Shown here in pieces: positions 1 to 64,000 of a stretch of DNA of 64,000 nucleotides (position 1 is the first letter of the stretch; each line of letters opens with the position of its first letter). The stretch covers positions 699-64,698 of the forward strand of contig CAZNRH010000004.1 of the NCBI GenBank assembly GCA_964575755.1, given 5' to 3'. The position numbers and the translations under genes were made by a program. The notes beneath the pieces were generated by a model. That model was given only the letters and a program-made list of their open reading frames with translations. It had not been told where the DNA came from and searched no databases. Source of the DNA: an uncultured Candidatus Saccharibacteria bacterium. Lineage in GTDB: Bacteria; Patescibacteriota; Minisyncoccia; Phycocordibacterales; JABMNX01.

Positions 1-1054
1 TGTAGGATACACGAATGAAATTGTCGGTTTGGCCGTTACAGCAATTAACGCAGGAATTACGGTTGTTGAAAAAGGATATGTTGATATATCTAGCAAAACC
101 ACTACAAATCAAAATGAAGTAACAACAGGTGTTGTGTCTGGTACTCAGGAAGATGATGGTAGTAATGTTTTAGGTGGTAGTGATGGAGACACTTTGGTTG
201 GTGATACCAAAGTTGACACATTAGCGCCACAAGACGTGAATTTAGGCTACGAAGGGTTAACGGATGAAGAGAAGGAACGTGGAACCTTCTACACTATAGA
301 AGAGTTTCAAAAACTTGATCTTAATAAAATATTTAATATAGTTGTGCCGCCTGCTGTTGACCGTCCAGCTGGCCCTACACCAATACTTGACTTCAATGCT
401 TTTGAAGCCATTTACGGTCAGACATATACAACTTTGTCGTGGTCAAGTAGAAACACAACGCAATGCTCTGGAACGAATTTTGATACTTTTGACAAGACTT
501 CAGGCTCTGTCGATGCTTCACCAAATACCACAACAACCTATTACGTTACCTGCACTGGTTTCGGCGGTTCAATAACAAAAGGTGTAACAGTTGAAGTTAT
601 AGAACTTCCTCTACCCCCGACTCCACCATCTCTCTTTTTTTATGCGACAACAACAGCTGGAGATTCTTCGGTGCTGTCATGGGAGAGTGTCGATGCAACA
701 ATTTGTAATGGCGTGAACTTCAATACAAGAGGAGAGACATCAGGCTCGGTTGAAGTGTCGCAGGGCACAACGACGACTTATTCTATTGTTTGCACAGGAG
801 AAGGTGGTTCTGTAAGTGAAGAGGTTATAGTGAAGGTATATAGTCCAGAGACGAGCATTGAGGTCGTTTCGCTTGGTGGAGGTACGGTCATTACTTGGGC
901 TACCACTGACGTAGAGAATTGTCTGGTATCAGGAACTGATGGATACTCCTATCAAGTACCAGCAGAGTCAGTTGCTTCGGGCTCTGTGGAAGCTGGTTTC
1001 ACTAATCAAGGGGTAACTTATACCATCTCGTGTGATATTTTAGATGGTAGTTAA
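1..1054 (+). CDS. Repeat-containing secreted or surface protein, 5'-partial (reading frame is open to the window edge)
   Basis: Three tandem ~80-aa repeats sharing 'NTTQCSGTNF..TSGSV....TTTTYYVTCTG.GGS' (Ig-like, Thr/Ser-rich). No stop codon upstream of 29 in this frame. Confidence 0.6.
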   Translation, partial: VGYTNEIVGLAVTAINAGITVVEKGYVDISSKTTTNQNEVTTGVVSGTQEDDGSNVLGGSDGDTLVGDTKVDTLAPQDVNLGYEGLTDEEKERGTFYTIEEFQKLDLNKIFNIVVPPAVDRPAGPTPILDFNAFEAIYGQTYTTLSWSSRNTTQCSGTNFDTFDKTSGSVDASPNTTTTYYVTCTGFGGSITKGVTVEVIELPLPPTPPSLFFYATTTAGDSSVLSWESVDATICNGVNFNTRGETSGSVEVSQGTTTTYSIVCTGEGGSVSEEVIVKVYSPETSIEVVSLGGGTVITWATTDVENCLVSGTDGYSYQVPAESVASGSVEAGFTNQGVTYTISCDILDGS

Positions 1055-1172
1055 AATACTCGCAATTTTACATCGATCTGTTGTTTATAAGAAAAGTGTA
1101 TGGGGAGTCAAATAAGATATAAATATCGACACAGAGTGTTGATATTTTTGTTTTTATATTGGTTGTTATGAC

Positions 1173-1646
1173 TTAAAAGCCGAAGAACTCTAAAGCTTTG
1201 TGGAAAATTGGTTCATGTAGCTCTTCTTCATCAAGTTTTGTTAATAACGTATCCCTTATATCCTCTGGGGCTATTGATTCTGTAAGTGGAATAATAATAT
1301 ATGGAGTCATGAGACGTTCTGACTTAAGTATAAGAGAATGGTGTCCGTGTTCGTCTTCATCTATCCAAAACGCTTCAAGTGTTTTAAAAGGATATAGAGT
1401 ATCGTCAATAGAGACTCCGTGTCTGTTTATCTCAAAATGTGTTAGGTGAGGTTTTTTTGCCGCAAATAGGGCGACTGTAAATGCTGCAATGATAATAAGT
1501 AATGCGAACAGGATATTTTTAAATATGATTGCAGTAACAGCGCTTGAGAGTGCGATTATACCTAGCGCCCAAAACCAGTCGCTACTCTTTTCATTGTGGT
1601 CATACTCGTAACCTTGCCAGCTAATTTTTTCTGTTATTGTGTCCAT
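1173..1646 (-). CDS. Membrane protein with two TM helices followed by a bacterial PH-like (YdbS/YdbT-type) domain
   Basis: 157-aa ORF: hydrophobic helices 'WFWALGIIALSSAVTAIIF' and 'ILFALLIIIAAFTVALFAA', then a soluble domain. Confidence 0.45.
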   Translation of the reverse strand: MDTITEKISWQGYEYDHNEKSSDWFWALGIIALSSAVTAIIFKNILFALLIIIAAFTVALFAAKKPHLTHFEINRHGVSIDDTLYPFKTLEAFWIDEDEHGHHSLILKSERLMTPYIIIPLTESIAPEDIRDTLLTKLDEEELHEPIFHKALEFFGF

Positions 1647-1729
1647 GTGAAGAATGGTTTATTTATATAAAATCCGTAATGTATGCATTTATAATATCAC
1701 GTGTGAGTGCGCGCAAGTACTGCTGTTTT

Positions 1730-1981
1730 TCAATGTCGGTCTCTGGACACGATTCCTTGAGAGGAATCGTCTTTTTTCTTTGAAAAATAGTATATGTAAA
1801 ATATTTCAAGAATACCTACGGTGTTTACTATAAGAAGCGCAATAAACCACCACTTGTCTCTGAGTTGTGCTGACTTCCAAAGGGCAAACCCTTTCCACAT
1901 TGTTGTCCATATAATGATTAATAAGACGGCAAAGAGTAATATAATACCGTGTTCGTTTGCAAATAATTCTAATTTGTTCAT
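1730..1981 (-). CDS. Small 2-TM membrane protein
   Basis: 83-aa ORF with two hydrophobic helices. The start codon sits exactly at the end of the CATCCCGTTAGAG inverted-repeat element. Confidence 0.45.
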   Translation of the reverse strand: MNKLELFANEHGIILLFAVLLIIIWTTMWKGFALWKSAQLRDKWWFIALLIVNTVGILEIFYIYYFSKKKDDSSQGIVSRDRH

Positions 1982-2114
1982 CCCGTTAGAGTTAGGACAC
2001 TGATATAGACAATCTTTGTCCTAAAATTAAACTTTTTGTTAAAAATCGACTTTATTCCCCATATATTGTTTCAGTGTCCGACAGTCGTCCATGAACGACT
2101 TATCTCTAACGGGA
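1981..2114. repeat. MITE-like or leader hairpin element with terminal inverted repeats TCCCGTTAGAG / CTCTAACGGGA
   Basis: 11-bp perfect inverted termini at 1981-1991 and 2104-2114, plus an internal hairpin 'aggacactgatatagacaatctttgtcct'. The same termini occur at 41372-41491. Confidence 0.6.
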
Positions 2115-2151
2115 TTCATATACACAGTATACTACTTCTAAACAAAACTGT

Positions 2152-2212
2152 GGGCTACCTCGTGCTGGAACTGTGGGATTCCTTGCCCTGTAAGATTATT
2201 TCACTCTTTTTT
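2152..2212. repeat. Conserved intergenic motif 'GGGCTACCTCGTG...CTGTAAGrTTATTT' (copy 1 of 3)
   Basis: Near-identical 13-mer also at 2823-2832 and 3478-3490, each downstream of a consecutive minus-strand gene. Confidence 0.55.
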
Positions 2213-2251
2213 TGAATATAAATCGAAGGTTCCTCGTGCAAGAATATAAAA

Positions 2252-2719
2252 TCATAAATCTTTTCTCATCTCTATTCTATAATTATAAAAACCAAATTTT
2301 CTCCAAGCCTTAATCCCTATCTTATTTCTTGCGTCTACGCTAAGCTCAATATGTTTGATTTTTTTCTCTTTAAACCATTCTAGTAGCTCATTGAGTAATT
2401 TTTCTCCAATTTTCTTATACCTATAATCTTCTTTAATAAAGGTATCATCAATATTCCCAATCTTTTCAGGCATAATATATGAAGAGGCCTCTAATACTAC
2501 ACCAACAATACGCCCAATGACCTTTCCGTCACCCTCAGCTACAAGCATTCTTACATTCTTATCTTTTAACTGATCTTTCGTGTATTTATCTAATCCTTTG
2601 TATTTAGAAAAGGGTTTGTAATATTTATCTATCTTGTAATGATAATCTGTTACATCTTCAATTAATTCCATTATTTCGTTTAGATCTTTATTTGTAGCTT
2701 TTCTTATGGTGATTTTCAT
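2252..2719 (-). CDS. GNAT-family N-acetyltransferase
   Basis: 155 aa; acetyl-CoA-binding-type segment 'RMLVAEGDGKVIGRIVGVV' and C-terminal 'GIKAWRKFGF'; AGGA Shine-Dalgarno before the ATG. Confidence 0.7.
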   Translation of the reverse strand: MKITIRKATNKDLNEIMELIEDVTDYHYKIDKYYKPFSKYKGLDKYTKDQLKDKNVRMLVAEGDGKVIGRIVGVVLEASSYIMPEKIGNIDDTFIKEDYRYKKIGEKLLNELLEWFKEKKIKHIELSVDARNKIGIKAWRKFGFYNYRIEMRKDL

Positions 2720-2799
2720 ATCCTAATTCTAACGCAGTTAGCAAATTCGCATAGCAAAGTTGTTTACAAGTTACTTCAAGCACACTAAGAAACTATTTT

Positions 2800-2880
2800 C
2801 CTCGTGCTAGCATGATGTGGCAGGCTACCTCGGGGTTGGAACCATAGTCGGTCAACCTCTGTAAGGTTATTTTACTATTT
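2800..2880. repeat. Conserved intergenic motif (copy 2): 'CAGGCTACCTCGG...CTCTGTAAGGTTATTTTACT'
   Basis: Shares the GGCTACCTCG core and the CTGTAAG-TTATTT tail with copies at 2152 and 3478. Confidence 0.55.
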
Positions 2881-2913
2881 TTTCTAATATAAATTTAAGG
2901 TTTTAACAGCTCT

Positions 2914-3462
2914 TTATTCTTCTTTGAATTTAAGCCTTGGCCACTTCTCAAACCACTCTTTCTTTTTTGCTCTTTCTTTAACTAAATCTAATCCTCCTGG
3001 AAATTTAGGGCTTGGTCTTACAACTAAATTAGTTAAATCATCTATTCCGTGTGGAGCTACAAGAGTTAATTTGCCATTTCTTAACCTGACTCCTATACCA
3101 GTGGCTGTCTCTGGCCATCGAGAAATAGCATCCCTCATTGATTTATAAGGAGGTAAATTATTCCATTTGTGAGCATATACTTCATTGACTATTTCCCAAT
3201 CGAAACCCGTCTGGTTACTAAGTTTTTGTGATAATTTTTTGTCGGTTTTCTGATTGGTTTCTTTGGGGTCATAATAAACCAAATCGATATCATTTGTGTC
3301 AACTTTTAAATTTGAATATCCGTGTAAATAATCCCACACTTTATTTCTTATAAATCCACCGCCTATAACCCAATTAGGAAAATTTAGATCTTCTGCAATT
3401 TGCAAGACTTTCATCATCCACTCATCTTTTTTTATTAAATTTAAAATGTCTTGTTCATTCAT
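2914..3462 (-). CDS. Nucleotidyltransferase-family protein (DUF925 / NTP_transf_6-like)
   Basis: 182 aa with 'GGGFIRNKVWDYLHG...DIDLVYYD', pattern typical of minimal nucleotidyltransferases. Confidence 0.55.
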   Translation of the reverse strand: MNEQDILNLIKKDEWMMKVLQIAEDLNFPNWVIGGGFIRNKVWDYLHGYSNLKVDTNDIDLVYYDPKETNQKTDKKLSQKLSNQTGFDWEIVNEVYAHKWNNLPPYKSMRDAISRWPETATGIGVRLRNGKLTLVAPHGIDDLTNLVVRPSPKFPGGLDLVKERAKKKEWFEKWPRLKFKEE

Positions 3463-3477
3463 GTTTTTATACGTTGC

Positions 3478-3545
3478 GGGCTACCTCGTGTGTTCAGACC
3501 GTGGTCGTTAAGGTCAGCAAGGTTCGTTTCAAGCTTTTTAGAATA
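3478..3545. repeat. Conserved intergenic motif (copy 3): 'GCGGGCTACCTCGTGTG...GTTAAGGTCAGCAAGG'
   Basis: Third copy of the GGGCTACCTCGTG 13-mer. Confidence 0.55.
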
Positions 3546-3615
3546 TCATTTCAACGTACCTTGGGCGCCTTATATTTTTTTAAAAAGTTACAAAAGTGAA
3601 ATTTGGGTTATTAGA

Positions 3616-4410
3616 TTACAATTTCTCAATTCTAACTGCATTAAAGGCTCTTAGGATATCTTCTTTTAAGGTTGGAGTATAATCTTTGGTTTCGTTTCCT
3701 TTATCGTCCGAAAGTGCAGTTCCGTTCCCATATAGAACAACATACGTGTTTTTTCCAAGACTAACAACTGCTATGTATCCTCGTAATGTGATAGTTTCAT
3801 ATTCTGTATGTATATCAGTTGGTATAAGGTTGGTATATTTAATATTAAGAGTTGGATTGGATATGTTTAACAGAATAGCAGCACCTTTCATAAGTCGTCT
3901 ACATAGAGAGTTATTGCTTTTGCTACCAACATCACTATGAGATAGGCCACCAGAGAAATCATAAAGTGTGCCTTGGTATCCGTTGATTTGTATCTGTTTG
4001 GAGGACATAATATTTCCTGTAGGCATTTCTATACATGGATTCGGATCGCCAAAATCATACAACCAATTTTTCTGGTCAGCTACAGCTAGACTGAAATGAT
4101 CTTGGAGCGTAAATTCTCTATTCTCTTTAAATTTTACAAGATACGCTCCTAGCCAAGATTGATATTGTTTTGCATTACGATCGTAACGGGAGGAAACACC
4201 GTTTTTGTCTCTTGCCCCCATAGTCCAATGGTTGACTCCCCAAGTCCTAATGCCATGTTTAGCCCAAGAAGGTCCCATATTGAATCTAACTAACCCATTG
4301 ATCCAAGTGTTAGGGATGTTTGTAAATTCAACACGATATCCAATCTTTCTCTCGAGTAGTCGAATATACCAAGAATACATATAACCAATGAATTGTAGAA
4401 TGTTTTTCAT
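3616..4410 (-). CDS. Hypothetical protein; likely start is the internal ATG (MKNILQF...)
   Basis: The long ORF begins at a TTG. The conserved upstream block 'TTTGCTATaCaAATTT..TGCGTTAGAA' that is shared with the GNAT gene sits immediately before the internal ATG at 4410. Confidence 0.5.
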   Translation of the reverse strand: MKNILQFIGYMYSWYIRLLERKIGYRVEFTNIPNTWINGLVRFNMGPSWAKHGIRTWGVNHWTMGARDKNGVSSRYDRNAKQYQSWLGAYLVKFKENREFTLQDHFSLAVADQKNWLYDFGDPNPCIEMPTGNIMSSKQIQINGYQGTLYDFSGGLSHSDVGSKSNNSLCRRLMKGAAILLNISNPTLNIKYTNLIPTDIHTEYETITLRGYIAVVSLGKNTYVVLYGNGTALSDDKGNETKDYTPTLKEDILRAFNAVRIEKL

Positions 4411-4496
4411 ACTTTCTAACGCAACCACTAAATTTGTATAGCAAATTACCTGCAAGCTACTTCAAGCGCCTGAGACCTCATGCCAGCTCTAAGATG

Positions 4497-4580
4497 CGGA
4501 GGAGGTGGGACTCGAACCCACAAGCGGTTTCCCGCGCCTGTTTTCAAGACAGGTCCGTTACCAATTCCGGGCACTCCTCC
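4497..4580 (-). tRNA. tRNA-Ser (anticodon TGA)
   Basis: Cloverleaf read by hand: acceptor GGAGGAG/CTCCTCC, anticodon loop CTTGAAA, long variable arm, T-arm TGGGTTCGAGTCCCA, discriminator G, no encoded CCA. Confidence 0.85.
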
Positions 4581-4608
4581 TTGTCTAGACATGTATCCTA
4601 CCATTAAA

Positions 4609-5085
4609 TCAGCTATTTTTTAAGTGATGTTCCTCTGAGTGACAATTTGGACAAAGTAGTTTTAGGTTTTTCAATTCGTTATTTTCTTTGTTTCTATCTA
4701 TATGATGTACCTCTAATATTTTAGATATATCATAAGTGCACACCTCACATGTTCCACCTCTTTGGTGTAGTAGCCTTATTTTTAAACTCCTTATGTTTTT
4801 GACCTTATCTCTAGGTCTATTGATTTTGTATTTGATGCCTGTTCTGTGTATGTTTGCACATTTCCTACTACATGTTTTTTTATTTGCGCTAGCAAGAATT
4901 AATGTTCTGCAAACGGTACAAGGTTTTTCTTTCCTACAAGAAATTCCATAACAAACTTGTCCACAGAATACTCTACCCCCATTCCTTTCGATCTCAGCAG
5001 GTCTTTTGTATACGGGTTTACTGCAAATTAAGCATTTTGTATTGGGATTTCTTTTATACTCAGTCACTAACCCAGTATACCACAA
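4609..5085 (-). CDS. HNH endonuclease with N-terminal Cys-rich zinc-finger region
   Basis: C-terminal 'VHHIDRNKENNELKNLKLLCPNCH'. Paralog of 13658-14131. Lies next to tRNA-Ser. Confidence 0.8.
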   Translation of the reverse strand: MWYTGLVTEYKRNPNTKCLICSKPVYKRPAEIERNGGRVFCGQVCYGISCRKEKPCTVCRTLILASANKKTCSRKCANIHRTGIKYKINRPRDKVKNIRSLKIRLLHQRGGTCEVCTYDISKILEVHHIDRNKENNELKNLKLLCPNCHSEEHHLKNS

Positions 5086-5122
5086 AAACGTTTCGTGTAA
5101 GTATGTGTTAGGATATAAAAAT

Positions 5123-5539
5123 ATGAAAATTTTAGGAATTGATTATGGAACAAAAAGAGTTGGTATCGCTATTTCTGACGACACGGCTTCTCTTGCGTTC
5201 CCTAAAGCGATATTGAGCAACTCACATACTCTTTTAGATGAAATAAAGTCTATTATTGATAGTAATAAAGTAGAAGAAATTGTTATTGGGCAGTCACTTA
5301 ATACAGAAGGAGAAGAAAATCTGCTAATGGAAGATATTAAAAGGTTTATGACTCACTTAGATGGAAAAGTTAATCTTCCTATGCATCTTGAACCAGAATT
5401 CTTTACTTCAACTGAAGCACATAAGGGTGTAAAGGGTGGGGAGGTAAATCCTCACATGATAGATGCTGCAGCGGCAGCGCTTATACTTCAAAGGTATCTT
5501 GACAGAAGAAATAATAGTAAAAAGCAGGAAGAAAAATAA
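5123..5539 (+). CDS. ruvX: Holliday-junction resolvase-like RuvX/YqgF
   Basis: 'MKILGIDYGTKRVGIAISD' N-terminal signature. Internal ATG at 5123 chosen over the ORF-track start at 5006. Confidence 0.85.
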   Translation: MKILGIDYGTKRVGIAISDDTASLAFPKAILSNSHTLLDEIKSIIDSNKVEEIVIGQSLNTEGEENLLMEDIKRFMTHLDGKVNLPMHLEPEFFTSTEAHKGVKGGEVNPHMIDAAAAALILQRYLDRRNNSKKQEEK

Positions 5540-5564
5540 TAAGTAAAAGGTATAATACATACAT

Positions 5565-5891
5565 ATGATTTCATTTGATGAGTTTAAAAATGTTGAGGTT
5601 AAGATAGGAGAGGTAAAGTCTGCAGAGCGTGTCGAGAATACTGATAAACTAATACGGCTCATGGTTGACGTGGGCGAGGAGGAGGATAGACAGATAGTCT
5701 CTGGTATAGCGCTTTACACTGAAGCAGATGCTCTTGTAGGAAGGAAGTTTCCATTTGTTGTAAATCTTGAGCCACGTGTTATTTGTGGTCTAGAAAGTAA
5801 TGGCATGATTCTAGCCGTCTCATCTAGTGACGGAGAGTTTTCTTTTTTAGAGCCTACATCAGATATTTCTGCTGGAAGTAGTATTGGATAA
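5565..5891 (+). CDS. Stand-alone tRNA-binding (Myf/EMAP-like, CsaA-type) domain protein
   Basis: 'VEVKIGEVKSAERVENTDKLIRLMVDVGE...QIVSGIA' matches the MetRS C-terminal / CsaA tRNA-binding domain. Confidence 0.75.
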   Translation: MISFDEFKNVEVKIGEVKSAERVENTDKLIRLMVDVGEEEDRQIVSGIALYTEADALVGRKFPFVVNLEPRVICGLESNGMILAVSSSDGEFSFLEPTSDISAGSSIG

Positions 5892-5905
5892 TATATAATC
5901 GATAT

Positions 5906-6517
5906 ATGTTGGTAAGTATTATAGAAAAAATAACAACACTACAAACACGTAGTACAGAGTGGTTTAAGGAAAGGGCACATGGTGCCTATGCTAAAGCATG
6001 GTTATTTTTCTTGTCATTTACTGAGTCTTCATTCTTGTTTATTCCGCCAGACATATTACTCGTCGCCATTTTACTGGCTGGTTCTCGTCAGTGGTTTCAC
6101 TATGCAACACTTACTACGATAGCGTCTGTACTCGGTGCTGTATTTGGTTATGCTGTGGCAGTGTTTTTCTTTGATACCGTGGGTATTAAGATAATACACT
6201 TCTATAACCTCGAAGTAGTCATGGATTCAGTACGGCTATTGTTTAACAACAATGCATTTTTAGTTATCTTCACAGCTGCATTTACTCCAATTCCATACAA
6301 AGTGTTTGTTCTCGCCGCTGGATTCCTTAAGGTTAACTTCTTTGCATTCCTTGTGGCTTCTATTATTGGCAGAGGGATGCGTTATTTTGTGATTTCATAC
6401 ACAGTCCATATGTTTGGTAAGCGTGCAGTGACACTTCTTTCTAGATACTCGGTTGCGGTTACATTAAGTGTTGTCATTCTCATTTCTATTTTTATAATAA
6501 AGGGTATATTTTTCTAA
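5906..6517 (+). CDS. DedA/YqaA-family (SNARE-associated) membrane protein
   Basis: Multi-TM protein with 'FLFIPPDILLVAILLAG' and the following Gly-rich helix, typical of DedA. Confidence 0.6.
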   Translation: MLVSIIEKITTLQTRSTEWFKERAHGAYAKAWLFFLSFTESSFLFIPPDILLVAILLAGSRQWFHYATLTTIASVLGAVFGYAVAVFFFDTVGIKIIHFYNLEVVMDSVRLLFNNNAFLVIFTAAFTPIPYKVFVLAAGFLKVNFFAFLVASIIGRGMRYFVISYTVHMFGKRAVTLLSRYSVAVTLSVVILISIFIIKGIFF

Positions 6518-6613
6518 AAAACGTAAATTCATAATAGTTTATCCGTTCTTAAGATACATCATTACTACATCTGGCAGTAATGTCAGCGTACAGTTATACT
6601 AGTAGTACATACA

Positions 6614-7705
6614 ATGAAAAAACAAATGTCAGAGGAGACAATAATGGAAAGATTTTCTAATTTCTTTCCGCCACCTGAGTTTATAAATCTTAAGGCTACT
6701 GGTGTTGATATATCAGACAATTCTGTAAAAGTTTTAGGATTTAAAAATACACAAAAAGGAAGTATTCCTGTTTTTTTTGAGGAAAACAAAATATCTGACG
6801 GAATAGTAAGCCAAGGAGGTATTGAAGATCAAGAATCTTTAATTAAAATTCTGAATGGTTTACGTATAAAGTACAATATGGAATTTGTTAGGGTGTCTTT
6901 GCCAGAAGAAAAAGCTTATTTATTTCAGACCACTGTTCCAAACCCTAATGATAAGAAGCAAATCTTAAATAGTGTAGAGTTTCAACTAGAGGAACATGTA
7001 CCTATTCCAACAGAAGAATCTGTATTTGATTTTGATATTATCAAGAAAAAACATGACGTTATCGATGTCAGTGTGACAGTTTTTCCTATAACAGTGATTG
7101 CTAATTACCAAAAAGTATTTAAATCGGCGGGACTTATTCCAGCGTCGTTTGTTATAGAGGGGCAAGCGATAGCTAATGCTGTTATCGCAAGCGGTGATAC
7201 ACAGACATATATGATAGTTGATTTTGGTAGGGCTAGAAGCGGAATATCGATTGTTAAAAATGGTATTGTAAGTTACACATCAACGGTAGAAGTTGGAGGA
7301 AATAAATTAACAGAGGCTATTATGAAACATTTTAAGGTCGACGATGTTGAGGCACAAAAAATAAAGAATAAAAAAGAATTTATCAACAACAAAGAAAACA
7401 AAGAACTTTACAGCTCACTCACAACCACAATCTCTGCTCTTAAAGATGAAATAAATCGCCACTTTACATTCTGGAACTCTAAAGATGCAAATCAAAAGAA
7501 AGAAGATAAAATAAGTAAAATAATTTTATGTGGCGGTAATGCTTCGTTGTCTGGGTTGTCAGAATTTTTGTCTGTGAATATTAAGGTGCCTGTTGAAAGA
7601 GCACGTGTGTGGCAAAATGCTTTTTCTTATAATGATTATATACCTGGGTTGAGTTACGAGGAGTCGTTGTCATACGCGACAGTTATCGGTCTTGCTTTAG
7701 CATAA
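6614..7705 (+). CDS. pilM: Type IV pilus assembly protein PilM (actin-like ATPase fold)
   Basis: 363 aa with 'GVDISDNSVKVL' at the N-terminus and 'ILCGGNASLSGLSEFL' at the C-terminus; followed by PilN/PilO-like genes. Confidence 0.75.
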   Translation: MKKQMSEETIMERFSNFFPPPEFINLKATGVDISDNSVKVLGFKNTQKGSIPVFFEENKISDGIVSQGGIEDQESLIKILNGLRIKYNMEFVRVSLPEEKAYLFQTTVPNPNDKKQILNSVEFQLEEHVPIPTEESVFDFDIIKKKHDVIDVSVTVFPITVIANYQKVFKSAGLIPASFVIEGQAIANAVIASGDTQTYMIVDFGRARSGISIVKNGIVSYTSTVEVGGNKLTEAIMKHFKVDDVEAQKIKNKKEFINNKENKELYSSLTTTISALKDEINRHFTFWNSKDANQKKEDKISKIILCGGNASLSGLSEFLSVNIKVPVERARVWQNAFSYNDYIPGLSYEESLSYATVIGLALA

Positions 7706-7707
7706 TT

Positions 7708-8247
7708 ATGGCTAATTTATTACCTCAAAAAGAAAGAAAGTCATTCGAATGGGAATATAGATCCAGGTTAGTTGTCATAATACTATTATTCTTTATAGTC
7801 ACATTTGTGATTGGTGTAGTATTTTTACTGCCTTCGTATTTTATCTCTCAATCAAAAAATGAGTCTATTGCACGACAGTTTGAATTATTAGAAAAAGCAA
7901 TAGAATTACGAGAGGAAGACGTTTCAGTTAAATCCTTACTAGCTGTAAAACAAAAAATTAATGAGTTGACTATTGTTAATGGACAGGTTCCTCAGACTAA
8001 AATATTGCAGGTGATTATAGACAGTATGGATAGTCATGTCACAGTAAACGCGTTTTTTTATATACAAAGTAAAGACAAAAACAGTGAGATGAGAATCACA
8101 GGCACGGCAGAATCTCGCACAGCCCTCCTTTCATTTTCTGATAGATTAAAAAAAGAGGAATTGTTTGAGCTGGTCGATTTCCCAGTATCAAGCTTGGCTC
8201 GAGATTCGGATATTGTATTCTCTATAATCTTGAGTGGAAATTTTTAA
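7708..8247 (+). CDS. pilN: PilN-like pilus assembly protein
   Basis: Single N-terminal TM helix plus coiled coil; start overlaps the pilM stop. Confidence 0.6.
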   Translation: MANLLPQKERKSFEWEYRSRLVVIILLFFIVTFVIGVVFLLPSYFISQSKNESIARQFELLEKAIELREEDVSVKSLLAVKQKINELTIVNGQVPQTKILQVIIDSMDSHVTVNAFFYIQSKDKNSEMRITGTAESRTALLSFSDRLKKEELFELVDFPVSSLARDSDIVFSIILSGNF

Positions 8248-8797
8248 TGATATGGTTACTATGAAATTATCAAAAACACAGATAAAAATTATTACAGCGG
8301 CTTTTATAGCTGCAATGTTTTTGGGTGTTTACGGTTCTTTTTTTATAACTATCAAAAATAAAAATAACCACATATCAGAACTTAAAAACCAGGTTGACAT
8401 AGAGGTAAGAAAAGACCATCGCCTGTATTCGGTTAAATCATTGTTAACTGACTTAAATAAAGAAATTAAGCAAATTGATACATATCTTGTGGCTGATGAT
8501 GGTGTGGTGGATTTCTTAGAAGATCTAGAAAATTTAGGTTCAATAGCTGATGTTTCTGTTAGCGTTAATTCAGTGAGTGTAGACAAAAAAACAACAGAAA
8601 TGCTTCCGTTTGAACTTTTGAAAGTTGAGTTTGTAACTCGCGGAAAATGGCGTTCTGTGGTTCAGCTTATGTCTTTATTAGAAACATCTTCGCTCGGAAT
8701 AATTATCAATAGAGTACATCTTGAGAAACTTTCGAGTTCGGAATCTTGGCAAAGTAATATTAGTTTTACTGTTTTAAAATCAAAAGTAATAGAGTAA
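8234..8797 (+). CDS. pilO: PilO-like pilus assembly protein
   Basis: N-terminal TM helix plus coiled coil; overlaps pilN, i.e. operon arrangement. Confidence 0.55.
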   Translation: MEIFNDMVTMKLSKTQIKIITAAFIAAMFLGVYGSFFITIKNKNNHISELKNQVDIEVRKDHRLYSVKSLLTDLNKEIKQIDTYLVADDGVVDFLEDLENLGSIADVSVSVNSVSVDKKTTEMLPFELLKVEFVTRGKWRSVVQLMSLLETSSLGIIINRVHLEKLSSSESWQSNISFTVLKSKVIE

Positions 8798-9136
8798 TTG
8801 GATATGGACATAGAAATGACAAAACAAAAAGTAAAGAGTCGGTTATTTTCAATAGCATTTGGAGATAAACATTTACGTTCAAAAATATATTATCATTGGA
8901 ATATCATACTCGCTGTGTTTATTGGACTGAATCTTTTGTTGTTAGTATTCAGTTGGTATCTCTTCTTACAAATAAATGAGGGAGGTATCTTTCTTGTAGA
9001 AAAAGAAAACACTGTTCAAATTGATACTATCGATAGGAATATGCTCAATGAGCTTATAAAATCTTTTGATGAAAAGAAGGTTATCTTTGAAGGGAGGACG
9101 GTATCTGCACCAAGGTTGTCAGACCCTTCTTTATAG
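8798..9136 (+). CDS. Small membrane protein encoded in the pilMNO operon
   Basis: 112 aa with one TM helix; start is adjacent to the pilO stop. Confidence 0.45.
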   Translation: MDMDIEMTKQKVKSRLFSIAFGDKHLRSKIYYHWNIILAVFIGLNLLLLVFSWYLFLQINEGGIFLVEKENTVQIDTIDRNMLNELIKSFDEKKVIFEGRTVSAPRLSDPSL

Positions 9137-9212
9137 GTGAAGTAATTGTTTTTTAAGTGTTTGTTCCGTATAGTATTAAAGCGTATAGGTTAATTGGGGG
9201 TATTATAAGAAT

Positions 9213-9288
9213 CTCTCCGTAGCTTAATGGATAGAGCAACGGGTTTCTACCCCGTCGATGCGGGTTCGATTCCTGCCGGAGAGACATT
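9213..9288 (+). tRNA. tRNA-Arg (anticodon TCT)
   Basis: Acceptor CTCTCCG/CGGAGAG, anticodon loop TTTCTAC, T-loop TTCGATT, no encoded CCA. Confidence 0.85.
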
Positions 9289-9296
9289 GGTAAATC

Positions 9297-9330
9297 AAAA
9301 ACACCCCAAATAGGGGTGTTTTTGATTTAC
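9297..9330 (+). terminator. Rho-independent terminator after tRNA-Arg
   Basis: 'aaaacaccccaaataggggtgtttttgattt'. Confidence 0.7.
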
Positions 9331-9540
9331 CAACCTCTCCGGCGGGAATCGAAAGACGGAGGCTGCGAAGCCAGTTTCGAGGTGCGAGAAACTGTAGCCG
9401 AGTCCAGACGAAAAGCACTTAGTAAAATTGAGTCTTAAAGACGAAGAATTTTACTTAGTGACTGGTCGTCGATTCCTGAGATAAGTTTAAAGAGACATTG
9501 GTAAACAAAAATACCCTGAACGGGGTATTTTTGATTTTTG
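9331..9540. repeat. tRNA-Arg 3'-end fragment duplications (one inverted, one direct), possible integration scar
   Basis: Inverted copy 'taccaacctctccggcgggaatcgaa' at ~9330-9355. Direct copy of the tRNA 3' end plus its downstream terminator at ~9470-9540: 'cgattcctgagata..gagacattggtaaacaaaaataccctgaacggggtatttttgattt'. Confidence 0.6.
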
Positions 9541-9614
9541 TGGGCGATACAGGACTCGAACCTGTGACCTACCCGGTGTAAACGGGTTGCTCTAGCCAAC
9601 TGAGCTAATCGCCC
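9541..9614 (-). tRNA. tRNA-Val (anticodon TAC)
   Basis: Reverse complement reads GGGCGAT-TA-GCTCAGTTGGCTAGAGC...CCCGTTTACACCGGG...GGTTCGAGTCC...ATCGCCC-A. Confidence 0.85.
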
Positions 9615-9639
9615 CTATTAATATTCTACGGCAATATTA

Positions 9640-9737
9640 TACTCTTCGGATATAGACTAACCCGTTTACACAAAGGTGTAAACGGAGAAACTATGCTTTG
9701 GCATACTTTCTCCTCCATCCAACTGAGCTAATCGCCC
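9640..9737 (-). pseudogene. Degenerate tRNA-Val-like copy (pseudo-tRNA fragment)
   Basis: Repeats the 5' acceptor/D-arm 'gggcgattagctcagttgg' and the anticodon-arm segment 'acccgtttacac' of the adjacent tRNA-Val but has no T-arm. Confidence 0.5.
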
Positions 9738-9820
9738 TTAATGTAAGATTATAGTACGTTATTTCTTTAAAATGTTCAAATACTTTTCTTTAATCACTTA
9801 AGACTATACACTATATATCT

Positions 9821-10093
9821 ATGTATGAAATCAAAGCTAATATAACTGGTAATGTTCAGATGGTTATGTTTCGTGACTATGTGAAGCGTAGTGCGATAAA
9901 ATTTGACCTTAGTGGTACAGTTAAGAATCTAGGAGATGGCTCTGTGGAGGTGATTGCTCAAGGTAATAAAGATGACTTAAAAAAGTTAGTAAAGCTTCTC
10001 CATAAAGGCCCTATGCTAGCTAGTGTTATACGTGTTCATGTAGAGTGGAGGAAACCTGTCGAGGACTTTGATAGTTTTATCATTGTGTATTAA
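9821..10093 (+). CDS. acyP: Acylphosphatase
   Basis: 90 aa; 'ITGNVQMVMFRDYV' N-terminal signature and 'GTVKNLGDGSVEVIAQG'. Confidence 0.8.
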   Translation: MYEIKANITGNVQMVMFRDYVKRSAIKFDLSGTVKNLGDGSVEVIAQGNKDDLKKLVKLLHKGPMLASVIRVHVEWRKPVEDFDSFIIVY

Positions 10094-10121
10094 TATTTCT
10101 ACACAACACGTAATTTATTCT

Positions 10122-10811
10122 ATGGAAGAAAACACACAGACACCAAAATGCATTAGCATGATTATGGATGGAAATAGACGATGGGCAAAAGAAAGAGGAC
10201 TTTTCCCTGTTGAGGGTCATGCCAAAGGATATGAGAAACTAAAAGAAGTTATTGAGTGGACGTACGAAGCTGGTGTACCTAACCTTATTGTGTACGCATT
10301 TTCAACTGAAAATTGGAATAGGGCAAAAGAAGAAGTTTCATATCTCATGACCTTAATCCGTAAAGTGCTTGTTGAGCAATCTGAAGAATTTAATAAAAAA
10401 GGTAACAGAATTGTTTTTGCTGGCGACATAGAACGTTTTCCAAAAGATATACAAAAACTTATACATGAGTCAGAAGAAAAAACCAAAAATAATACTGGAA
10501 ATACTTTAGTGCTTTGTATTTCCTATAGTGGACGAACAGAGATACTGCACGCTGTAAATAATTTATTGAAAGGAGAAAAAACTTCTGTAAATGAAGAGGA
10601 ATTCTCACAAGCGCTTTGGATAAAGGATGTACCAGATCCGGACATTATTATTAGGACTGGTGGGGAAAAAAGACTTTCAGGCTTTTTAACATGGCAATCT
10701 GTATATAGTGAACTCTTTTTTCCAAAGACATTTTGGCCTGCATTTTCAAAAGAAGAATTTTTGGAGATTCTTAGAGAGTTTTCTTTTAGAGATAGACGTC
10801 GAGGAAAGTAA
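10122..10811 (+). CDS. uppS: Undecaprenyl-diphosphate synthase (cis-isoprenyl transferase)
   Basis: 'IMDGNRRWAKERG' and 'VYAFSTENWNR'. Start taken at the internal ATG at 10122. Confidence 0.9.
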   Translation: MEENTQTPKCISMIMDGNRRWAKERGLFPVEGHAKGYEKLKEVIEWTYEAGVPNLIVYAFSTENWNRAKEEVSYLMTLIRKVLVEQSEEFNKKGNRIVFAGDIERFPKDIQKLIHESEEKTKNNTGNTLVLCISYSGRTEILHAVNNLLKGEKTSVNEEEFSQALWIKDVPDPDIIIRTGGEKRLSGFLTWQSVYSELFFPKTFWPAFSKEEFLEILREFSFRDRRRGK

Positions 10812-10821
10812 AATTTGTAAT

Positions 10822-11547
10822 ATGAATATTTCAATAATTTACGAAGATGATTCTGTGACTGTGGTTAATAAGCCTGCTGGTCTTATTGTGCATGGTGATG
10901 GAAAGACAAAAGAGGACACCCTGGTTGATTGGATTCTTGATAAATATCCAGACATGAAAGGAGTAGGAGAGCCACTCGTGCTCACTTCAGGAGAAATAAT
11001 TGATCGACCTGGAATTGTTCATCGTATAGACAGAGACACTTCAGGAGTGCTTGTGTTGGCCAAAACACAAGAAAGTTTTTATTTCCTTAAGGAACAGTTT
11101 AAAAATCGTTCGGTAAAAAAAGAGTACAGAGCTTTTGTATACGGATGTGTTAAAAAAGATAAAGACATTATAGATAGAGAAATTGGCAGAAGTACTAAAG
11201 ATTTTAGATTGTGGTCGGCACAAAGAGGGGCTCGGGGTAAACTGCGTGAAGCTGTAACCGAGTATAGTGTTTTAGAGAGGAGTAAGGAGTTCAGCTACCT
11301 CTCGGTCTTCCTTAAGACAGGAAGGACGCACCAGATTCGCGTGCACTTTAAAGCTATTAATCATCCTGTGATTAGTGATAGGCTCTATGCCCCTAAGCGG
11401 GAACAGGCACTGGGTTTTAATAGACTGGCACTCCATGCGTTTCGTATTGAGCTAGAAATACCGAATATTGGAAGGAAATCCTTCGAGGCTCCGTTACCTA
11501 AAGATTTTAATACTGCCGTAGAGTCTTTGTCAAAGATGGTGGTATAA
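10822..11547 (+). CDS. RluA-family pseudouridine synthase
   Basis: Catalytic motif 'HRIDRDTSGVLVLAKT'. Internal ATG at 10822; no S4 domain. Confidence 0.85.
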   Translation: MNISIIYEDDSVTVVNKPAGLIVHGDGKTKEDTLVDWILDKYPDMKGVGEPLVLTSGEIIDRPGIVHRIDRDTSGVLVLAKTQESFYFLKEQFKNRSVKKEYRAFVYGCVKKDKDIIDREIGRSTKDFRLWSAQRGARGKLREAVTEYSVLERSKEFSYLSVFLKTGRTHQIRVHFKAINHPVISDRLYAPKREQALGFNRLALHAFRIELEIPNIGRKSFEAPLPKDFNTAVESLSKMVV

Positions 11548-11599
11548 TATTGCAGATAGGTACCCCTTGTGGTACAGTACTCCTTACTATAAAGCGGTT

Positions 11600-12334
11600 A
11601 TGAATCAATTAGTAAATCAAAAAGGGATAGAAATTTCTCCAGTAAACATGGAAAGTCGAAGGGACGTAGGAATACGTGCTGGAGACACTGTTCGTGTATG
11701 GCAGAAGATTACTGAAAAGGGTAAAACGCGACTTCAGGCTTTTGAGGGTCTAGTTATTGCGCGTAAACATGGAAATGAAGCTGGAGCCACATTTACCGTA
11801 CGTAGAGTATCAGGAGGAGTTGGTGTTGAAAAGATTTATCCACTTTATTCTCCAATGATAGATAAAATTGAGATTATAAAACGATCAAAAGTTCGACGAT
11901 CAAAGCTATATCATATTCGCGAAAAGGTTGCTCGAGAGATCAAACGTCAAATGCGAAAGATGAAGATGGTAGATATTGCAACAAACTCAGGTATTCAAGA
12001 TGAGGCAAAAGCCGAGGCGGATACTAAAGCTGTTGAAGAGGCGGACGTAAAGAAGCAAGAAGAAGCCAATGTGGAGGAAGAAGCAAAGAAACAGGAAACC
12101 GAAGACTCGGAAACATCTACAAAAGACAAAAAGGAAGAAACAGAAGACGATTCTGGTGTTTCACAAGACTTCATGTCCACAAACCAAGCAAAAATCGCGT
12201 CCGGAGACGTTGCACAAGAAACTGTAAAATTGGATACTTCTGAAGAAACTCCAAGAGAAGATAGTGCTGAAGTAGTGTCTGAAAAAACAGAAGAGGTTCC
12301 AGAAAAAAAGGGCGAGGAGGAAGATAAAAAATAG
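11600..12334 (+). CDS. rplS: Ribosomal protein L19 with a long charged (Glu/Lys-rich) C-terminal extension
   Basis: L19 core 'GDTVRVWQKITEKGKTRLQAFEGLVIARKHG...YPLYSPMIDKIEI', then ~130 aa of 'KAEADTKAVEEADVKKQEE...' low-complexity tail. Confidence 0.85.
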   Translation: MNQLVNQKGIEISPVNMESRRDVGIRAGDTVRVWQKITEKGKTRLQAFEGLVIARKHGNEAGATFTVRRVSGGVGVEKIYPLYSPMIDKIEIIKRSKVRRSKLYHIREKVAREIKRQMRKMKMVDIATNSGIQDEAKAEADTKAVEEADVKKQEEANVEEEAKKQETEDSETSTKDKKEETEDDSGVSQDFMSTNQAKIASGDVAQETVKLDTSEETPREDSAEVVSEKTEEVPEKKGEEEDKK

Positions 12335-12403
12335 TAAGTACTAAAACCTAACAACGTTAGGTTTTAACTCTGGGTTAATTGGTAGACATGGTATAATAGA
12401 GGA

Positions 12404-13069
12404 GTGAATAAACGAGGTCCAAAACCTAAAGAGATAGTTGATACTACATGGTCTCCAAATCTTTCGTATGCTGTTGGATTGCTTGCGAGTGATGGGTGTT
12501 TGTCATGTGATGGACGACACATTGACTTTACCTCAAAGGACAAAGAACAAATTCTAAATTTCCGAAACATACTTAAGTTACATCATATTAAGATTGGTAA
12601 GAAAAGAAACAAGATGGGGAATGAGGCGTATCGCATTCAGTTTGGTAGTATTTTATTTTATCGATGGTTAAATGATATTGGTTTGACTTCAAATAAATCA
12701 AAAACAATTGGTAAATTAAATATTCCGGAAGAGCTCTTTTTTGATTTTTTCCGTGGTGTTTGGGATGGGGACGGTACAATATATGCATATTGGGATCCAA
12801 GATGGAAAAGTAGTTACATGTTTTACATTGGAATAGCATCCGCGAGTAAACCTTTTTTACAATGGTTACAAGATATAATTAGCAAACAGTCGGATGTGTG
12901 TGGGAAAATAACTCTTCATAAGACTTCTGGTACATTTCAATTACGTTTTGCAAAAAAAGAATCAAGAGTGGTTTTTAAAAGGATGTTCTATAAAAATAAT
13001 CTCCCATGTCTTCCTCGGAAGTTTGCAAAAGCACAAAAAATCTTTAAAATAGATGAGGATCATACATAA
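12404..13069 (+). CDS. LAGLIDADG-family homing endonuclease (double-motif, free-standing)
   Basis: Two LAGLIDADG-type motifs, 'VGLLASDGCLS' and 'FFRGVWDGDGTIYA'. Sits between rplS and tRNA-Leu. Confidence 0.75.
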   Translation: MNKRGPKPKEIVDTTWSPNLSYAVGLLASDGCLSCDGRHIDFTSKDKEQILNFRNILKLHHIKIGKKRNKMGNEAYRIQFGSILFYRWLNDIGLTSNKSKTIGKLNIPEELFFDFFRGVWDGDGTIYAYWDPRWKSSYMFYIGIASASKPFLQWLQDIISKQSDVCGKITLHKTSGTFQLRFAKKESRVVFKRMFYKNNLPCLPRKFAKAQKIFKIDEDHT

Positions 13070-13071
13070 AT

Positions 13072-13153
13072 GCCCAGGTGGTGGAAGTGGTATACACGCA
13101 CGGTTGAGGGCCGTGGCTCCTAGAGCATGCTGGTTCGAGTCCAGTCCTGGGCA
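13072..13153 (+). tRNA. tRNA-Leu (anticodon GAG)
   Basis: Acceptor GCCCAGG/CCTGGGC, anticodon loop TTGAGGG, long variable arm, T-loop TTCGAGT, discriminator A. Confidence 0.8.
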
Positions 13154-13154
13154 C

Positions 13155-13375
13155 AACACGTCAAAAATCGAGAACTGCTTCTCGGTTTTTCTCGTGTTGT
13201 GAAGCGGAGCGATGTAACGATTTTTCTTTTTCCTTAAAAATTGTTACCGCGAGCTAGGGCAGGAGGTTCTTAGTGAACGCAGTGAACTTAGAAACCTGCG
13301 CCAAAAACGTAAAAAACGAGATAAGTTTCTCGTTTTTTACGTTTTTGTGAGACGGAGCGATAAAAGATTATCAAC
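13155..13375. repeat. Two copies of a ~65-bp nested-hairpin repeat (terminator-like) between tRNA-Leu and tRNA-His
   Basis: Copy 1 'aacacgtcaaaaatcgagaactgcttctcggtttttctcgtgttgtgaagcggagcgat', copy 2 'aaaaacgtaaaaaacgagataagtttctcgttttttacgtttttgtgagacggagcgat'. Confidence 0.6.
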
Positions 13376-13471
13376 TCGACTTTATAACTATAAATCTGGT
13401 ATAGTCTTGGTGTTCCTGAGTTATAAATAAACACAATATCATATTGGTAGTTTGTTTATAACTCGGGACGT

Positions 13472-13548
13472 GGTGGTCGTAGCTCAGCTGGTAGAGCACT
13501 CGGTTGTGGTCCGAGATGTCACGGGTTCAAATCCCGTCGATCACCCCA
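13472..13548 (+). tRNA. tRNA-His (anticodon GTG) with encoded G-1 and encoded 3' CCA
   Basis: Extra 5' G before acceptor GTGGTCG, anticodon loop TTGTGGT, T-arm ACGGGTTCAAATCCCGT, discriminator C followed by CCA. Confidence 0.85.
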
Positions 13549-13657
13549 AAATAACAAAAAAAATGGTAGCCATAGTGTAACAGTTAGCACTTGGGTTTGT
13601 GTCTATACCACAAGCCTAGTTCTTTACCAGATATGTGTAAAGTGAGATAATATACAT

Positions 13658-14131
13658 ATGCCTCTTATTAAACGATGTAAAATTTGTGATAAGGTTTTTC
13701 AAACAAAACCTTTTTTTGTAAACAATGGTGGTGGGAAATATTGTTCAGTAGTATGTCATCACAGGGGTTTACGAAAAGGAAAAGTTGTCAAATGCAATTC
13801 TTGTGATAAAGAAGTTTATAAGTCATTAAAAGCGCTTAAAAATTCAAAAAGTAAAAAATACTTTTGTAGCAAATCTTGTCAAACTAAATGGCGTAATTCT
13901 GAATTCATTGGTTCCAAGCATGCTAATTGGCAACACGGAAAATACTCATACAGGAGTGTATTAGCGAGAAATGGAATTACAAAGATTTGTAATTCATGCA
14001 AAATAAAAGATAGGAGAGTTCTTGCTGTTCATCATATAGACAAAAATAAGTTAAATAATGATGTAGAAAACCTCATGTGGCTATGTCATAATTGTCATTT
14101 CTTAGTACATCATTACAAAGATAAAAAATAA
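13658..14131 (+). CDS. HNH endonuclease with N-terminal Cys-rich zinc-finger region (paralog of 4609-5085)
   Basis: 'LAVHHIDKNKLNNDVENLMWLCHNCH'. N-terminal CxxC pairs align with the other HNH gene. Confidence 0.8.
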   Translation: MPLIKRCKICDKVFQTKPFFVNNGGGKYCSVVCHHRGLRKGKVVKCNSCDKEVYKSLKALKNSKSKKYFCSKSCQTKWRNSEFIGSKHANWQHGKYSYRSVLARNGITKICNSCKIKDRRVLAVHHIDKNKLNNDVENLMWLCHNCHFLVHHYKDKK

Positions 14132-14327
14132 ATAATGACTGTGACAGATTCCTTGCAGTCGCTGTACACCGTGCCAGATATTTTCTATAAAAATATCTGG
14201 CACGGTCTTGCGAAAGCCCCATGTATTCGCTTTCTCACTCTCTATGTATCCAGATTTCTATACATATTCTATAAGGGTCTCTCAAGTATTTTTATGAATA
14301 TCAGAACTCTTTGGTATACTTACCTTT

Positions 14328-14861
14328 ATGAAGAGACCTATACTTTTAGGCACATTTGGACATCCAGGTTCTGGTAAGACTTATTTTTCTGAGAGACTAG
14401 CAAAGAAAGAAAAGCTCTTTCATCTATCTGCTGATAGAATTAGATTGAAGATGTTTAAAAATCCAAAGTATACGCTCGAAGAACACAAAATAGTTTTTGC
14501 ATTTATGAATTATCTTGCAGAAGAATTTTTAAAGCATGGCGTTAGTGTTATCTATGATGCAAACTTTAATCTACGAAAACATCGTCAGAAATTAAACAGT
14601 TTGGCTAAAAAAGCTAATGCAGAATATAAATTAGTCTGGGTGAAAACAAGTGACGAAAAAGCGATGTCTCGAATAAAGAAGAGAAGTAAACTTAAAAATA
14701 CAAAAAAGAAAGAGCTGTATCGCCCTATTGATCTAAAGGTTTTTAAATTATTAAAAGAAGAAATGCAGAATCCAACTGTAAAAGAGAAAGTTATTGAAAT
14801 TAATGGTGGTATTTCGTTTTCTAAGCAGTTTGAAAGTTACAAGAAGCAGTTGAGGTTCTAA
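14328..14861 (+). CDS. P-loop NTPase / predicted kinase (AAA_33 / zeta-toxin-like fold)
   Basis: Walker A 'GHPGSGKT' near the N-terminus. Confidence 0.6.
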   Translation: MKRPILLGTFGHPGSGKTYFSERLAKKEKLFHLSADRIRLKMFKNPKYTLEEHKIVFAFMNYLAEEFLKHGVSVIYDANFNLRKHRQKLNSLAKKANAEYKLVWVKTSDEKAMSRIKKRSKLKNTKKKELYRPIDLKVFKLLKEEMQNPTVKEKVIEINGGISFSKQFESYKKQLRF

Positions 14862-14955
14862 TGACTTTCCAATAAAGGACCCAAGAATAATAGAATTTAT
14901 TAATGGATATAACAGTCTTTTGTTATAATTTATCTATATCTTAAATAATTAAAAA

Positions 14956-15390
14956 ATGGAAAACAAAAAAATTAAAGGATTTACTTGTGGGGCATTTGAT
15001 TTATGTCATGTAGGCCACGTATTGATGCTTAAGGAATGTAAACTACATTGCAACTATTTGATTGTAGGATTACAAACAGATCCAAATATAGATAGACAAG
15101 AAAAAAATAAACCAGTTCAAAGTATAGAAGAGCGTCACATAATGCTTGAAGGGATTAAATACATAGATCAAGTGTTTGTGTATACGACCGAAGCCGAGCT
15201 GTATAGTTTTCTGAAGGAAAATTCTATGAATATAGAGGTTCGTATTATAGGTGCAGACTGGGAAGGAAAGAAGTACACAGGTTGTGATTTACCCATACAA
15301 GTGGTGTTTAATAGTCGTGACCATGGTTATTCAACAAGTGTATTAAGAGAAAAGGTGTGTAAACAAGAGAGATTAAAAGATATTAAATAA
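14956..15390 (+). CDS. Cytidylyltransferase-like nucleotidyltransferase (TagD / RfaE-domain-II family)
   Basis: 'GAFDLCHVGHVLML' (HxGH motif) and a conserved Arg in 'SIEERHIML'. Confidence 0.65.
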   Translation: MENKKIKGFTCGAFDLCHVGHVLMLKECKLHCNYLIVGLQTDPNIDRQEKNKPVQSIEERHIMLEGIKYIDQVFVYTTEAELYSFLKENSMNIEVRIIGADWEGKKYTGCDLPIQVVFNSRDHGYSTSVLREKVCKQERLKDIK

Positions 15391-15436
15391 AAAAATAGAC
15401 GCAGGGTGTTACCTGCGCCGTTGTTTTTTTGATGAC
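15391..15436. terminator. Terminator hairpin between convergent genes
   Basis: 'cgcagggtgttacctgcgccgttgttttttt'. Confidence 0.6.
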
Positions 15437-15443
15437 ATGAAAA

Positions 15444-15908
15444 TTAGATTAATTTCCATGCACCAGATGGTTGTCGACACGCTCTGCCGTAAGCTCTTTC
15501 GGTATGCCCATCGACAATGATGTCCTGCTGAAACTCACGACAATCTGTATCCCCAGATTTATAAGTCCGCGTTGGTGTGTATGAACCCGAATTGCCAGAA
15601 TCGGGATTTTTCCAAGAAGACATTTGTCCTATTTGGTTGTACTCAAGAGTACTCTGCGCTGTTTGCTGAGCTTTCTTGCGGTCGTCTTCGTCCATTAACT
15701 TACCGATCTCACCACCAAGCCATCCACCACCGAGTGTGCCAATTCCGACAGCAATAAGTTTACCAGTACCCTTGCCAAATTGTGACCCAACAACTCCTCC
15801 AGCGACGGCACCAAGAAGTGTGCCATAGTCCTGTTTGTTGGCACATCCAGACACGATGACTGAGATGATTACTGCAAACGTGGTCATGAGTAATTTATGT
15901 AATCTCAT
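15444..15908 (-). CDS. Lipoprotein with glycine-zipper domain
   Basis: Signal peptide and lipobox 'IISVIVSGC', then 'GAVAGGVVGSQFGKGTGKLIAVGIGTLGGGWLGG'. Start placed at the ATG preceded by a GGAGGTAA Shine-Dalgarno. Confidence 0.65.
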   Translation of the reverse strand: MRLHKLLMTTFAVIISVIVSGCANKQDYGTLLGAVAGGVVGSQFGKGTGKLIAVGIGTLGGGWLGGEIGKLMDEDDRKKAQQTAQSTLEYNQIGQMSSWKNPDSGNSGSYTPTRTYKSGDTDCREFQQDIIVDGHTERAYGRACRQPSGAWKLI

Positions 15909-16077
15909 GATTACCTCCATAGTTAAAGTGATAGGAATCGAGCAAATCAAAGTCTTGCGGTACGTATTCTAATTCTTATATTGCCATATATTTAGTCTGT
16001 GTCAAGAGTTCTGCATATATCTATATTTTTACCATTCAGTTAATAAAAAGTTAATGTGGTTCTTGTATAATGTGTAT

Positions 16078-16233
16078 ATGGTAAAAAAACTTCAAGAAAA
16101 AAACGAGGTGTTATATCAATGTGAGGAGTGTGACTTTAAATACAGAGATAAAGACACTGCTCAAAAATGTGAGGCATGGTGTCACGAATATCAAAGCTGT
16201 AATCTAGATATAACTAAGGACGCGGTATCATAG
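16078..16233 (+). CDS. Small Cys-rich protein, possible zinc ribbon (51 aa)
   Basis: 'YQCEECDF...AQKCEAWCHEYQSC'. Not in the ORF track because it is under 60 aa. Convergent with the ZIP transporter gene. Confidence 0.35.
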   Translation: MVKKLQEKNEVLYQCEECDFKYRDKDTAQKCEAWCHEYQSCNLDITKDAVS

Positions 16234-16255
16234 GTGGAATAAATTCGAGTACATA

Positions 16256-17005
16256 TCAAACTAGTGTAAGTGCAAACATTAGCCCTACTCCAATAAATAT
16301 TGCAAACAACTGAATGGTTGATTTTCTAATGTCTAAAGTCTTATGTAATTCTGGCACAAGATCTGATCCAGCAATGTATAAGAACGAACCTGCAGCTATT
16401 GCAACAAGTGCTGGAGTTATATCACCACTTAAGTCTCCGAGGAAAAGTGCAAATAGAGCGCCAAGTACTGATACTAAAGCTGACAAGAAATTAACAAATA
16501 GCGCACGAGCGCGTGTGTATCCTGAGTGTATAAGTATTGCGAAGTCACCTATTTCTTGTGGGATTTCGTGCAATATAATTGCAAATGTTGTTGCTATGCC
16601 CACTTCGACACTTACAAGGTATGCGGCTCCAATAATTGCTCCGTCGAGAAAATTGTGAACTGCGTCAGAAAAAAGAATAATACTACCAAGTGAGCGCGCT
16701 TTATCGCAACCTTGGTCATGAGTGCCGTGGCAGTGGTGCCAGTGTAAAAGTTTTTCTAGTATAAAGAAAATAAAGATACCAACGATTATAAAGAGCGCTG
16801 CCGTGGTTGTATTTTCAAATAATTCAAAGGCTTCTGGTATAAGGTGGATTATTGCGTCCCCGAAAAGTGCTCCAACAGCGAGACTTACAAGAAAAAAGAT
16901 TGAGCGATTGAGGACCTTTTTATTAATTGAAAGTGTAAAAACGCCAATGAGTGAGATAGCACTTACGACGAGTACGCTTATTAATGTGTATGCAAGTATA
17001 GACAT
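16256..17005 (-). CDS. zupT: ZIP-family metal (Zn/Fe) transporter, ZupT-like
   Basis: 'HEIPQEIGDFAILIHSG' and an 'HWHHCHGTHD' His-rich loop. Confidence 0.85.
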   Translation of the reverse strand: MSILAYTLISVLVVSAISLIGVFTLSINKKVLNRSIFFLVSLAVGALFGDAIIHLIPEAFELFENTTTAALFIIVGIFIFFILEKLLHWHHCHGTHDQGCDKARSLGSIILFSDAVHNFLDGAIIGAAYLVSVEVGIATTFAIILHEIPQEIGDFAILIHSGYTRARALFVNFLSALVSVLGALFALFLGDLSGDITPALVAIAAGSFLYIAGSDLVPELHKTLDIRKSTIQLFAIFIGVGLMFALTLV

Positions 17006-17215
17006 GGAAACATTGTATCATTTACGCATGAACTCCGTGGTGATTATGCAGTGGTACTGGTGGTAATCGGATACGCTTTTTGGTATAAATAAAGTAGCAA
17101 GAGTCTATTTTTTCTAATCCTCCCTGGGAAACTTGGCAGGTGGGGCGCAATTTTCATTGCCCCACCTGCTTTTTTTTGTATAATTATCACTATATTAAGT
17201 AATATCAAGAACACT

Positions 17216-18076
17216 ATGGAACACGAACATAATCACAAAGAAGGTCATCACAAAGAGTGTGGTGGACATTGTGGACACCGCCACGGGCACATGCCTCACT
17301 TACACCACAAAAAGATGCGCGTTCTTGCGCCTGTTGTGCTTGCACTACTCTCACTCTTTTTAGTATCTATTACTATCACTGAAGTAAAAAACTGGAAATA
17401 TATGGGTTCAGGGATTGCGCCGACAAACACAATCACCGTGCAAGGTGAGGGTGAGGTATTTGCTATACCAGACACAGCGACATTTTCTTTCTCAGTTATA
17501 AAAAAAGGTGAGACAGCAGAGGTTGTGCAGAACGGTGCTGCTGAAATATCTAATAAGGTCATTGAGTACTTAAAAGAAAAGGGAATTGAGGAAAAAGATA
17601 TCAAGACTACCTCGTATAATGTGTATCCGCGATACGAATACGAACAGCGTGTTTGTATTACATATCCGTGCGACAGGGGTGACAGGATATTGATAGGCTT
17701 TGAAATAAATCAAAGTGTGCGGGTTAAGGTTCGGGATATTAGTAAAGCTGGCGAACTACTCTCAGGCATCGGAAGTTTTGGTGTAGAGAGAATTAGTGGT
17801 TTGTCGTTTATTATTGATGATGAAGATGGGTTGAAGCGTGAAGCAAGGCAGATAGCAGTTGCCGACGCTAAAGAAAAAGCAGAAGCTTTGGCCGCTGATT
17901 TGGATGTGCAATTAGTTCGCATTGTTAACTTTAATGAATTTGGTTCACCAAGATTTGCTAAGTTTGAAAGTATGGCACTTGGGGTTAATGATGGAGGTGG
18001 ATCAGTGGTACCTGACATTCAAGTAGGGGAAAATAGTATAACATCTAGCGTGAATATCACGTACGAAATAAAATAA
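17216..18076 (+). CDS. SIMPL-domain (DUF541 / BP26-like) protein with a His/Cys-rich N-terminal tail and one TM helix
   Basis: N-terminus 'MEHEHNHKEGHHKECGGHCGHRHGHMPHLHHKK', then a TM helix, then a SIMPL-like domain. Divergent from zupT. Confidence 0.6.
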   Translation: MEHEHNHKEGHHKECGGHCGHRHGHMPHLHHKKMRVLAPVVLALLSLFLVSITITEVKNWKYMGSGIAPTNTITVQGEGEVFAIPDTATFSFSVIKKGETAEVVQNGAAEISNKVIEYLKEKGIEEKDIKTTSYNVYPRYEYEQRVCITYPCDRGDRILIGFEINQSVRVKVRDISKAGELLSGIGSFGVERISGLSFIIDDEDGLKREARQIAVADAKEKAEALAADLDVQLVRIVNFNEFGSPRFAKFESMALGVNDGGGSVVPDIQVGENSITSSVNITYEIK

Positions 18077-18100
18077 AGAATACTTACTCTGTCGAAAGGC

Positions 18101-18140
18101 CATAAGAAATGCCCCAGGTACTTGGGGCATTTCTTATGGC
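18101..18140 (+). terminator. Perfect 17-bp-stem hairpin after the SIMPL gene
   Basis: 'ccataagaaatgccccaggtacttggggcatttcttatgg'. Confidence 0.5.
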
Positions 18141-18199
18141 TTGAAATAAGGGTTTGGTAGCTTGACGTACGTGTGTAATAGTGAGCCTAGGAGGGCATC

Positions 18200-18931
18200 A
18201 TGAATAGCTTTAAAGCTTTAGCACAACAACTGGTTCTTTGGGAAAAAGCTCCCAAGGATGCGACAATGAAAGAATGTCGTGCTTTCGCAAAGAAGTACGG
18301 CCTCGAAATCCCAGTAGGGCTTCCGCAAAGCAAGGAAGCGTTTGTGGCGATGTTCGTCGTTTGCCACGTAATTGTAGACGGATGGAGGGATGAAAAGTTT
18401 ATCCTTAAAGATTTTCCGTCGCTTAGTCACGAACATCGAATTTCACTCTTTGCGTATCGCAACGAGCTCGACGACAAACGGCATGCGAAAAAGGTCAGTA
18501 AGAAGAAGCCTGATCTCAAACTTGTTTCTTCCGCCAGCGCACCGCCGGATGACTCGGAGGAACTTCCGCTTCCAACAAACCCAAAGACAAGTAAACCGTT
18601 CAAGGATGAAGGGGAGTGGTGTGCACATAACGCTGCTGCCGAGAAGAAATTCGGTTGTGAGAAAGCCTGGGGAAAACACTCTAGCTCAAAGCCGAAGACG
18701 AAAAAACCTGCGACGCCACAAACGTGGTCAAAGCAGTTTGCTTCAACGGAAGCTTGGCACGCTCATAACCAAAAACTCTTCGAGGAGTTCAAGGTGAAGA
18801 AGGAAGCAGTGGCAAAGAAGCCCTGCAAACCTCAAAGACCGAAAGTTTCTTTCGAAGAAGATCTTCAGGCATCCTTGGAGGCAAGGAACATGCCGAGAGT
18901 TACTTCAGAAGCGCATGTTGGTGCTTCGTAA
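18200..18931 (+). CDS. Hypothetical Lys-rich protein in a GC-richer island
   Basis: 243 aa with no recognisable motif; local GC is visibly higher than the flanks. Confidence 0.5.
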   Translation: MNSFKALAQQLVLWEKAPKDATMKECRAFAKKYGLEIPVGLPQSKEAFVAMFVVCHVIVDGWRDEKFILKDFPSLSHEHRISLFAYRNELDDKRHAKKVSKKKPDLKLVSSASAPPDDSEELPLPTNPKTSKPFKDEGEWCAHNAAAEKKFGCEKAWGKHSSSKPKTKKPATPQTWSKQFASTEAWHAHNQKLFEEFKVKKEAVAKKPCKPQRPKVSFEEDLQASLEARNMPRVTSEAHVGAS

Positions 18932-18944
18932 GCTTTTCAATTTG

Positions 18945-18983
18945 GCGGGTTCTGCGTATGCAGAACCCGCTTTTTCTTTTTTG
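18945..18983 (+). terminator. Rho-independent terminator
   Basis: 'gcgggttctgcgtatgcagaacccgctttttctttttt'. Confidence 0.75.
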
Positions 18984-19061
18984 ACTTTTTGTGTGTATGT
19001 GCTAGTATATTGGAATCACCCCGAGAGGGGTTTTTTGATAAAAATTAAATTATTAAACTTT

Positions 19062-19244
19062 ATGAAAAGACTTTTTCAATACATACGAGACACAAAAGGA
19101 GAACTAAAGCATGTGTCGTGGCCAACTACTAAGCAGACAATAATTTTCACAATATTGGTGATTATAATCTCACTGTTTATTGCTGCTTTACTTGGATTCT
19201 TTGACTTTATTTTTACTGGTCTTCTTAATAAGTTCTTTATTTAA
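19062..19244 (+). CDS. secE: Preprotein translocase subunit SecE
   Basis: 60 aa 'MKRLFQYIRDTKGELKHVSWPT' plus one TM helix; directly upstream of nusG. Confidence 0.85.
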   Translation: MKRLFQYIRDTKGELKHVSWPTTKQTIIFTILVIIISLFIAALLGFFDFIFTGLLNKFFI

Positions 19245-19246
19245 TT

Positions 19247-19792
19247 ATGGAAAAACAAACAGGGAGCAAAGAGCGTCACTGGTATGCTATTCATACATAC
19301 GCAGGATATGAAAATGCAGTGTTGAGGAACCTTAGACAACGTATTGATTCTCTTGGTATGGAAGAAAAGATATTTGATGTAGTCGTACCAACTGAAAAGA
19401 AAGTGAAAATAAAAGGAGGAAAGAGGGTTGAAGAGGATGAAAAGATTTACCCAGGATATATTCTTGTCGACATGATTGTGACTGATGACTCTTGGTATGT
19501 TGTTCGTAACACACCGCGAGTGACTGGGTTCGTCGGCTCTGGAACACAGCCAGTACCCTTGACTCAAAAGGAAATTGACGAACTCTTCTCACGAATGAAC
19601 TCAGAGACAGTGAAGCACAAGATTGACCTTACTATTGATGAGGTTGTTTCAATCGTTGACGGTCCGTTTAAAGAGCTCGAGGGAAAGATAGGGGAGATTG
19701 ACGAAGAGAGAGGAAAGGTTAAGGTATTGGTACCTATGTTTGGTCGCGAAACACCGGTAGAGCTCGACTTCTTGCAGGTTAAGAAAATATAA
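19247..19792 (+). CDS. nusG: Transcription antitermination factor NusG
   Basis: 'WYAIHTYAGYENAV' NGN domain and C-terminal KOW 'KVKVLVPMFGRETPVEL'. Confidence 0.9.
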   Translation: MEKQTGSKERHWYAIHTYAGYENAVLRNLRQRIDSLGMEEKIFDVVVPTEKKVKIKGGKRVEEDEKIYPGYILVDMIVTDDSWYVVRNTPRVTGFVGSGTQPVPLTQKEIDELFSRMNSETVKHKIDLTIDEVVSIVDGPFKELEGKIGEIDEERGKVKVLVPMFGRETPVELDFLQVKKI

Positions 19793-19810
19793 GTAGAATA
19801 AACAACTATT

Positions 19811-20233
19811 ATGGCAAAGAAAATAATGAGAAAATTAAAGTTGCAAATTCCGGGAGGAAAAGCTACACCAGCACCTCCAGTAGGAACTGCGCTTGGTCCA
19901 GTGGGAATTAACATTGGAGAGTTTGTGAATCAATTTAATAGTCAGACTAAAGAGCGGGCGGGGGATATAGTACCAGTAGAGCTTACTGTATACGAAGACA
20001 GAACCTTTGATTTTATTCTGAAGACATCTCCAGCATCACGTCTACTCCTTAAGAAGCTTGGAAAGCCAAAAGGCTCAGGAAAGAACCTTGTCAGTAAGAC
20101 AGGAACTCTTACCATGACTCAAGTTAAAGAAGTAGCAGAAGAAAAGATGCCAGACTTAAACACTAACGATGTTGAACAGGCTGCAAAGATAATTGCAGGT
20201 ACAGCGAGGTCTATGGGGATAGATGTGAACTAG
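19811..20233 (+). CDS. rplK: Ribosomal protein L11
   Basis: '[26 protein letters not shown]'. Confidence 0.95.
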
Positions 20234-20462
20234 TGAACATTTATCGACCTTGCGTGGCATTTTGTGAGTGAAACGAGACAAAATACCCGCAAGGTGTACA
20301 GTCCCTGTAAGGGATAGAAGTAGAAGGAAAGTAATTGGCTGTATAATATTGAAGCAAATCCCTCTGATTTCTATGAAATCAGAGGGATTTGCTTTCAAGT
20401 GTCTATATGTGGTAGTTTTTCCTTAGATTAACTTAGTTCACAATTATTTAGAGGAAAATAAA
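20234..20462 (+). other. Highly structured intergenic region where rplA would normally follow
   Basis: Long hairpins 'accttgcgtggcattttgt...acaaaatacccgcaaggt' and perfect 'gcaaatccctctgatttctatgaaatcagagggatttgc'. Confidence 0.4.
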
Positions 20463-21257
20463 ATGAAGCAGTATCTTGACTTACTGGGCCATATTATGAC
20501 AACTGGAGTCACTAAAACGGATCGCACAGGTACAGGCACGCGTAGTGTGTTTGGATATCAGATGCGGTTTGATTTAAGTGAAGGGTTTCCAGTACTTACC
20601 ACAAAGAAATTACACCTAAAATCAATAATTCATGAGTTACTTTGGTTTCTTTCCGGCGATACGAATACCAAATACCTCAAAGATAATGGGGTAAAAATCT
20701 GGGACGATTGGGCTGATGAAAATGGTAACTTGGGACCGGTGTACGGTTCACAGTGGCGTTCATGGCCTGTTGCAGGCGGAGAGCCTATCGATCAGATTAC
20801 TAATGTTATCAATCAAATTCATAAAACCCCAGATTCGAGAAGGCTTATTGTTTCCGCATGGAACCCGGCAGAGATTGATAACATGGCGTTACCGCCATGT
20901 CATCTGTTATTTCAATTTGGGGTCGCAGATGATCGCCTAAGTTGCCACCTTTACCAACGTTCATGTGACACATTCTTAGGGGTGCCGTTCAATATTGCGA
21001 GTTATGCGCTTCTGACTATGATGGTCGCACAGGTAACTGGGTATAAACTCGGTGACTTTGTGTGGACTGGTTGTGATGTGCATCTCTATTCGAATCATTT
21101 CGAGCAAGTGAAAGAACAGCTTTCTCGTACTCCGCTACCACTTCCTTCGATGTCCATTAATCCTGACGTCGATGACATTTTCGGATTTGTGTATCAGGAT
21201 TTCGAGTTGTTGAACTACGAGGCACTTCCGCACATCCAAGCGCCTATTTCGGTGTAA
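20463..21257 (+). CDS. thyA: Thymidylate synthase (ThyA, folate-dependent)
   Basis: '[10 protein letters not shown]', '[21 protein letters not shown]', 'DVHLYSNH'. Confidence 0.95.
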
Positions 21258-21265
21258 GATGGGTA

Positions 21266-21305
21266 AAAAAGGGGTTTGGCGAAAGCCAAACCCCTTTCTT
21301 TTTTA
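21266..21305 (+). terminator. Rho-independent terminator after thyA
   Basis: 'aaaaaaggggtttggcgaaagccaaacccctttctttttt'. Confidence 0.75.
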
Positions 21306-21427
21306 AGCCAAACCTGAACAACGTTGCAATAATAGATTTTTTTGAAGTAAAATGCAGGAGTTTTTATAGTATATTTACGCACTTGTCCAGTCTTTTAAAT
21401 GTTTCTTACATTAGGTATACTCTCTTA

Positions 21428-22108
21428 ATGGCATTATGTGAAATTGAAATAAAGAGCCTTTTAGGTTCTACAGAACGTGCGCAAGAGGTAAAGGATAGGT
21501 TGTGTGAACTTAATCCAGGGACGAAACTAAGCACTAAAAACAAACAACTTAATCATTATTTTCTCGGTGGAGACGTATCTAAGTTCGATGATGCGCTTTT
21601 ACCATTATTTACAGAAGAGAAACAGAAGGATTTTAAAGAAATAATCGAAAAAGGTTCTGACTTCTCAATACGTACACGTTTAATTGATGATGAAGAACTT
21701 ATTTTTGTAATTAAAGCATCTTTGGACGAAGGAAGTAGTCACAATACAGTTTCACGAATGGAATTTGAGTCAGTTATTACAGGTATGTCACTTGATGAGT
21801 TAGATAGGTTGATTTTAGATACAGGGTTTGAATATCAGGCAAAATGGTCACGAGAAAGAGAAGAATATAAAAGTGGGGAGATTACTGTGTGTTTTGATAA
21901 AAATGCAGGATATGGGTACTTAGCGGAATTCGAAAAAGTCATAAGTGACGAATCTTTAATTGAATCTACCCGTAAAGAATTATATGATTTTATGCAACTA
22001 CTTGGTGTAGAAGAGCTTTCTCAGGAAAGACTAGAGCGTATGTTTGCACATTATAATAAGAATTGGCCGAATTATTATGGAACCGATAAGGTTTTTAATA
22101 TAGAATAG
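21428..22108 (+). CDS. CYTH-domain protein (triphosphate tunnel metalloenzyme; CyaB / thiamine-triphosphatase-like)
   Basis: N-terminal 'CEIEIKSLL' (ExExK signature) plus downstream acidic residues. Internal ATG chosen. Confidence 0.6.
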   Translation: MALCEIEIKSLLGSTERAQEVKDRLCELNPGTKLSTKNKQLNHYFLGGDVSKFDDALLPLFTEEKQKDFKEIIEKGSDFSIRTRLIDDEELIFVIKASLDEGSSHNTVSRMEFESVITGMSLDELDRLILDTGFEYQAKWSREREEYKSGEITVCFDKNAGYGYLAEFEKVISDESLIESTRKELYDFMQLLGVEELSQERLERMFAHYNKNWPNYYGTDKVFNIE

Positions 22109-22109
22109 T

Positions 22110-22670
22110 ATGTTTTTATCTGACGTAGACATCAAAAAAGCAATTAAAGAAGAAAAGATCGTTATTAGTCCGTTTAATGAAAATCAGCTGCAGATGGTTA
22201 GTTATGACGTTCGATTGAGTAATGAATTTCAAGTCACCGATCGTCACAACATTGATTTCGTCGATCCTGCAAAAAAGAAATACCCTAAAACGCGAACCAT
22301 TTCTATTTCTGATGGAGATGAATTTATTCTTCACCCTGGAGAAAATGTACTTGGAAAGCAAATAGAGTACATTGGTTGTGATTTAGACCATCTTATTTTA
22401 CTTTCTGGTAAAAGCAGTCTTGCTAGAGCTGGACTTGTTGTACACAATACAGCAATGCTTTTTAATCCTGGACACTATTTCTACCCTACATTTGAATTAG
22501 TAAACACAAGCAATGTGCCTATTGTACTTAGGCCAGGGATGGAAATTGCCCAAATTCTTTTTGCCCGCTTAACAAGCTCTGCTGGAAAGGGATATAAAGA
22601 TGTTGGTCGTTACAACAAGGAGAATTCAGACCATTTTGCTGAAAAGAAACAGAGCCCTAAACACAAATAA
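22110..22670 (+). CDS. dcd: dCTP deaminase (dUTPase superfamily)
   Basis: 'MFLSDVDIKKAIKEEKIVISPF...VSYDVRL' N-terminal pattern and 'LHPGE' / 'GLVVHNTA' motifs. Confidence 0.85.
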   Translation: MFLSDVDIKKAIKEEKIVISPFNENQLQMVSYDVRLSNEFQVTDRHNIDFVDPAKKKYPKTRTISISDGDEFILHPGENVLGKQIEYIGCDLDHLILLSGKSSLARAGLVVHNTAMLFNPGHYFYPTFELVNTSNVPIVLRPGMEIAQILFARLTSSAGKGYKDVGRYNKENSDHFAEKKQSPKHK

Positions 22671-22674
22671 AAAT

Positions 22675-24195
22675 ATGGTTGATGATGTATACATTAAATC
22701 ACTCACTGATGCCGGTTGGCCACAGGAATTTAATGAGAAATTACACACCAGTAATCTAAAGAGCAGTGTTGGTATTGCGACACTTTGGACTTATAAAGAT
22801 GTTGTATGTAAGGATCTGGATCCTGATAGTTATGTCGTAGTTGGACAATTCTACGATAGGCGTAACGCATTAGACCCGTTTTTACGTAACTGTCTCGCGA
22901 ATCCAAACATTCGTCACATTATTTTACTTGGTAATGATAAAGCTAATAGTCGTGAAGTTCTCGTTAATTTTTTTGACAAAGGTATCAATGAAGGGAAAGT
23001 GATAGGGACTGACTGCACTGTATCAGAACTTATTCCACTTGAAGATATAGAAATTTTACGTAAAAATATAACTTTACATGACCTGACTGATGAGATAAAA
23101 GACCTTGATGACTCAAAGGAGTATGCAAGGGTTATTAATGCTATTGTAAAAACTGTTACAGACTCAAAGCCATACGCTGAGCCGAAGTTATATGAAAAGC
23201 CAGAGATTGCTACTGACAGTTTCCCGTCAGAGAAAATCGGTTTCGTAGTTCGCGGAGAAAGGGTTGGGGAAACTTGGCTCAAAATACTCCGTACGGTATA
23301 CGATTATGGAACCATGGTCAAAATGAAATCAAAGGATTCTACAAAAGTACGCATGAGTCAAAATCTTATGGTTGTTATAGATGGAGAGGATCCAGATGAC
23401 CCTCAGATGGAGGAATATTTTCGTTTTGATAAGCCATATCTTAAGAGTTATTACGATGAAATTTGTACTGATAAAATTCCAGAAGGAACGCTTTATACTT
23501 ACGGCTCTCGTTTGCGTGGATGGGAAGGTAAGGGAGGCGAAAAGATCGATCAAATTGCTGACATTATTTCATACCTTAAAGAAGATCAATATCGTGCCTC
23601 TACAATAGCACAGACATGGATAGTTGAAGATGAACTTACAAGACGTATTTTAAATAAAGATAAAAGCAGTCCTTGCATAGTTCTCGTACAAGCGTATGCA
23701 CCAGAGGATAAACTTACACTTACTGTATATTTCCGAAGTAACGACATGTTTCGTGCATGGCCACTAAATGCATTTGGTCTATTAAAACTCCAGAAAGTTA
23801 TTGCTGAAGGGCTTGGTTTAAAGATGGGAGCACTTACGATTATTTCATGTAGCGCTCATATATATCAAGACAACTTTGGAGATACTAAAGATGTTTTAGA
23901 CAAATATCACAAAAACACGAATTGTTTCTTTGATCCACGTGGTTACTATGCAGTTAGTCTTAATTGTAATGAAATTAAAGTACAACATTTTTCGCCAAAT
24001 AGTCAGTTACTTAAAGAATATTCAGGGACTAAAGCTCGTGAAATTAATGACGAGATTAATAGTAGTCAACACCCATTTGACTCATACCACTCTTCTTATC
24101 TTGGTGAAGAGCTGATGAAGGCAGAGACAGCGCTTAATCTTAGTATTTCGTATACTCAAGATGGAGACCTTGATTTATCGTCATTTATAAAGTAA
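22675..24195 (+). CDS. ThyA-fold paralog (506 aa): full thymidylate-synthase/dUMP-hydroxymethylase-like domain with catalytic residues retained, fused to an unknown ~200-aa N-terminal domain
   Basis: C-terminal ~300 aa align to the adjacent ThyA: 'YGSRLRGWEGKGGEKIDQI', 'SPCIVLVQAY' (Pro-Cys nucleophile), 'YFRSNDMFRAWPLNAF' (Arg-Ser, Asp, Asn), 'SAHIYQDN' (His, Tyr). Start at the internal ATG at 22675. Confidence 0.7.
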   Translation: MVDDVYIKSLTDAGWPQEFNEKLHTSNLKSSVGIATLWTYKDVVCKDLDPDSYVVVGQFYDRRNALDPFLRNCLANPNIRHIILLGNDKANSREVLVNFFDKGINEGKVIGTDCTVSELIPLEDIEILRKNITLHDLTDEIKDLDDSKEYARVINAIVKTVTDSKPYAEPKLYEKPEIATDSFPSEKIGFVVRGERVGETWLKILRTVYDYGTMVKMKSKDSTKVRMSQNLMVVIDGEDPDDPQMEEYFRFDKPYLKSYYDEICTDKIPEGTLYTYGSRLRGWEGKGGEKIDQIADIISYLKEDQYRASTIAQTWIVEDELTRRILNKDKSSPCIVLVQAYAPEDKLTLTVYFRSNDMFRAWPLNAFGLLKLQKVIAEGLGLKMGALTIISCSAHIYQDNFGDTKDVLDKYHKNTNCFFDPRGYYAVSLNCNEIKVQHFSPNSQLLKEYSGTKAREINDEINSSQHPFDSYHSSYLGEELMKAETALNLSISYTQDGDLDLSSFIK

Positions 24196-24215
24196 TTAAA
24201 AGATAATATTGATTA

Positions 24216-25274
24216 ATGATTTCATACGTTGTTGATTTTGTGAAAAAATATAAACAGCATTTGCCTGCGGTGGCGCTTGTCGCTGGTCTTGTGTGGGATT
24301 CGATTACGCTTGGGCGTCCTGATCAGCTTTATGGAAATATTGTACTTTTGACGTATTTACTTATCGCGGGATTCTGTATTGCACTGATGGCACACAGGGA
24401 AGTGCTTAAGAAAAAGTCAAAGATTTGGCTCTCTCTTATTGTGCAATTTGCTTTTGGTAACCTTACAGGTGGACTTCTGGTGTTGTATATTGGAAGTGCA
24501 ACTCTTGCTCAAAATTGGCCGTTTCTTTTAATACTCGCAGGGCTACTTGTTGGAAATGAAATATTTAAGTCTAGATACAGGAGGGTGCAGTTTAATATTT
24601 TAGTTTATTACTTACTCGTCTTTTTGTACTCGATTTTAATCGTACCTGTTGTTTTCCGCTCTATTGAATCATGGACATTTTTGGTAAGTGCTCTCCTTAG
24701 TATTGTTGTCATAAGTTTGTTCTTATACATAATTCGACTTGTGGCGAAAAAAGTATTTAAGCAGAGCAAGAAGATGTTTAAAATAGGTATTTTCTCAACA
24801 CTTTTTATTTTTTCAATCTTTTATTATTTAAACATTATTCCACCTGTCCCACTCGCTGTCCGCGACGTTGGCATCTTTCATTCAGTTGTACGCTCTGGCG
24901 GTGACTATTTTGTTACTTACGAAGAAGGTGCTTGGTATAAATTCTGGTGGAAGTCTGACTCTACTATATATCTTAAAAATACTAATACGGCTTCTTGCTT
25001 CAGTTCTGTTTTTGCTCCTACGGAATTAGAGACCCCAATATTTCATGTGTGGGAGATGTACGATAAAAATTCCGGTATGTGGGAAGAGCGTGGCAGGTTT
25101 AACTTTCCTATTGTTGGTGGCCGTGTAGATGGATATCGTGGATACAGCGAGAAGACTATTACAGAAGGCATGTGGCGCTGTTCAGTAGAAACAGAGCGTG
25201 GAGCACTCTTAGGGCGGGTAAGTATCGAGGCTATTTTGGACACTCCACCAGAATTCGTTACTGACTTGCGCTAG
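24216..25274 (+). CDS. Membrane protein with ~6 TM helices and a C-terminal extracytoplasmic domain (DUF2914-like)
   Basis: Hydrophobic N-terminal two thirds; C-terminal 'FHVWEMYDKNSGMWEERGRF' soluble domain. Confidence 0.5.
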   Translation: MISYVVDFVKKYKQHLPAVALVAGLVWDSITLGRPDQLYGNIVLLTYLLIAGFCIALMAHREVLKKKSKIWLSLIVQFAFGNLTGGLLVLYIGSATLAQNWPFLLILAGLLVGNEIFKSRYRRVQFNILVYYLLVFLYSILIVPVVFRSIESWTFLVSALLSIVVISLFLYIIRLVAKKVFKQSKKMFKIGIFSTLFIFSIFYYLNIIPPVPLAVRDVGIFHSVVRSGGDYFVTYEEGAWYKFWWKSDSTIYLKNTNTASCFSSVFAPTELETPIFHVWEMYDKNSGMWEERGRFNFPIVGGRVDGYRGYSEKTITEGMWRCSVETERGALLGRVSIEAILDTPPEFVTDLR

Positions 25275-25317
25275 ACAATGTTAGCGGTATTTTACTAATT
25301 TCGCTATACTCAACTCT

Positions 25318-26997
25318 ATGATTCGAGAGACTATTACAGATGTTATACAAAAAGCTCTTAAAGAGGTTGGTGTAACTACGGAAAGTACTGACTATAGTAT
25401 TAATTTGGAATACCCTGCTGATTTGAGTCATGGGGATTTTTCTTGTAATGTTGCCATGATTCTCGCGAAGAAGGAAGGTAGGAATCCAAAAGAACTAGCA
25501 GAGGAGATAGTGAAGAATATAGAAAAAATTTTGGAAATAGAGAAGGTTGAGGTGGCTGGGGCTGGGTTTATTAACTTCTATCTCTCTAAGAGTTTTTATG
25601 TTGGAAATATTAAAGATATTTTAAAGACTGAAGAAAAATGGGGAAGAAATAATTCTTTAAAAGGTAAGAAAATAATGGTGGAGTACACTGACCCGAATCC
25701 GTTTAAGGTTTTTCATATTGGACATTTGATGAGTAATACTATTGGTGAATCTATTTCAAGACTTATTGAATTTTCTGGAGCTGATGTAAAGCGAGCAAAT
25801 TATCAAGGGGACATTGGTCTACATGTTGCCAAGGTACTGTGGGCTGTGGGCAAAGAAGGATTTGATGTGCGAAGTGTTAGTGATTTGGGTAAAGCATATG
25901 CATATGGACATGATAAGTATAAGGGAAGTGAAGATGTGAAGCTTGAAATAAATGAACTTAATAAGCGTATTGTAGCCAAAGATTCTGATTTAATGGATAC
26001 GTATGAAATTGGACTTAAGACATCACTTGCTCATTTTGATGAAATATATAAAACACTTGGTACGGATTTTGACTATTCTTTTTTTGAGAGTGAGTCTTTG
26101 GAAATTGGACTACCGATGGTTGATAAAGGTCTTCTAGATGGAATTTTCGAAGAAAGTGAAGGAGCTGTTGTATTTAAAGGCGAAGAGTATGGACTTCATA
26201 CTCGTGTATTTAAGACTAAGCACGGCACTACGACATATGAGACACGCGACCTTGGCTTGCCAATACTGAAACAGAAGCAGTTTAATTTCGATATAAGCAT
26301 TACTGTGACTGCGGTTGAGCAGAAGACATATTTCGATGTTGTGTTTAAAGCTTTTTCATTACTGAGGCCTGACTTTAAAGGTGAGTTAGTTCATGTGCCT
26401 CATGGACTGATGCAATTAAGTGAAGGTAAGATGTCATCAAGAAAAGGTAACGTGATTACTGGAGAGTCACTTATTGAGCTAGTTGAAGAAGGTGCCAATG
26501 AGAGGATGAGCTCTTTTGAGGTGGATAATAAAGAAGAGGTGACAGAGCAGGTTGCCATAGCTGCAATTAAGTACGGTATTTTAAAACAGTCTTCGGGGAA
26601 AAATATTATCTTTAATAAAGACCAGGCACTTTCCTTTGAGGGTGACTCTGGTCCGTATCTACAATATACAAATGCTAGGATTCTTTCTGTATTAGGGAAA
26701 GCAAAAGCCGAAGGTGTTGTAGAGAAAGCTACTGAAAGTAATGAGGTGACTGATATTGAGAGACTACTTCCGCGTTTCAAGGATGTTATAGAAAGGGCGG
26801 TGAGTGAGTATGAGCCACACTACGTTACTACGTACTTGACTGAATTAGCTGGAACGTTTAATAGTTGGTATGGACAGACTAAAATTCTAGATGGTACTGA
26901 TGACGCTCAAGCAAAACTTGCTATAGCTCACGCTGTTTCTGTAACTCTACAAAATGGTCTGTATCTCCTCGGCATCAAAGCCCCTGAAAGGATGTAA
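25318..26997 (+). CDS. argS: Arginyl-tRNA synthetase
   Basis: 'TDPNPFKVFHIGHLMSNTIGESISRL' (HIGH) and 'KMSSRKGN'. Confidence 0.9.
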   Translation: MIRETITDVIQKALKEVGVTTESTDYSINLEYPADLSHGDFSCNVAMILAKKEGRNPKELAEEIVKNIEKILEIEKVEVAGAGFINFYLSKSFYVGNIKDILKTEEKWGRNNSLKGKKIMVEYTDPNPFKVFHIGHLMSNTIGESISRLIEFSGADVKRANYQGDIGLHVAKVLWAVGKEGFDVRSVSDLGKAYAYGHDKYKGSEDVKLEINELNKRIVAKDSDLMDTYEIGLKTSLAHFDEIYKTLGTDFDYSFFESESLEIGLPMVDKGLLDGIFEESEGAVVFKGEEYGLHTRVFKTKHGTTTYETRDLGLPILKQKQFNFDISITVTAVEQKTYFDVVFKAFSLLRPDFKGELVHVPHGLMQLSEGKMSSRKGNVITGESLIELVEEGANERMSSFEVDNKEEVTEQVAIAAIKYGILKQSSGKNIIFNKDQALSFEGDSGPYLQYTNARILSVLGKAKAEGVVEKATESNEVTDIERLLPRFKDVIERAVSEYEPHYVTTYLTELAGTFNSWYGQTKILDGTDDAQAKLAIAHAVSVTLQNGLYLLGIKAPERM

Positions 26998-27107
26998 TTT
27001 AGTAGTAGTGGACTTTAAATATAATACGTTTTGTATGTTTACTTGAGTATGGTAGTTTTAATCTAGAAAAATTTATAGTAGAAACACTTGAGAAAGGAGA
27101 AAAAACA

Positions 27108-27395
27108 GTGTCCAACAGTGAAAATTCATATATATGCTTAGTGTATAACCTTCACGGTGCGATAGCTAAGTCGCGTGAAATCGGGTATCCAGTCTGCCTT
27201 ACATCAAAACGAGCTAAATCTTACAAGGAAGATGACGAGGTAGCAACTTTTATTATTACTTCAAAAAAGAATCTCGAAAAGCATTTTGCCGATGCCCTTA
27301 AAAGAAGTGACTGTAAAACAGTTGGCATTAAAAAGTTCAAAAAAAATTTTGATAGAAAAGAAGCTATGGCTTTGATGAACAAAGCTTTTAAGTAA
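27108..27395 (+). CDS. Hypothetical small protein
   Basis: 95-aa ORF followed by a terminator; no recognisable motif. Confidence 0.4.
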   Translation: MSNSENSYICLVYNLHGAIAKSREIGYPVCLTSKRAKSYKEDDEVATFIITSKKNLEKHFADALKRSDCKTVGIKKFKKNFDRKEAMALMNKAFK

Positions 27396-27399
27396 AAAG

Positions 27400-27442
27400 T
27401 TAACACCACCTCAATCCGATGGAATTGAGGTGGCTTCTTTTA
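27400..27442 (+). terminator. Rho-independent terminator
   Basis: 'ccacctcaatccgatggaattgaggtggcttcttttat'. Confidence 0.7.
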
Positions 27443-27476
27443 TACAGGCTATAAATCTGATACTATCTATTGATAT

Positions 27477-30400
27477 ATGACTGATAGTAAAGATATTTCT
27501 AACACTTCTAATAATGTGCAAAACAAGAGTGATATAGCGCTACACGAAGAGGCTATTTTAGAGTTTTGGAATAAAAATAATATTTTTAAAAAGTCTGAAG
27601 AAAAGGATGCTCCGAAAGGGGAGTTTGTTTTTTACGATGGTCCTCCATTCGCTAGTGGACCCCCTCACTATGGACATTTCCTAGCAAGCACAATAAAGGA
27701 TGCTATACCGCGATATAAGACTATGCGAGGGTATCGTGTGAATCGTAGATGGGGGTGGGATTGCCACGGTCTTCCTGTTGAGAATCTAATTGAAAAAGAA
27801 CTTGACCTTAAAACAAAAAAAGATATAGAACTGTACGGTATAGAAAAATTTAACGAAGCCGCTAGAAGTTCGATAATGAGGGATGCTGATATTTGGAAAA
27901 AAATTATTCCTCGTTTGGGACGTTTTGTTGATATGGAACGTGACTACAAAACGATGGATACCTCATACACAGAGAGTGTGTGGTGGATATTTAATGAACT
28001 GAATAAAAAGAAATTTATCTATAAAGGTTTTAAATCGATGCACCTTTGTCCTAGGTGTGGGACAACTCTTTCTAATTTTGAAGTGAATCAGGGGTACAAA
28101 GATATAACTGATATTTCTGTATATGTAAAACTAGAACTTGAAGACGAACCGGGTACATATTTGCTGGTATGGACTACAACTCCGTGGACACTTCCAGGGA
28201 ATATGGCGGCAGCTATTCATAAGGATGTCACATACATAAAAGTAAAAACAGATGCAGGTAATCTTATCCTTGCTAAAAACCGACTATCTGTATTAGATGG
28301 TGAGTATTCTGTCATTGAAGAATTTAAGGGTGAGAAACTTCTAGGTAAATCGTACACACCTTTGTTTAGTTATTTTCAAGATTCTGAAATAAAAGGTAGG
28401 GAAAACGCTTGGAAGATTTATCATGCTGATTATGTTTCTACGGAAGATGGGACTGGGGCGGTGCACATAGCGCCTGCGTTTGGTGAAGAAGATTTACAGC
28501 TAGCACAAAAGGAAGGAATTCCCATAGTACATCACATAAGCCCCGATGGAGAGTTTATAAAAGAAGTAAAAGATTTTGCTGGGCTACAAGCAAAACCAAA
28601 AGACGATCCTCAGAGGACTGATATTGAGATTATTAAACATCTTGCGCATGATGAAAGAAATCTTTTGTATAAGAAAGAGAAGGTTACTCATTCATACCCG
28701 CATTGTTGGAGGTGTGATACTCCTTTGCTTAACTATGCTTCATCTTCATGGTTTGTAAAAGTAAAAAGATTTAAAGATAAACTTGTTTCTGAAAATAAGA
28801 AAATTAAATGGGTTCCAAAAGAAATGGGGGAAAATAGGTTTGGTAATTGGCTTGAAGGAGCTCGCGACTGGGCAATTTCAAGAAGTAGATACTGGGGTGC
28901 TCCGCTTCCAGTATGGGAGGATAAGAAAAAAAGCACATACATAACATTTGGCTCAATAGCAGATCTTAAAAAGAGTATAAAAAGGTCTGGGAATAAATAT
29001 CTAATAATGCGTCATGGTGAAGCGGTGTTTAATACTAAAAACACTCTTAATTCTAACGTATCCGTCGACAATCCTCTAACAGAAAAAGGTAAAGAAAATA
29101 TAAAGATTGCCGTTAAAGGATTAAGTGGAAAGATAGATGTCGTTATACATTCACCACTGCAAAGGACTCGCGAGACAGCAAAGCTTTTAGTGAAAGAACT
29201 TGGTTTGTCTGAAGAGATATTAAAAGAGGATGCGCGGCTTAAAGAGGTTACATTTGGTGAGTTTGAAGGAAAGTCAGTTGATAAATATCACTCTTTTTAT
29301 AAATTTACTAAAGAACAAATGCTTAAGAAGCCTCATGGTGGGGAATCATGGAGTGAGGTTAAGAACAGAATTACAGAAGCTCTATATAAATTTGAAAATG
29401 AATATAAAGACAAGACTATTTTAATTGTTTCTCACAATGGACCGCTTCAAATGATACAAGCTGGAAGTGAGGGGTTTGATATGGATACATGTGGAGAGTG
29501 TATAACTGACGATAGATTTGATTTAAAGACTGGTGAAGTGCGAGAGCTTTCATTTATTCCACTTCCGCATAATAAAAATTTTGAGCTTGATTTACATAGA
29601 CCATATATTGATGATGTTGAGGTTGTAAATAAAGAGGGTGAAGTGCTAAAGCGAGTTCCTGAAGTGTTTGACTGCTGGTTTGAATCTGGCTCTATGCCGT
29701 ATGCACAACAACATTATCCGTTTAAGAATACTGATACATTTGAACCAAAAAGTGGATTGTTTTCTAAGTCTAAAGGCTACCCAGCCGATTTTATTGCAGA
29801 AGGAACGGATCAGACACGTGGGTGGTTTTACTCCCTGATTGTCCTAGGTGTTGGACTCTTTAACAAAGCGCCGTATAAAAATGTAATAGTAAACGGAATG
29901 ATTTTGGCTGAGGATGGTCAGAAGATGAGTAAGCGTCTTAGAAATTACCCTGACCCTGTAGGGGTTATGGATAAATATGGTGCCGATGCCCTTAGGTACT
30001 ACTTACTTTCCTCGCCTATTGTACGTGGTGAAGATTTAAGCTTCTCTGAAAGTGGGGTTGATGAAGTAATGAAGAAGCTTGTTGGACGACTTTCTAATGT
30101 GAGTTCGTTTTATGAATTGTATAAGGGTGATGTCGAAGATAAAACAAAATCAAACAGTACACATATGCTCGACAGGTGGATTCTTGAGCGAACTAAAGAA
30201 TTAACAAAAGCAGTGACTGATGCGATGGAGAAGTATGAGCTCGATAAGGCAACGCGACCAATAGGTAAGTTTATTGATGATCTTTCTACGTGGTATATCA
30301 GGCGTTCTAGAGATAGGTTTAAAGGTGATGATACGGAGGATAAACTGTACGCACTTAATACTACGAGAGAGGTGTTGTTTGAGATGAGTAAAATAATTGC

Positions 30401-30992
30401 ACCGTTTATGCCGTTTTATGCAGAGACGTTGTATCAAACAGTTAAGAGTGAGTCAGACCCTGAGAGTGTGCACTTGTGTGAATGGCCTGAGGTTATGTCG
30501 GTAGACAATAATATACTAAATGAGATGGAAGAGGTTAGAAATATTGTGTCTCTCGCCCTTGAAGCGCGTTCTTCCGATGGCATAAAAGTTCGACAGCCGT
30601 TAGCTCAATTAAAAGTTAAGAGTAAAAAACTAAAAGGTAAAGACGGACTACTTGAACTTATACAAGATGAAGTGAATGTTAAAGAGGTGGTCGTAGACTC
30701 TTCAATAGAACCTGATGTTTTACTGGATATTAAACTAACTCCAGAGTTGAAGAGTGAAGGTGTTGCGCGAGATATTGTACGGCAGATACAGCAGTTCCGT
30801 AAAGATAGTAATCTATCACCTCAAGATACTATTACTCTTGTTGTTGACGTGGATAGCGACCTTAAGAAGATTATTGAAGATAATATGGAAGATATAAAAC
30901 AAACTGCACTCATTAGAGAGATCTTGTTCGAGTCAGTTGATGGAGAAGGTGCTTCTATTTCAGGGAAACGAATCGCGTTTAAGCTTAAGTAA
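27477..30992 (+). CDS. ileS: Isoleucyl-tRNA synthetase (eukaryote/archaeal-like type) with an inserted histidine-phosphatase (PGAM-family) domain
   Basis: 'GPPHYGHFLAS', 'GWDCHGLP', 'EVFDCWFESGSMPYAQ' and 'GQKMSKRLRNYPDP' place it in IleS. The ~190-aa insertion (aa ~505-695) carries the histidine-phosphatase motifs 'IMRHGEAVFN', 'PLTEKG', 'HSPLQRTRETA', 'FGEFEG', 'IVSHNGPL'. Confidence 0.85.
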   Translation: MTDSKDISNTSNNVQNKSDIALHEEAILEFWNKNNIFKKSEEKDAPKGEFVFYDGPPFASGPPHYGHFLASTIKDAIPRYKTMRGYRVNRRWGWDCHGLPVENLIEKELDLKTKKDIELYGIEKFNEAARSSIMRDADIWKKIIPRLGRFVDMERDYKTMDTSYTESVWWIFNELNKKKFIYKGFKSMHLCPRCGTTLSNFEVNQGYKDITDISVYVKLELEDEPGTYLLVWTTTPWTLPGNMAAAIHKDVTYIKVKTDAGNLILAKNRLSVLDGEYSVIEEFKGEKLLGKSYTPLFSYFQDSEIKGRENAWKIYHADYVSTEDGTGAVHIAPAFGEEDLQLAQKEGIPIVHHISPDGEFIKEVKDFAGLQAKPKDDPQRTDIEIIKHLAHDERNLLYKKEKVTHSYPHCWRCDTPLLNYASSSWFVKVKRFKDKLVSENKKIKWVPKEMGENRFGNWLEGARDWAISRSRYWGAPLPVWEDKKKSTYITFGSIADLKKSIKRSGNKYLIMRHGEAVFNTKNTLNSNVSVDNPLTEKGKENIKIAVKGLSGKIDVVIHSPLQRTRETAKLLVKELGLSEEILKEDARLKEVTFGEFEGKSVDKYHSFYKFTKEQMLKKPHGGESWSEVKNRITEALYKFENEYKDKTILIVSHNGPLQMIQAGSEGFDMDTCGECITDDRFDLKTGEVRELSFIPLPHNKNFELDLHRPYIDDVEVVNKEGEVLKRVPEVFDCWFESGSMPYAQQHYPFKNTDTFEPKSGLFSKSKGYPADFIAEGTDQTRGWFYSLIVLGVGLFNKAPYKNVIVNGMILAEDGQKMSKRLRNYPDPVGVMDKYGADALRYYLLSSPIVRGEDLSFSESGVDEVMKKLVGRLSNVSSFYELYKGDVEDKTKSNSTHMLDRWILERTKELTKAVTDAMEKYELDKATRPIGKFIDDLSTWYIRRSRDRFKGDDTEDKLYALNTTREVLFEMSKIIAPFMPFYAETLYQTVKSESDPESVHLCEWPEVMSVDNNILNEMEEVRNIVSLALEARSSDGIKVRQPLAQLKVKSKKLKGKDGLLELIQDEVNVKEVVVDSSIEPDVLLDIKLTPELKSEGVARDIVRQIQQFRKDSNLSPQDTITLVVDVDSDLKKIIEDNMEDIKQTALIREILFESVDGEGASISGKRIAFKLK
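28990..29560 (+). other. Histidine-phosphatase (phosphoglycerate-mutase-like) domain nested inside ileS
   Basis: Motifs RHGE, SPLxRTxxTA, EG and SHNG lie between the IleS segments '...YWGAPLPVWED..ITFGSIADLKK' and 'DLHRPYIDD...PEVFDCWFESG'. Confidence 0.75.
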
Positions 30993-31002
30993 CAAGATTG
31001 TT

Positions 31003-31596
31003 ATGTCACATCATAGATACCAGACAGAGGCGATTATACTAGGGAGCTCTGATATGGGTGAGGCTAACCGGTTTATTGATATGTATACTGCAGAGCTTGG
31101 AAGGATTCGTGCTGTTGCAAGGAGTGTGAGGGAAGAGCGCTCTAAACTCAGGTTTTCTTTACAGGATTTCTCTATGGCAGAGGTTTCTTTAGTTCGAGGG
31201 AGGGAGGTATGGCGTATTGTTGGGGCAGAGAGCGGATACAATTTTCATAATGAATTTAAGGAAAATAATGGCGAGACAAAAACAGCACTTAGAATGGTCT
31301 CACTTTTAAAGAGATTACTTAATGGCGAGGAAGAAAACAGGGAGCTATTTACCGTTGTGTCAGACGCTTTTTCATTTCTTAAAACAAGCTCTCTTTCTGA
31401 TGAGGAATTAAGTAGCTTTGAATGTTTAGTCGTGCTTCGTATACTTTATAATCTTGGATATGTTGCAAAAGATAGTACAAACGCGCGATTTCTTGATACT
31501 GCAGATATTCATGTTGACTTGATGTCACACATCTCTCCGATGCGAGAAGATGTTATAAAACAAATTAACACTTCACTTCAAGAAAGTCAGCTTTGA
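31003..31596 (+). CDS. recO: DNA repair protein RecO (short form)
   Basis: 'YQTEAIILGSSDMGEANRFIDMYTAELGRIRAVARSVRE' N-terminal OB-fold pattern. Confidence 0.7.
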   Translation: MSHHRYQTEAIILGSSDMGEANRFIDMYTAELGRIRAVARSVREERSKLRFSLQDFSMAEVSLVRGREVWRIVGAESGYNFHNEFKENNGETKTALRMVSLLKRLLNGEEENRELFTVVSDAFSFLKTSSLSDEELSSFECLVVLRILYNLGYVAKDSTNARFLDTADIHVDLMSHISPMREDVIKQINTSLQESQL

Positions 31597-31603
31597 TAAT
31601 TTT

Positions 31604-32401
31604 ATGACAAAAGAGAAACCACGACCAAACTTAAATAGTGATAAGGAATATATAAATAAGATACACAATCTTATTATTAAAAAAAATAACATTGAAGAGA
31701 TTCACTTTGAATATTTAAACGAAGCTTTGTTTGACCTCGGCATCACGTCAGATATTTACAAGGATTTCTCTTTGGGATCTGTACCAGAAGAAATAAGACT
31801 ATCCATTGAAAGAGCTTTTGAATATATAGAAAATAATGAATTGTCAGATGAGGTGTTAGTTAAGATTTACAGGCTTTGGGACTATTTAACAGAGAGCGAT
31901 CCCTTAGAAAAAGCAGATATAATTTATGTGTTCGGAGGAATTAGTGAATTAGGAGTGAAAGAATCTATACGAATAAAAAACAAAGGCTATGCCTCTAAGA
32001 TTTTGTTTAGTGGGAAACACGCTTCATATATGAAAGATGTTGAACTTTCTGAAGCTGAAAAATATACAGAATTGGCAATTAAGAGTGGTGTGTCCAAAGA
32101 AGATATAATTTTAGAGAAAGAGTCTATAAATACTCCAGAGAATATTGTGAATTCTGCAAAAATTTTACATGAAATGAATTTTCTTCCTAAGAAGATAATT
32201 GCCGTAAGTCTTCCATATCACATGAAAAGAGCTTCGTTAACAATGAAAGGAGGATTTGATTGGGAGTTTCAATTAATTCGTCACCCAGGTCTTTCCGCAA
32301 AATATACAAGAGAAAGCTATTTTAGAGACAAGAACGGATGGACGTACATTTGCTATGAATTCATTAAAATATATATGGCACGGAAGATGGGGCATTTTTA
32401 A
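31604..32401 (+). CDS. DUF218 (YdcF/ElyC/SanA-like) domain protein
   Basis: 'ADIIYVFGG...ILFSGKHA...INTPENI...IAVSLPYHMKRA'. Confidence 0.65.
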   Translation: MTKEKPRPNLNSDKEYINKIHNLIIKKNNIEEIHFEYLNEALFDLGITSDIYKDFSLGSVPEEIRLSIERAFEYIENNELSDEVLVKIYRLWDYLTESDPLEKADIIYVFGGISELGVKESIRIKNKGYASKILFSGKHASYMKDVELSEAEKYTELAIKSGVSKEDIILEKESINTPENIVNSAKILHEMNFLPKKIIAVSLPYHMKRASLTMKGGFDWEFQLIRHPGLSAKYTRESYFRDKNGWTYICYEFIKIYMARKMGHF

Positions 32402-32456
32402 ATGTAAATTCTTCCACTATCCACTTTTTACTATCTACTCTATACTTATCTAGTAT

Positions 32457-34358
32457 ATGAACGAGAAGGATAGAATAAAGAGTTTACGGAGGAGGCTCTA
32501 CTCACGCCGTGGTATAAAGTCTGACGGGAGACATGGACTGCGTTCTGAAGATAGCTCGGTAAAAAGATCGTGGACTCAACCAAGTGTTAAAAAGAAAGAC
32601 TCTCCAGTAAAAGAGAAGAGGTCTCTACTGGGATTGTTTTTCACCATTTCGGTACTGTTTTTCATTGGTTCTGTGATGTTTGGTTCTTTTTATTTTTTTG
32701 AAGAGAAAAATGTCGTTTCGTCAGATAATGTTGACATACAAATTCAGGGTCCAACTGCAATAGGTGGTGGGGAAGAGTTAGAACTACAAGTGACTATTGT
32801 AAACAAGAATGCGACTACGCTTCAGTTAGTAGATTTACTTGTTGAATACCCCGAAGGGACTCGTTCTCCAGGAGACTTACAAAATGAATTACTTAGGTTT
32901 AGGAGCTCGATCGGTAACATTGTGCCTGGCGAGCGTGTGAACAAAAGTATAGGCGCCGTCTTGTTCGGTGAAGAAAATACCCAGAAAAGTATTACTGTTA
33001 CTGTGGAATACAGAGTGGCTGGATCTAATGCAATATTTTTCGCTGAAAAGGAGTACCAAGTTACTTTATCTTCGTCACCTGTGAACGTCTCAGTACGTTC
33101 GTTTAATGAAGTCGTGTCTGGGCAAGAGATTGATTTCACTGTTGTGGTCAACTCTAACTCAAGTGCACTTGTCGAGAACCTAATACTAAGAGCAGAATAT
33201 CCTTTCGGATTTTCGTTTACTAAATCTGAGCCAGAAGCTAAGTTCTCAAACTCTATATGGGACATTGGCGACTTAGACCCAGAACAGGAAAAGACAATAC
33301 GTATATTTGGCGTAATGACAGGGCAGGACAATGAAGAAAGAGTGTTTCGTTTTGAGGTTGGTGTACGAGATGACTTAGATGTAAAGAAGCTTGCGACTAC
33401 ATTTGTCTCTACAACTCGCGGAATAACTATAAAGCGTCCATTTATAAGTGCGGATATTACACTTAATGACAAAAGAGAGGATTTGTATGTTTTTTCAAGT
33501 GGCGAACAGATTAGTGGCGAGATAGCGTGGAAGAATAATTTAACAGATACTATTTCTGATGCACAGTTTGAGATTAATCTCTCTGGGAATTCTGTCGACG
33601 AGTCATCTATATTGGCTGAACAAGGTTTTTATAATTCTGTAACCAATACCCTCCGTTGGGGTAGGGATACTAAGCAGGGGCTTGCGGAGCTAAGTCCGTC
33701 ACAAGCTGGAATTATTAAGTTTAATTTTAAAACTAAAAATATTGCAGTGTTTGGGATTAGGAATCCAGAAATCATACTTAGTTTAACTGTTCGTGGGAGG
33801 AGAGAGAGTGAAAGTAACGTGCCTGAGCAGATAGAATCTATAATTACGAGAAAGATACGTATCTCGTCTGACTTAAATCTTACTTCACGTCTACTTTATA
33901 ACACTGGAGGTATAGTAAACAGTGGGCCACTTCCACCTGTTGCGGAAAGAGAAACGCTATATACTGTTGTCTGGACTATTACGAATACTGCCAACCATGT
34001 GTCTGGTGTAAAAGTTGTTGCGGAACTGCCTTCTTATGTAAGGTGGGCAGGTAGATTTATACCAGGCGATGCGAGCATAAGCTTCAACCCTAATAATAAT
34101 CAGGTTACTTGGAATGTTGGGGAGGTGAAGCAGGGTGTGGGAGTTAGTGTAACTCCAAAAGAGGTGTCGTTTCAAATAGGACTCATCCCTAGCTTGAGTC
34201 AGGTTGGTGGAACACCAGCTTTAGTGCATAATCAGTCTATTGTTGGGTTTGACCAGTTTACTGAAGTACAAATAAGTGGCGTTAGTGCACCGCTCACTAC
34301 ACGAATTACTTCAGAGGTTGGACTACCTAGTGAACATGGGCGTGTATTGGCTCCATAA
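32457..34358 (+). CDS. Large membrane-anchored extracellular protein (basic cytoplasmic N-terminus, one TM helix, beta-rich ectodomain)
   Basis: 633 aa; TM helix 'LLGLFFTISVLFFIGSVMFGSFYFF', then Ser/Thr/Val-rich sequence. Confidence 0.5.
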   Translation: MNEKDRIKSLRRRLYSRRGIKSDGRHGLRSEDSSVKRSWTQPSVKKKDSPVKEKRSLLGLFFTISVLFFIGSVMFGSFYFFEEKNVVSSDNVDIQIQGPTAIGGGEELELQVTIVNKNATTLQLVDLLVEYPEGTRSPGDLQNELLRFRSSIGNIVPGERVNKSIGAVLFGEENTQKSITVTVEYRVAGSNAIFFAEKEYQVTLSSSPVNVSVRSFNEVVSGQEIDFTVVVNSNSSALVENLILRAEYPFGFSFTKSEPEAKFSNSIWDIGDLDPEQEKTIRIFGVMTGQDNEERVFRFEVGVRDDLDVKKLATTFVSTTRGITIKRPFISADITLNDKREDLYVFSSGEQISGEIAWKNNLTDTISDAQFEINLSGNSVDESSILAEQGFYNSVTNTLRWGRDTKQGLAELSPSQAGIIKFNFKTKNIAVFGIRNPEIILSLTVRGRRESESNVPEQIESIITRKIRISSDLNLTSRLLYNTGGIVNSGPLPPVAERETLYTVVWTITNTANHVSGVKVVAELPSYVRWAGRFIPGDASISFNPNNNQVTWNVGEVKQGVGVSVTPKEVSFQIGLIPSLSQVGGTPALVHNQSIVGFDQFTEVQISGVSAPLTTRITSEVGLPSEHGRVLAP

Positions 34359-34382
34359 ATAATATAAACAAAAGCAATAGAT

Positions 34383-35693
34383 ATGGGAAAAGAGAAAGAC
34401 AGCGAATTGATGGAGAAAATTGTTTCACTCACAAAGCGACGCGGTTTTGTGTTTCAAGGATCTGAAATCTATGGAGGTATAGCAGGAATGTTCGACTATG
34501 GACCACTTGGTGTTGCGCTTTCTCATAATATTACTGACTTGTGGTGGGATAAATTTGTTGATGCTCGAGATGATGTATATGGACTCGACGCAGCTATTAT
34601 AATGAACCCTAAAGTGTGGGAAGCGAGCGGACACGTGGACGGTTTTTCTGACCCAATGGTTGAATGTAAGAAGTGTAAAAAGCGTTTTAGAGAGGATCAG
34701 GTAGAAGGCGAATGCCTAGAGTGTGGTGGTGAGTTTGCGGATGCAAAACAGTTTAATATGATGTTTAAGACAAATGTTGGAGCTACTGAAGATGAGTCGT
34801 CTGTAACATACCTTAGACCAGAGACTGCTGGGGGTATTTTTACAAATTTTAAAAATGTAATGGATTCGATGCATCCAAAACTTCCGTTTGGTATCGCGCA
34901 AATAGGTAAAGCTTTTCGTAATGAGATTGCTCCGCGAGACTTTATTTTCCGACTGCGTGAGATGAAGCAAATGGAAGTAGAATATTTTGTTAAAGAAGTT
35001 GACTGGGAGGGTGCATTCTCACAGTGGCAGAAAAGTATGAATGAATACGCACAAGAGATAGGAATTGATAAAGATTCGCTACATGAACTTGAAGTTGGAG
35101 ACGGCGATAGAGCGCACTACTCAAAACGTACTATAGATTTTGAATTTGATTTTCCGTTCGGAAGAAAAGAGTTGTGGGGGTTGGCGTATCGCTCTGACCA
35201 CGATTTAACTTGTCATGCTAAAGCGTCTGGAGTTGATTTAACATACCTTGATACAGAAACTAATGAAAGATTTGTACCTCATGTTGTGGAACCATCGCTT
35301 GGTGTTGATAGGACGGTATTAGCTGTTCTTGTGTCTGCATATCGTGAGGATGAAGTAGGAGACAGTAAAAGGGTGTACCTTGCGTTTAAGCCATCTGTGG
35401 CGCCTATTAAAGCTGCTGTGTTTCCACTTATGAAGAATAAGCCAGAGCTTCAGGAGAAGGCTCGTGAGGTGTATAAAAACCTTAAGAAAGAGATTCCTCA
35501 AATAATGTTTGATGATAATGGAAATGTAGGCAAGAGGTATCGTAGGCAAGATGAAATAGGCACGCCGTACTGTATTACTATTGATTTCGATACTTTAGAA
35601 GATAATACTGTGACTGTGCGTAATAGAGATACAGCAGAACAAGAAAGGGTTTCAATTGAAAATCTTGTTGAGGTGTTGAAAAAAGATTTGTAA
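34383..35693 (+). CDS. glyS: Glycyl-tRNA synthetase (dimeric archaeal/eukaryal-type)
   Basis: 'RRGFVFQGSEIYGGIAGMFDYGPLGV' and 'FRNEIAPRDFIFRLREMKQME'. Confidence 0.9.
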   Translation: MGKEKDSELMEKIVSLTKRRGFVFQGSEIYGGIAGMFDYGPLGVALSHNITDLWWDKFVDARDDVYGLDAAIIMNPKVWEASGHVDGFSDPMVECKKCKKRFREDQVEGECLECGGEFADAKQFNMMFKTNVGATEDESSVTYLRPETAGGIFTNFKNVMDSMHPKLPFGIAQIGKAFRNEIAPRDFIFRLREMKQMEVEYFVKEVDWEGAFSQWQKSMNEYAQEIGIDKDSLHELEVGDGDRAHYSKRTIDFEFDFPFGRKELWGLAYRSDHDLTCHAKASGVDLTYLDTETNERFVPHVVEPSLGVDRTVLAVLVSAYREDEVGDSKRVYLAFKPSVAPIKAAVFPLMKNKPELQEKAREVYKNLKKEIPQIMFDDNGNVGKRYRRQDEIGTPYCITIDFDTLEDNTVTVRNRDTAEQERVSIENLVEVLKKDL

Positions 35694-35750
35694 TCTGGGT
35701 TAGCGTCTACTTACTGGCTACTACTATCTATTAATTATATAATTAATGGT

Positions 35751-36809
35751 ATGTCTGATAACACTAAACAGCTAATTGTAAATATTACGACCGGAACGGT
35801 TATTAAATCTATATTACTTGTAATATTGTTCGTGGCACTCTTTTATTTACAGGACCTCGTTCTGGTCATTTTGACTTCTGTGGTTATAGCCTCTGCTATC
35901 GAACCTGCTACAAAATGGTTTGTGCGGTATAGGTTCCCACGCGTTGTAGCTGTTATGGTGGTTTACTTGTTATTTTTTGCTTTCTTGCTTGGATTCTTTT
36001 ACTTTTTCTTGCCACCAGTTTTAACTGAGATGATTAATTTCTTGGGAGTTTTGCCTAGCTATTTAGATACATTTGATTCATCGAGACCATTTCAAGAGTC
36101 TGTATTTTTGGGAACACAGAGTGTCGTTGATACATTTTCAATAACCAATGTAGTGACGGAGTTGAGGGCTCTCTTTTCTAATGTTTCGGAAAGTTTCTTA
36201 GCAACTGTTACGTTTGTATTTGGTGGTGTATTTAGCTTCGTCTTGATTATAGTTTTCTCCTTTTATTTCGCTATGCAAGAGACTGGAATAGACGATTTCC
36301 TTAGAATTATATCTCCTGTAAAATATCAAAAAGAGATAATTAGCCTCTGGAAGCGTTCTCAGATTAAGATTGGTTTATGGATGCAGGGACAGATTATTTT
36401 GGCCGTGATTGTGGGTATGCTCGTGTACCTTGGTCTTACTATACTGGGAGTTAAGTACGCACTCCTTCTTGCTGTAATTGCTGCAATGTTTGAGTTGATA
36501 CCTGTATTTGGACCTATTCTTTCATCAATTCCGGCTATTATTATTGGTTTTGTTGACGGTGGTGCTACAACTGGACTTATGGTCATGGGTCTTTATGTAA
36601 TTATTCAGCAGTTTGAAAATCACCTTATCTATCCGCTTGTGGTGACTAAAGTGGTTGGTGTTCCGCCTCTTTTGGTTATTATTGCGCTTCTTGTGGGGGC
36701 TCAACTAGCTGGGTTCTTGGGGGTTATCTTGGCTGTACCTATTGCAGCTGTGATTCAAGAGTTTGTGAGTGATATGCAGAAGAAGAAGGAAGGGGCACTT
36801 CAAAACTGA
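35751..36809 (+). CDS. AI-2E family transporter (PerM / UPF0118)
   Basis: 8-TM protein with 'ELIPVFGPILSSIPAII'. Confidence 0.75.
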   Translation: MSDNTKQLIVNITTGTVIKSILLVILFVALFYLQDLVLVILTSVVIASAIEPATKWFVRYRFPRVVAVMVVYLLFFAFLLGFFYFFLPPVLTEMINFLGVLPSYLDTFDSSRPFQESVFLGTQSVVDTFSITNVVTELRALFSNVSESFLATVTFVFGGVFSFVLIIVFSFYFAMQETGIDDFLRIISPVKYQKEIISLWKRSQIKIGLWMQGQIILAVIVGMLVYLGLTILGVKYALLLAVIAAMFELIPVFGPILSSIPAIIIGFVDGGATTGLMVMGLYVIIQQFENHLIYPLVVTKVVGVPPLLVIIALLVGAQLAGFLGVILAVPIAAVIQEFVSDMQKKKEGALQN

Positions 36810-36825
36810 CACAATCAGCGGCCAC

Positions 36826-36882
36826 AGGCACTGCTGTTTGTATCTAATCGCTGTGACTCTTAGACAAACAGGGAGCATTTCT
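36826..36882. repeat. Palindromic repeat, CCCTGTTTG...GATACAAACA family (inverted relative to the 57495 copy)
   Basis: 'gctgtttgtatctaatcgctgtgactcttagacaaacaggga' is the reverse complement of 57495-57540. Confidence 0.6.
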
Positions 36883-37033
36883 TCGTCGCTACTTCACTAA
36901 ATATCATTCACTGTATGCTCGATACAGTTCATTCCATTTAGTTCGTGCTTCTCGAACTGTACCCAATTGTGTTAGTTCTGGACTTGATAAAAAATAATCT
37001 CTGGCGTAATATCGTAGTGATAATACAAAAACT

Positions 37034-38500
37034 ATGTCCAAACCTTTTTATATAACAACTACACTTCCGTATGTGAATGCGGACCCGCATATTGGTTTTG
37101 CGGTTGAAATTTTGCAAGCGGACGCACTTGCACGTTTCGCGCGTCTTATGGGGCGAGATGTATTTTTCAATACTGGTACTGACGAACACGGTCAGAAGAT
37201 TTGGGATAAGGCAGAAGAGAACAAAGAAGATATTCAAAAGTATGTAGATCGATATGCGCAAGAGGTAATGAAATTAAAAGAAGCACTCAACCTTTCAGTA
37301 GATGCTTTTGTGCGAACTACTGACGAGGCGCACATAAAAGCAGCGCAGGAGTTATGGAAGATATGTGATGCAAACGGCGACATTGAGAAAAAGAAATACA
37401 AAGGACTTTATTGTGTTGGGTGTGAAAAGTATTTGACAGAGAAAGATCTTGAAGACGGGAAGTGTCCACTACATCCAACTCAAGAACCACAGATAATAGA
37501 AGAAGAGAATTATTTCTTTAAACTATCTCGATATCAAAAACAATTAGAAGACTATTTAAGTAAAGAGGGTGTGGTAGTGCCAGAGCATAGACGACTTGAA
37601 GCACTTGAGTTTGTGCGAGGAGGTCTCGAAGATTTTAGTATTTCAAGAGAGAAAGAAAGACTGTCTTGGGGAGTGCCAGTGCCAGGGGATGATGAGCAGG
37701 TTCTTTATGTTTGGTTTGATGCTCTTACTAATTATATTTCAACTCTTGGCTGGAAAGATGATGAGAATGGAAACTTTAAAAAGTATTGGGAAGAGGGCGA
37801 GACGCTTCAAATAGCAGGGAAGGATCAAGTGCGTTTTCAATCTATTATGTGGCAGGCAATGCTCATGTCTGCGGGGATTAAAAATACGGACAAGATTTTC
37901 TATCATGGTTTTATTAACTCAGGTGGGCAGAAGATATCTAAATCTCTTGGTAATGTGATTAGCCCATTTGAGTTGGTAGAGCGATATGGGACTGAAGCTA
38001 CGCGGTTTCTGCTACTTAAGCACGTACACCCAGTTGAAGATACTGATGTTACTTGGGAACGACTCGATGAATGGTATACGGCTGATTTGGTGAATGGATT
38101 AGGTAACCTTGTGTCGCGTGTAATGAAAATGGCTGAAGAACATCTTCCCGAAGCTATTGACCGCACGTGTGTAGAAGAGAAAGGGTTTAATGATGAAAGA
38201 AGTAAGCCTTATAAAGATGGTTATAGTAATTTTGAGTTTCAAAAAACATTAGATCTTATATGGGAGGATATCGCGATAGCAGATAAGCTTATTCAAGAAA
38301 CGCAACCATTTAAATTAATTAAATCTGAGAGTGAGGAGGATAAAAATAAAGCTATTGAAGTAATAGAATTGCTTGTACGAAAATTGGTCGTGATATCTTT
38401 TCACTTACGTCCAATTATTCCAGAGACGAGTAAAAAGATTGAGGAAGCTATTGAAACCAATAAAAAACCTGAGAACTTATTTCCACGGTTAGAAAAATAA
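37034..38500 (+). CDS. metG: Methionyl-tRNA synthetase, short form without a C-terminal tRNA-binding domain
   Basis: 'TTLPYVNADPHIGFAVE' (HIGH-class) and 'KISKSLGNV' (KMSKS). Confidence 0.9.
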   Translation: MSKPFYITTTLPYVNADPHIGFAVEILQADALARFARLMGRDVFFNTGTDEHGQKIWDKAEENKEDIQKYVDRYAQEVMKLKEALNLSVDAFVRTTDEAHIKAAQELWKICDANGDIEKKKYKGLYCVGCEKYLTEKDLEDGKCPLHPTQEPQIIEEENYFFKLSRYQKQLEDYLSKEGVVVPEHRRLEALEFVRGGLEDFSISREKERLSWGVPVPGDDEQVLYVWFDALTNYISTLGWKDDENGNFKKYWEEGETLQIAGKDQVRFQSIMWQAMLMSAGIKNTDKIFYHGFINSGGQKISKSLGNVISPFELVERYGTEATRFLLLKHVHPVEDTDVTWERLDEWYTADLVNGLGNLVSRVMKMAEEHLPEAIDRTCVEEKGFNDERSKPYKDGYSNFEFQKTLDLIWEDIAIADKLIQETQPFKLIKSESEEDKNKAIEVIELLVRKLVVISFHLRPIIPETSKKIEEAIETNKKPENLFPRLEK

Positions 38501-39273
38501 TGCTTGAATATTTTGATTTTCATTCACATATACACTTTGGAAAATTCGATGATGATATCGACGAGGTGTTGGCGCGTATGAGAGAAAAGAAAGTTGGAAC
38601 TATTGTGGTGGGTACTGATATAGAACAATCAAAAAAAGCACTTGCGTTTGCTCAAAAACACGAAGGAGTATTTGCGACTGTTGGACTTCATCCAGCAGAT
38701 AACAAAAAAGAGTCATTTGATGAAGGGATTTATGAAAAACTTCTCTCAGATGAAAATGTGGTCATGGTGGGTGAGTGTGGACTGGACTACTTTCATATTA
38801 AAGACGATACTGAAAGAGCGCGACAGAGAAAGGAGTTTGAAAAGCAGATTGATTTTGCTGTGAAGTATGATAAACCGATGATGTTACATATTCGAGATGC
38901 TCACAAGGAAGGACTCGACATGTTGAAATCAAAGAAAAAAGAATATGGAGATAAATTACGTGGAAACTCACATTTTTTCACTACTTCACCTGAGATTGCG
39001 AAGCGATATTATGAACTTGATTTTACGACATCATTTCCTGGTGTTATTACTTTTACACACGACTACGACGATACGGTGAAATATGCACCAAAAGACATGA
39101 TACTTGCAGAGACCGATTCGCCTTATGCTGCCCCCGTGCCATATAGAGGGAAGAGGGATGAGCCTGTATATGTTATTGAGGTTGTAGAAAAAATGGCGGA
39201 GATTAGGGGTGAGGATGTTGAGGAACTTAAAGTACAACTTATAAAAAATACTTTTCGTATAATACAGAAATAA
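38500..39273 (+). CDS. tatD: TatD-family metal-dependent hydrolase
   Basis: 'DFHSHIHF' and 'GECGLDYF'; immediately follows metG, as in many bacteria. Confidence 0.85.
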   Translation: MLEYFDFHSHIHFGKFDDDIDEVLARMREKKVGTIVVGTDIEQSKKALAFAQKHEGVFATVGLHPADNKKESFDEGIYEKLLSDENVVMVGECGLDYFHIKDDTERARQRKEFEKQIDFAVKYDKPMMLHIRDAHKEGLDMLKSKKKEYGDKLRGNSHFFTTSPEIAKRYYELDFTTSFPGVITFTHDYDDTVKYAPKDMILAETDSPYAAPVPYRGKRDEPVYVIEVVEKMAEIRGEDVEELKVQLIKNTFRIIQK

Positions 39274-39282
39274 TAATTTTTT

Positions 39283-39852
39283 ATGAAAGAAGAACTTGCA
39301 CATTCGTTTAATATTCATTTAGATACTGAGGTGATTGGTAGATTAAAAAGTGAGCAAGAAAAACTTACTAAACAATTTAAAGAGCGACGGTTTTACGATT
39401 CTTCTCCACATTTAGCTATTGCTACAAAGTTTATGGATAAAGAAACTGCACAAGATTTTGTTCGGGTTTTGGTGGATGAGTTTAAAGATGATGTCCAGTG
39501 GACTTTGGAGTTTAGCGATTTTAGTCTTTCCGATACAAAAGATTATATTTTCTTACATTTAAGTAAAAAGTCACGAAGGCTACTTTTTAAACTTCACGAA
39601 CGAGTATTTAGAGTTACTAAGGATATAGGACTTGAAGAACAAAGTAATAATAAGTTTCGACACTTTGAGTATGACCCACATATATCCATTTTAAAAGTAG
39701 AACCGACCGAAGCTGAAAAAGCACTTAGTCTTATAGAGAAAGATTTTTCTGGAGTAAAAACTCAAGCATTGCAATATGAAATTACTCAACAGACAGACAA
39801 TAAAGAAGGTTTTAGTACATTTCCAGTGATTTATGAGATTAATTTAAAATAG
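39283..39852 (+). CDS. Hypothetical protein, possibly 2H phosphoesterase (LigT-like) fold
   Basis: Two His-x-(S/A)-x segments, 'PHLAIA' and 'PHISIL', at the spacing seen in LigT; weak. Confidence 0.3.
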   Translation: MKEELAHSFNIHLDTEVIGRLKSEQEKLTKQFKERRFYDSSPHLAIATKFMDKETAQDFVRVLVDEFKDDVQWTLEFSDFSLSDTKDYIFLHLSKKSRRLLFKLHERVFRVTKDIGLEEQSNNKFRHFEYDPHISILKVEPTEAEKALSLIEKDFSGVKTQALQYEITQQTDNKEGFSTFPVIYEINLK

Positions 39853-39855
39853 CAT

Positions 39856-40776
39856 ATGAGCACTGAACTAAAAGAGAAACTCAATGTAATATCTAGTATT
39901 TTTGATATCAAGAAAGTTCTCTCTATAAATCCAAATAAAGAATATATACAAAAGTATTACAAAATAAACAAGATTCCATATTCTCTTTTTCATACAAAGA
40001 CAGATTTTATACACATGGGTATTAGTCGGAACGGTATCTACAAGGAAGAGGATTTATTAGAATCAGTTCGAATAATCGACACATGTATACATAAAGTTAA
40101 AGCCCAAAATGTTTTAGAGCTTGCTACTGGCAGGGGAGCAAATTCTTTATGGTTAGCTCAAAAAAATAGTTCAGTATCTTTTTATGGGATAGATATATCA
40201 AAATGGCAGTTAGACTTCGCCTTCAAGAAAGCAAAGAAAGTCGCTAATTACCATCCTAGTTTTGGCGATTATCATAATTTAAAACAGTACGGAGATAGTT
40301 TTTTTGATGTTGTATTTGTAGTGGAAGCATTGTGTCATAGTGTCGAGAAGAATAAAGTTATTAATGAAGTACGTAGGGTTTTAAAGCCAGAAGGCTTGTT
40401 TATAATTCTTGATGGGTATTCAGGTCAACGAAGAATGGGTCTAACTGATGATGAAGAGGTTATAGCAAAATTACTCGAACGCGGGATGGCGGTTGAAGAA
40501 TTTGAACAATATTCTACTGTAAAAGAAAAAATATTAGAAGCAGGATTTAAGATAGATTATGAAGAAAATCTTTCTGAACTCATTATCCCTACACTCGTGC
40601 GGTTCGAAAAGAAGGCTGAGAAGCTGTTTAATCATCCAAGATTCGGAAAGATAGTATCGAACATCTTTCCTAAAGAGTTTATGTTTAATACCATTTCAGC
40701 GTACTTGTTTCCTATTCTTATGAAAGATAGGGTGTTTGAATACTGGATAACAGTATCTACCAAGGCAAAATCTTAG
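39856..40776 (+). CDS. Class I SAM-dependent methyltransferase
   Basis: 'VLELATGRGANS' (motif I) and 'FDVVFVVEALCH'. Confidence 0.7.
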   Translation: MSTELKEKLNVISSIFDIKKVLSINPNKEYIQKYYKINKIPYSLFHTKTDFIHMGISRNGIYKEEDLLESVRIIDTCIHKVKAQNVLELATGRGANSLWLAQKNSSVSFYGIDISKWQLDFAFKKAKKVANYHPSFGDYHNLKQYGDSFFDVVFVVEALCHSVEKNKVINEVRRVLKPEGLFIILDGYSGQRRMGLTDDEEVIAKLLERGMAVEEFEQYSTVKEKILEAGFKIDYEENLSELIIPTLVRFEKKAEKLFNHPRFGKIVSNIFPKEFMFNTISAYLFPILMKDRVFEYWITVSTKAKS

Positions 40777-40830
40777 ATTTCTTGCGGTGGTACTTCGCTT
40801 ATGGTAAAGTAGAGCACATTGTAAAGATAT

Positions 40831-41361
40831 ATGACAGAAGTGGAAAAGACAGAAAACATAATAAATGAAGTAGATATTGATATGGACGGGGATATTGATC
40901 CGCGTGTATATGAATTGGGGTACAGTATTATTCCAGCTGTTTCAGAAGAAGAAGCACCAAAAGAGGCTTTGGCTATTAAGGATTTTATTAAGGAGCACGG
41001 CGGTACTGTTATATCAGAAGAAGTTCCAAAACATATCGACCTTGCATATGACATGTTCAGAACTGAAAAGGGAAAGAAAGAAAAGTTTGAGACAGCATAC
41101 TTTGGTGGGATTAAGTTTGAGATGGCGCCATCTGGAGTTATTGAGGTTAAAAACGTTCTTGATATAAACAAAAATATCCTTCGACACATTATCTTTAATA
41201 CAGTGAAAGAAAGTACTCGTTCGGAAATGAGGCTTCCTCAAGTGAGAACTGAACGAAAACATAATGTTGCGCCAAAAACAACTCCTAAAAAAGAAGAATT
41301 AGGCGTTAAGGTATCTGAAAAGGCTCTTGATGAAAGTATTAAAGAGATTGTGGTAGAATAA
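40831..41361 (+). CDS. rpsF: Ribosomal protein S6 (with C-terminal extension)
   Basis: 'YELGYSIIPAVSEEEAPKEALAIKDFIKEHGG' S6-like; gene order rpsF-ssb-rpsR. Confidence 0.75.
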   Translation: MTEVEKTENIINEVDIDMDGDIDPRVYELGYSIIPAVSEEEAPKEALAIKDFIKEHGGTVISEEVPKHIDLAYDMFRTEKGKKEKFETAYFGGIKFEMAPSGVIEVKNVLDINKNILRHIIFNTVKESTRSEMRLPQVRTERKHNVAPKTTPKKEELGVKVSEKALDESIKEIVVE

Positions 41362-41371
41362 ATCTATATGT

Positions 41372-41491
41372 ATCCCGTTAGAGACCGCGGTCACGTAGGA
41401 TATAATCAAAAATATGAAAATGAGTCGAAAACAAATTTATAAGACAATAATCAGACAAGTTCGCACGACCGCGACCTGTCTCTAATGGGAT
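41372..41491. repeat. Second copy of the TCCCGTTAGAG inverted-repeat element; its 3' arm ends in the ssb start codon
   Basis: 'atcccgttagagaccgcggtc ... gaccgcgacctgtctctaatgggATG'. Confidence 0.6.
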
Positions 41492-41939
41492 GTATTTAAA
41501 CAAAGCTCTTATTATTGGAAATCTGACACGTGACCCTGAGTTGCGTTCACTCCCGTCTGGAATACAGGTAACTAGCTTTAGTGTTGCTACCAACCGTGTT
41601 TGGAAAGATAAAGACGGACAGAAGCAAGAAGCTGTTGAGTATCATAATATTGTGGTATTTGGACGACAAGCAGAGACAAGTGCACAGTACCTAAAGAAAG
41701 GAAGCTCTGTTTTAATTGAAGGGCGACTTCAGACACGAAGCTGGGATGCAGACGGAGTTAAGAAATATCGAACAGAGATAGTTGCTGATAGAGTACAGTT
41801 TGGCTCACGAAACAGTGGTGACACTGGAGGTGGTAATACTACTCCAAAGGCAGATGAAGGTGCTAAACCAACAGAGACAAAAGTGGATGCAATAGAATAT
41901 CCAGAAGAAGATATTAACCCAGACGATATACCATTTTAA
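41490..41939 (+). CDS. ssb: Single-stranded DNA-binding protein
   Basis: 'LNKALIIGNLTRDPELR' OB-fold start and C-terminal acidic tip 'DDIPF'. Confidence 0.95.
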   Translation: MYLNKALIIGNLTRDPELRSLPSGIQVTSFSVATNRVWKDKDGQKQEAVEYHNIVVFGRQAETSAQYLKKGSSVLIEGRLQTRSWDADGVKKYRTEIVADRVQFGSRNSGDTGGGNTTPKADEGAKPTETKVDAIEYPEEDINPDDIPF

Positions 41940-41949
41940 TTTAATTACT

Positions 41950-42150
41950 ATGAACACAGACTTTTTTTCAACACATAATATAAAACATATCGACTATCGA
42001 GATATTGATATCTTAAAGCAGTTTTTGAATCCACACGGACGTATTCTTGCACGTAAGAAGACTAACCTAACCGCGAAGCATCAACGCAGAATGGAAGAGG
42101 CTGTAAAGCGCGCTCGTTTTATGGGATTACTTCCTTTTGTATCTAAATAA
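41950..42150 (+). CDS. rpsR: Ribosomal protein S18
   Basis: 'KHIDYRDIDILKQFL...RKKTNLTAKHQRRMEEAVKRARFMGLLPF'. Confidence 0.95.
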   Translation: MNTDFFSTHNIKHIDYRDIDILKQFLNPHGRILARKKTNLTAKHQRRMEEAVKRARFMGLLPFVSK

Positions 42151-42299
42151 GATAACGAGCGTAGCGACTATATCGAATTTATGTCCCGATTTCTCCTTTT
42201 TTCCTAGGAGAAATTGCTGGACCCGATAAGTTCTAAGTTTTCTATGAATATAAAAAACAGCTCAGGTGACTTAGTTGTTTTTTATTTGGATTTTGAAAA

Positions 42300-42332
42300 A
42301 GGAAAAACCGCCACGGGTGGCGGTTTTTAAAT
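42300..42332. terminator. Bidirectional rho-independent terminator
   Basis: 'aaaaaccgccacgggtggcggttttt' between convergent genes. Confidence 0.75.
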
Positions 42333-42344
42333 CGAAAAACATTT

Positions 42345-42662
42345 TTAATGTACTGTGATGTTTGTCGGAATAAGCGAATGTTGCTGTATCTCCTGGTGTG
42401 TTGGCAAATCACATAGTGCGAACATCTGCACACGCTGTCGCACTGGACAATATTCATCGCCGCTAAATTTAACAATGGCATCATATTTTGCCTGCAGTGA
42501 TTCTGATGGAACGAAGCGACCGTCGTCACTTCTTTCGGCGTCTTCTGGTGGGTTTTCATAATAAGCGCTAGATTCCATAAGGAAAGCACTTAGTAGGCTG
42601 CTTTGATACGCTGACAAGTGCGCTGTTGTGGAATCATTTAACGGAATACCAATTTGTGACAT
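42345..42662 (-). CDS. Hypothetical protein (GC-richer than flanks)
   Basis: 105-aa ORF; no recognisable motif. Confidence 0.4.
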   Translation of the reverse strand: MSQIGIPLNDSTTAHLSAYQSSLLSAFLMESSAYYENPPEDAERSDDGRFVPSESLQAKYDAIVKFSGDEYCPVRQRVQMFALCDLPTHQEIQQHSLIPTNITVH

Positions 42663-42711
42663 GACTTGTATCCTCCTGCTGAGTAATTTCTGTACTCAAT
42701 ATAGCAGATTA

Positions 42712-43281
42712 TTATTTCTTTTCAACTCGCTCGACATATTCGCCTGTTTCGGTGTTGATGCGGATTATGTCGCCTTCGTTTATAAAAAAGGGAGTTGATA
42801 CAGTTGTGCCTGTCTCAAGCACAATTACTTTAGAGCCTCCTTGTGCTGTGTTGCCTCTAATTCCTGGTGGTGCTTCTGCGACCTCTAGCTCTATTTTGAT
42901 AGGGAGTGAAATGCCTATGATATCATCGTTGAAGGTGAGTCCTGTCACTTCACTGTTTTCTTTTATATATTCTGAACTACTCCCAACGGTTTCTTTGGAA
43001 AGTTGAAATCTGTCTTTAGGGTTTTGAGGATCAGAGAACCATAACTCGCCTTTGTTTTCGTATAGGTATTTTATGGTTTTCTTGCTGATGTCTGCTTCTT
43101 GTACTTTGTCGGATTGATGAAAAGCTTGTTCTACTACACGTCCATTTATTAGGTTCTTGAGTTTTGTTTGGTTTACTGGTTTTTGGCGGTTTTTCTTTGC
43201 GGTATTAGAAGACATGACCTCATACGGCTCATTTTCTAGAGCTATATATTTCCTTGGGAGTATTTCATTATAGCTAAGCAT
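42712..43281 (-). CDS. efp: Elongation factor P
   Basis: Aligns along its length to EF-P: 'GEPYEVM', 'ISLPIKIELEVAEAPPGIRGNTAQGGSK', 'GEYVERV'. Atypical loop at the usual modified-Lys position. Confidence 0.9.
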   Translation of the reverse strand: MLSYNEILPRKYIALENEPYEVMSSNTAKKNRQKPVNQTKLKNLINGRVVEQAFHQSDKVQEADISKKTIKYLYENKGELWFSDPQNPKDRFQLSKETVGSSSEYIKENSEVTGLTFNDDIIGISLPIKIELEVAEAPPGIRGNTAQGGSKVIVLETGTTVSTPFFINEGDIIRINTETGEYVERVEKK

Positions 43282-43452
43282 GGTGGAGGTTAGTATATCC
43301 CATAGAGTGCATTCTGTAAAAACATACGATATATTACAAGAAATAAACTACCCAAATCTGAGTTTTGGACTTTGATATATTGACAATGTGATATATTTGA
43401 TGTATTCTTTTTGTAGTTAAGTTCATGAATTTTAATAAAAAAAGGATGGATT

Positions 43453-43725
43453 ATGAGTGAAGTTACAAAGAAAGAGATTTGCCCTAATTGTCACGGACAG
43501 CGGAAAGTGTGCGGTTTTTGCAGAGGTAAAGGAGAGGTATCAAAACAGGACAGTCTCACAGGTGTTGTAGCTCGTGAAATTGTCACCTCGTGTTACGTAG
43601 ATGAAAATCTCAATGGAGATGATCAGGTTATTGCCGAAACTGTGGAAGACGAATCAGTCAGCATTGGGTGGGAACACAAATCAGGCTTGTATGTATTTGA
43701 AGGCGGAAAATCTGACAGAAAATAA
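43453..43725 (+). CDS. Small zinc-ribbon protein
   Basis: 'CPNCHGQRKVCGFCRGKG' (two CxxC pairs). Confidence 0.5.
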   Translation: MSEVTKKEICPNCHGQRKVCGFCRGKGEVSKQDSLTGVVAREIVTSCYVDENLNGDDQVIAETVEDESVSIGWEHKSGLYVFEGGKSDRK

Positions 43726-43821
43726 ATAAGTCACTGTGGAGGTCACTTCTTCAGTGGCTTTTGCATTTGTGTATGTTTTAATGTAAGTTATGTTTAGTTA
43801 GTTTAGACATATACTGAAAGG

Positions 43822-44220
43822 GTGTTAAAAATGTTAAACATTTTTAAATTATTCAATCTTTTTACGGATGTTACAACAGGTACTATGAGGTACTTCAAGC
43901 CGCTTGGAAGCGGTCGATTGGTCTCTGTCCAGGTTTCGGATAAAGACTTGGAAAAGATTTCATTAAATTTCCAAAGGAAGATTGAACCAGCTGATGTTTG
44001 TGACGGCAAGCTTGTAAGCTTAGTCACTGAAGAAGTAAAGCATCGCGGTGGCAAACGTGTTACTTCTCTGGAACTGACTTACGATAGTGCTGAGGCGTTA
44101 CATAAAGTGCTTGGATTAGCACTTAAAGACATGAGGAGACGTCGTTCACGCAGGATAATCGAAAACTTTTTATTGTTTACAGTGTTTGAGACTATGCGAT
44201 CTAAACGAACTCTGTTTTAA
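43822..44220 (+). CDS. Hypothetical protein
   Basis: 132-aa ORF with a basic C-terminus; no recognisable motif. Confidence 0.35.
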   Translation: MLKMLNIFKLFNLFTDVTTGTMRYFKPLGSGRLVSVQVSDKDLEKISLNFQRKIEPADVCDGKLVSLVTEEVKHRGGKRVTSLELTYDSAEALHKVLGLALKDMRRRRSRRIIENFLLFTVFETMRSKRTLF

Positions 44221-44365
44221 ATTAGCTTGCTCTAATATATAGAGTGCCGTCATCAACCAGTGTGTTGATGAAGGTTTTTCATTTTTTATATAATTTGATT
44301 TGTAACTTTGTGATGGAGGTGGTGGTTACAATAAGTACAGAGGTCGAAAGTGGTATCAGGATAAG

Positions 44366-45058
44366 ATGATGAGTGGGTCGCAGAGGGGTTTTGAGACTTC
44401 TACTGTTCTACTCTGTCTGTCTACTACCATGTATACTGTAATTATGGGATTACTTGATGAACAACAGATATATACAGATACTGGTGATAAAACTGATGAA
44501 GAGATTCTAGCTCTATCTGTGCGAAAGCCTGAGCACTTTAAGATTCTTCTAGAGCGGTATCAGGATGCCTTTTTAAGGAAAGCTATCTCGATTTTAAAAA
44601 ACAAAGAGGATGCTGAAGAGGTTGTCCAAGAGACATTTAGTAAGATTTATATATACGCCGATAGGTTTACTGTGCAAGAAGGGGCTTCGTTTAGCTCGTG
44701 GGGGTACAGGATACTTATGAACACCTCGTTTACAAAGTATCAGAAGCTAAAGAAGGATTGGAATAATTTACAAAAACTTGAGCCTGAGATATATGAGACT
44801 CTTCCTGATACGAAGAGCGAACAGTTTGAGAAATTTGAGATGAGTGATTACGTCGTTTCGATACTGTCAGAATTGCCGGAAAAGTTTGCGCAGATTTTAC
44901 ATAAACATTTTATAGAAGGTAAACCACAGAAGAATATAGCAGAAGAAGAGGGGATTACGGTTGGTGCGGTAAAGACTCGGGTGCATAGGGCAAAAGTTGC
45001 ATTTCGTAAAGAATTGGATAAACAAGCGAAGGATCAAGAAGAGACATTATCAACATAG
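44366..45058 (+). CDS. ECF-type RNA polymerase sigma factor (sigma-70 family, regions 2 and 4)
   Basis: Region 2 'AEEVVQETFSKIYIYADRF', region 4 'KNIAEEEGITVGAVKTRVHRAKVAFRKEL'. Confidence 0.8.
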   Translation: MMSGSQRGFETSTVLLCLSTTMYTVIMGLLDEQQIYTDTGDKTDEEILALSVRKPEHFKILLERYQDAFLRKAISILKNKEDAEEVVQETFSKIYIYADRFTVQEGASFSSWGYRILMNTSFTKYQKLKKDWNNLQKLEPEIYETLPDTKSEQFEKFEMSDYVVSILSELPEKFAQILHKHFIEGKPQKNIAEEEGITVGAVKTRVHRAKVAFRKELDKQAKDQEETLST

Positions 45059-45068
45059 ATACAAGATT

Positions 45069-45395
45069 ATGACCAAAGAATTAGAACAAAAAATAATGAG
45101 GCAGGTAAGGATGGTGTACTACCTTAAAAAGGTATTTAACCCACTTATGTTTAAGGTGTATGCACTGGCTCTTGCTACTGCAGTAATATCTTCACTTGTT
45201 TCTGTTGCAAATGTGTTTAACAATATGCCGTCACTTCTTGAGTTTAATAGTATGTATCGTTTCACTAATAGTGCTATCTCAAATACAGAGCTTTCTGTAC
45301 AACTTGTACTCGGTGTGGTGGTAGTGGTTATGGTGTTGCTTGTGAAGGATACTATTAAGAACTTTTCTTATTCTGGGAAATTGGTTAGGGGTTAG
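45069..45395 (+). CDS. Putative membrane anti-sigma factor
   Basis: Immediately downstream of the ECF sigma gene; two TM helices. Confidence 0.45.
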   Translation: MTKELEQKIMRQVRMVYYLKKVFNPLMFKVYALALATAVISSLVSVANVFNNMPSLLEFNSMYRFTNSAISNTELSVQLVLGVVVVVMVLLVKDTIKNFSYSGKLVRG

Positions 45396-45399
45396 ATTT

Positions 45400-45560
45400 T
45401 TTAGGGTTGCTTTTGAAATGAAGGACGTCCCTCATTTGGGGTTGGGATAGTGGGTTTGGAGGTCGGGACTCCAAATTGCTGGAGTTAATATTGAAATTGA
45501 AAGGCCGTATAATAGGGGATTGCATATGTAGCTACATTTTGATAGAATGTAGCTATTAAT
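45400..45560. repeat. Cluster of MITE-like palindromic repeats (GGACGTC-centred and TTTGGAG..CTCCAAA)
   Basis: 'ttgaaatgaaggacgtccctcatttgg' and 'ggtttggaggtcgggactccaaatt'; relatives at 46213-46460, 58520-58990 and 61297-61364. Confidence 0.6.
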
Positions 45561-45578
45561 AATTAATATATAACTAGT

Positions 45579-45815
45579 ATGACGAAGATAGTTAAAAAGG
45601 TCGAAAAGTTCTTAAAGAATCCAACTTCTACTAAGTATTCAGATTTAGAGAATATATTATTTCATTTTGGATTTGAAAAAATTAATGCGAAAGGGAGTCA
45701 CGTAAAATTTAAACACTCTAAACTCAGACAGGATTTGATAATTCCTATGCATAAGAGAGAGTGTAAAGATTTCTATAAAGAAAAAGCAAAAAAGATAATC
45801 AATAAGATAAAATAA
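45579..45815 (+). CDS. hicA: HicA-family mRNA-interferase toxin
   Basis: 78 aa, 'FGFEKINAKGSHVKFKH...IIPMHKRE'. Confidence 0.7.
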   Translation: MTKIVKKVEKFLKNPTSTKYSDLENILFHFGFEKINAKGSHVKFKHSKLRQDLIIPMHKRECKDFYKEKAKKIINKIK

Positions 45816-45835
45816 AAGATAAGATAGAGAAAATT

Positions 45836-46150
45836 ATGAAAAGGATAACATCAAATATAACAGTAAATAATAAGAAATATAATTACAGTCTTGAAGAAAA
45901 AAAGAAAGGTGTGGTTTTTGTTGAATGTAAAGATGCGAATATAGCGCAGGAATTTCTAGCAGAAGACGTTGCTCGTCTTATTATCGACTTGCCAAATTTA
46001 ATAATTGCCGAGAAAGAACATAATAAAAAACAGTCTGAAGTGATACGCTTTAGGGTTTCTTCTACAGACAAAAATAAAATAGAGAAAAAGGCTATTAAGG
46101 AAGGATATAGTTCTGTTTCTGACTATATGCGTAATGTTGTGTTGAGTTAA
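45836..46150 (+). CDS. hicB: HicB-like antitoxin with C-terminal ribbon-helix-helix domain
   Basis: 104 aa; C-terminal 'EVIRFRVSSTDKNKIEKKAIKEGYSSVSDYMRNVVL' is RHH/CopG-like; 20 nt after hicA. Confidence 0.6.
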   Translation: MKRITSNITVNNKKYNYSLEEKKKGVVFVECKDANIAQEFLAEDVARLIIDLPNLIIAEKEHNKKQSEVIRFRVSSTDKNKIEKKAIKEGYSSVSDYMRNVVLS

Positions 46151-46212
46151 GTATAGGGTTAATTTTTTATGGCAAAATTTGGCGGTTGAGTAGCCGAATT
46201 TAATTCAATGGG

Positions 46213-46460
46213 GTTGTTTTTGAAATGAGGGACGTCGGTCTCCGGTCTGTGGACATGATATTTTGCGAGATATCAGAATCAGACATGATTTCTTGAGAGA
46301 AATTAGACGTCCTTCATTACTAGGAAGATGCTAAAGATTATGGGTGGTAGAAGAGTGCCAGCTGTAACAATATCTGGCAAACGAGCGATTAGTTTGGGTA
46401 TAAAACCACCGATTGCTGATATCTCGCAAGATATCATGTCCACAGACTAGCTAATCGTGG
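46213..46460. repeat. MITE-like palindromic repeat cluster downstream of hicAB
   Basis: ~100-bp element with imperfect termini 'gaaatgagggacgtc ... gacgtccttcattac' enclosing 'ggtctgtggacatgatattttgcgagatatc'; an inverted copy of that core lies at 46418-46450. Confidence 0.65.
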
Positions 46461-46558
46461 GCTTTCGGGTTTTTATAAGCTTACAGAACTGAATGCAGTT
46501 TGGTGGAAAAAATAGGTAACAAAAGAGTCGCCTTTGTGTGGCGACTCTGATTTTGTAG

Positions 46559-46984
46559 TTATTCTTGTGCAAAGATAATTTTTTGATCCAAGGGAAGTTT
46601 TGCTTTCATTCCCGGACCTTGACCCAACCAGTCGTTAGGGAAGGCAAGGTAGAATGGTTCAGGATTTGGATTACGACTATGTAATGGATTCATGGCGACA
46701 TAGTACATTCCGTCGGCTAACCCTCCTTGGAGCCACAGTCGTGGACCGACTTCTGGGTGACAAATTTGATACCCTAGTTCTATTCCACGGACTAAAACTT
46801 CATTGAAGTCTGGGCTCTCGGTAAACCCAAGATTCTCGATGGTTACAATGAGTAGGTTCACGGTTGTGGTAACAGGTGCAACTCGAAAAGCTTGACCTTC
46901 CACCATCGCCTTTGCCCATACCTTAACCTTCACACGTGAAAGTTTTTTAAGAAGGTCTTCCTTAGTGTCACCGCCGATTCTCAC
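46559..46984 (-). CDS. Hypothetical protein (GC-richer island)
   Basis: 141-aa ORF; no recognisable motif. Confidence 0.4.
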   Translation of the reverse strand: MRIGGDTKEDLLKKLSRVKVKVWAKAMVEGQAFRVAPVTTTVNLLIVTIENLGFTESPDFNEVLVRGIELGYQICHPEVGPRLWLQGGLADGMYYVAMNPLHSRNPNPEPFYLAFPNDWLGQGPGMKAKLPLDQKIIFAQE

Positions 46985-47067
46985 ATCGACGGAGATACCA
47001 GGAAGTTGCGTAAATTCTCGAAGAACCTTCCTTATTCTCCGAACAACTTTCCCTTTCTGGCAGTATT

Positions 47068-47280
47068 CTATTCTTCTTCTTGCACAAAGATAGGGAATAG
47101 TCTATCAGGGCGATCTCTTGTGGGCTGTATCACCTCACCGTGTTCATCGAGTGCATAGTTACCGCGTCTTTTCGTCTCCCACGGACATTCGATAAATTCA
47201 TGGATTGTCATGTTATTCAGGAACTTTTCGCCGTTTCGTCGCTCAGTATGGTTTGGTTGGTCTTGCATAATTTCAGACAA
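47068..47280 (-). CDS. Hypothetical small protein (GC-richer island), possibly paired with 46559-46984
   Basis: 70-aa ORF 83 nt upstream of the previous gene, in a different frame. Confidence 0.35.
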   Translation of the reverse strand: MSEIMQDQPNHTERRNGEKFLNNMTIHEFIECPWETKRRGNYALDEHGEVIQPTRDRPDRLFPIFVQEEE

Positions 47281-47427
47281 ATCACTACTCCTTTTACTGA
47301 TTTCCTATTGGCATAATACTATATATATTAAATTTGTCTAAGGTTGGGCTTTTGGTTTTTAAATAGCGAAATATATGTTTTGTGATATAGTGACTTTTGA
47401 ATTGAACATTTAGAAGAGGTGCCTGCT

Positions 47428-47586
47428 ATGTTTGAGAAAATCGCAAAAATCGCTGCTAAGCTTTACTCGGGTAGGGATTGGCACAAGCTTTCGCAAGAGG
47501 AGAGAGGCTTGGTGAAGTCACTGGAAGAATCAGGACTTATCACCCTTAATAGTCCGGCAAATGGCTTTGTGGGTAGAGTGGCCTAA
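47428..47586 (+). CDS. Small ORF (52 aa) with Shine-Dalgarno and terminator
   Basis: 'GAAGAGGTG' 8 nt before the ATG; followed by hairpin 'cccgacagaagtctcgacttctgtcggg' plus T-run. Below the 60-aa ORF-track cutoff. Confidence 0.35.
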   Translation: MFEKIAKIAAKLYSGRDWHKLSQEERGLVKSLEESGLITLNSPANGFVGRVA

Positions 47587-47589
47587 ATT

Positions 47590-47634
47590 CCCCGACAGAA
47601 GTCTCGACTTCTGTCGGGCTTTTGTTTTGATTTT
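47590..47634. terminator. Bidirectional terminator (small ORF / recA)
   Basis: 'cccgacagaagtctcgacttctgtcgggcttttgttttgatttt'. Confidence 0.7.
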
Positions 47635-47691
47635 CTTTGATTTGTACAAGGGAGGTTCTTGGACAATATACTAAAAACTATTAACTACAAT

Positions 47692-48720
47692 CTAGACTAA
47701 AAACTTTTTGATATCTTTTAGGATTCTGTTGGTGAGCTTTTTGTTTTCTTTGAGCATTACTCGGGTGGCATCGTAGCCTCTACCGAGCTTCTCTATTTCC
47801 TTTTCGTCTCCTCCTGGTAGGTAAGAGTATGAAGCGCCTGCTTTTCTTATGATTCCGAATTTTTCTCCGAGGGCTAATAACTCGCCCTCTTTGGATATGC
47901 CTTCATTGTACATAAGGTCGAACTCTGTGACTTTAAACGGTGCGGCTATTTTGTTTTTGACTATCTTTACTCTGTGACGTCCTCCCATAACTTCATCGTT
48001 TTTCTTAATCTGTGCGATACGGCGGATGTCTATACGTACTGAGGTATAGAACTTCAACGCTTTTCCTCCTGTTGTTGTCTCTGGATTACCAAACATGACA
48101 CCTATTTGCATACGGATTTGGTTTATAAATATTACTATAGTCTTTGATTTGGCGGTTATTGCAGTGAGCTTCCTGAGTGCTTGTGACATTAGGCGCGCTT
48201 GCTTGCCGACGTGATGCGCCCCCATGTCGCCCTCTATCTCGTCTTTTGGTGTAAGGGCTGCAACTGAGTCTATGACTATGACATCAAGCTTACCTGAACG
48301 AATTAGGCTCTCGGTGATCTCAAGTGCTTGCTCTCCTGTGTCTGGCTGAGAGATAAGGAGTTCTTCGTTTTTAACGCCGAGTTTTTCTGCATATACTGGA
48401 TCCATGGCATGCTCTGCATCTATGAAGGCACACACACCGCCATTTTTCTGTGCTTCCGCTATTACGTGTAGAGAAAGGGTGGTTTTACCTGAACTTTCTG
48501 GACCGAATATTTCTATAATTCGCCCACGTGGGAGCCCTCCTATACCGAGAGCCCAATCAATACCAATTGACCCTGTATGAATTACGTCGACATCTACTCT
48601 TGGTTTGTCTCCGAGGCGCATGATTGCTTCGTCGCCGAATTTTGTTTTGATTTCGTTAATTGCGTCTTCAACTCCAGTATTGGTAGCTTTCGGCGCTTTC
48701 TTTGCTTTTTTTGTTGCCAT
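47692..48720 (-). CDS. recA: Recombinase RecA
   Basis: '[16 protein letters not shown]' Walker A and '[14 protein letters not shown]'. Confidence 0.97.
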
Positions 48721-48915
48721 ATTTTTAGATTTAATTATGCTCCCAGTTTATTTAAGAGCGAAGCGATTAATTTATAAACTGCAGTGCAGGGAGGTCGTTA
48801 GACCGAGTCGTGAATTAGGAATTATGAATAAGGAATTATGTTAAATATTTATAGGATAAGTATACACTAGGTTTTGGGCGTTTTTGGCAAGTATTGATAT
48901 TCGGCGAAAATATAG

Positions 48916-48955
48916 AAAACCACGTGCAGGTGCAGCCTGCACGTGGTTTTCTGTT
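48916..48955. terminator. Bidirectional terminator
   Basis: 'aaaaccacgtgcaggtgcagcctgcacgtggttttctgttc'. Confidence 0.7.
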
Positions 48956-48970
48956 CTCCTAAAAGCTACT

Positions 48971-49318
48971 CTAGTTGTATACAAGCTCAAGAACCTCTTT
49001 TGTTTCTATACCAAACCGATCTTCTGCTCGTATAGTGACTATATTGTATCCTTTGGATAGTAATATCTTTTCTTTAAACGCCCCGCTTTCATCTATGTAG
49101 ATTTGTCTATCATTTAAGCTGATACTCGATATGTTTTTCGCTGCGCCAGATATCTCTACTAGGGAAGATGTGAACACATCACCGCTTTGTGGTTCTGATA
49201 TTGTTAGTACTGGTCCAGTTACCAAGTTTTGCATCTGGAAGTACGTGTACCCAAGTATGCCGAGTAAAAGGAGGATAAATATTACAGTTTTTATGTTTGC
49301 TCGTTTGATCAGGGTCAT
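48971..49318 (-). CDS. Membrane-anchored hypothetical protein
   Basis: 115 aa; N-terminal TM helix 'TVIFILLLLGILGYTYF'. Confidence 0.45.
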   Translation of the reverse strand: MTLIKRANIKTVIFILLLLGILGYTYFQMQNLVTGPVLTISEPQSGDVFTSSLVEISGAAKNISSISLNDRQIYIDESGAFKEKILLSKGYNIVTIRAEDRFGIETKEVLELVYN

Positions 49319-49373
49319 TAGGAGTGGTTATAAAGTTCAAATTAATTGGTAAGTTGGTAAAGAAGTTTATGGG

Positions 49374-51725
49374 TTACTTAACAACGCCTTTGGGCGCGAT
49401 TTCTTCTGAGGAATCGTCGTCATCTTCATATAATTCTTCCTCTTCAGATGGGAGTTCGTCACCTGTCCCGTTAGAAGTAGACTCGTCAGAGTCGTCAGTT
49501 CTAACGGGATCGGTTTCGTCAACGTCGTCTCCGGACGTGATTTCTTCTGAGAAATCATCGTGGTCGTCAAGAACCTCACGTGGTTTTGAGCCGTTTGCTG
49601 GGCCTATTACTCCTCTGTCTTCAAGCATATCCATTAAGCGTGCTGCACGAGCATAACCTACACGCAACTTTCGTTGTAGGTATGATGTTGAGGCTTTTCC
49701 TGCTTCGATAATTACGCGATATGCGTCGTCGTACAGAGCATCTTCTTGCTCATCTTGATCATCGAGAGTTGCGGAGAACATGGCAGGGTCTCCACTGGTT
49801 TCAGTGAAATCTATTTCACTTGGTAATTCATTTTCGTAACTCTTAATCAAGAACGAAGACACTTTCTTTAATTCTGTTTCTGTTATAAATGGAGATTGTA
49901 TTCGTAGTGGTTTAGACATTTCTCCTGAAAGGAAGAGCATATCTCCTGCACCAAGAAGCTTCTCTGCACCTCCTGTGTCGAGAATGGTTCGTGAGTCTAT
50001 CTGCGAAGATACTTGTAAGGCGATGCGTGTTGGTATGTTGGCTTTAATAAGTCCTGTAATAACCTGCACTGAAGGCCTTTGTGTTGAAAGTATTAAATGA
50101 ATTCCTACTGCACGACTCATTTGTGCAAGACGTACTATGGCACTCTCGAGCTCTCGTGGATATGCTTGCATTATGTCTGCAAGCTCGTCGATAATAAGTA
50201 CAATATACGGCATTGGTTCTGGTACCTCGTCTTCTGGCAAGTCTTTGTCGACTGATGGCGCGACTATGTTCTTGTGATAAGAAGATATGTCTCGCACTGA
50301 GGCTTCTTCTAATATGTCGTAGCGCCTATCCATCTCATTTGCGAGCCATTTGAGGGCTAAGATAGTCTTCTTAGCATTAGTTATTACAGGAGTGAGTAGG
50401 TGTGGAATGTTTTTGTATAGAGTTAATTCGACACGTTTTGGATCAACTAAGATAAGTCGCATGTCTTGTGGTGACTTGCGGTAGATAAGTGACATAACTA
50501 CATTGTGAATCATGACTGATTTACCTGATCCAGTTGCTCCGGCAATAAGAAGGTGAGGCATCTTCGCTAAATCATAGAAATGTGAGTTACCGACAATGTC
50601 GCGGCCGAGACCTATGAGCAGTGACTTATCTGAGTTCTGGTACTCATCATTTGCTAATAGGGAAGCGAGTCCTACCATAGCTTTAGACTTGTTTGGTATT
50701 TCAATGCCAACGAGTGACTTGCCTGGTATTGGTGCTTCTATGCGTACTGGATATGCTGCGAGTGCGAGCTCTAGATTGTTTTGAAGTGTGAGAATTTTAG
50801 AAAGTCTAACTCCTTCGGCTGGTTTGAGTGTGTAGCGAGTTACTGTCGGACCGATAGAAACTTCATCCATCTCTACTTGTATGCCAAAGTTTTGTAGCGT
50901 GCGTTTTATGATGTTGGCATTTGCTTTTACGTCTCCCACGTCTGGCTTTCCTTTATCCTTTTCAAGTAGTGACAGGGGAGGGGGAGTGTACTCTCCAAAC
51001 GATGCATATGTATTTATTTTAGGATCTTTTTTGCCGAAACCGAGTAGACCTTTTAATCCACCAGCGCCTTCTTCTTCGTCTTCAGTTTCTTCTTCGTCGT
51101 ATTCCTCCTCCTCTGCATCTTCATCGCCTCCGGGCGCGATTTCTTGCGAGAAATCGTCATCTTCTTCGTACGCTTCTTCCTCGGCGTCATCCTCGTAGTA
51201 TTTCTCCTCTTCAGTATCTTTTCGTTTGAAGACATTCAAGAATGAAAAACTTGGCAGGAAGTCGAACATAATAACAAGAGACAATATAATAAGCACAACG
51301 AGCATAAGTACAGATGCATATACATCGAGTAATGCAACAATAGGGGACGATACGAAACCTCCTATTATTCCAGCACTTCCTTTAAATGCTATATCTATAA
51401 TTCCTAAACTTGAGAGTATAAATACTCCTGCGCTCACGTTCTTTAGTGTGCCGTATGCATGTTCGTATGAACGAAAGAATGAAATTGCTATGAAAAATAG
51501 AACGATAGGTAATAAGAAGTATCCAACACCAAAGAGAGTGGAGAGACTGTTGAATGTAGCTCGCCCTGCTATACCTGCGATATTAAATGCGGACAGTATA
51601 AAAAAGAGTGTGATAAATAGGAATACGATACCCCAAATACCACGTACAGTTTCTTCTTTCAGGTCTTCAAATATGTTACTAATTGCAAGATCTTTTTTAT
51701 TTCCTTTTTTCTTTTTTTTAGCCAT
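49374..51725 (-). CDS. ftsK: DNA translocase FtsK/SpoIIIE
   Basis: N-terminal TM segments, acidic linker, motor domain 'LIAGATGSGKSVMIHNVVMSL', gamma domain '...STSYLQRKLRVGYARAARLMDMLE', then an extra acidic C-terminal tail. Confidence 0.92.
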   Translation of the reverse strand: MAKKKKKGNKKDLAISNIFEDLKEETVRGIWGIVFLFITLFFILSAFNIAGIAGRATFNSLSTLFGVGYFLLPIVLFFIAISFFRSYEHAYGTLKNVSAGVFILSSLGIIDIAFKGSAGIIGGFVSSPIVALLDVYASVLMLVVLIILSLVIMFDFLPSFSFLNVFKRKDTEEEKYYEDDAEEEAYEEDDDFSQEIAPGGDEDAEEEEYDEEETEDEEEGAGGLKGLLGFGKKDPKINTYASFGEYTPPPLSLLEKDKGKPDVGDVKANANIIKRTLQNFGIQVEMDEVSIGPTVTRYTLKPAEGVRLSKILTLQNNLELALAAYPVRIEAPIPGKSLVGIEIPNKSKAMVGLASLLANDEYQNSDKSLLIGLGRDIVGNSHFYDLAKMPHLLIAGATGSGKSVMIHNVVMSLIYRKSPQDMRLILVDPKRVELTLYKNIPHLLTPVITNAKKTILALKWLANEMDRRYDILEEASVRDISSYHKNIVAPSVDKDLPEDEVPEPMPYIVLIIDELADIMQAYPRELESAIVRLAQMSRAVGIHLILSTQRPSVQVITGLIKANIPTRIALQVSSQIDSRTILDTGGAEKLLGAGDMLFLSGEMSKPLRIQSPFITETELKKVSSFLIKSYENELPSEIDFTETSGDPAMFSATLDDQDEQEDALYDDAYRVIIEAGKASTSYLQRKLRVGYARAARLMDMLEDRGVIGPANGSKPREVLDDHDDFSEEITSGDDVDETDPVRTDDSDESTSNGTGDELPSEEEELYEDDDDSSEEIAPKGVVK

Positions 51726-51865
51726 GTCTTAGATTTTATTGTGAATGTAGTGAATTAGAAAATCTTAGACCCACCTAAAGTTTTTGCTTTTTTACTCGCA
51801 AAAAATTTGGAGGGTACGCTGATTTCTATCAATAATAACATAACTAGGCAGTATAAAGCTGTGGG

Positions 51866-51930
51866 AAAGCCCCTGATTGCGTGGCTACCGATTTGTTCAA
51901 GAGTGAAGCGAGTCGTAAATCAGGGGCTTT
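51866..51930. repeat. Inverted repeat 'AAAGCCCCTGATTGCG...AATCAGGGGCTTT' upstream of 52180
   Basis: Related hairpin 'aaagcccctgattgcttcgcaatcgggggcttt' at 52985-53017 flanks the same gene on its 3' side. Confidence 0.55.
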
Positions 51931-52059
51931 GGGTTATGTAGAAGCTTATATTCAATACATAACCAAGGACAACCCTTGGTTATGTATTTGGCGGTCGGAC
52001 CGCCAAATGGATGACATTTTTGTGTATGTGTTTTGTAATGATTTTGCCTATTGTACTTT

Positions 52060-52182
52060 TGGATGTCCTATATATAATGGACATAAGTTAATATGTCTTT
52101 AAAAAAGATAAAAGACATGATAAGAGACAAGACGAAAGACACTTCTAAGACATGTCTTTAAGACATAAATAATGTCCTTATG
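52060..52182 (+). promoter_or_regulatory. Array of palindromic operator-like sites (GACAT/ATGTC half-sites) ending on the start codon of the downstream HTH-protein gene
   Basis: 'atgtcctatatataatggacat', 'aagacatgtctt', 'taagacataaataatgtcctta'. Confidence 0.5.
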
Positions 52183-52953
52183 GTTAATAAAAAGAACAAG
52201 CAGCTACAATCGCCAACATATTCATACGGAAAGACTGGGTTTGACGTCAGTGTGCACAGCCCTTTTGGAGATAATTATGCAGGTGCTCATGCGTACGAAA
52301 AAACAGAGAAAATTATTATCGCACTCCACCTTGTTACAAACTCTGTCCCTGAGAAAGAGTCCGTTAGAAATACTGTAAGAGACAAATCAATTTGTATTCT
52401 ATCAGACATACTTCAACTTCGATCTGGTTTTAAATCTGCTGGGTCTTATAGGGTTGATAATGTTGTCGCATCTATATATGAAGTCATGTCTCTGCTCGAC
52501 ATTCTACATGTTGCGGGATTTGTATCGGATATGAATCTGGAGGTACTTAAAAGGGAATTAAGTGGCCTTATTATATTTATTAGGGAATCTTCCGACACAG
52601 AACTCTCAGAGAAGGTGGTAGTTGGTAACGGACATTTTAATATAGAAAATATTAAGGACAGAAGTACGTCCTTTAATATAAAAGACTCCGAAAGGACGTT
52701 TAGTAATATAAAAGACACTAAAAAGTATACACACAGCAATTCAACAACTTCTGCTTCTGCAAAGCATAATGAACGAAGCGAAGCTATACTTAAACTCATA
52801 GGAGACAAGGAACGTGTAAATGTAAAGGACGTTTCCGCGGTGATTACTGATTGTAGTGAGAAAACTATCCAGCGTGAACTTATAGCTCTTATACATAAAG
52901 GTGTCCTTAAGAAAGAAGGGGAGAGAAGGTGGAGTATGTATTCGTTAGTATAA
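52180..52953 (+). CDS. Hypothetical protein with C-terminal winged-helix DNA-binding domain
   Basis: C-terminal 'SEKTIQRELIALIHKGVLKKEGERRWSMYSL' resembles DeoR/MarR-type wHTH. Confidence 0.45.
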   Translation: MVNKKNKQLQSPTYSYGKTGFDVSVHSPFGDNYAGAHAYEKTEKIIIALHLVTNSVPEKESVRNTVRDKSICILSDILQLRSGFKSAGSYRVDNVVASIYEVMSLLDILHVAGFVSDMNLEVLKRELSGLIIFIRESSDTELSEKVVVGNGHFNIENIKDRSTSFNIKDSERTFSNIKDTKKYTHSNSTTSASAKHNERSEAILKLIGDKERVNVKDVSAVITDCSEKTIQRELIALIHKGVLKKEGERRWSMYSLV

Positions 52954-52984
52954 AACTGTAGCTATTTCGTGGCTTAAAATGGTT

Positions 52985-53017
52985 AAAGCCCCTGATTGCT
53001 TCGCAATCGGGGGCTTT
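52985..53017. repeat. Hairpin repeat 'AAAGCCCCTGATTGC-TTCG-CAATCGGGGGCTTT'
   Basis: Stem-loop right after the 52953 stop; relative of the 51866-51930 inverted repeat. Confidence 0.55.
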
Positions 53018-53774
53018 ACTGTTTACATGGCGTAGTTTAGGTGTATTTTATTGAAAGCTATAAGCTAGAACGGATAAGCTGTTTTAGGGTTGACTTTATA
53101 TGCCTAAAACAGTAATATATGCCCCAATGGATGTTAGCGGACAACTGTTAATTAGTGCTTAAAAGCACTTTCCCTGTGTGCCTTATATAAAGGTATTTAC
53201 GGGGCTTTGTTCGTTGCAATATAAGGAGTAAAAACATGTAGATTTAGCGTCTTTTAGCAATAATCTAGACGATAAAAAATCTTCATGATTGTACCCTTAT
53301 ATAAGGTCATGTACCTTTATCCACATGTACCGTTTTGATTGCTCATTATAGGAAGATATAATTTACCTTAAGCAATCCCGTTGTAGCGGGATGTGAATTG
53401 GGTGAATGATTTGACTACTGGCAGTAAAACGGTGAAGGGAAGATCGTTGACAAAATAATAATAAATTAAAGTTGTTCATAAAAAACATATTCTTTTTATA
53501 TTGTTTTTGAACAATTATTTTACTGGATTACTTTATACATAAATGGAAGTTATTCTTGAAACTCAGTCTAAAACCCTTACCTGCTAAACTCGTTGCTTAT
53601 GTCGATAACTAGGTAGCGATTAATTAGTGAAGGAAAATATCGGACGTGAACAACCTCGTAATGCTTGGTCGCTAACAAAGCATTTGGTTGAACACATAAT
53701 AAAGGACAGAAATATATTTTGGTCGAACAAAATTATTCTGTACCTATATGAGGTTTGTGTGTCTATGAAGACAC

Positions 53775-56700
53775 ATGGACACACAAAAAGTTTATAGGAA
53801 AATTAAATTAATTATGACTAACACATTACAAACAAGAAAAATCGTAACAGCACTTATTGTTGTTGCAATGATCTTCGGCGCAATGTTTGCATTCACATCA
53901 GTGAAAGCATACGCACTTACCGAAGCTCAAATACAGTCAATCCTTTCTTTGCTCTCATCCTTTGGATCAGATCAAGGAGTGATTGACAATGTTAACGCCT
54001 CACTTCGAGGACAGGCAACAAGTGGAACTGGTTCAACTGGTACCACAGCATGTTCTTTCTCAGCTTCTCTTACAATGGGAAGTAAAGGTGCAGACGTAAC
54101 ATGTCTACAAGATTACTTAACAGGAACAGGTCACTTCACATTCTCAGGAGGCTCAACCGGATACTTCGGTTCAGTTACTAAGAGTGCAGTGGCAGCATGG
54201 CAAGCAGCTAACGGTGTTGCTCCAGCAGTTGGATACTTTGGCCCAATTTCAATGGCTAAGTACACAGCAGTTGCAGGAACAACAACAGGTGGTGACACAT
54301 CAGGTGGAACAACAACTCCAGCTCCAACAGGAACAGGACTTAGCGTTTCAGCAGGTGTACAACCAGCAGCTTCACTAGCGCCAGAAAGCGCAGCACGCGT
54401 ACCATTTACAAACTTCACAGTAACCGCAGGTTCAGATGGAGCAGTAACAATGAACAGTGTTGTAGTTGAAAGGACAGGACTTGCAGCAAATGCAGCATTT
54501 GCAGGTGTTGTACTTCTTGACTCAAACGGAGTAATGCTTGGAACAGCAAAGACTCTTAACTCAAACGATCAGGCAACTGTTGGAGAGGCAGTAACTATCC
54601 CAGCAGGAACATCACAAACATTTACCGTTGCAGGTAACATGGCAGCTGTTAACACATTGCGAGCAGGACAAGTGGCTTCACTTTCAATCGTGTCAGTTAA
54701 TACGACAGCAACAGTAAGTGGATCACTTCCAATTACTGGTGCTTCACACACAATTAACTCAACACTTACAATTGGTGCAGCTACAATGGCCGTATCTTCA
54801 TTTGATCCAAACTCAGCACAAAGCAAAGAGATTGGAACAACAGGGGTACGAGTAGCTGGTGTCCAAGTTACTGCAGGTTCAGCAGAGGACATTCGAATTC
54901 GAAACATTCGATGGAATCAAACTGGTTCAGCAGGAACAACTGACATTACTAATATTGTGACTGTAGTTGACGGTACTTCATACCCAACAACTATTTCATC
55001 AGATGGTAATTACTACACATCGAACTTCGGTTCAGGGATTGTAGTAACTAAAGGAAACAATGTAGATGTCTACGTAAAGGTAGACATAGCTTCAGGTTCA
55101 TCACGAACAGTAATTATGGATATTGCTAAGGCAACAGACATCTACGTTACAGGTGAAACCTTCGGATATGGAATTACAGCTACTCAGTCTCAAGACGGTA
55201 CAGTAGGATTAACTACTGCTTCTGAGTTTACAACTGGGTCTCCATTCTTTGACAACGCAACAATGACTATCTCAGCTGGATCAGTAACTACTATCCAGAA
55301 GTCAGCGTCAGTTGCAGCTCAAAACATTGCTGTTAACGTTTCTAATCAACCACTTGGTGGATTCGAGACAGACATCAAGGGAGAAGCTATCAACATCGCA
55401 GGAATGACATTCACTGTTGCTACTTCATCGGTTAGCACTGGTGGTCTTTTGACAAATGTAACTATTGTTGACCAGAACGGTTCAGTAGTTGCAGGTCCAA
55501 TTGATTCAACAGGATACGCTCCACAGACACTTGCATTTACTGATTCAATAACCATTCCAACAGGAAAGATGGTTTACACACTGAAAGGTAAGATTGGAGC
55601 AAATGCTACAAATGGTGGTACTTACATAGCGACAACAGATCCTTCTTCAACATGGACTACTCCAGTTGGAGATGTAACAGGTGATGCAATTACAATTGCA
55701 ACAGGTTCATTCTCTCTTAACACTATGACAGTTAAGGCAGCTGCACTTGATATTGCAATTTCATCAACACCAGTTGCACAGAACATCACTGCAGGAGCAC
55801 AAGACTTTACATTTGCTAATGTACAGCTTGACGCAACTCAGTCAGGTGAGGACGTAAGATTCTCTTCACTTAAGCTTGCAATGACATTTAGTGGAATGGC
55901 AGTTACAGATGTAACAGCTTGTCAGCTGTTTGATGGCTCAACTGCTTTGAACACAGGTTCAAATGTAGTAACACCTTCAGGATCTTCTGACGCTGACCAA
56001 ACTTTCACACTTGACCAGACATTAACTATTTCAAAAGGAACAGTTAAGTCACTTGCAGTTAAATGTGACCTTGCAAGTGGTCTTAGTGACGGAGATTACG
56101 TTGCTTGGGGTATTAACTTAGCATCTTCTAACCCAACAGTTACAGGTGTAACTTCATCTAGTTCAGTATCAGAAAATATTTCTGACGCAACAGGACCTCA
56201 GATGACAGTTGCAACAGTAGGTGTTGTAGCTTCAAAGGACTCAGCGAGCCCTTCATACGTGATTGGAGCAGCTGGCTCAACTGGAGTTAACGCAGGAGTT
56301 ATTAAATTCCGAGCTTCAAACGAAGCGGTTACACTTCAAAGAGTAGGATTGGTACTTACAAGCGGTGCAGCAGCAGACCTTGTACAGGTTTCTCTATGGG
56401 ATGGCTCAACTAAGGTTGGTACAGCTATCTTTGTAGGATCAAACACAAACGCAACTTCAACTCTAACAACTCCTGTCACACTTCCTAAGGATGTTGACAA
56501 GACGTTGACAGTTAAAGTTGACCTTGCAAGTATTGGTTCTTCACAACCAGGAACACAAGGTAAATTGATTAAGGTTGACATCAACACAGACGGAACTAAC
56601 ACCCAAGGAGTCGGACAAGAATCAGGAACAACAGTTACTGTTTCAGGTTCAACTTTGGTGGATGGAGTACGTATGATGAAGTCATACCCAACATTCGCAA

Positions 56701-57317
56701 AATTGTCAGTACCTTCAACCACACTTGTTACTTCAACAATGGATCTTTACCGATTCAGCGTGACAGCTAATAGTGCAGGTTCAGTCGGTATCTACAGGTT
56801 CACTGTGAACATTGCGACATCATCAACACCTTCTGGAACATCATCAACAACTGTAAAACAGCTTAAGGTTTATGCTTACACTGATTCAGGATTCTCCTCA
56901 ACAGTGTCAGGATTCTCTACTGCTGGTCAGTTGAACAGTACAGCCGCTGGATTAGTAGATGGAGACAATATTATCCTTATGGGTGGTACGTCTGGATCAC
57001 AGGCATATCTCCAGATTCCAGCAGGAGCAACGTACTACTTTAAGGTTGTAGGAGATGTAGCTCTAACTGGTGGACCAACTGCAGGTTCAATTACGACCAG
57101 TCTTCTAGGGGATGCGAATTACCCACTTAACGGTACTAGCTTCCTTATGGCTGATGCAGCAAGCTCGACGGCGTTTACTGATGGAAATGGAGATAACTTC
57201 ATTTGGTCACCAAACGCAACAACAACGTCTAATGTTGAACATGAAGATTGGACAAATGGTTACTTCGTATCAGGATTACCTTCAGGTAACATGGATAACC
57301 AAGTTATCGTTAAGTAA
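53775..57317 (+). CDS. Giant (about 1170 aa) surface protein: signal/TM, peptidoglycan-binding-like domain, then Thr/Ser/Gly/Val-rich beta-repeat region
   Basis: 'IVTALIVVAMIFGAMFAF' signal anchor; 'SKGADVTCLQDYLTGTG...GYFGSVTKSAVAAWQAANGV' PG_binding_1-like; the rest is low-complexity repeats. The real start may be the ATG at 53814. Confidence 0.65.
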   Translation: MDTQKVYRKIKLIMTNTLQTRKIVTALIVVAMIFGAMFAFTSVKAYALTEAQIQSILSLLSSFGSDQGVIDNVNASLRGQATSGTGSTGTTACSFSASLTMGSKGADVTCLQDYLTGTGHFTFSGGSTGYFGSVTKSAVAAWQAANGVAPAVGYFGPISMAKYTAVAGTTTGGDTSGGTTTPAPTGTGLSVSAGVQPAASLAPESAARVPFTNFTVTAGSDGAVTMNSVVVERTGLAANAAFAGVVLLDSNGVMLGTAKTLNSNDQATVGEAVTIPAGTSQTFTVAGNMAAVNTLRAGQVASLSIVSVNTTATVSGSLPITGASHTINSTLTIGAATMAVSSFDPNSAQSKEIGTTGVRVAGVQVTAGSAEDIRIRNIRWNQTGSAGTTDITNIVTVVDGTSYPTTISSDGNYYTSNFGSGIVVTKGNNVDVYVKVDIASGSSRTVIMDIAKATDIYVTGETFGYGITATQSQDGTVGLTTASEFTTGSPFFDNATMTISAGSVTTIQKSASVAAQNIAVNVSNQPLGGFETDIKGEAINIAGMTFTVATSSVSTGGLLTNVTIVDQNGSVVAGPIDSTGYAPQTLAFTDSITIPTGKMVYTLKGKIGANATNGGTYIATTDPSSTWTTPVGDVTGDAITIATGSFSLNTMTVKAAALDIAISSTPVAQNITAGAQDFTFANVQLDATQSGEDVRFSSLKLAMTFSGMAVTDVTACQLFDGSTALNTGSNVVTPSGSSDADQTFTLDQTLTISKGTVKSLAVKCDLASGLSDGDYVAWGINLASSNPTVTGVTSSSSVSENISDATGPQMTVATVGVVASKDSASPSYVIGAAGSTGVNAGVIKFRASNEAVTLQRVGLVLTSGAAADLVQVSLWDGSTKVGTAIFVGSNTNATSTLTTPVTLPKDVDKTLTVKVDLASIGSSQPGTQGKLIKVDINTDGTNTQGVGQESGTTVTVSGSTLVDGVRMMKSYPTFAKLSVPSTTLVTSTMDLYRFSVTANSAGSVGIYRFTVNIATSSTPSGTSSTTVKQLKVYAYTDSGFSSTVSGFSTAGQLNSTAAGLVDGDNIILMGGTSGSQAYLQIPAGATYYFKVVGDVALTGGPTAGSITTSLLGDANYPLNGTSFLMADAASSTAFTDGNGDNFIWSPNATTTSNVEHEDWTNGYFVSGLPSGNMDNQVIVK

Positions 57318-57377
57318 TCTCGTTACTTAGACCTAATCTAGAAGCAAAGTTCGCTAACACTTACTCCTAGATAAAAT

Positions 57378-57412
57378 AAAAACCCTCGCTTTTGCGAGGG
57401 TTTTTATTTTAT
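57378..57412 (+). terminator. Rho-independent terminator
   Basis: 'aaaaaccctcgcttttgcgagggtttttattttatc'. Confidence 0.8.
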
Positions 57413-57439
57413 CAGTTTGTAGGTTTACAGTTGTTAGCT

Positions 57440-57550
57440 TACAGGCTCCCTGTTTGCCCAAGCTTTGCTTGGATACAAACAGCAGTGCAGAGCCTCCCTG
57501 TTTGTCTAAAAGCCACAACGATTAGATACAAACAACAGAGCAGGAAGGTC
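57440..57550. repeat. Two tandem copies of the CCCTGTTTG...GATACAAACA palindromic repeat
   Basis: 'ccctgtttgcccaagctttgcttggatacaaacagcag' and 'ccctgtttgtctaaaagccacaacgattagatacaaacaacag'; the latter matches 36826-36882 inverted. Confidence 0.6.
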
Positions 57551-57569
57551 TTTTCAGACCGAGTCGTGG

Positions 57570-57604
57570 AAAACACGACCGCCGAAGGCGGTCGTGTTTT
57601 TTGC
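57570..57604 (+). terminator. Terminator hairpin
   Basis: 'aaaacacgaccgccgaaggcggtcgtgttttttgc'; preceded by 'agaccgagtcgtg', which is also found at 48793. Confidence 0.7.
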
Positions 57605-57688
57605 TAAAAGCCGTAACCCGTAAGCTGATAGCTAACGCAGTCACAAGCAACCTTTAGGTTGCTTGTGACTGCGTTTTAAAATACAATA

Positions 57689-58516
57689 GTGGACATGTTT
57701 ACAGATAAAATCAACAGTGAAAAGACTCAAAAAATTATTGGAATAACAGTAACTGTGCTCCTTGTCGGCCTTATTGGCTGGTATGTTATGCGTGATATTT
57801 CTCCTGTAAATCCTACTGGAGAGCTAGATAAAGTAGGGGGTGGGAGTATAGAAGCTCTAGTTGAAAGCGGTGATGCTGAAATAAAAGAAATACCAACAGG
57901 TTTAGACCTTGATGTTGATACAGTAGCGCGACCAAAACTAGGTAGAGCAATTACGTTTCCAGATAGGTTTTCTTCTGAAGCGATTGAAATTTTAGTAAAT
58001 AATATTGCGACACTTACAACTCAATTAAAAGAAGACCCTAACTCATTTCAAGCTTGGTCTGACTTGGCAATACAATATAAAATAATTGATGACTTTGAAG
58101 GAGCTGCTGAAATATGGGGATTCTTAATAATTTCCACAGAAGACAATGTAAATACTCGCATTAACCTTGGTAACCTATATCACTATCAACTAAGAGAGTA
58201 CGAGAAATCAGAGGCAGTATTTAAAGAAATAATAGACATCGATAGTAGTGTGTCGGGAGCATACACAGGACTTCATGAGTTGTATAGATATTCATATAAG
58301 ACAGATACAGCACAGGCAATAGATATACTTAAGGAGGGTGTGGTAGCTGTACCAGACGATATTGATATCAGGATGTTACTTGCTTCGTATTACACAAAGA
58401 TTGATATGAAAGATGAGGCGCTTCTAGTGTATGAAGAAGTATTAGTGATGGCAAACACAGCAGGGAATACAAACTTAGTTACCATAATAGAGTCAGCAAT
58501 TCAAAATCTTAAATAG
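57689..58516 (+). CDS. Membrane-anchored TPR-repeat protein
   Basis: N-terminal TM helix 'IIGITVTVLLVGLIGWYV'; TPR-like 'AWSDLAIQYKIIDDFEGAAEIW', 'NLGNLYHYQLREYEKSEAVFKEII'. Confidence 0.6.
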   Translation: MDMFTDKINSEKTQKIIGITVTVLLVGLIGWYVMRDISPVNPTGELDKVGGGSIEALVESGDAEIKEIPTGLDLDVDTVARPKLGRAITFPDRFSSEAIEILVNNIATLTTQLKEDPNSFQAWSDLAIQYKIIDDFEGAAEIWGFLIISTEDNVNTRINLGNLYHYQLREYEKSEAVFKEIIDIDSSVSGAYTGLHELYRYSYKTDTAQAIDILKEGVVAVPDDIDIRMLLASYYTKIDMKDEALLVYEEVLVMANTAGNTNLVTIIESAIQNLK

Positions 58517-58519
58517 AGC

Positions 58520-58990
58520 TAAAATAACAAATTTGGAGACCTGGTCTCCAAATTTGTATAAAAGATTAAATAATATGCAACGAATAGTAAATCATTCATT
58601 TTTCAAATTCTTCGTTGGTTTTATAGCGATGTTACTTCTTAGTTTTGCGATTATAACCATAACTTCACAGATTTCAGAAAAGGAAGTCGACTCCAAAAAC
58701 CAAACAGCCTGCCAAGATTCAGAAGACTGCTAAACAACAAATGGAGGACGTCGGATGTCCTCCATTTGTAGAAAAGTTATTAACAGAATGACGTGGTTTG
58801 AGGTGGTTAGGTTTTTTGGTTGTTGAAGTCAGACTTCAACAAACTTCAACAAAAAATGAGGGACGTCGGAGGTCCAACATTTAAGGAGGGGTATAGTTCT
58901 GTTTCAGACTATATGCGTAAGTTAAAACCCAGAATAATAAATTTGGAGACCTGGTCTCCAAATTTAGACTGCTGGTCTAGTTACTTATGT
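58520..58990. repeat. Composite repeat region: two perfect copies of the palindrome 'AAATTTGGAGACCTGGTCTCCAAATTT', GGACGTC-centred palindromes, and a ~45-bp duplicate of the hicB 3' end
   Basis: Palindrome at 58533-58559 and 58940-58966; 'aaatggaggacgtcggatgtcctccattt' at 58741; 'aaggaggggtatagttctgtttcagactatatgcgtaa' at ~58877-58915 matches 46096-46135. Confidence 0.7.
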
Positions 58991-59300
58991 GTTTTGTTGT
59001 AAACCACAATCCGGCAATAAAAACGGATATAAGAGATATAAAAACAGGGGGAAAAAGTAACATATACCCTAAAATAATTAAAATAAATTTAGAGTCCTCT
59101 CCAAATATTTCAATATATATCCCAAAACTGATAGGGAAAGTTAAAAGAATTAATGTCAGAATGACGGTGATTATATATACTAGTATAGATACAATTCTTG
59201 CGAAAACATGTTTTCCTTTATTGAAAATCTTTCTTCTTGGCCATATCGCTAATTTATATCCCAAAAAGCAAGAGAGCGCTAATGGTACAAGGAGCAACAT
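58977..59300 (-). CDS. Hypothetical multi-TM membrane protein
   Basis: 107-aa hydrophobic ORF. Confidence 0.4.
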   Translation of the reverse strand: MLLLVPLALSCFLGYKLAIWPRRKIFNKGKHVFARIVSILVYIITVILTLILLTFPISFGIYIEIFGEDSKFILIILGYMLLFPPVFISLISVFIAGLWFTTKHISN

Positions 59301-59408
59301 GATGTACTATGAGGTCATATCTGCCATAACTATAGTGTATCATCACAAAAAATGACTCTAGTGCTGGCTCTAGAGTTAATTTTTTTGTGATGGTATAGTT
59401 ACTTATAC

Positions 59409-60053
59409 ATGAAAACTTTCTTTTTAAATGTGTGGAGATATGGGCGGTGGGTTCTATTGGCTGTGATTGTGTTGTATGTGGCTCTCGTCATCTATCGAAT
59501 TCCATTTGTGGCAGAACAGGAAAGGTCTGACGAAGCTGTTGCATTTATTAATGCGCAAGCTATTACAATGGCAGATGTGACAGGAGAGAATTTGCCACCA
59601 GTGCCCGACAAAGAAATAAATGATTCGACTATTGAGGGAATCGACGTAAACAGTAATGGTATTCGAGATGATGCTGAACTCTCTATCTTTGAGATCTATC
59701 CATATGATATTAAGATTCGCGCAGCTTTGTTGCAGTATGCAATGGCATTGCAGTTGTATATTACAAAAGTGTTTGATTCGGAGACGTGGAAAGAAGCTGA
59801 TATTCAAACGTCACGAGGGTACTTTTGTTTATTAAAATCTCTTCCCCAATTAGATAAGAATATTGCAACTAGTAAAGATATCGAAATTTTTTCTGATAAA
59901 CACGATTTTCTTGTAGATCAAGTTAGAGATCTTGTGATGAATACTGAAATTAGAAAAGAAAAGTATGAAGACATGTTTGTTAAATTTATCACTTCAACTA
60001 GCGGAAATGAAAAAGAAGACTGTGATCTAGACCAAGAAGTATTTAGGAATTAA
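59409..60053 (+). CDS. Membrane-anchored hypothetical protein
   Basis: TM helix 'WVLLAVIVLYVALVIY', then a soluble domain. Confidence 0.45.
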   Translation: MKTFFLNVWRYGRWVLLAVIVLYVALVIYRIPFVAEQERSDEAVAFINAQAITMADVTGENLPPVPDKEINDSTIEGIDVNSNGIRDDAELSIFEIYPYDIKIRAALLQYAMALQLYITKVFDSETWKEADIQTSRGYFCLLKSLPQLDKNIATSKDIEIFSDKHDFLVDQVRDLVMNTEIRKEKYEDMFVKFITSTSGNEKEDCDLDQEVFRN

Positions 60054-60059
60054 TATTCT

Positions 60060-61289
60060 ATGTTTAAAAAAACTTGTGTAATTCTGACTCTCGTAGTAAT
60101 AGGATTGTCTAACGCTAATATTGCACTTGCTGAAAGTTGTAAAACTGATGGTTATACTGTGGTGTTTGTAAATGGGGTTTTTACAAGTGAAGAAGAAGCT
60201 AGGGCTGGAATGGATGAATTTAAAAAGGACTATTTTTTATTAGCAAGTGGTCGTAATAATGTCACATTTAAGTTAGGCTATAACCCATCACATCTAGCGG
60301 GGGTCGGGGATATTGCGCAGGCAGTGTCGCAGGTGATGGGGTCGTCGATGAGTGACTTTGATCTACAGACCATATTGATGCAGGTTCATTCGGAGATAAC
60401 GACTCAGAAGATTCTATTAGTTGGACATTCTCAGGGTACTTTATATACGAATGAGATGTATAAGTATTTGACTACGCATGGTGTGCCTGTGGAGGCTATC
60501 GCTGTATATAATCTTGCGACACCAGCGAGTTCTGTTTCTGGAGGCGGTAAGTACCTCACATCTGGTAATGATAATCTTATAAACACAGTTCGAGAGTGGA
60601 CGGCTAGTGTAGGTGCTCCACAACCTCTCCCTGCAAATGTTCTTTTACCGCCTTCGTCTGCTGACATAGAAGAACTTTTTCGTGGGCATGCATTTTCTCG
60701 TGAGTATCTTGCACAGGGTGCAGGAACTATTGTGTCTGATATCGATAATTTGTTAAGTGGATTAAAGACAGGAGGCACGGTTTCTGGAAGCGAGTCTGGT
60801 TGTTTCGATTCGCCTGTTGGCACGTTCTCTTATAGAATGCAAAAGTTTGGTTTCGCCATTGCTGACCCGTCTGTTACAGCTATACGCATTGCGGTAGTAA
60901 ATACAGGAAAGACGATGGCGGCGGTTGGGTCTTCTGTAAAATATCGAGTGCTGACTGTGATTGAAAATGCTCATTTTGGTTTGTTTTCTGGGCAAGATAA
61001 GGTCACGCAGAATACAGCGTCAGTGGGGAGTATAGAATATTCTCAAAAGACTATATTTGAGTTGGAGCTTCCGCCTGTTCCTGATGACTTGTTACAAGAA
61101 GAAGTTGAGACAGAAGAAGAGGTTGTGCTAGGGGAGGAAGGACCTAAGCTTCGATTGGCAGAAGAAGTGGTGATAGGGGCAACTCGATTAAAAGGCATGT
61201 CGCCGCCTTTGGGTACACCTGATTTGGGAGGCGCAACAATTGATAGTTCACCACCAAATGGTCCACCACCACCTGGGGGAGAGTATTAA
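60060..61289 (+). CDS. Secreted alpha/beta-hydrolase (lipase/esterase-like) with Pro/Gly-rich C-terminal tail
   Basis: Signal peptide 'VILTLVVIGLSNANIALA'; nucleophile elbow 'LLVGHSQGT' (GxSxG); C-terminal 'SPPNGPPPPGGEY'. Confidence 0.6.
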   Translation: MFKKTCVILTLVVIGLSNANIALAESCKTDGYTVVFVNGVFTSEEEARAGMDEFKKDYFLLASGRNNVTFKLGYNPSHLAGVGDIAQAVSQVMGSSMSDFDLQTILMQVHSEITTQKILLVGHSQGTLYTNEMYKYLTTHGVPVEAIAVYNLATPASSVSGGGKYLTSGNDNLINTVREWTASVGAPQPLPANVLLPPSSADIEELFRGHAFSREYLAQGAGTIVSDIDNLLSGLKTGGTVSGSESGCFDSPVGTFSYRMQKFGFAIADPSVTAIRIAVVNTGKTMAAVGSSVKYRVLTVIENAHFGLFSGQDKVTQNTASVGSIEYSQKTIFELELPPVPDDLLQEEVETEEEVVLGEEGPKLRLAEEVVIGATRLKGMSPPLGTPDLGGATIDSSPPNGPPPPGGEY

Positions 61290-61296
61290 GTTTATA

Positions 61297-61364
61297 AACA
61301 CTTGGGTGTCGGTCTGTGGTCTCCGGACATAATATTTTGCGAAATATCAGACACCCAAGTGTTT
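61297..61364. repeat. 68-bp MITE-like element with perfect 15-bp terminal inverted repeats
   Basis: 'aaacacttgggtgtc-ggtctgtggtctccggacataatattttgcgaaatatca-gacacccaagtgttt'; the core matches the 46246-46276 repeat. Confidence 0.7.
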
Positions 61365-61880
61365 TGGTTAGTATTGACTTTTAATTTATATAGTGATATT
61401 TTATTTGTGCAACGTGGAAATTCCCCCCCAGTACATGTTGCGTGCGCGAAGTCCATTGCGACTTCGACAACCTAGTGTGGCATCTTTGGGATCTCCCCCC
61501 TCCCTGTGTGCCACACGGGGTTTCTTTTTTATATAAATGTGATATATTATTTTTATCTTTTGGACAAGTGGAATGCTGTTCTCTGCCCATGGTTCGTATT
61601 CTTCCCCAAGAGTTCTTGGAACCATGGCCTGGTTCCTCCTAGTCCTGCACTGTATTGATGAATTCCCAGGTCCATCAATCTGTGCAGGGCTTTTTCTTTT
61701 TCTTATTATTTTATGGCTGTGGATAATAGTTGAGGGGGGTGTATTGGTGTGTTATAGTGAGTGTGGGAGCAGTTCTTTTGTATTTTAAGCACTTAAGTCA
61801 GTGTGGGACTGTGATCCTGTATTTGAAACCTTCAATAGGGAGATTCTTTCATGAGAATTTTGTTATATGTCCGAATATCC

Positions 61881-62411
61881 ATGGCCACCGCCACCATCGC
61901 CTTGCTTTCCATAGGCCTGAGCAGCAACGCCATGTCAGCGCAGCAATCGCTGTTTGATATCAATCCGCCGACCCAACAGGCCTATACGCCTGACATTGTG
62001 GCTGGCTACACCGACATGGCCGACGTGACCATCATGACTCCCGCACGCATCGACACTGACGCTTTGCCGATTGGTCTGACATTTGGACTTTCTCGTGGTG
62101 AAGTTGATTCGATTTTGGCGAGCGGCTCTACGCCACCCGACCTCGGCTTCAAACCTGATCCTGGTGACATCACGTTGAAGCCAGTGGCTCTGAGTCTTCC
62201 GTTTAAAGATGGTAACATCACGACCGACGTTGGCTCAGCAATCATTACGACGATAAAATCGTCCAAAGTCATCAATCTTGGCCAATATGGATACACTCCA
62301 TATGCCAGTGTGTCCAGTCTTGTTGCATATATGGCCAATGGCACGTCACTCGGCATCAGAAGCGACGACTTCCTCACATCGGAAACCTTCGGCGGTCATC
62401 TTCGCCTCTAG
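61881..62411 (+). CDS. Secreted hypothetical protein encoded in a GC-rich island
   Basis: Signal peptide 'ATATIALLSIGLSSNAMSA'. The coding sequence is clearly GC-richer than the surrounding DNA, and several terminator-like hairpins lie upstream at 61480-61700. Confidence 0.5.
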   Translation: MATATIALLSIGLSSNAMSAQQSLFDINPPTQQAYTPDIVAGYTDMADVTIMTPARIDTDALPIGLTFGLSRGEVDSILASGSTPPDLGFKPDPGDITLKPVALSLPFKDGNITTDVGSAIITTIKSSKVINLGQYGYTPYASVSSLVAYMANGTSLGIRSDDFLTSETFGGHLRL

Positions 62412-62597
62412 CCGACCAAATCTGGAAAGGGAGTCTCAAGAATGGGACTCCCAATCCTACCACCTCTATATTCTCTATGAGAAGTAGGGGTTTTTGTTTT
62501 TTATAATTACAGACTGAACTATGTCCAGTTAACCGGACATAGCAACTGGCAGACTTTTCAACCTGCAAGTTGAAACCTATAAGCTATAAGCTAAACA

Positions 62598-62650
62598 ACA
62601 TTAAATCAACAAAGCGCGAAGCGCTTTGTTGATTTAATGTTGTTTATATG
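62598..62650. other. Long perfect hairpin (about 23-bp stem)
   Basis: 'aacaacattaaatcaacaaagcgcgaagcgctttgttgatttaatgttgtt'. Confidence 0.6.
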
Positions 62651-62655
62651 ATTAA

Positions 62656-63333
62656 GTGTCTTTAGAATATTGTTTTTTAACGCTTTTAACTTCTGAGGAG
62701 GGGAGTGAGATGAAGATTCTTAATATTGAAGTAAGGCATACTATTCCAAACGACCTATCATTGTACAGAATGGTCGCTGGACTTATCATTGCTGTGCTTT
62801 TCTTGACGATGTCACAAGGAATTGTGTTTGAAGTGACGTGGGTCGCCATATATGTCATCGCGTGTCTTACTGATTGGGCTGATGGACATATTGCAAAAAG
62901 ATGGCTGTCAGAAGCGTCTGACTTTGGCAAAATAATCGACCCTCTCGCTGACAAGGTGTTGGTAATCTCAATGGTTACCCTTGTATTGTTTGTTGGGAAG
63001 GTTGAGCTTTTGAGTTTTGAATCGTTTCTCATGGCGCTCATCGTTGCAAGAGAGGTATTAATTTCTATTGCACGAAAACCATTGATTGGGGATGTAAACA
63101 TTCTTTCTGTGAGTAAAATTGGGAGGTGGAAAGCTGCTGTTCAAATGATTGCCGTCGGAGTGCTTCTAGGTAGAGACGGTATTATTGCTGGACTCTTTGG
63201 CCGAATGGTGCCACACTTATCATTTGAATATTTCGGTTCTTTACTTTTACTCACCGCGACAATTCTTACATTGTATTCAGGGTATGGATACTTTGTTCGC
63301 TGGATTAATACGTCTGGTGCAACGACAACTTAA
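62656..63333 (+). CDS. CDP-alcohol phosphatidyltransferase (PgsA-like)
   Basis: 'DWADGHIAKRW...SDFGKIIDPLADKV' = D-G-x2-A-R...G-x3-D-x3-D signature. Confidence 0.8.
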   Translation: MSLEYCFLTLLTSEEGSEMKILNIEVRHTIPNDLSLYRMVAGLIIAVLFLTMSQGIVFEVTWVAIYVIACLTDWADGHIAKRWLSEASDFGKIIDPLADKVLVISMVTLVLFVGKVELLSFESFLMALIVAREVLISIARKPLIGDVNILSVSKIGRWKAAVQMIAVGVLLGRDGIIAGLFGRMVPHLSFEYFGSLLLLTATILTLYSGYGYFVRWINTSGATTT

Positions 63334-63355
63334 GAAGTATTAACTCTAAGTATGT

Positions 63356-63399
63356 ATACCCGGGCTCTCTTTTGAGAGAGCCCGGGTATTGTTTTTTTA
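63356..63399 (+). terminator. Rho-independent terminator
   Basis: 'atacccgggctctcttttgagagagcccgggtattgttttttta'. Confidence 0.8.
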
Positions 63400-63603
63400 T
63401 ATATATTTTGACTTTTCTATATTTGTTGTATATACTCGCTGTATTGGACTGAAGACAACAGGCGCGATTAGCTGACAGCCAAAAGCTAACTTTAAGACCT
63501 GTCGAGGAACTACATGCATTCATATATTATATGTTGGCGTGTCTAACTACTTCATTCAGACCAATTTAATGGTCGGTTTTTTATTGCATAGCCAAAAATT
63601 ACA
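63400..63603 (+). promoter_or_regulatory. Putative rplJ leader region
   Basis: 200-nt untranslated stretch between the terminator and the L10 start; L10 leaders are autoregulatory in many bacteria (inference from position only). Confidence 0.3.
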
Positions 63604-64000
63604 ATGGCAAAAACAAGAGAACAAAAAACAAAGATATTAGAGAAATTAACCAGTGCTGTGAAAGACGCTGGCTCTGTTGTGTTTGTGAACTTTCATGGGC
63701 TTGGTGTTACTGACACTAACAAAATGCGAAGTGCGCTAAAAGAACAAGATGTGAAATATTTTGTTGCAAAGAAAACATTAGCAAAGCGTGCTTTAGACGA
63801 GTCTGGCATTGAGGGTGATGTCCCTGCGTTTGATGGGGAACTCGCTATTGTTTGGGGTAATGACCAAATTGCTCCAGCATGCGGTGTTAAAGAGTTTACT
63901 GACAAGCACAAAAAAGAACTTTCGATTCTTGGAGGAGTCTTTGAGAATCGATTTCTTGGAAAAGAAGAGATGACAGTTATTGCATCTATTCCACCACTAA
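63604..64000 (+). CDS. rplJ: Ribosomal protein L10, 3'-partial (runs off the window)
   Basis: 'MAKTREQKTKILEKLTSAVKDAGSVVFVNFHGLGVTDTNKMRSALKE...' fits the L10 N-terminal pattern; no stop before the window end. Confidence 0.75.
   Translation, partial: MAKTREQKTKILEKLTSAVKDAGSVVFVNFHGLGVTDTNKMRSALKEQDVKYFVAKKTLAKRALDESGIEGDVPAFDGELAIVWGNDQIAPACGVKEFTDKHKKELSILGGVFENRFLGKEEMTVIASIPPL

Follow-up and report, generated by a model that had tools for sequence, protein, structure and literature searches.

A ThyA-fold core between MtrA-like and DUF4346 domains: a probable thymidylate synthase of DPANN archaea and CPR bacteria

The 64,000-nucleotide stretch of CPR DNA analysed here (the window) carries two genes for ThyA-fold proteins and raises the question of what the second of them makes. 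Thymidylate synthesis is essential and a classic drug target, and two classes of thymidylate synthase are known, ThyA and ThyX. We suggest that the second gene (22675-24195) probably encodes the thymidylate synthase of many DPANN archaea and CPR bacteria and that, judging from sequence comparisons, it would be of DPANN origin in this genome.

Layout of the locus and of the 506-aa protein

The gene order thyA, CYTH, dcd and 506-aa ORF given in the first-pass annotation is correct, with all four genes on the forward strand. The canonical thyA (20463..21257, 264 aa; PF00303, 407 bits; NF002497, 469 bits) is followed directly at its 3' side by an intrinsic-terminator-like hairpin on the same strand (21268..21297; 13-bp stem with 7 G-C pairs, then a T-run), and promoter-like sites lie at 21324-21370, upstream of the CYTH (triphosphate-tunnel) gene (21428..22108; PF01928, 41 bits). 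CYTH is the first gene of a conserved operon in which the start of dcd (dCTP deaminase, 22110..22670; PF22769, 125 bits; TIGR02274, 149 bits) lies 2 nt past the CYTH stop and its end 4 nt ahead of the gene for the 506-aa protein (22675..24195). An alternative CYTH start, a TTG at 21383, is less likely because the homologues are 226 aa long; CYTH orthologues of this length occupy the equivalent position in relatives of the window (L002, L082, L083/L084, L085 and L088). The terminator-like hairpin splits thyA from the CYTH-dcd-[three-domain gene] operon, and thyA, formerly counted as part of a single cluster, lies outside that transcription unit.

The 506-aa protein consists of three domains, all encoded on the forward strand: (i) an N-terminal domain with the Rossmann-type fold of MtrA (aa 13-163; 22711..23163), (ii) a ThyA catalytic domain of the short, archaeal type (aa 189-415; 23239..23919) and (iii) a PterinBD-DUF4346 domain (aa 420-496; 23932..24162), the ThyA core being inserted between the other two. 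The two-part layout proposed at first overlooked the last of these: of the C-terminal ~300 aa assigned to ThyA, only the core at ~aa 189-415 belongs there, and aa 420-496 form a separate domain. The description of the N-terminal region as not DHFR-like stands, in that it has no match to PF00186 and has the MtrA fold instead. The DUF4346 domain comprises three strands and two helices and matches PF14251 with 60.1 bits (threshold 29.6) over profile positions 2-86 of 86. The AF2 model of the protein is confident throughout (pLDDT 90.4, pTM 0.82), and the pTM suggests fixed packing between the domains. Moreover, W38, Y60, R71 and N76 of the N-terminal domain and D420, H472, E479, Q495 and D496 of the DUF4346 domain are invariant or near-invariant in cellular and viral copies (within DUF4346, the first three are invariant and the last two near-invariant), suggesting a ligand site in the accessory domains.

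The ORF is a genuine gene. Its position beside thyA is the one point that would speak for an ordinary duplicated ThyA, or for an artefact in which a frameshift fused an upstream gene, and we regard this reading as practically negligible: identity to the neighbouring ThyA is 29% over 135 aa only, an independent assembly gives an identical 506-aa product, the structural model is confident over its whole length, and the same full-length layout recurs in hundreds of species and on viral contigs, which rules out a frameshift artefact or a recent duplication of the thyA beside it.

Catalytic residues and distribution of the family

The core has the ThyA alpha/beta fold, and its C-terminal half can be matched to E. 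coli ThyA: Cys334, the predicted nucleophile in the motif S-P-C-I-V (codon 23674..23676, forward strand, located from the translation), corresponds to Cys146, Arg354/Ser355 to Arg166/Ser167 (phosphate), Asp357 to Asp169 (pterin N3), Asn365 to Asn177 (uracil), Tyr276 to Tyr94 and His395/Tyr397 to His207/Tyr209. Both P333-C334 and Asn365 are kept in 90/90 cellular and 67/67 viral copies, and among the cellular copies conservation is 90/90 for R354, D357 and Y276, 89/90 for Y397, 87/90 for S355 and 85/90 for H395. Thus, the Cys, Arg-Ser, Asp, Asn, His and Tyr noted in the first-pass annotation are present and invariant or nearly so across 90 homologues and 67 viral copies, and the catalytic Cys and Arg, whose loss in homologues was to count against the assignment, are each found in all 90 cellular copies. 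The statement that all catalytic residues are retained holds for the C-terminal half; the N-terminal ~80 aa of the core are unalignable to canonical ThyA, and candidates for Arg21, Glu58 and Trp80 in this unalignable region, R/K226 (84/90), E238 (89/90) and Y259 (90/90), are guesses. In the Arg126/127 region (residues 307-309) the basic residues vary, with 'YRAS' in the window protein and 'SKR' or 'SRR' elsewhere. Taken together, the alignments support a ThyA-fold enzyme with an intact predicted active site.

The earlier argument that the retained Asn favours a uracil substrate gains from the invariance of Asn365. Cytosine-specific ThyA-fold enzymes of the T4 gp42 type have Asp at the Asn177 position, and this feature of dCMP hydroxymethylases is absent from the family.

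The three-domain architecture occurs in at least 519 GTDB species of DPANN archaea and CPR bacteria, a lower bound because the scan was pattern-seeded, and forms 289 clusters at 50% identity (E<=1e-30). It is also carried by some large phages: 81 IMG/VR viral contigs have it, one of them with a terminase gene 3 kb from the three-domain gene, and none of 50,697 deposited phage genomes does. Members are labelled 'thymidylate synthase', 'hypothetical protein' or 'DUF4346 domain-containing protein' in databases, and a literature search found no paper describing the family, which is large and apparently unstudied. Minisyncoccus archaeiphilus PMX.108 is a cultured carrier of the gene.

Origin, gene neighbourhoods and proposed function

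In a bootstrapped NJ tree the window protein and five CPR relatives (95%) are enclosed first by one archaeal group and then by a second (100% and 100%), and this nesting of the CPR lineage within DPANN sequences (bootstrap 100%) indicates a putative transfer of the three-domain gene from a DPANN archaeon to CPR bacteria. Together with the curated model that matches best, TIGR03283 (126-129 bits), it bears out an early hint at archaeal ThyA-like enzymes. CYTH-dcd-[three-domain gene] is a conserved operon of this CPR clade. Five relatives (L002, L082, L083, L085 and L088) have no canonical thyA at this site. In the window its GC3 is 0.426 versus 0.25-0.30 in the neighbouring genes, and its product has 62% identity to E. 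coli ThyA and 73-76% to proteobacterial ThyAs. It codes for a second thymidylate synthase, is transcribed separately, has a foreign composition and forms a lineage-specific insert, a monocistronic cassette probably of recent acquisition. The first impression, that the second ThyA-fold gene is the unusual addition, is thereby reversed: the three-domain gene is the clade's conserved resident. The locus would then record an inter-domain transfer from DPANN to CPR as well as the swap or addition of a thymidylate synthase module at a hot spot after rplK.

Across the 80 loci of the three-domain gene surveyed, dCMP deaminase is a neighbour in 41/80 by neighbour clustering and in 28/80 by direct search, mostly immediately upstream, and thymidylate kinase (Tmk) in 25-27/80, mostly immediately downstream. 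Natural fusions link the three-domain protein to a following dCMP deaminase (P0021, L061), to a following Tmk (P0023, P0104) and to a preceding dUTPase (P0048). This position between dUMP-producing enzymes and Tmk, together with the fusions, is a signature of dTMP synthesis. Among close relatives, the slot after rplK holds either CYTH-dcd-[three-domain gene] (L082, L083, L085, L002) or thyA-DCD-tmk (L086), which implies one common end product. We infer from gene context and fusions that the enzyme catalyses dUMP + CH2-H4folate -> dTMP + H2folate. In this model, (i) Dcd would convert dCTP to dUTP and in this way supply the three-domain enzyme with uracil deoxynucleotide, (ii) dUMP would arise from dUTP, possibly through the CYTH triphosphatase of the same operon, and (iii) the three-domain enzyme would convert dUMP to dTMP with a methylene-tetrahydropterin.

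Alternatively, the protein could act as a C5-hydroxymethylase of dUMP, or as a ThyA-fold enzyme that modifies C5 in another way, and provide a modified base such as 5-hmdU for DNA, with the downstream kinase phosphorylating the modified nucleotide in an SPO1-like manner. Phage SPO1 has 5-hmdU in its DNA, phages with hmdU likewise have the gene order 'dCMP deaminase, ThyA-like, kinase', and the occurrence of the family on viral contigs, including the one with a terminase gene, fits this alternative. In addition, another sequence takes the place of the canonical C-terminal lid and a Tyr probably that of Trp80, and ThyA mutants with such changes leak hmdUMP; finally, in several lineages the gene shares an operon with canonical ThyA, and it is mostly ThyA that DHFR accompanies. 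However, most three-domain loci have no second thymidylate synthase within 8 kb, the partner kinase, fused to the enzyme in some cases, is an ordinary Tmk (PF02223, 163 bits), the recurrent neighbours include no glycosyl- or other hypermodification genes, and both the shared slot after rplK and the nearest curated family, a thymidylate synthase, argue for dTMP as the product. Given this, we consider hydroxymethylation very unlikely, and the initial reading of the gene as belonging to a hypermodified-base or cofactor-biosynthesis pathway gives way to the dTMP signal of the 80 loci and the fusions. Sequence by itself lacks the power to tell methylation of dUMP from its hydroxymethylation, and we know of no diagnostic sequence feature of dUMP hydroxymethylases.

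For dTMP synthesis, the cofactor is most likely 5,10-methylene-tetrahydrofolate, since FolD, SHMT or DHFR genes adjoin the three-domain gene in some related loci. Examples are the orders rplK-folD-CYTH-dcd-[three-domain gene] in L088, thyA, DHFR-SHMT fusion, [three-domain gene], tmk in L058, and [three-domain gene], tmk, thyA, DHFR-SHMT fusion in L056. Canonical ThyA is also present in 3/4 of the loci with DHFR near the three-domain gene, and this coupling of DHFR mainly to ThyA suggests that the three-domain enzyme may not release dihydrofolate. Canonical ThyA adjoins or lies near the gene in four archaeal loci (L004, L032, L056, L058) and in the window, which would be unexpected if the two enzymes were purely redundant.

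Our best guess is that the MtrA-like/DUF4346 module binds or retains a scavenged pterin cofactor. The module could go further and supply or recycle a one-carbon or reducing cofactor in a non-classical route to dTMP that does without DHFR: a tightly bound pterin could be re-reduced in place, a His-off corrinoid could relay methyl groups from methyl-pterin, or methanopterin-type carriers of the host could be used. This idea is consistent with the match of the accessory domains to NCBIfam models named for tetrahydromethanopterin (MtrA) and archaeal dihydropteroate-synthase-like proteins, with their conserved polar residues and apparently fixed packing, with a catalytic core closest to methanogen-type ThyA, with the scarcity of DHFR beside the gene where ThyA is lacking, and with Cys-rich acidic tails in 21/156 family members and thioredoxin-like neighbours at 4 loci; moreover, the cultured carrier L066 parasitises a methanogen (PMC12281837). 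In MtrA, His84 is the lower axial cobalt ligand and Glu54 is part of a hydrogen-bond relay (PMC4915002), but in the three-domain protein His84 aligns to a 2-residue gap, Glu54 to Arg62, the GAIPFxEN segment is not kept, and neither His nor Cys is conserved in the His84 loop across the family. Corrinoid binding by the MtrA-fold domain is accordingly doubtful, and in the His-on manner of MtrA unlikely, the ligand His being deleted. Furthermore, the invariant Asp357 (Asp169) favours ordinary methylene-pterin chemistry, the FolD, SHMT and DHFR neighbours indicate folate rather than methanopterin, and 'pterin-binding' is only the Pfam name of DUF4346, a fold without a solved relative. Thus, we hold a non-classical route to be unlikely, and equally unlikely a novel cofactor logic in which a scavenged, quasi-prosthetic pterin or a His-off corrinoid would allow folate-auxotrophic DPANN archaea, CPR bacteria and the phages of both to make dTMP without dihydrofolate reductase; if true, such a logic would add to ThyA and ThyX a third, mechanistically distinct class of thymidylate synthase.

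Whichever cofactor is used by the probable thymidylate synthase, the family points to a third architecture beside ThyA and ThyX, both deep and widespread, with a ThyA core embedded in two further domains, and it is concentrated in DPANN archaea and CPR bacteria, which are ultra-small and scavenge cofactors. The role of the accessory domains would bear on how these symbionts obtain or recycle a one-carbon carrier, on lineages that keep the three-domain enzyme and ThyA-DHFR-SHMT in one operon, and on whether MtrA-domain matches outside methanogens partly represent this enzyme. With M. archaeiphilus PMX.108 in culture, the question is accessible to experiment.

Comparison with known systems

The closest curated relative is the methanogen-type thymidylate synthase TIGR03283 (thy_syn_methano), all 201 positions of which align to aa 191-401 (E ~1e-37). 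It scores 125.9 bits on the whole protein and 128.6 bits on the excised core, below the cut-off of 174.55, while canonical ThyA models score ~63 bits. TIGR03283 enzymes have a likewise shortened ThyA core and, presumably, the same catalytic residues; in contrast to the window protein with its extra N-terminal MtrA-fold and C-terminal DUF4346 domains, they are single domains of ~200 aa, and they occur in methanogens whereas the three-domain family occurs in DPANN, CPR and phages. The biochemistry of archaeal and methanogen ThyA is little studied, and cofactor specificity is hard to predict (PMC9931769, PMC9012536). Canonical ThyA (E. coli/L. casei type, PF00303), of which the window's own thyA product is one example, shares ~24-29% identity with the three-domain core; it differs in the first ~80 residues, which are unalignable, in the Arg126/127 pair, which is variable in the family, in its C-terminal lid, which is replaced by ~60 extra residues, and in lacking the two additional domains.

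MtrA itself (PF04208/TIGR01111; PDB 5l8x, 5laa) is the corrinoid subunit of tetrahydromethanopterin:coenzyme M methyltransferase; the three-domain gene, by contrast, lies outside any mtr operon (mtrA-H) among genes for nucleotide metabolism, and its product has no C-terminal membrane helix. The two accessory domains match, in identical order, the MtrA-like/DUF4346 two-domain proteins (NF002128), in which they are adjacent (positions 118-261 and 289-369) rather than separated by a ~230-aa ThyA core, and a DUF4346 tail is also found in the dihydropteroate-synthase-like TIGR00284 (profile positions 418-497). Finally, the ThyA fold serves base modification in T4 dCMP hydroxymethylase, SPO1 gp29, MilA and the phage dCMP hydroxylase (9iqc/9iqu); similarity to SPO1 gp29, a dUMP hydroxymethylase, is generic (26% identity), and the genomic context of the three-domain gene is that of dTMP synthesis.

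The thymidylate locus of the window

Four genes lie in a row on the forward strand of the window: thyA (20463-21257; 264 aa; PF00303, 407 bits), a CYTH gene (21428-22108; the 226-aa form starting at 21428 agrees with all orthologues), dcd (22110-22670; TIGR02274, 149 bits) and a 506-aa ORF (22675-24195), here called the three-domain gene, whose ATG at 22675 is separated from the dcd stop codon by 4 nt. The first-pass annotation described this ORF as a second ThyA-fold gene. The gene is real and all four ThyA motif strings quoted in that annotation are found in the ORF; the description was incomplete in that the protein has three domains rather than two. An artefact or a simple duplication is extremely improbable: a frameshift or fusion artefact was rejected because an independent assembly also gives the identical 506-aa product, and a recent duplication of thyA was rejected because the ORF is 29% identical to the window ThyA over 135 aligned aa (E 3e-18). 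The 64-kb window contains no DHFR, Tmk or dCMP deaminase gene, and riboswitches or other RNA regulation sought with Rfam across the window yielded tRNAs only.

The order secE-nusG-rplK-CYTH-dcd-three-domain gene-...-argS-ileS is common to five close CPR relatives (loci L002, L082 from Kaiserbacteria, L083/L084, L085 and L088), without thyA after rplK. The slot after rplK is empty in L082, L083, L085 and L002, holds folD in L088 (L088:115-1458; order rplK-folD-CYTH-dcd-three-domain gene), where the window has thyA (20234-21427), and holds thyA-DCD(long form)-tmk in L086 (L086:707-3685), in which RplK and ThyA are 83% and 84% identical to those of the window and the three-domain gene is absent from the part of the contig examined. 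It has the look of a hot spot where modules for dTMP and folate are exchanged. The occupation of one chromosomal site by two alternative dTMP modules in related organisms argues for an equivalent output of thyA-DCD-tmk and CYTH-dcd-three-domain gene, and the window is a hybrid of both modules. Because the window thyA has its own promoter-like site and strong terminator (21268-21297), a GC3 of 0.426 versus 0.25-0.30 for CYTH, dcd, the three-domain gene, argS and ileS, and a product 73-76% identical to proteobacterial ThyAs, it looks like a more recent arrival than the three-domain gene. In a bootstrapped NJ tree of the three-domain proteins, the window copy groups with those of five CPR relatives (95% bootstrap). 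This clade has six Nano-, Pace- and Woesearchaeota sequences as its sister (100%) and six more Woesearchaeota sequences as the next group out (100%); all remaining CPR copies are placed elsewhere. This nesting within two successive archaeal groups indicates that the gene of the window clade was acquired from archaea.

CYTH is the first gene of the CYTH-dcd-three-domain gene operon conserved in the window's CPR clade (orthologues at L002:1597-2277, L082:4755-5435, L083:4741-5421, L085:1462-2142 and L088:1506-2186). Among 80 genome loci it is found in L002 only, which belongs to the same clade as the window; as dUTPase or dCMP deaminase takes the equivalent place in other lineages, CYTH may be a substitute for dUTP pyrophosphatase. 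Directly 3' of the three-domain gene lies a gene for a multi-pass membrane protein with a C-terminal DUF2914 (24216-25274), which is also present in L082:7613-8686 and L088:4368-5030 and not in L083 or L085. Further downstream, the isoleucyl-tRNA synthetase (27477-30992; 1171 aa) carries a histidine-phosphatase domain (PF00300, aa 509-670, 106 bits) within its catalytic domain, an insertion also noted in its orthologues from L082, L083 and L085. Elsewhere in the window, a 151-aa ORF (12614-13069) has a LAGLIDADG-like 'GVWDGDGTIYAY' motif and no Pfam match; upstream of it lies an unusually long L19 gene (11600-12334; 244 aa), and tRNA-Leu(GAG) (13072-13154) begins 3 nt beyond its end.

Active site, gene context and proposed reaction

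Residue equivalences were taken from a profile-profile alignment of aa 270-444 with E. coli ThyA 88-259 (probability 99%) and conservation from column counts in 90 homologues. Tyr276, Pro333-Cys334, Arg354, Asp357 and Asn365 (Tyr94, Pro145-Cys146, Arg166, Asp169 and Asn177 in E. coli) are present in 90/90, Tyr397 (Tyr209) in 89/90, Ser355 (Ser167) in 87/90 and His395 (His207) in 85/90, and every catalytic residue including Asn365 is retained in the viral copies (67/67). The first ~80 aa of the ThyA core, its N-terminal third, could not be aligned to canonical ThyA in this way, and R/K226, E238 and Y259 are for this reason candidate equivalents of Arg21, Glu58 and Trp80; the position of the Arg126/127 pair varies ('YRAS' in the window protein, 'SKR' or 'SRR' in other members). 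Overall, the comparison shows that the active site is of the ThyA type, suited to a uracil nucleotide and, through Asp357, to a pterin. The invariance of Asn365 supports a uracil nucleotide as the likely substrate, in line with what the first-pass annotation had deduced from the retained Asn, and led us to reject a dCMP-specific hydroxymethylase.

In a survey of about ±8 kb around each three-domain copy in 80 loci, the commonest neighbour is dCMP deaminase (41/80 loci by clustering, 28/80 by direct search), mostly immediately upstream, followed by thymidylate kinase (25-27/80), which in most cases comes directly after the three-domain gene and often overlaps its stop codon. The three-domain protein also occurs in three kinds of natural fusion, with dCMP deaminase (P0021, L061) or Tmk (P0023, P0104) behind it and with dUTPase in front of it (P0048). 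Each fusion partner either produces dUMP or consumes dTMP, which is the best evidence in favour of a dUMP-to-dTMP reaction. Based on gene context and fusions, we suggest that the three-domain gene probably carries out classical dTMP synthesis. In this scheme, Dcd would convert dCTP to dUTP, from which dUMP would be formed, perhaps, and speculatively, by the CYTH triphosphatase, which is kept in the operon of the close CPR relatives examined; Cys334 would attack C6 of dUMP, C5 would take the methylene from CH2-H4folate, and hydride transfer would give dTMP.

In the window and in four archaeal loci (L004, L032, L056 and L058), canonical ThyA is adjacent or close to the three-domain gene, and DHFR is found near this gene mainly where ThyA is also present (3/4 loci). 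Both patterns speak against a plain redundant thymidylate synthase. They fit a thymidylate synthase with non-classical cofactor handling that does not release dihydrofolate, a reading that we regard as unlikely. They fit a dUMP hydroxymethylase too; however, with every fusion partner making dUMP or consuming dTMP, this enzyme is improbable, and the hydroxymethylase or hypermodified-base pathway proposed in the first-pass annotation finds no support in gene context and fusions, which point to dUMP to dTMP. A ThyX motif scan of the loci, covering about ±8 kb per copy, gave nothing credible.

The three-domain gene is linked to genes of the folate cycle as well: besides folD in L088, the gene orders are thyA, DHFR-SHMT fusion, three-domain gene, tmk in L058 and three-domain gene, tmk, thyA, DHFR-SHMT fusion in L056. 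The DHFR-SHMT fusion gene of these Woesearchaeota, which shares an operon with the other three, encodes N-terminal DHFR and SHMT in a single polypeptide (PF00186 and PF00464; L058:6176-7993, L056:5290-7011). The neighbouring dCMP deaminase often carries or adjoins a P-loop kinase-like domain (AAA_17/AAA_18) found in 11 loci, e.g. L058:4081-5118 (- strand) and L016:6277-7362.

Distribution in archaea, bacteria and viruses

The three-domain gene is a widespread ThyA variant common to DPANN archaea, CPR bacteria and large phages. A protein search found full-length homologues down to ~36% identity in Nano-, Woese-, Pace- and Aenigmarchaeota and Kaiserbacteria, labelled 'thymidylate synthase', 'hypothetical protein' or 'DUF4346 domain-containing protein' in their sources. 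A pattern-seeded scan, in which each GTDB species was represented by a single genome, gave a lower bound of 519 species with a relative; among the carriers are many CPR lineages and a cultured organism, Minisyncoccus archaeiphilus PMX.108 (PMC12281837), in which the role of the two extra domains can be tested. An exhaustive HMMER search (E<=1e-30) gave 289 clusters at 50% identity. The titles of some MAG records ('Gammaproteobacteria', 'Bacilli', 'Methanosarcinales') seem untrustworthy, and we did not count them as evidence. Our literature searches found no published description of the architecture or family; published work describes the biochemistry of archaeal and methanogen ThyA as little explored and the cofactor specificity of these enzymes as difficult to predict (PMC9931769, PMC9012536).

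The architecture is absent from 50,697 deposited phage genomes. We dropped this absence as an argument against a phage link because 81 IMG/VR viral contigs, some of them 190-200 kb long, carry full-length copies (28-32% identity). In one (L090), a large terminase gene (9490-11463) lies 3 kb downstream of the three-domain gene (4941-6470), and in another a tail-fibre-like gene lies upstream. These contigs of up to 200 kb are predicted to be large phages. A further full-length homologue in the IMG/VR set (L089-L168) is L137:4953-6500, and a stand-alone short ThyA core of the same subtype (234-296 aa) is the only form in three viral contigs (L162, L164 and L168).

Domain architecture and the accessory module

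The 506-aa protein consists of three domains. The N-terminal domain (aa ~13-163) has weak similarity to MtrA (Pfam, 20.6 bits, the threshold of 25 not being reached; relatives pass it with 42-52 bits) and its sequence can be matched to those of the MtrA crystal structures 5l8x and 5laa (E about 1e-4). With this domain being MtrA-like, a DHFR-TS-like fusion was rejected. In MtrA the cobalt ligand is His84, which in turn is held by Glu54 (PMC4915002). In the window protein His84 falls in a 2-residue deletion ('GNDKAN--S' vs 'GSEVQGHI') and Glu54 is aligned to Arg62; the ligand loop has no conserved His or Cys in 90 homologues, and Gly86 and Asp88 are invariant there. On these grounds we rejected an MtrA-type, His-on mode of corrinoid binding, which is improbable for this domain. 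A 2026 reconstruction infers that the last archaeal common ancestor had MtrA (arCOG03221; PMC13473441); MtrA-fold domains within DPANN thymidylate synthases could affect the presence/absence counts of such reconstructions.

The accessory domains have invariant (W38, Y60, R71, N76, D420, H472, E479) and near-invariant residues (Q495, D496). Read most simply, the MtrA-like/DUF4346 module would be a cofactor-binding or cofactor-retention device. Acidic, Cys-rich C-terminal tails with repeats such as 'DSCSTDSCAV' occur in 21/156 family members (including P0011, P0013, P0015, P0016, P0020, P0022, P0024, P0031 and P0037-P0043), most of them in the archaeal clade nearest to the window gene; the window protein has no such tail. 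A redox or metal-binding role of these tails is possible. Thioredoxin-like genes neighbour the three-domain gene in 4 loci, e.g. L015:10563-10880.

The middle domain (aa ~189-415) covers the whole of TIGR03283, the methanogen-type thymidylate synthase model, with 126-129 bits, about twice the score of canonical ThyA models and below the family cut-off of 174.55. The C-terminal domain (aa 420-496) is PterinBD-DUF4346 (PF14251, 60 bits). In the NF002128 model an MtrA-like domain (positions 118-261) adjoins DUF4346 (289-369) with no ThyA core between them, unlike in the window protein, and DUF4346 also stands at the end of TIGR00284, a dihydropteroate-synthase-like family. Judged against these models, the window protein is a pre-existing MtrA-like/DUF4346 two-domain module into which a ThyA core has been inserted.

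Follow-up and report, generated by a model that had tools for sequence, protein, structure and literature searches.

A 64,000-nt stretch of DNA (the window) from a Candidatus Saccharibacteria bacterium, ultra-small and uncultivated, contains a small gene pair that lies among palindromic repeats, which raises the question of what the pair encodes and how it came to be there. A preliminary description had read it as a HicAB toxin-antitoxin module that appeared to have been mobilised or recombined through MITE-like repeats on both of its sides, with a fragment of hicB duplicated elsewhere in the window. The account that we favour, and consider moderately probable as a whole, is that of a type II toxin-antitoxin operon that has spread horizontally, was inserted at a variable spot in this genome, and had a second copy elsewhere in it that has decayed.

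Both open reading frames of the described pair exist on the forward strand (Table 1), and the assignment of the shorter one as hicA is supported. Residues 21-63 of its 78-aa product match the Pfam HicA_toxin profile (PF07927; 37.9 bits, cut-off 27; E = 2e-09). The product also contains the GSH motif KGSHVKFKH, which is conserved in an alignment of approximately 45 homologous loci. In HicA, the histidine of the Gly-Ser-His motif is a catalytic residue. The intergenic gap between hicA and the partner gene is 20 nt, and of the 61 loci in Patescibacteria, 48 have hicA directly upstream of the partner gene. The pair resembles the HicAB systems of Escherichia coli, Yersinia pestis, and Burkholderia pseudomallei in having the toxin gene first, in the assignment of HicA by HMM, and in the Gly-Ser-His motif. 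In HicAB operons the antitoxin gene directly follows that of the toxin, and E. coli HicA is 58 aa long (PMC7781912), unlike the 78-aa HicA of the window.

The 104-aa partner is not a standard HicB, and its N-terminal domain matches no known family. Residues 65-103 match the NikA-like RHH family PF21983 (32.7 bits, cut-off 27), an RHH of the CopG/NikA/NikR type; the profile match to the NikA structure 2ba3 has an E-value of 0.01, and the matches to NikA and NikR structures are weak. The RHH match was obtained for 33 of 33 members of the family (the window partner and 32 relatives). The earlier assignment of this protein as HicB-RHH is therefore sound at the C-terminus, where, as in HicAB, a DNA-binding domain (RHH or HTH) is present, but not at the N-terminus. 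The N-terminus of HicB has a partial RNase H-like fold (PMC7781912). The N-domain of the partner (residues 1-64) is modelled as four strands and a long helix, with confident structure models (pLDDT 89 for the whole protein, 93.6 for the N-domain alone), and neither that fold nor a Pfam HicB family was recognised in it. HicB families are absent from the HMM matches of the 33 members at E ≤ 1 and from those of 10 distant members at E ≤ 0.01. The best HicB entry in a Foldseek search with the whole model was 6g1c_V, at an E-value of only 0.74, and a search with the N-domain model had no HicB entry in the top 50 (best E-value 0.9). Most RHH antitoxins have an N-terminal RHH that is followed by a disordered toxin-binding tail, and the partner is unlike them in carrying its RHH at the C-terminus of a two-domain protein. 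The pairing of the genes suggests that the N-domain would bind HicA.

It is highly unlikely that the pair is not a toxin-antitoxin system, but that the HicA-like protein is a harmless RNA-binding protein and the partner a simple transcription factor or a NikA/MobA-type relaxosome accessory. The best family matches of the partner are NikA-like, MobA, MbpA, and TraJ; these, however, are limited to the 40-residue RHH and reach approximately 20 bits, against NCBIfam cut-offs of 80-134, and relaxase and conjugation genes are absent near any of the loci. PADLOC returned no defence-system match for either protein, and PADLOC and NCBIfam together gave no toxin-antitoxin or defence assignment for HicA or its partner. 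Strict pairing, toxin-first order, a conserved self-operator, and a patchy distribution are nevertheless the hallmarks of a type II toxin-antitoxin system.

The predicted operator consists of two GTAGCTAC boxes, one on each side of the -10 element, and both are kept in the homologous loci; as in HicAB and in type II autoregulation, it is palindromic and overlaps the promoter of the operon. DNA homology between loci is limited to 45520-46150, and the genomic contexts of the homologous loci are unrelated to one another. More than 300 homologues of the partner were found, with 59-82% identity and a length of approximately 104 aa in nearly all. In GTDB species-representative genomes there are 57 partner loci, in Paceibacteria, Saccharibacteria, Peregrinibacteria/Peribacteria, and Gracilibacteria, and the family, unlike HicAB, is essentially limited to Patescibacteria. 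IMG/VR, searched for phage carriage, contained neither relatives of the antitoxin nor the core repeats described below. The pair is probably a functional type II toxin-antitoxin operon. HicA would be toxic as a small, ribosome-independent RNase and would be restrained by the 104-aa protein, whose family-specific N-domain would bind and block it, and the C-terminal RHH would bind the two boxes around the -10 element, leading to self-repression of the operon. The compact operon family would have spread through Patescibacteria by horizontal transfer.

Close relatives of this genome keep the neighbourhood of the module without the module itself. The sigma factor (88% identical in L071, 83% in L073 and L074), a 108-aa gene, and recA are all present, and the alignment of L071 to the window stops at 45388 and resumes at 47055. 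Segment 45389-47054 is therefore a lineage-specific insertion, and the module is accessory, lying inside this 1.67-kb segment between the sigma/108-aa gene pair and recA, in what would be a variable spot of the genome. The truncated 141-aa gene belongs to the same segment. As a guide to the empty site it was abandoned, its single homologue being on a non-syntenic contig; the sigma factor succeeded.

Table 1. Features of the module, the adjoining repeats, and the TPR-side locus, by position in the window.
Feature	Position	Strand	Remarks
R1, left copy	45404-45437	+	26-nt direct repeat GGGTTGCTTTTGAAATGAAGGACGTC at 45404-45429; unbroken palindrome AAATGAAGGACGTCCCTCATTT at 45416-45437
Weak hairpin TTTGGAG..CTCCAAA	45455-45475	+	z -2.7; resembles AAATTTGGAGACCTGGTCTCCAAATTT hairpins at 58529 and 58939 (read from sequence)
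Predicted module promoter and operator	45520-45556	+	Conserved spacing to hicA in nearly all homologous loci
-35 TTGCAT	45520-45525	+	Part of module promoter
Box 1, GTAGCTAC	45528-45535	+	Operator box
-10 TAGAAT	45543-45548	+	Part of module promoter
Box 2, GTAGCTAT	45549-45556	+	Operator box
hicA	45579-45815	+	ORF, 78 aa; conserved KGSHxKFKH motif
Antitoxin candidate	45836-46150	+	104 aa; N-domain residues 1-64, C-terminal RHH 65-103
Small terminator-like hairpin	46183-46196	+	3' of antitoxin gene
R1, right copy	46211-46319	+	Direct repeat 46211-46236; palindrome split
Core copy a	46244-46281	+	52.2 bits
Core copy b, degenerate	46282-46311	+	29.2 bits
Core copy c, inverted relative to copy a	46411-46448	-	Inside its own imperfect outer palindrome CCACCGATTG/CTAATCGTGG; long hairpin z -7.2
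Terminator of 141-aa gene	46524-46548		Own terminator
5'-truncated gene	46559-47083	-	ORF, 141 aa; homologue elsewhere 205 aa; residues 1-34 missing
33-nt direct repeat, left copy	58523-58555	+	Terminator-type hairpin after TPR gene; z -7.6
R1-like palindrome AAATGGAGGACGTCGGATGTCCTCCATTT	58737-58769	+	z -6.3; directly after small membrane ORF 58575-58733
R1 copy, AAATGAGGGACGTC and degenerate right arm	58854-58882	+	Abuts relic
Relic of second antitoxin gene, 3' end	58881-58923	+	43 nt, reads FKEGYSSVSDYMRK
33-nt direct repeat, right copy	58933-58965	+	97% identical to 58523-58555
Core hairpin region	61296-61364	+	Copy 61318-61355 centred in 15-bp outer palindrome AAACACTTGGGTGTC/GACACCCAAGTGTTT; z -6.1

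The repeats near the module are three unrelated things: a direct repeat that we call R1, a core hairpin of 38 nt, and the operator of the module itself. The repeat families of the preliminary description, R1 and the core, are real, but they are mutually unrelated and differ in distribution, and the operator had been wrongly counted as a repeat. In the left cluster that was reported at 45400-45560, R1 and the weak hairpin are present, but 45520-45556 is the promoter and operator of the module and is conserved elsewhere.

R1 is a 26-nt direct repeat with a GGACGTC palindrome that flanks the module on either side and also lies next to the relic. The palindrome AAATGAGGGACGTC, with up to two mismatches, occurs seven times in the window against 0.37 expected, a number reached in 0 of 100 shuffles. 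The sites are 45416, 45424 on the minus strand, 46223, 46306 on the minus strand, 58739, and 58854, with an unrelated one at 8974, and they bear out the GGACGTC palindromes reported around the module. The R1 copies were recovered by nhmmer with E-values of 3.7e-9 and 5.2e-7, and the left copy as an isolated hairpin is weak (-3.5 kcal/mol, z -0.7). A 69-nt insert at 46237-46305 divides the right palindrome into AAATGAGGGACGTC (46223-46236) and GACGTCCTTCATTA (46306-46319). The insert comprises two core hairpins in tandem and has GACGTC at either side. Beyond the window, no R1 was found by nhmmer in L007-L071 and L073 (approximately 0.4 Mb) or by blastn of the module flanks against L007-L078. 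Since R1 is present at two HicAB-related loci only, it is not a dispersed family. The 52-nt repeat that flanks the homologous module L037 is like R1 by eye, and was dismissed as T-rich low complexity when an nhmmer cross-match was absent. By comparison with L071, the two R1 copies fall within the lineage-specific segment, so that R1 may have arrived together with the module instead of being a duplicated target.

The core was correctly described as present in both orientations, its 30-nt form GTCTGTGGACATGATATTTTGCGAGATATC being found at 46245 (+) and 46418 (-) against 0 expected. The 32-nt arms of this inverted repeat (46245-46276 and 46416-46447) are 97% complementary, with 139 nt between them. 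There are nine copies of the core in the window, five of which are within coding sequence (three in ftsK, one in the tail of rplS, and one in the tail of an 83-aa ORF). In an alignment of 14 copies, 96.4% of cells are paired and four of eight pairs have changed on both sides; the covariation score was reached by 0 of 500 shuffles, and slid controls were 38-55% paired. The conserved 5' part is GGTCTCCGGAC, and the stem varies by compensatory changes. The core has so far been seen in the window, in two sister-sample contigs, and in the ftsK genes of two relatives, and a metagenome scan gave two further copies only, both from the sister sample VAPL01. It is a lineage-wide element with no specific tie to the module. 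The core was compared, by eye only, with dif, parS, and CRISPR repeats, none of which fits. All copies within coding sequence share a single reading frame and orientation and encode parts of acidic linkers or tails, so they may have a common descent as a peptide repeat.

With proteobacterial REP/REPIN elements the core shares its shortness, its conserved 5' part, its compensatory stem, and one inverted doublet; unlike them, it is not confined to extragenic sequence, has a low copy number, and is so far seen in this lineage only. A scan of 27 ORFs of the window gave no RAYT (Y1) gene. Rickettsia palindromic elements, of approximately 100-150 nt, are found between genes and also in frame inside genes, where they are translated. 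The core likewise is both intergenic and in-frame coding, although it is far shorter, and its coding copies are restricted to a single frame and orientation. The likeness to a MITE lies in 46245-46447, which is non-coding, 203 nt long, and bounded by terminal inverted repeats of 32 nt. Unlike a MITE, the unit shows no target-site duplication, its flanks GGTCTCCG and TAGCTAAT having nothing in common, and the apparent terminal repeats belong to an independent 38-nt hairpin, of which single copies are also found. The 139-nt interior of the unit has a single occurrence in the window and L007-L078.

The proposal that MITE-like flanking repeats mobilised the module is not demonstrated: R1 is at two loci only, the 139-nt interior occurs once in the window and L007-L078, the core has no specific tie to the module, and direct repeats flank only six of 48 homologous modules, with sequences that differ between genomes. 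It is also quite improbable that the module was carried by a non-autonomous, composite element with palindromic ends (R1 and/or the inverted core pair) that was moved in trans by a remote transposase, for example of the IS200/IS605 type or a REP-associated Y1 acting on hairpins. R1 is in direct orientation on both sides of the module and also beside the relic, which speaks for such an element, yet within the 64 kb it is confined to the two HicAB loci and it is absent from the L007-L078 comparisons. The core does form an inverted pair with 32-nt arms, and two independent short-read assemblies break in a core arm at 46267, as expected for a multi-copy repeat; the pair, however, lies wholly on one side of the module and so cannot bracket it, its inner 139 nt are unique, and the ends of the inverted repeat show no sign of a target-site duplication. 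The core is centred in three different outer palindromes, the split R1 among them, which suggests hairpin-targeted insertion. A Y1_Tnp fragment (30.4 bits, cut-off 23) follows the homologous module L078, but the scanned ORFs of the window include no Y1 transposase, and 42 of the 48 homologous modules are without a flanking repeat.

The reported recurrence of the hicB tail approximately 12.7 kb away was verified. Positions 58881-58920 are identical to 46095-46134 at 37 of 40 positions, in comparison with 32 of 40 for the L007 gene, and the aligned stretch continues as far as 58923. Each of the three internal differences is synonymous, for which the naive probability is 0.007 (19% of single substitutions there are synonymous), and we therefore regard the relic as a decayed second copy. 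The window and L007 have in common a 1180-aa gene, the TPR gene, a small membrane ORF, and rplJ, and in L007 an intact module adjoins the TPR gene; the 43 nt are a genuine remnant of a second module copy, at a site that is occupied in the syntenic locus. L007 is distant (its TPR protein is 30% identical), and the order differs, the small ORF preceding the relic in the window and the module preceding the small ORF in L007, so that the TPR-side insertions of the two may be independent. The left module flank and the sequence upstream of the relic have a marginal similarity, the score being reached by 1 of 500 shuffles, and this was not relied on. At gathering thresholds, Rfam identified tRNAs only, and sub-threshold matches at 57.3-57.7 kb are generic terminators.

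One reading of these loci, to which we give some weight but which is unlikely, is that toxin-antitoxin cassettes insert at or beside terminator hairpins and duplicate their target, through staggered cutting or the single crossover of a circular intermediate, with the resulting 26-55 bp direct repeats later decaying. Direct repeats that score 30 bits or more flank 5 of 46 modules, whereas among 159 shifted controls only 2 have them (Fisher p 0.007). The repeats differ in sequence between genomes and measure 26 nt in the window, 32 nt in L007, 28 nt in L008, 28-48 nt in L009, and 52-55 nt in L037. The L007 repeat consists of the stop codon of the TPR gene and the left arm of its terminator, the 33-nt TPR-terminator repeat of the window brackets the small ORF and the relic, and in L037 three copies bracket HicAB and then a gene that, by eye, looks like a DinJ-like antitoxin. 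The L008 repeat, however, is part of a 221-nt duplication of the whole mazE gene, which points to ordinary segmental duplication, and the mismatches in L037 cluster at one repeat end, as at a recombination junction. Flanking repeats had appeared universal in the first four loci, an idea given up with 5-6 of 46 overall; most loci have nothing, including the close relatives L011-L013, L077, and L078. In addition, no recombinase accompanies the module, and no known mechanism yields duplications of such variable length. A further, doubtful reading is that the repeats around the module belong to a hairpin-based system of genome plasticity in this Patescibacteria lineage. The 38-nt element would insert into the middle of palindromic terminators and also persist in frame in the essential genes ftsK and rplS. 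Toxin-antitoxin cassettes, this one included, would be moved through recombination at hairpins of this kind, with no recombinase of their own, and duplications of 26-55 bp would be left behind. Within this reading falls the observation that in the ftsK and rplS copies the codons on the two arms covary (F/E, I/N, and S/G), keeping the DNA palindrome.

In the favoured account of a horizontally spread operon with a decayed second copy, R1, in which the GGACGTC palindrome and the 12 nt upstream of it are present in duplicate around the module, would mark a past recombination or insertion event at a hairpin of the terminator type and would not be a transposon end. The lineage-specific 38-nt hairpin element would later have landed in the middle of the right R1 palindrome, and again, inverted, 135 nt further on. 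Beside the TPR gene, the second module copy would have lost approximately 657 nt, from the R1 hairpin to about codon 87 of the antitoxin gene, a deletion that would have left 43 nt of that gene.

The module is mostly ordinary, apart from an antitoxin that is not a standard HicB, and the findings leave the understanding of toxin-antitoxin systems unchanged. The locus would represent a dated series of gain and loss, with an intact copy where relatives are empty and a 43-nt remnant where another genome is occupied. If the core is mobile, it would be a rare translated palindromic repeat outside Rickettsia, since it is present both in intergenic terminators and within the ftsK and rplS coding sequences. 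If the N-domain of the partner does neutralise HicA, it would be a second, structurally distinct antitoxin scaffold recruited by HicA toxins, and one that would be widely spread in the Candidate Phyla Radiation, a group with small genomes that are believed to retain few accessory genes.

The first gene of the module encodes a 78-aa protein that matches Pfam HicA_toxin at 37.9 bits (cut-off 27), in agreement with the preliminary description, and it contains a KGSHxKFKH motif that is kept in about 45 homologs. The second gene had been described as a HicB-RHH gene, of which only the RHH part could be upheld. The sole family match of the 104-aa partner is a NikA-like ribbon-helix-helix (RHH) domain at residues 65-103 (32.7 bits, cut-off 27), with weak matches to the NikA and NikR structures. 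No match to the HicB families was obtained at E≤1 for the partner and 32 relatives, and ten distant members of the partner family were likewise without one. The confident AlphaFold models (pLDDT 89 for the whole partner, 93.6 for residues 1-66) depict four strands, then a long helix, then the RHH. Foldseek searches of the PDB with the partner models gave no significant match: the whole-partner model retrieved the HicB N-domain entry 6g1c_V only at E 0.74, and HicB was absent among the top 50 for the N-domain model alone. The defining features of HicB are a partial RNase H fold and a DNA-binding domain (PMC7781912). Only half of this definition describes the partner, because the RHH supplies the DNA-binding domain, whereas a HicB fold or family match was not found. 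Judged by its sequence and predicted fold, the 104-aa partner is a HicA-associated RHH antitoxin candidate and not a HicB.

The sigma factor upstream of the module has close relatives in three comparison contigs from other genomes, L071 (88% identical), L073 and L074 (83%), and the module is absent between sigma and recA in all three. The order in L071 is sigma, 108-aa gene, 80-aa gene, 116-aa gene, recA, and in L073 and L074 the 108-aa gene is separated from recA by a short spacer or small ORF only. Since the alignment of L071 with the window ends at 45388 and resumes at 47055, positions 45389-47054 are a lineage-specific segment, and the module represents an insertion at a variable spot of the genome. 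The segment contains the 26-nt repeat R1, the module, copies of a separate hairpin element (the core), and a 5'-truncated gene. The single homolog of this 141-aa ORF is 205 aa long and 74% identical; homology begins at residue 35, the first 34 codons are missing in the window, and no start codon exists upstream. The truncated ORF adds a further fragment to the hot spot that holds the module.

Coordinates of features in the window and in comparison loci of other genomes (L numbers)
Feature	Position	Strand	Remarks
Module -35 box	45520-45525
Operator box 1	45528-45535		GTAGCTAC palindrome
Module -10 element	45543-45548
Operator box 2	45549-45556		GTAGCTAC palindrome
hicA ORF, 78 aa	45579-45815	+	first gene of the module
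Partner ORF, 104 aa	45836-46150	+	starts 20 nt past hicA
5'-truncated gene, 141-aa ORF	46559-47083	-	adjoins repeats
R1 direct repeat, 26 nt	45404-45429 and 46211-46236		copies 92% identical; ends in GGACGTC palindrome
R1 or R1-like copies	58737-58769 and 58854-58882
Core, intergenic loci	46244-46311, 46411-46448, 61318-61355		first locus, two tandem copies
Core, within coding sequence	1738-1775(+), 12148-12185(-), 49385-49422, 49526-49563, 51125-51162(+)
Core, within coding sequence of relatives	L071 9597-9634; L073 9926-9963, 11594-11631
L007 flanking repeat	5608-5639 and 6371-6402		TPR gene stop codon and left terminator arm
L008 repeats	5356-5576 and 7676-7896; 6328-6355		first two, 221-nt duplication with whole mazE
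L009 flanking repeat	5583-5630 and 6318-6365
L037 repeat	2634-2688, 3354-3408, 3920-3974		three copies
Dispersed 48-nt repeat	36828-36875 and 57494-57541 (also 57469-57488)		intergenic
HNH endonuclease ORF	4609-5085	-	next to tRNA-Ser 4496-4580
HNH endonuclease ORF	13658-14131	+	next to tRNA-His 13473-13548
Zeta-toxin/AAA_33 kinase-like ORF	14328-14861

The reported duplication of the antitoxin gene's tail 12.7 kb away was confirmed: the last 40 nt of the partner gene recur at 58881-58920 (37/40 identical), with an alignment that reaches 58923. In a more distant genome, L007, the TPR protein is 30% identical to that of the window, and the 1180-aa gene, TPR gene, small membrane ORF and rplJ occur in the same order as in the window. 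There an intact module directly follows the TPR gene, and the same neighborhood of the window retains only 43 nt of an antitoxin gene 3' end. These 43 nt resemble the window's own copy (37/40) more than that of L007 (32/40). All three internal differences from the window copy are synonymous, against a 19% synonymous share of single substitutions in this stretch (naive probability 0.007); the two copies therefore diverged while both were coding genes, and one was destroyed later. From these comparisons the remnant is a decayed second copy of the module. It is abutted by an R1 hairpin, and some 657 nt present in the intact locus are absent between the end of that hairpin and codon ~87.

Sites matching AAATGAGGGACGTC with at most two mismatches number seven in the window, compared with 0.37 expected. 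R1 is confined within the window to two loci related to the pair (HicAB in the preliminary description) and was not found on scanning about 0.4 Mb of other loci. GGACGTC-centered terminator hairpins do exist next to recA in the closest relative. The palindrome halves of the right R1 lie 69 nt apart, with GACGTC on either side. The duplicated palindrome around the module is of terminator type, and the core is a lineage-specific hairpin element unrelated to it.

A 30-nt core sequence is present once on each strand of the window (0 expected), the two copies forming a 32-nt inverted repeat, 97% complementary, with 139 nt between them. The full 38-nt hairpin is present nine times in the window, twice in sister-sample contigs and three times in ftsK of relatives. 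Across the 14 copies, 96.4% of stem cells are paired, 4/8 pairs have changed on both sides, and the covariation score was reached by 0/500 shuffles. Each of the three intergenic loci is the center of a different outer palindrome, one being the right R1. The coding copies are without exception antisense to the gene and in one frame: ftsK contains three, located in acidic linkers and its C-terminal tail, rplS has one in its C-terminal extension, and an 83-aa membrane ORF has one in its tail. Their translation is D-[FISV]-S-[QE]-x-I-[AMT]-[SP]-G, and arm codons covary so that the palindrome is preserved (TTC/GAA, ATT/AAT, TCC/GGA). In FtsK, the orthologous C-terminal site reads DFSEEI, DSSQRI and DVSQNI in three relatives, all palindromic or nearly so, while the protein adjoining this variable site is 75-96% identical among them. 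Either the coding core is a mobile palindrome of the Rickettsia-RPE type that is translated, or it is a peptide repeat with its DNA kept palindromic; its presence inside ftsK and rplS is the oddest observation of the analysis. Two independent short-read (Logan) assemblies of the same organism, SRR6439372 and SRR6439370, both end at 46267, in the left arm of the core inverted repeat, which suggests that the genome holds enough copies of the core to break assembly graphs. The dispersed 48-nt repeat is 90% complementary between sites 20 kb apart and holds its own hairpin of roughly 12 bp (CTGTTTGTCTAA/TTAGACAAACAG); no Rfam match was found for it. The two HNH endonuclease ORFs are similar in size (157-158 aa), and each adjoins a tRNA gene.

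MITE-like repeats had been placed on both sides of the module and proposed to have mobilized it. R1 does bracket the module. The core pair lies wholly to its right, has an interior that is unique in the window and in the comparison loci L007-L078, and shows no visible target duplication; it therefore does not qualify as a MITE that carries the module, and we consider the proposed MITE-based mobilization very unlikely. Flanking direct repeats scoring 30 bits or more were found at 5/46 homologous modules versus 2/159 shifted controls (Fisher p 0.007). Two further loci, L077 and L078, have none. A small GIY-YIG nuclease gene precedes the module in L077 (2423-2677), and in L078 the module is followed by a gene fragment (3488-3910) with a match (30.4 bits, cut-off 23) to the C-terminal half of an IS200-type Y1 transposase. 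The flanking repeats differ in sequence between genomes and measure 28-55 nt in L007, L008, L009 and L037, all from other Patescibacteria. In L008 the repeat belongs to the 221-nt mazE duplication, and a 28-nt mazE 3' fragment follows the module; in L037 the three copies enclose the module and, after it, a gene that was judged by eye to be a DinJ-like antitoxin. This L037 layout, with repeat copies between successive TA-type genes, is reminiscent of a small cassette array. The remnant and a small ORF in the window are bracketed by a 33-nt TPR-terminator repeat. Local duplications are thus over-represented at module edges, a pattern that recombination or insertion at terminator hairpins could produce. 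A dedicated cassette mechanism that moves modules would fit the excess over shifted controls, but it appears unlikely, as most loci have no flanking repeat and no enzyme is implicated.

Homologs of the partner number more than 300 (59-82% identity), nearly all of about 104 aa, and an N-domain profile retrieved 133 cluster representatives among 1.84 billion, of the same length in almost all. Among GTDB species-representative genomes there are 57 partner loci, nearly all from Patescibacteria (Paceibacteria, Saccharibacteria, Peregrinibacteria/Peribacteria and Gracilibacteria); those labeled otherwise are one from Gammaproteobacteria, one from Pseudobdellovibrionaceae and a few records without a phylum name. 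HicA was detected directly upstream of the partner gene in 48/61 loci. The genes next to the module are unrelated between loci, and inter-locus DNA similarity is limited to window positions 45520-46150. Nearly all loci carry, upstream of hicA, a -35 box and then two GTAGCTAC palindromes around a TATAAT-like -10. Palindromic repeats are indeed present near the module, but the part of the left cluster at 45520-45556 is the operon's own predicted promoter and operator. The gene order and predicted promoter layout match those of an autoregulated type II toxin-antitoxin (TA) operon, in which HicA would cleave RNA, the N-domain of the partner would block HicA, and its RHH would bind both GTAGCTAC boxes. 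Overall, this is a genuine HicA-type TA module, probably functional, whose antitoxin is not a HicB, and the family is spread across the Candidate Phyla Radiation.
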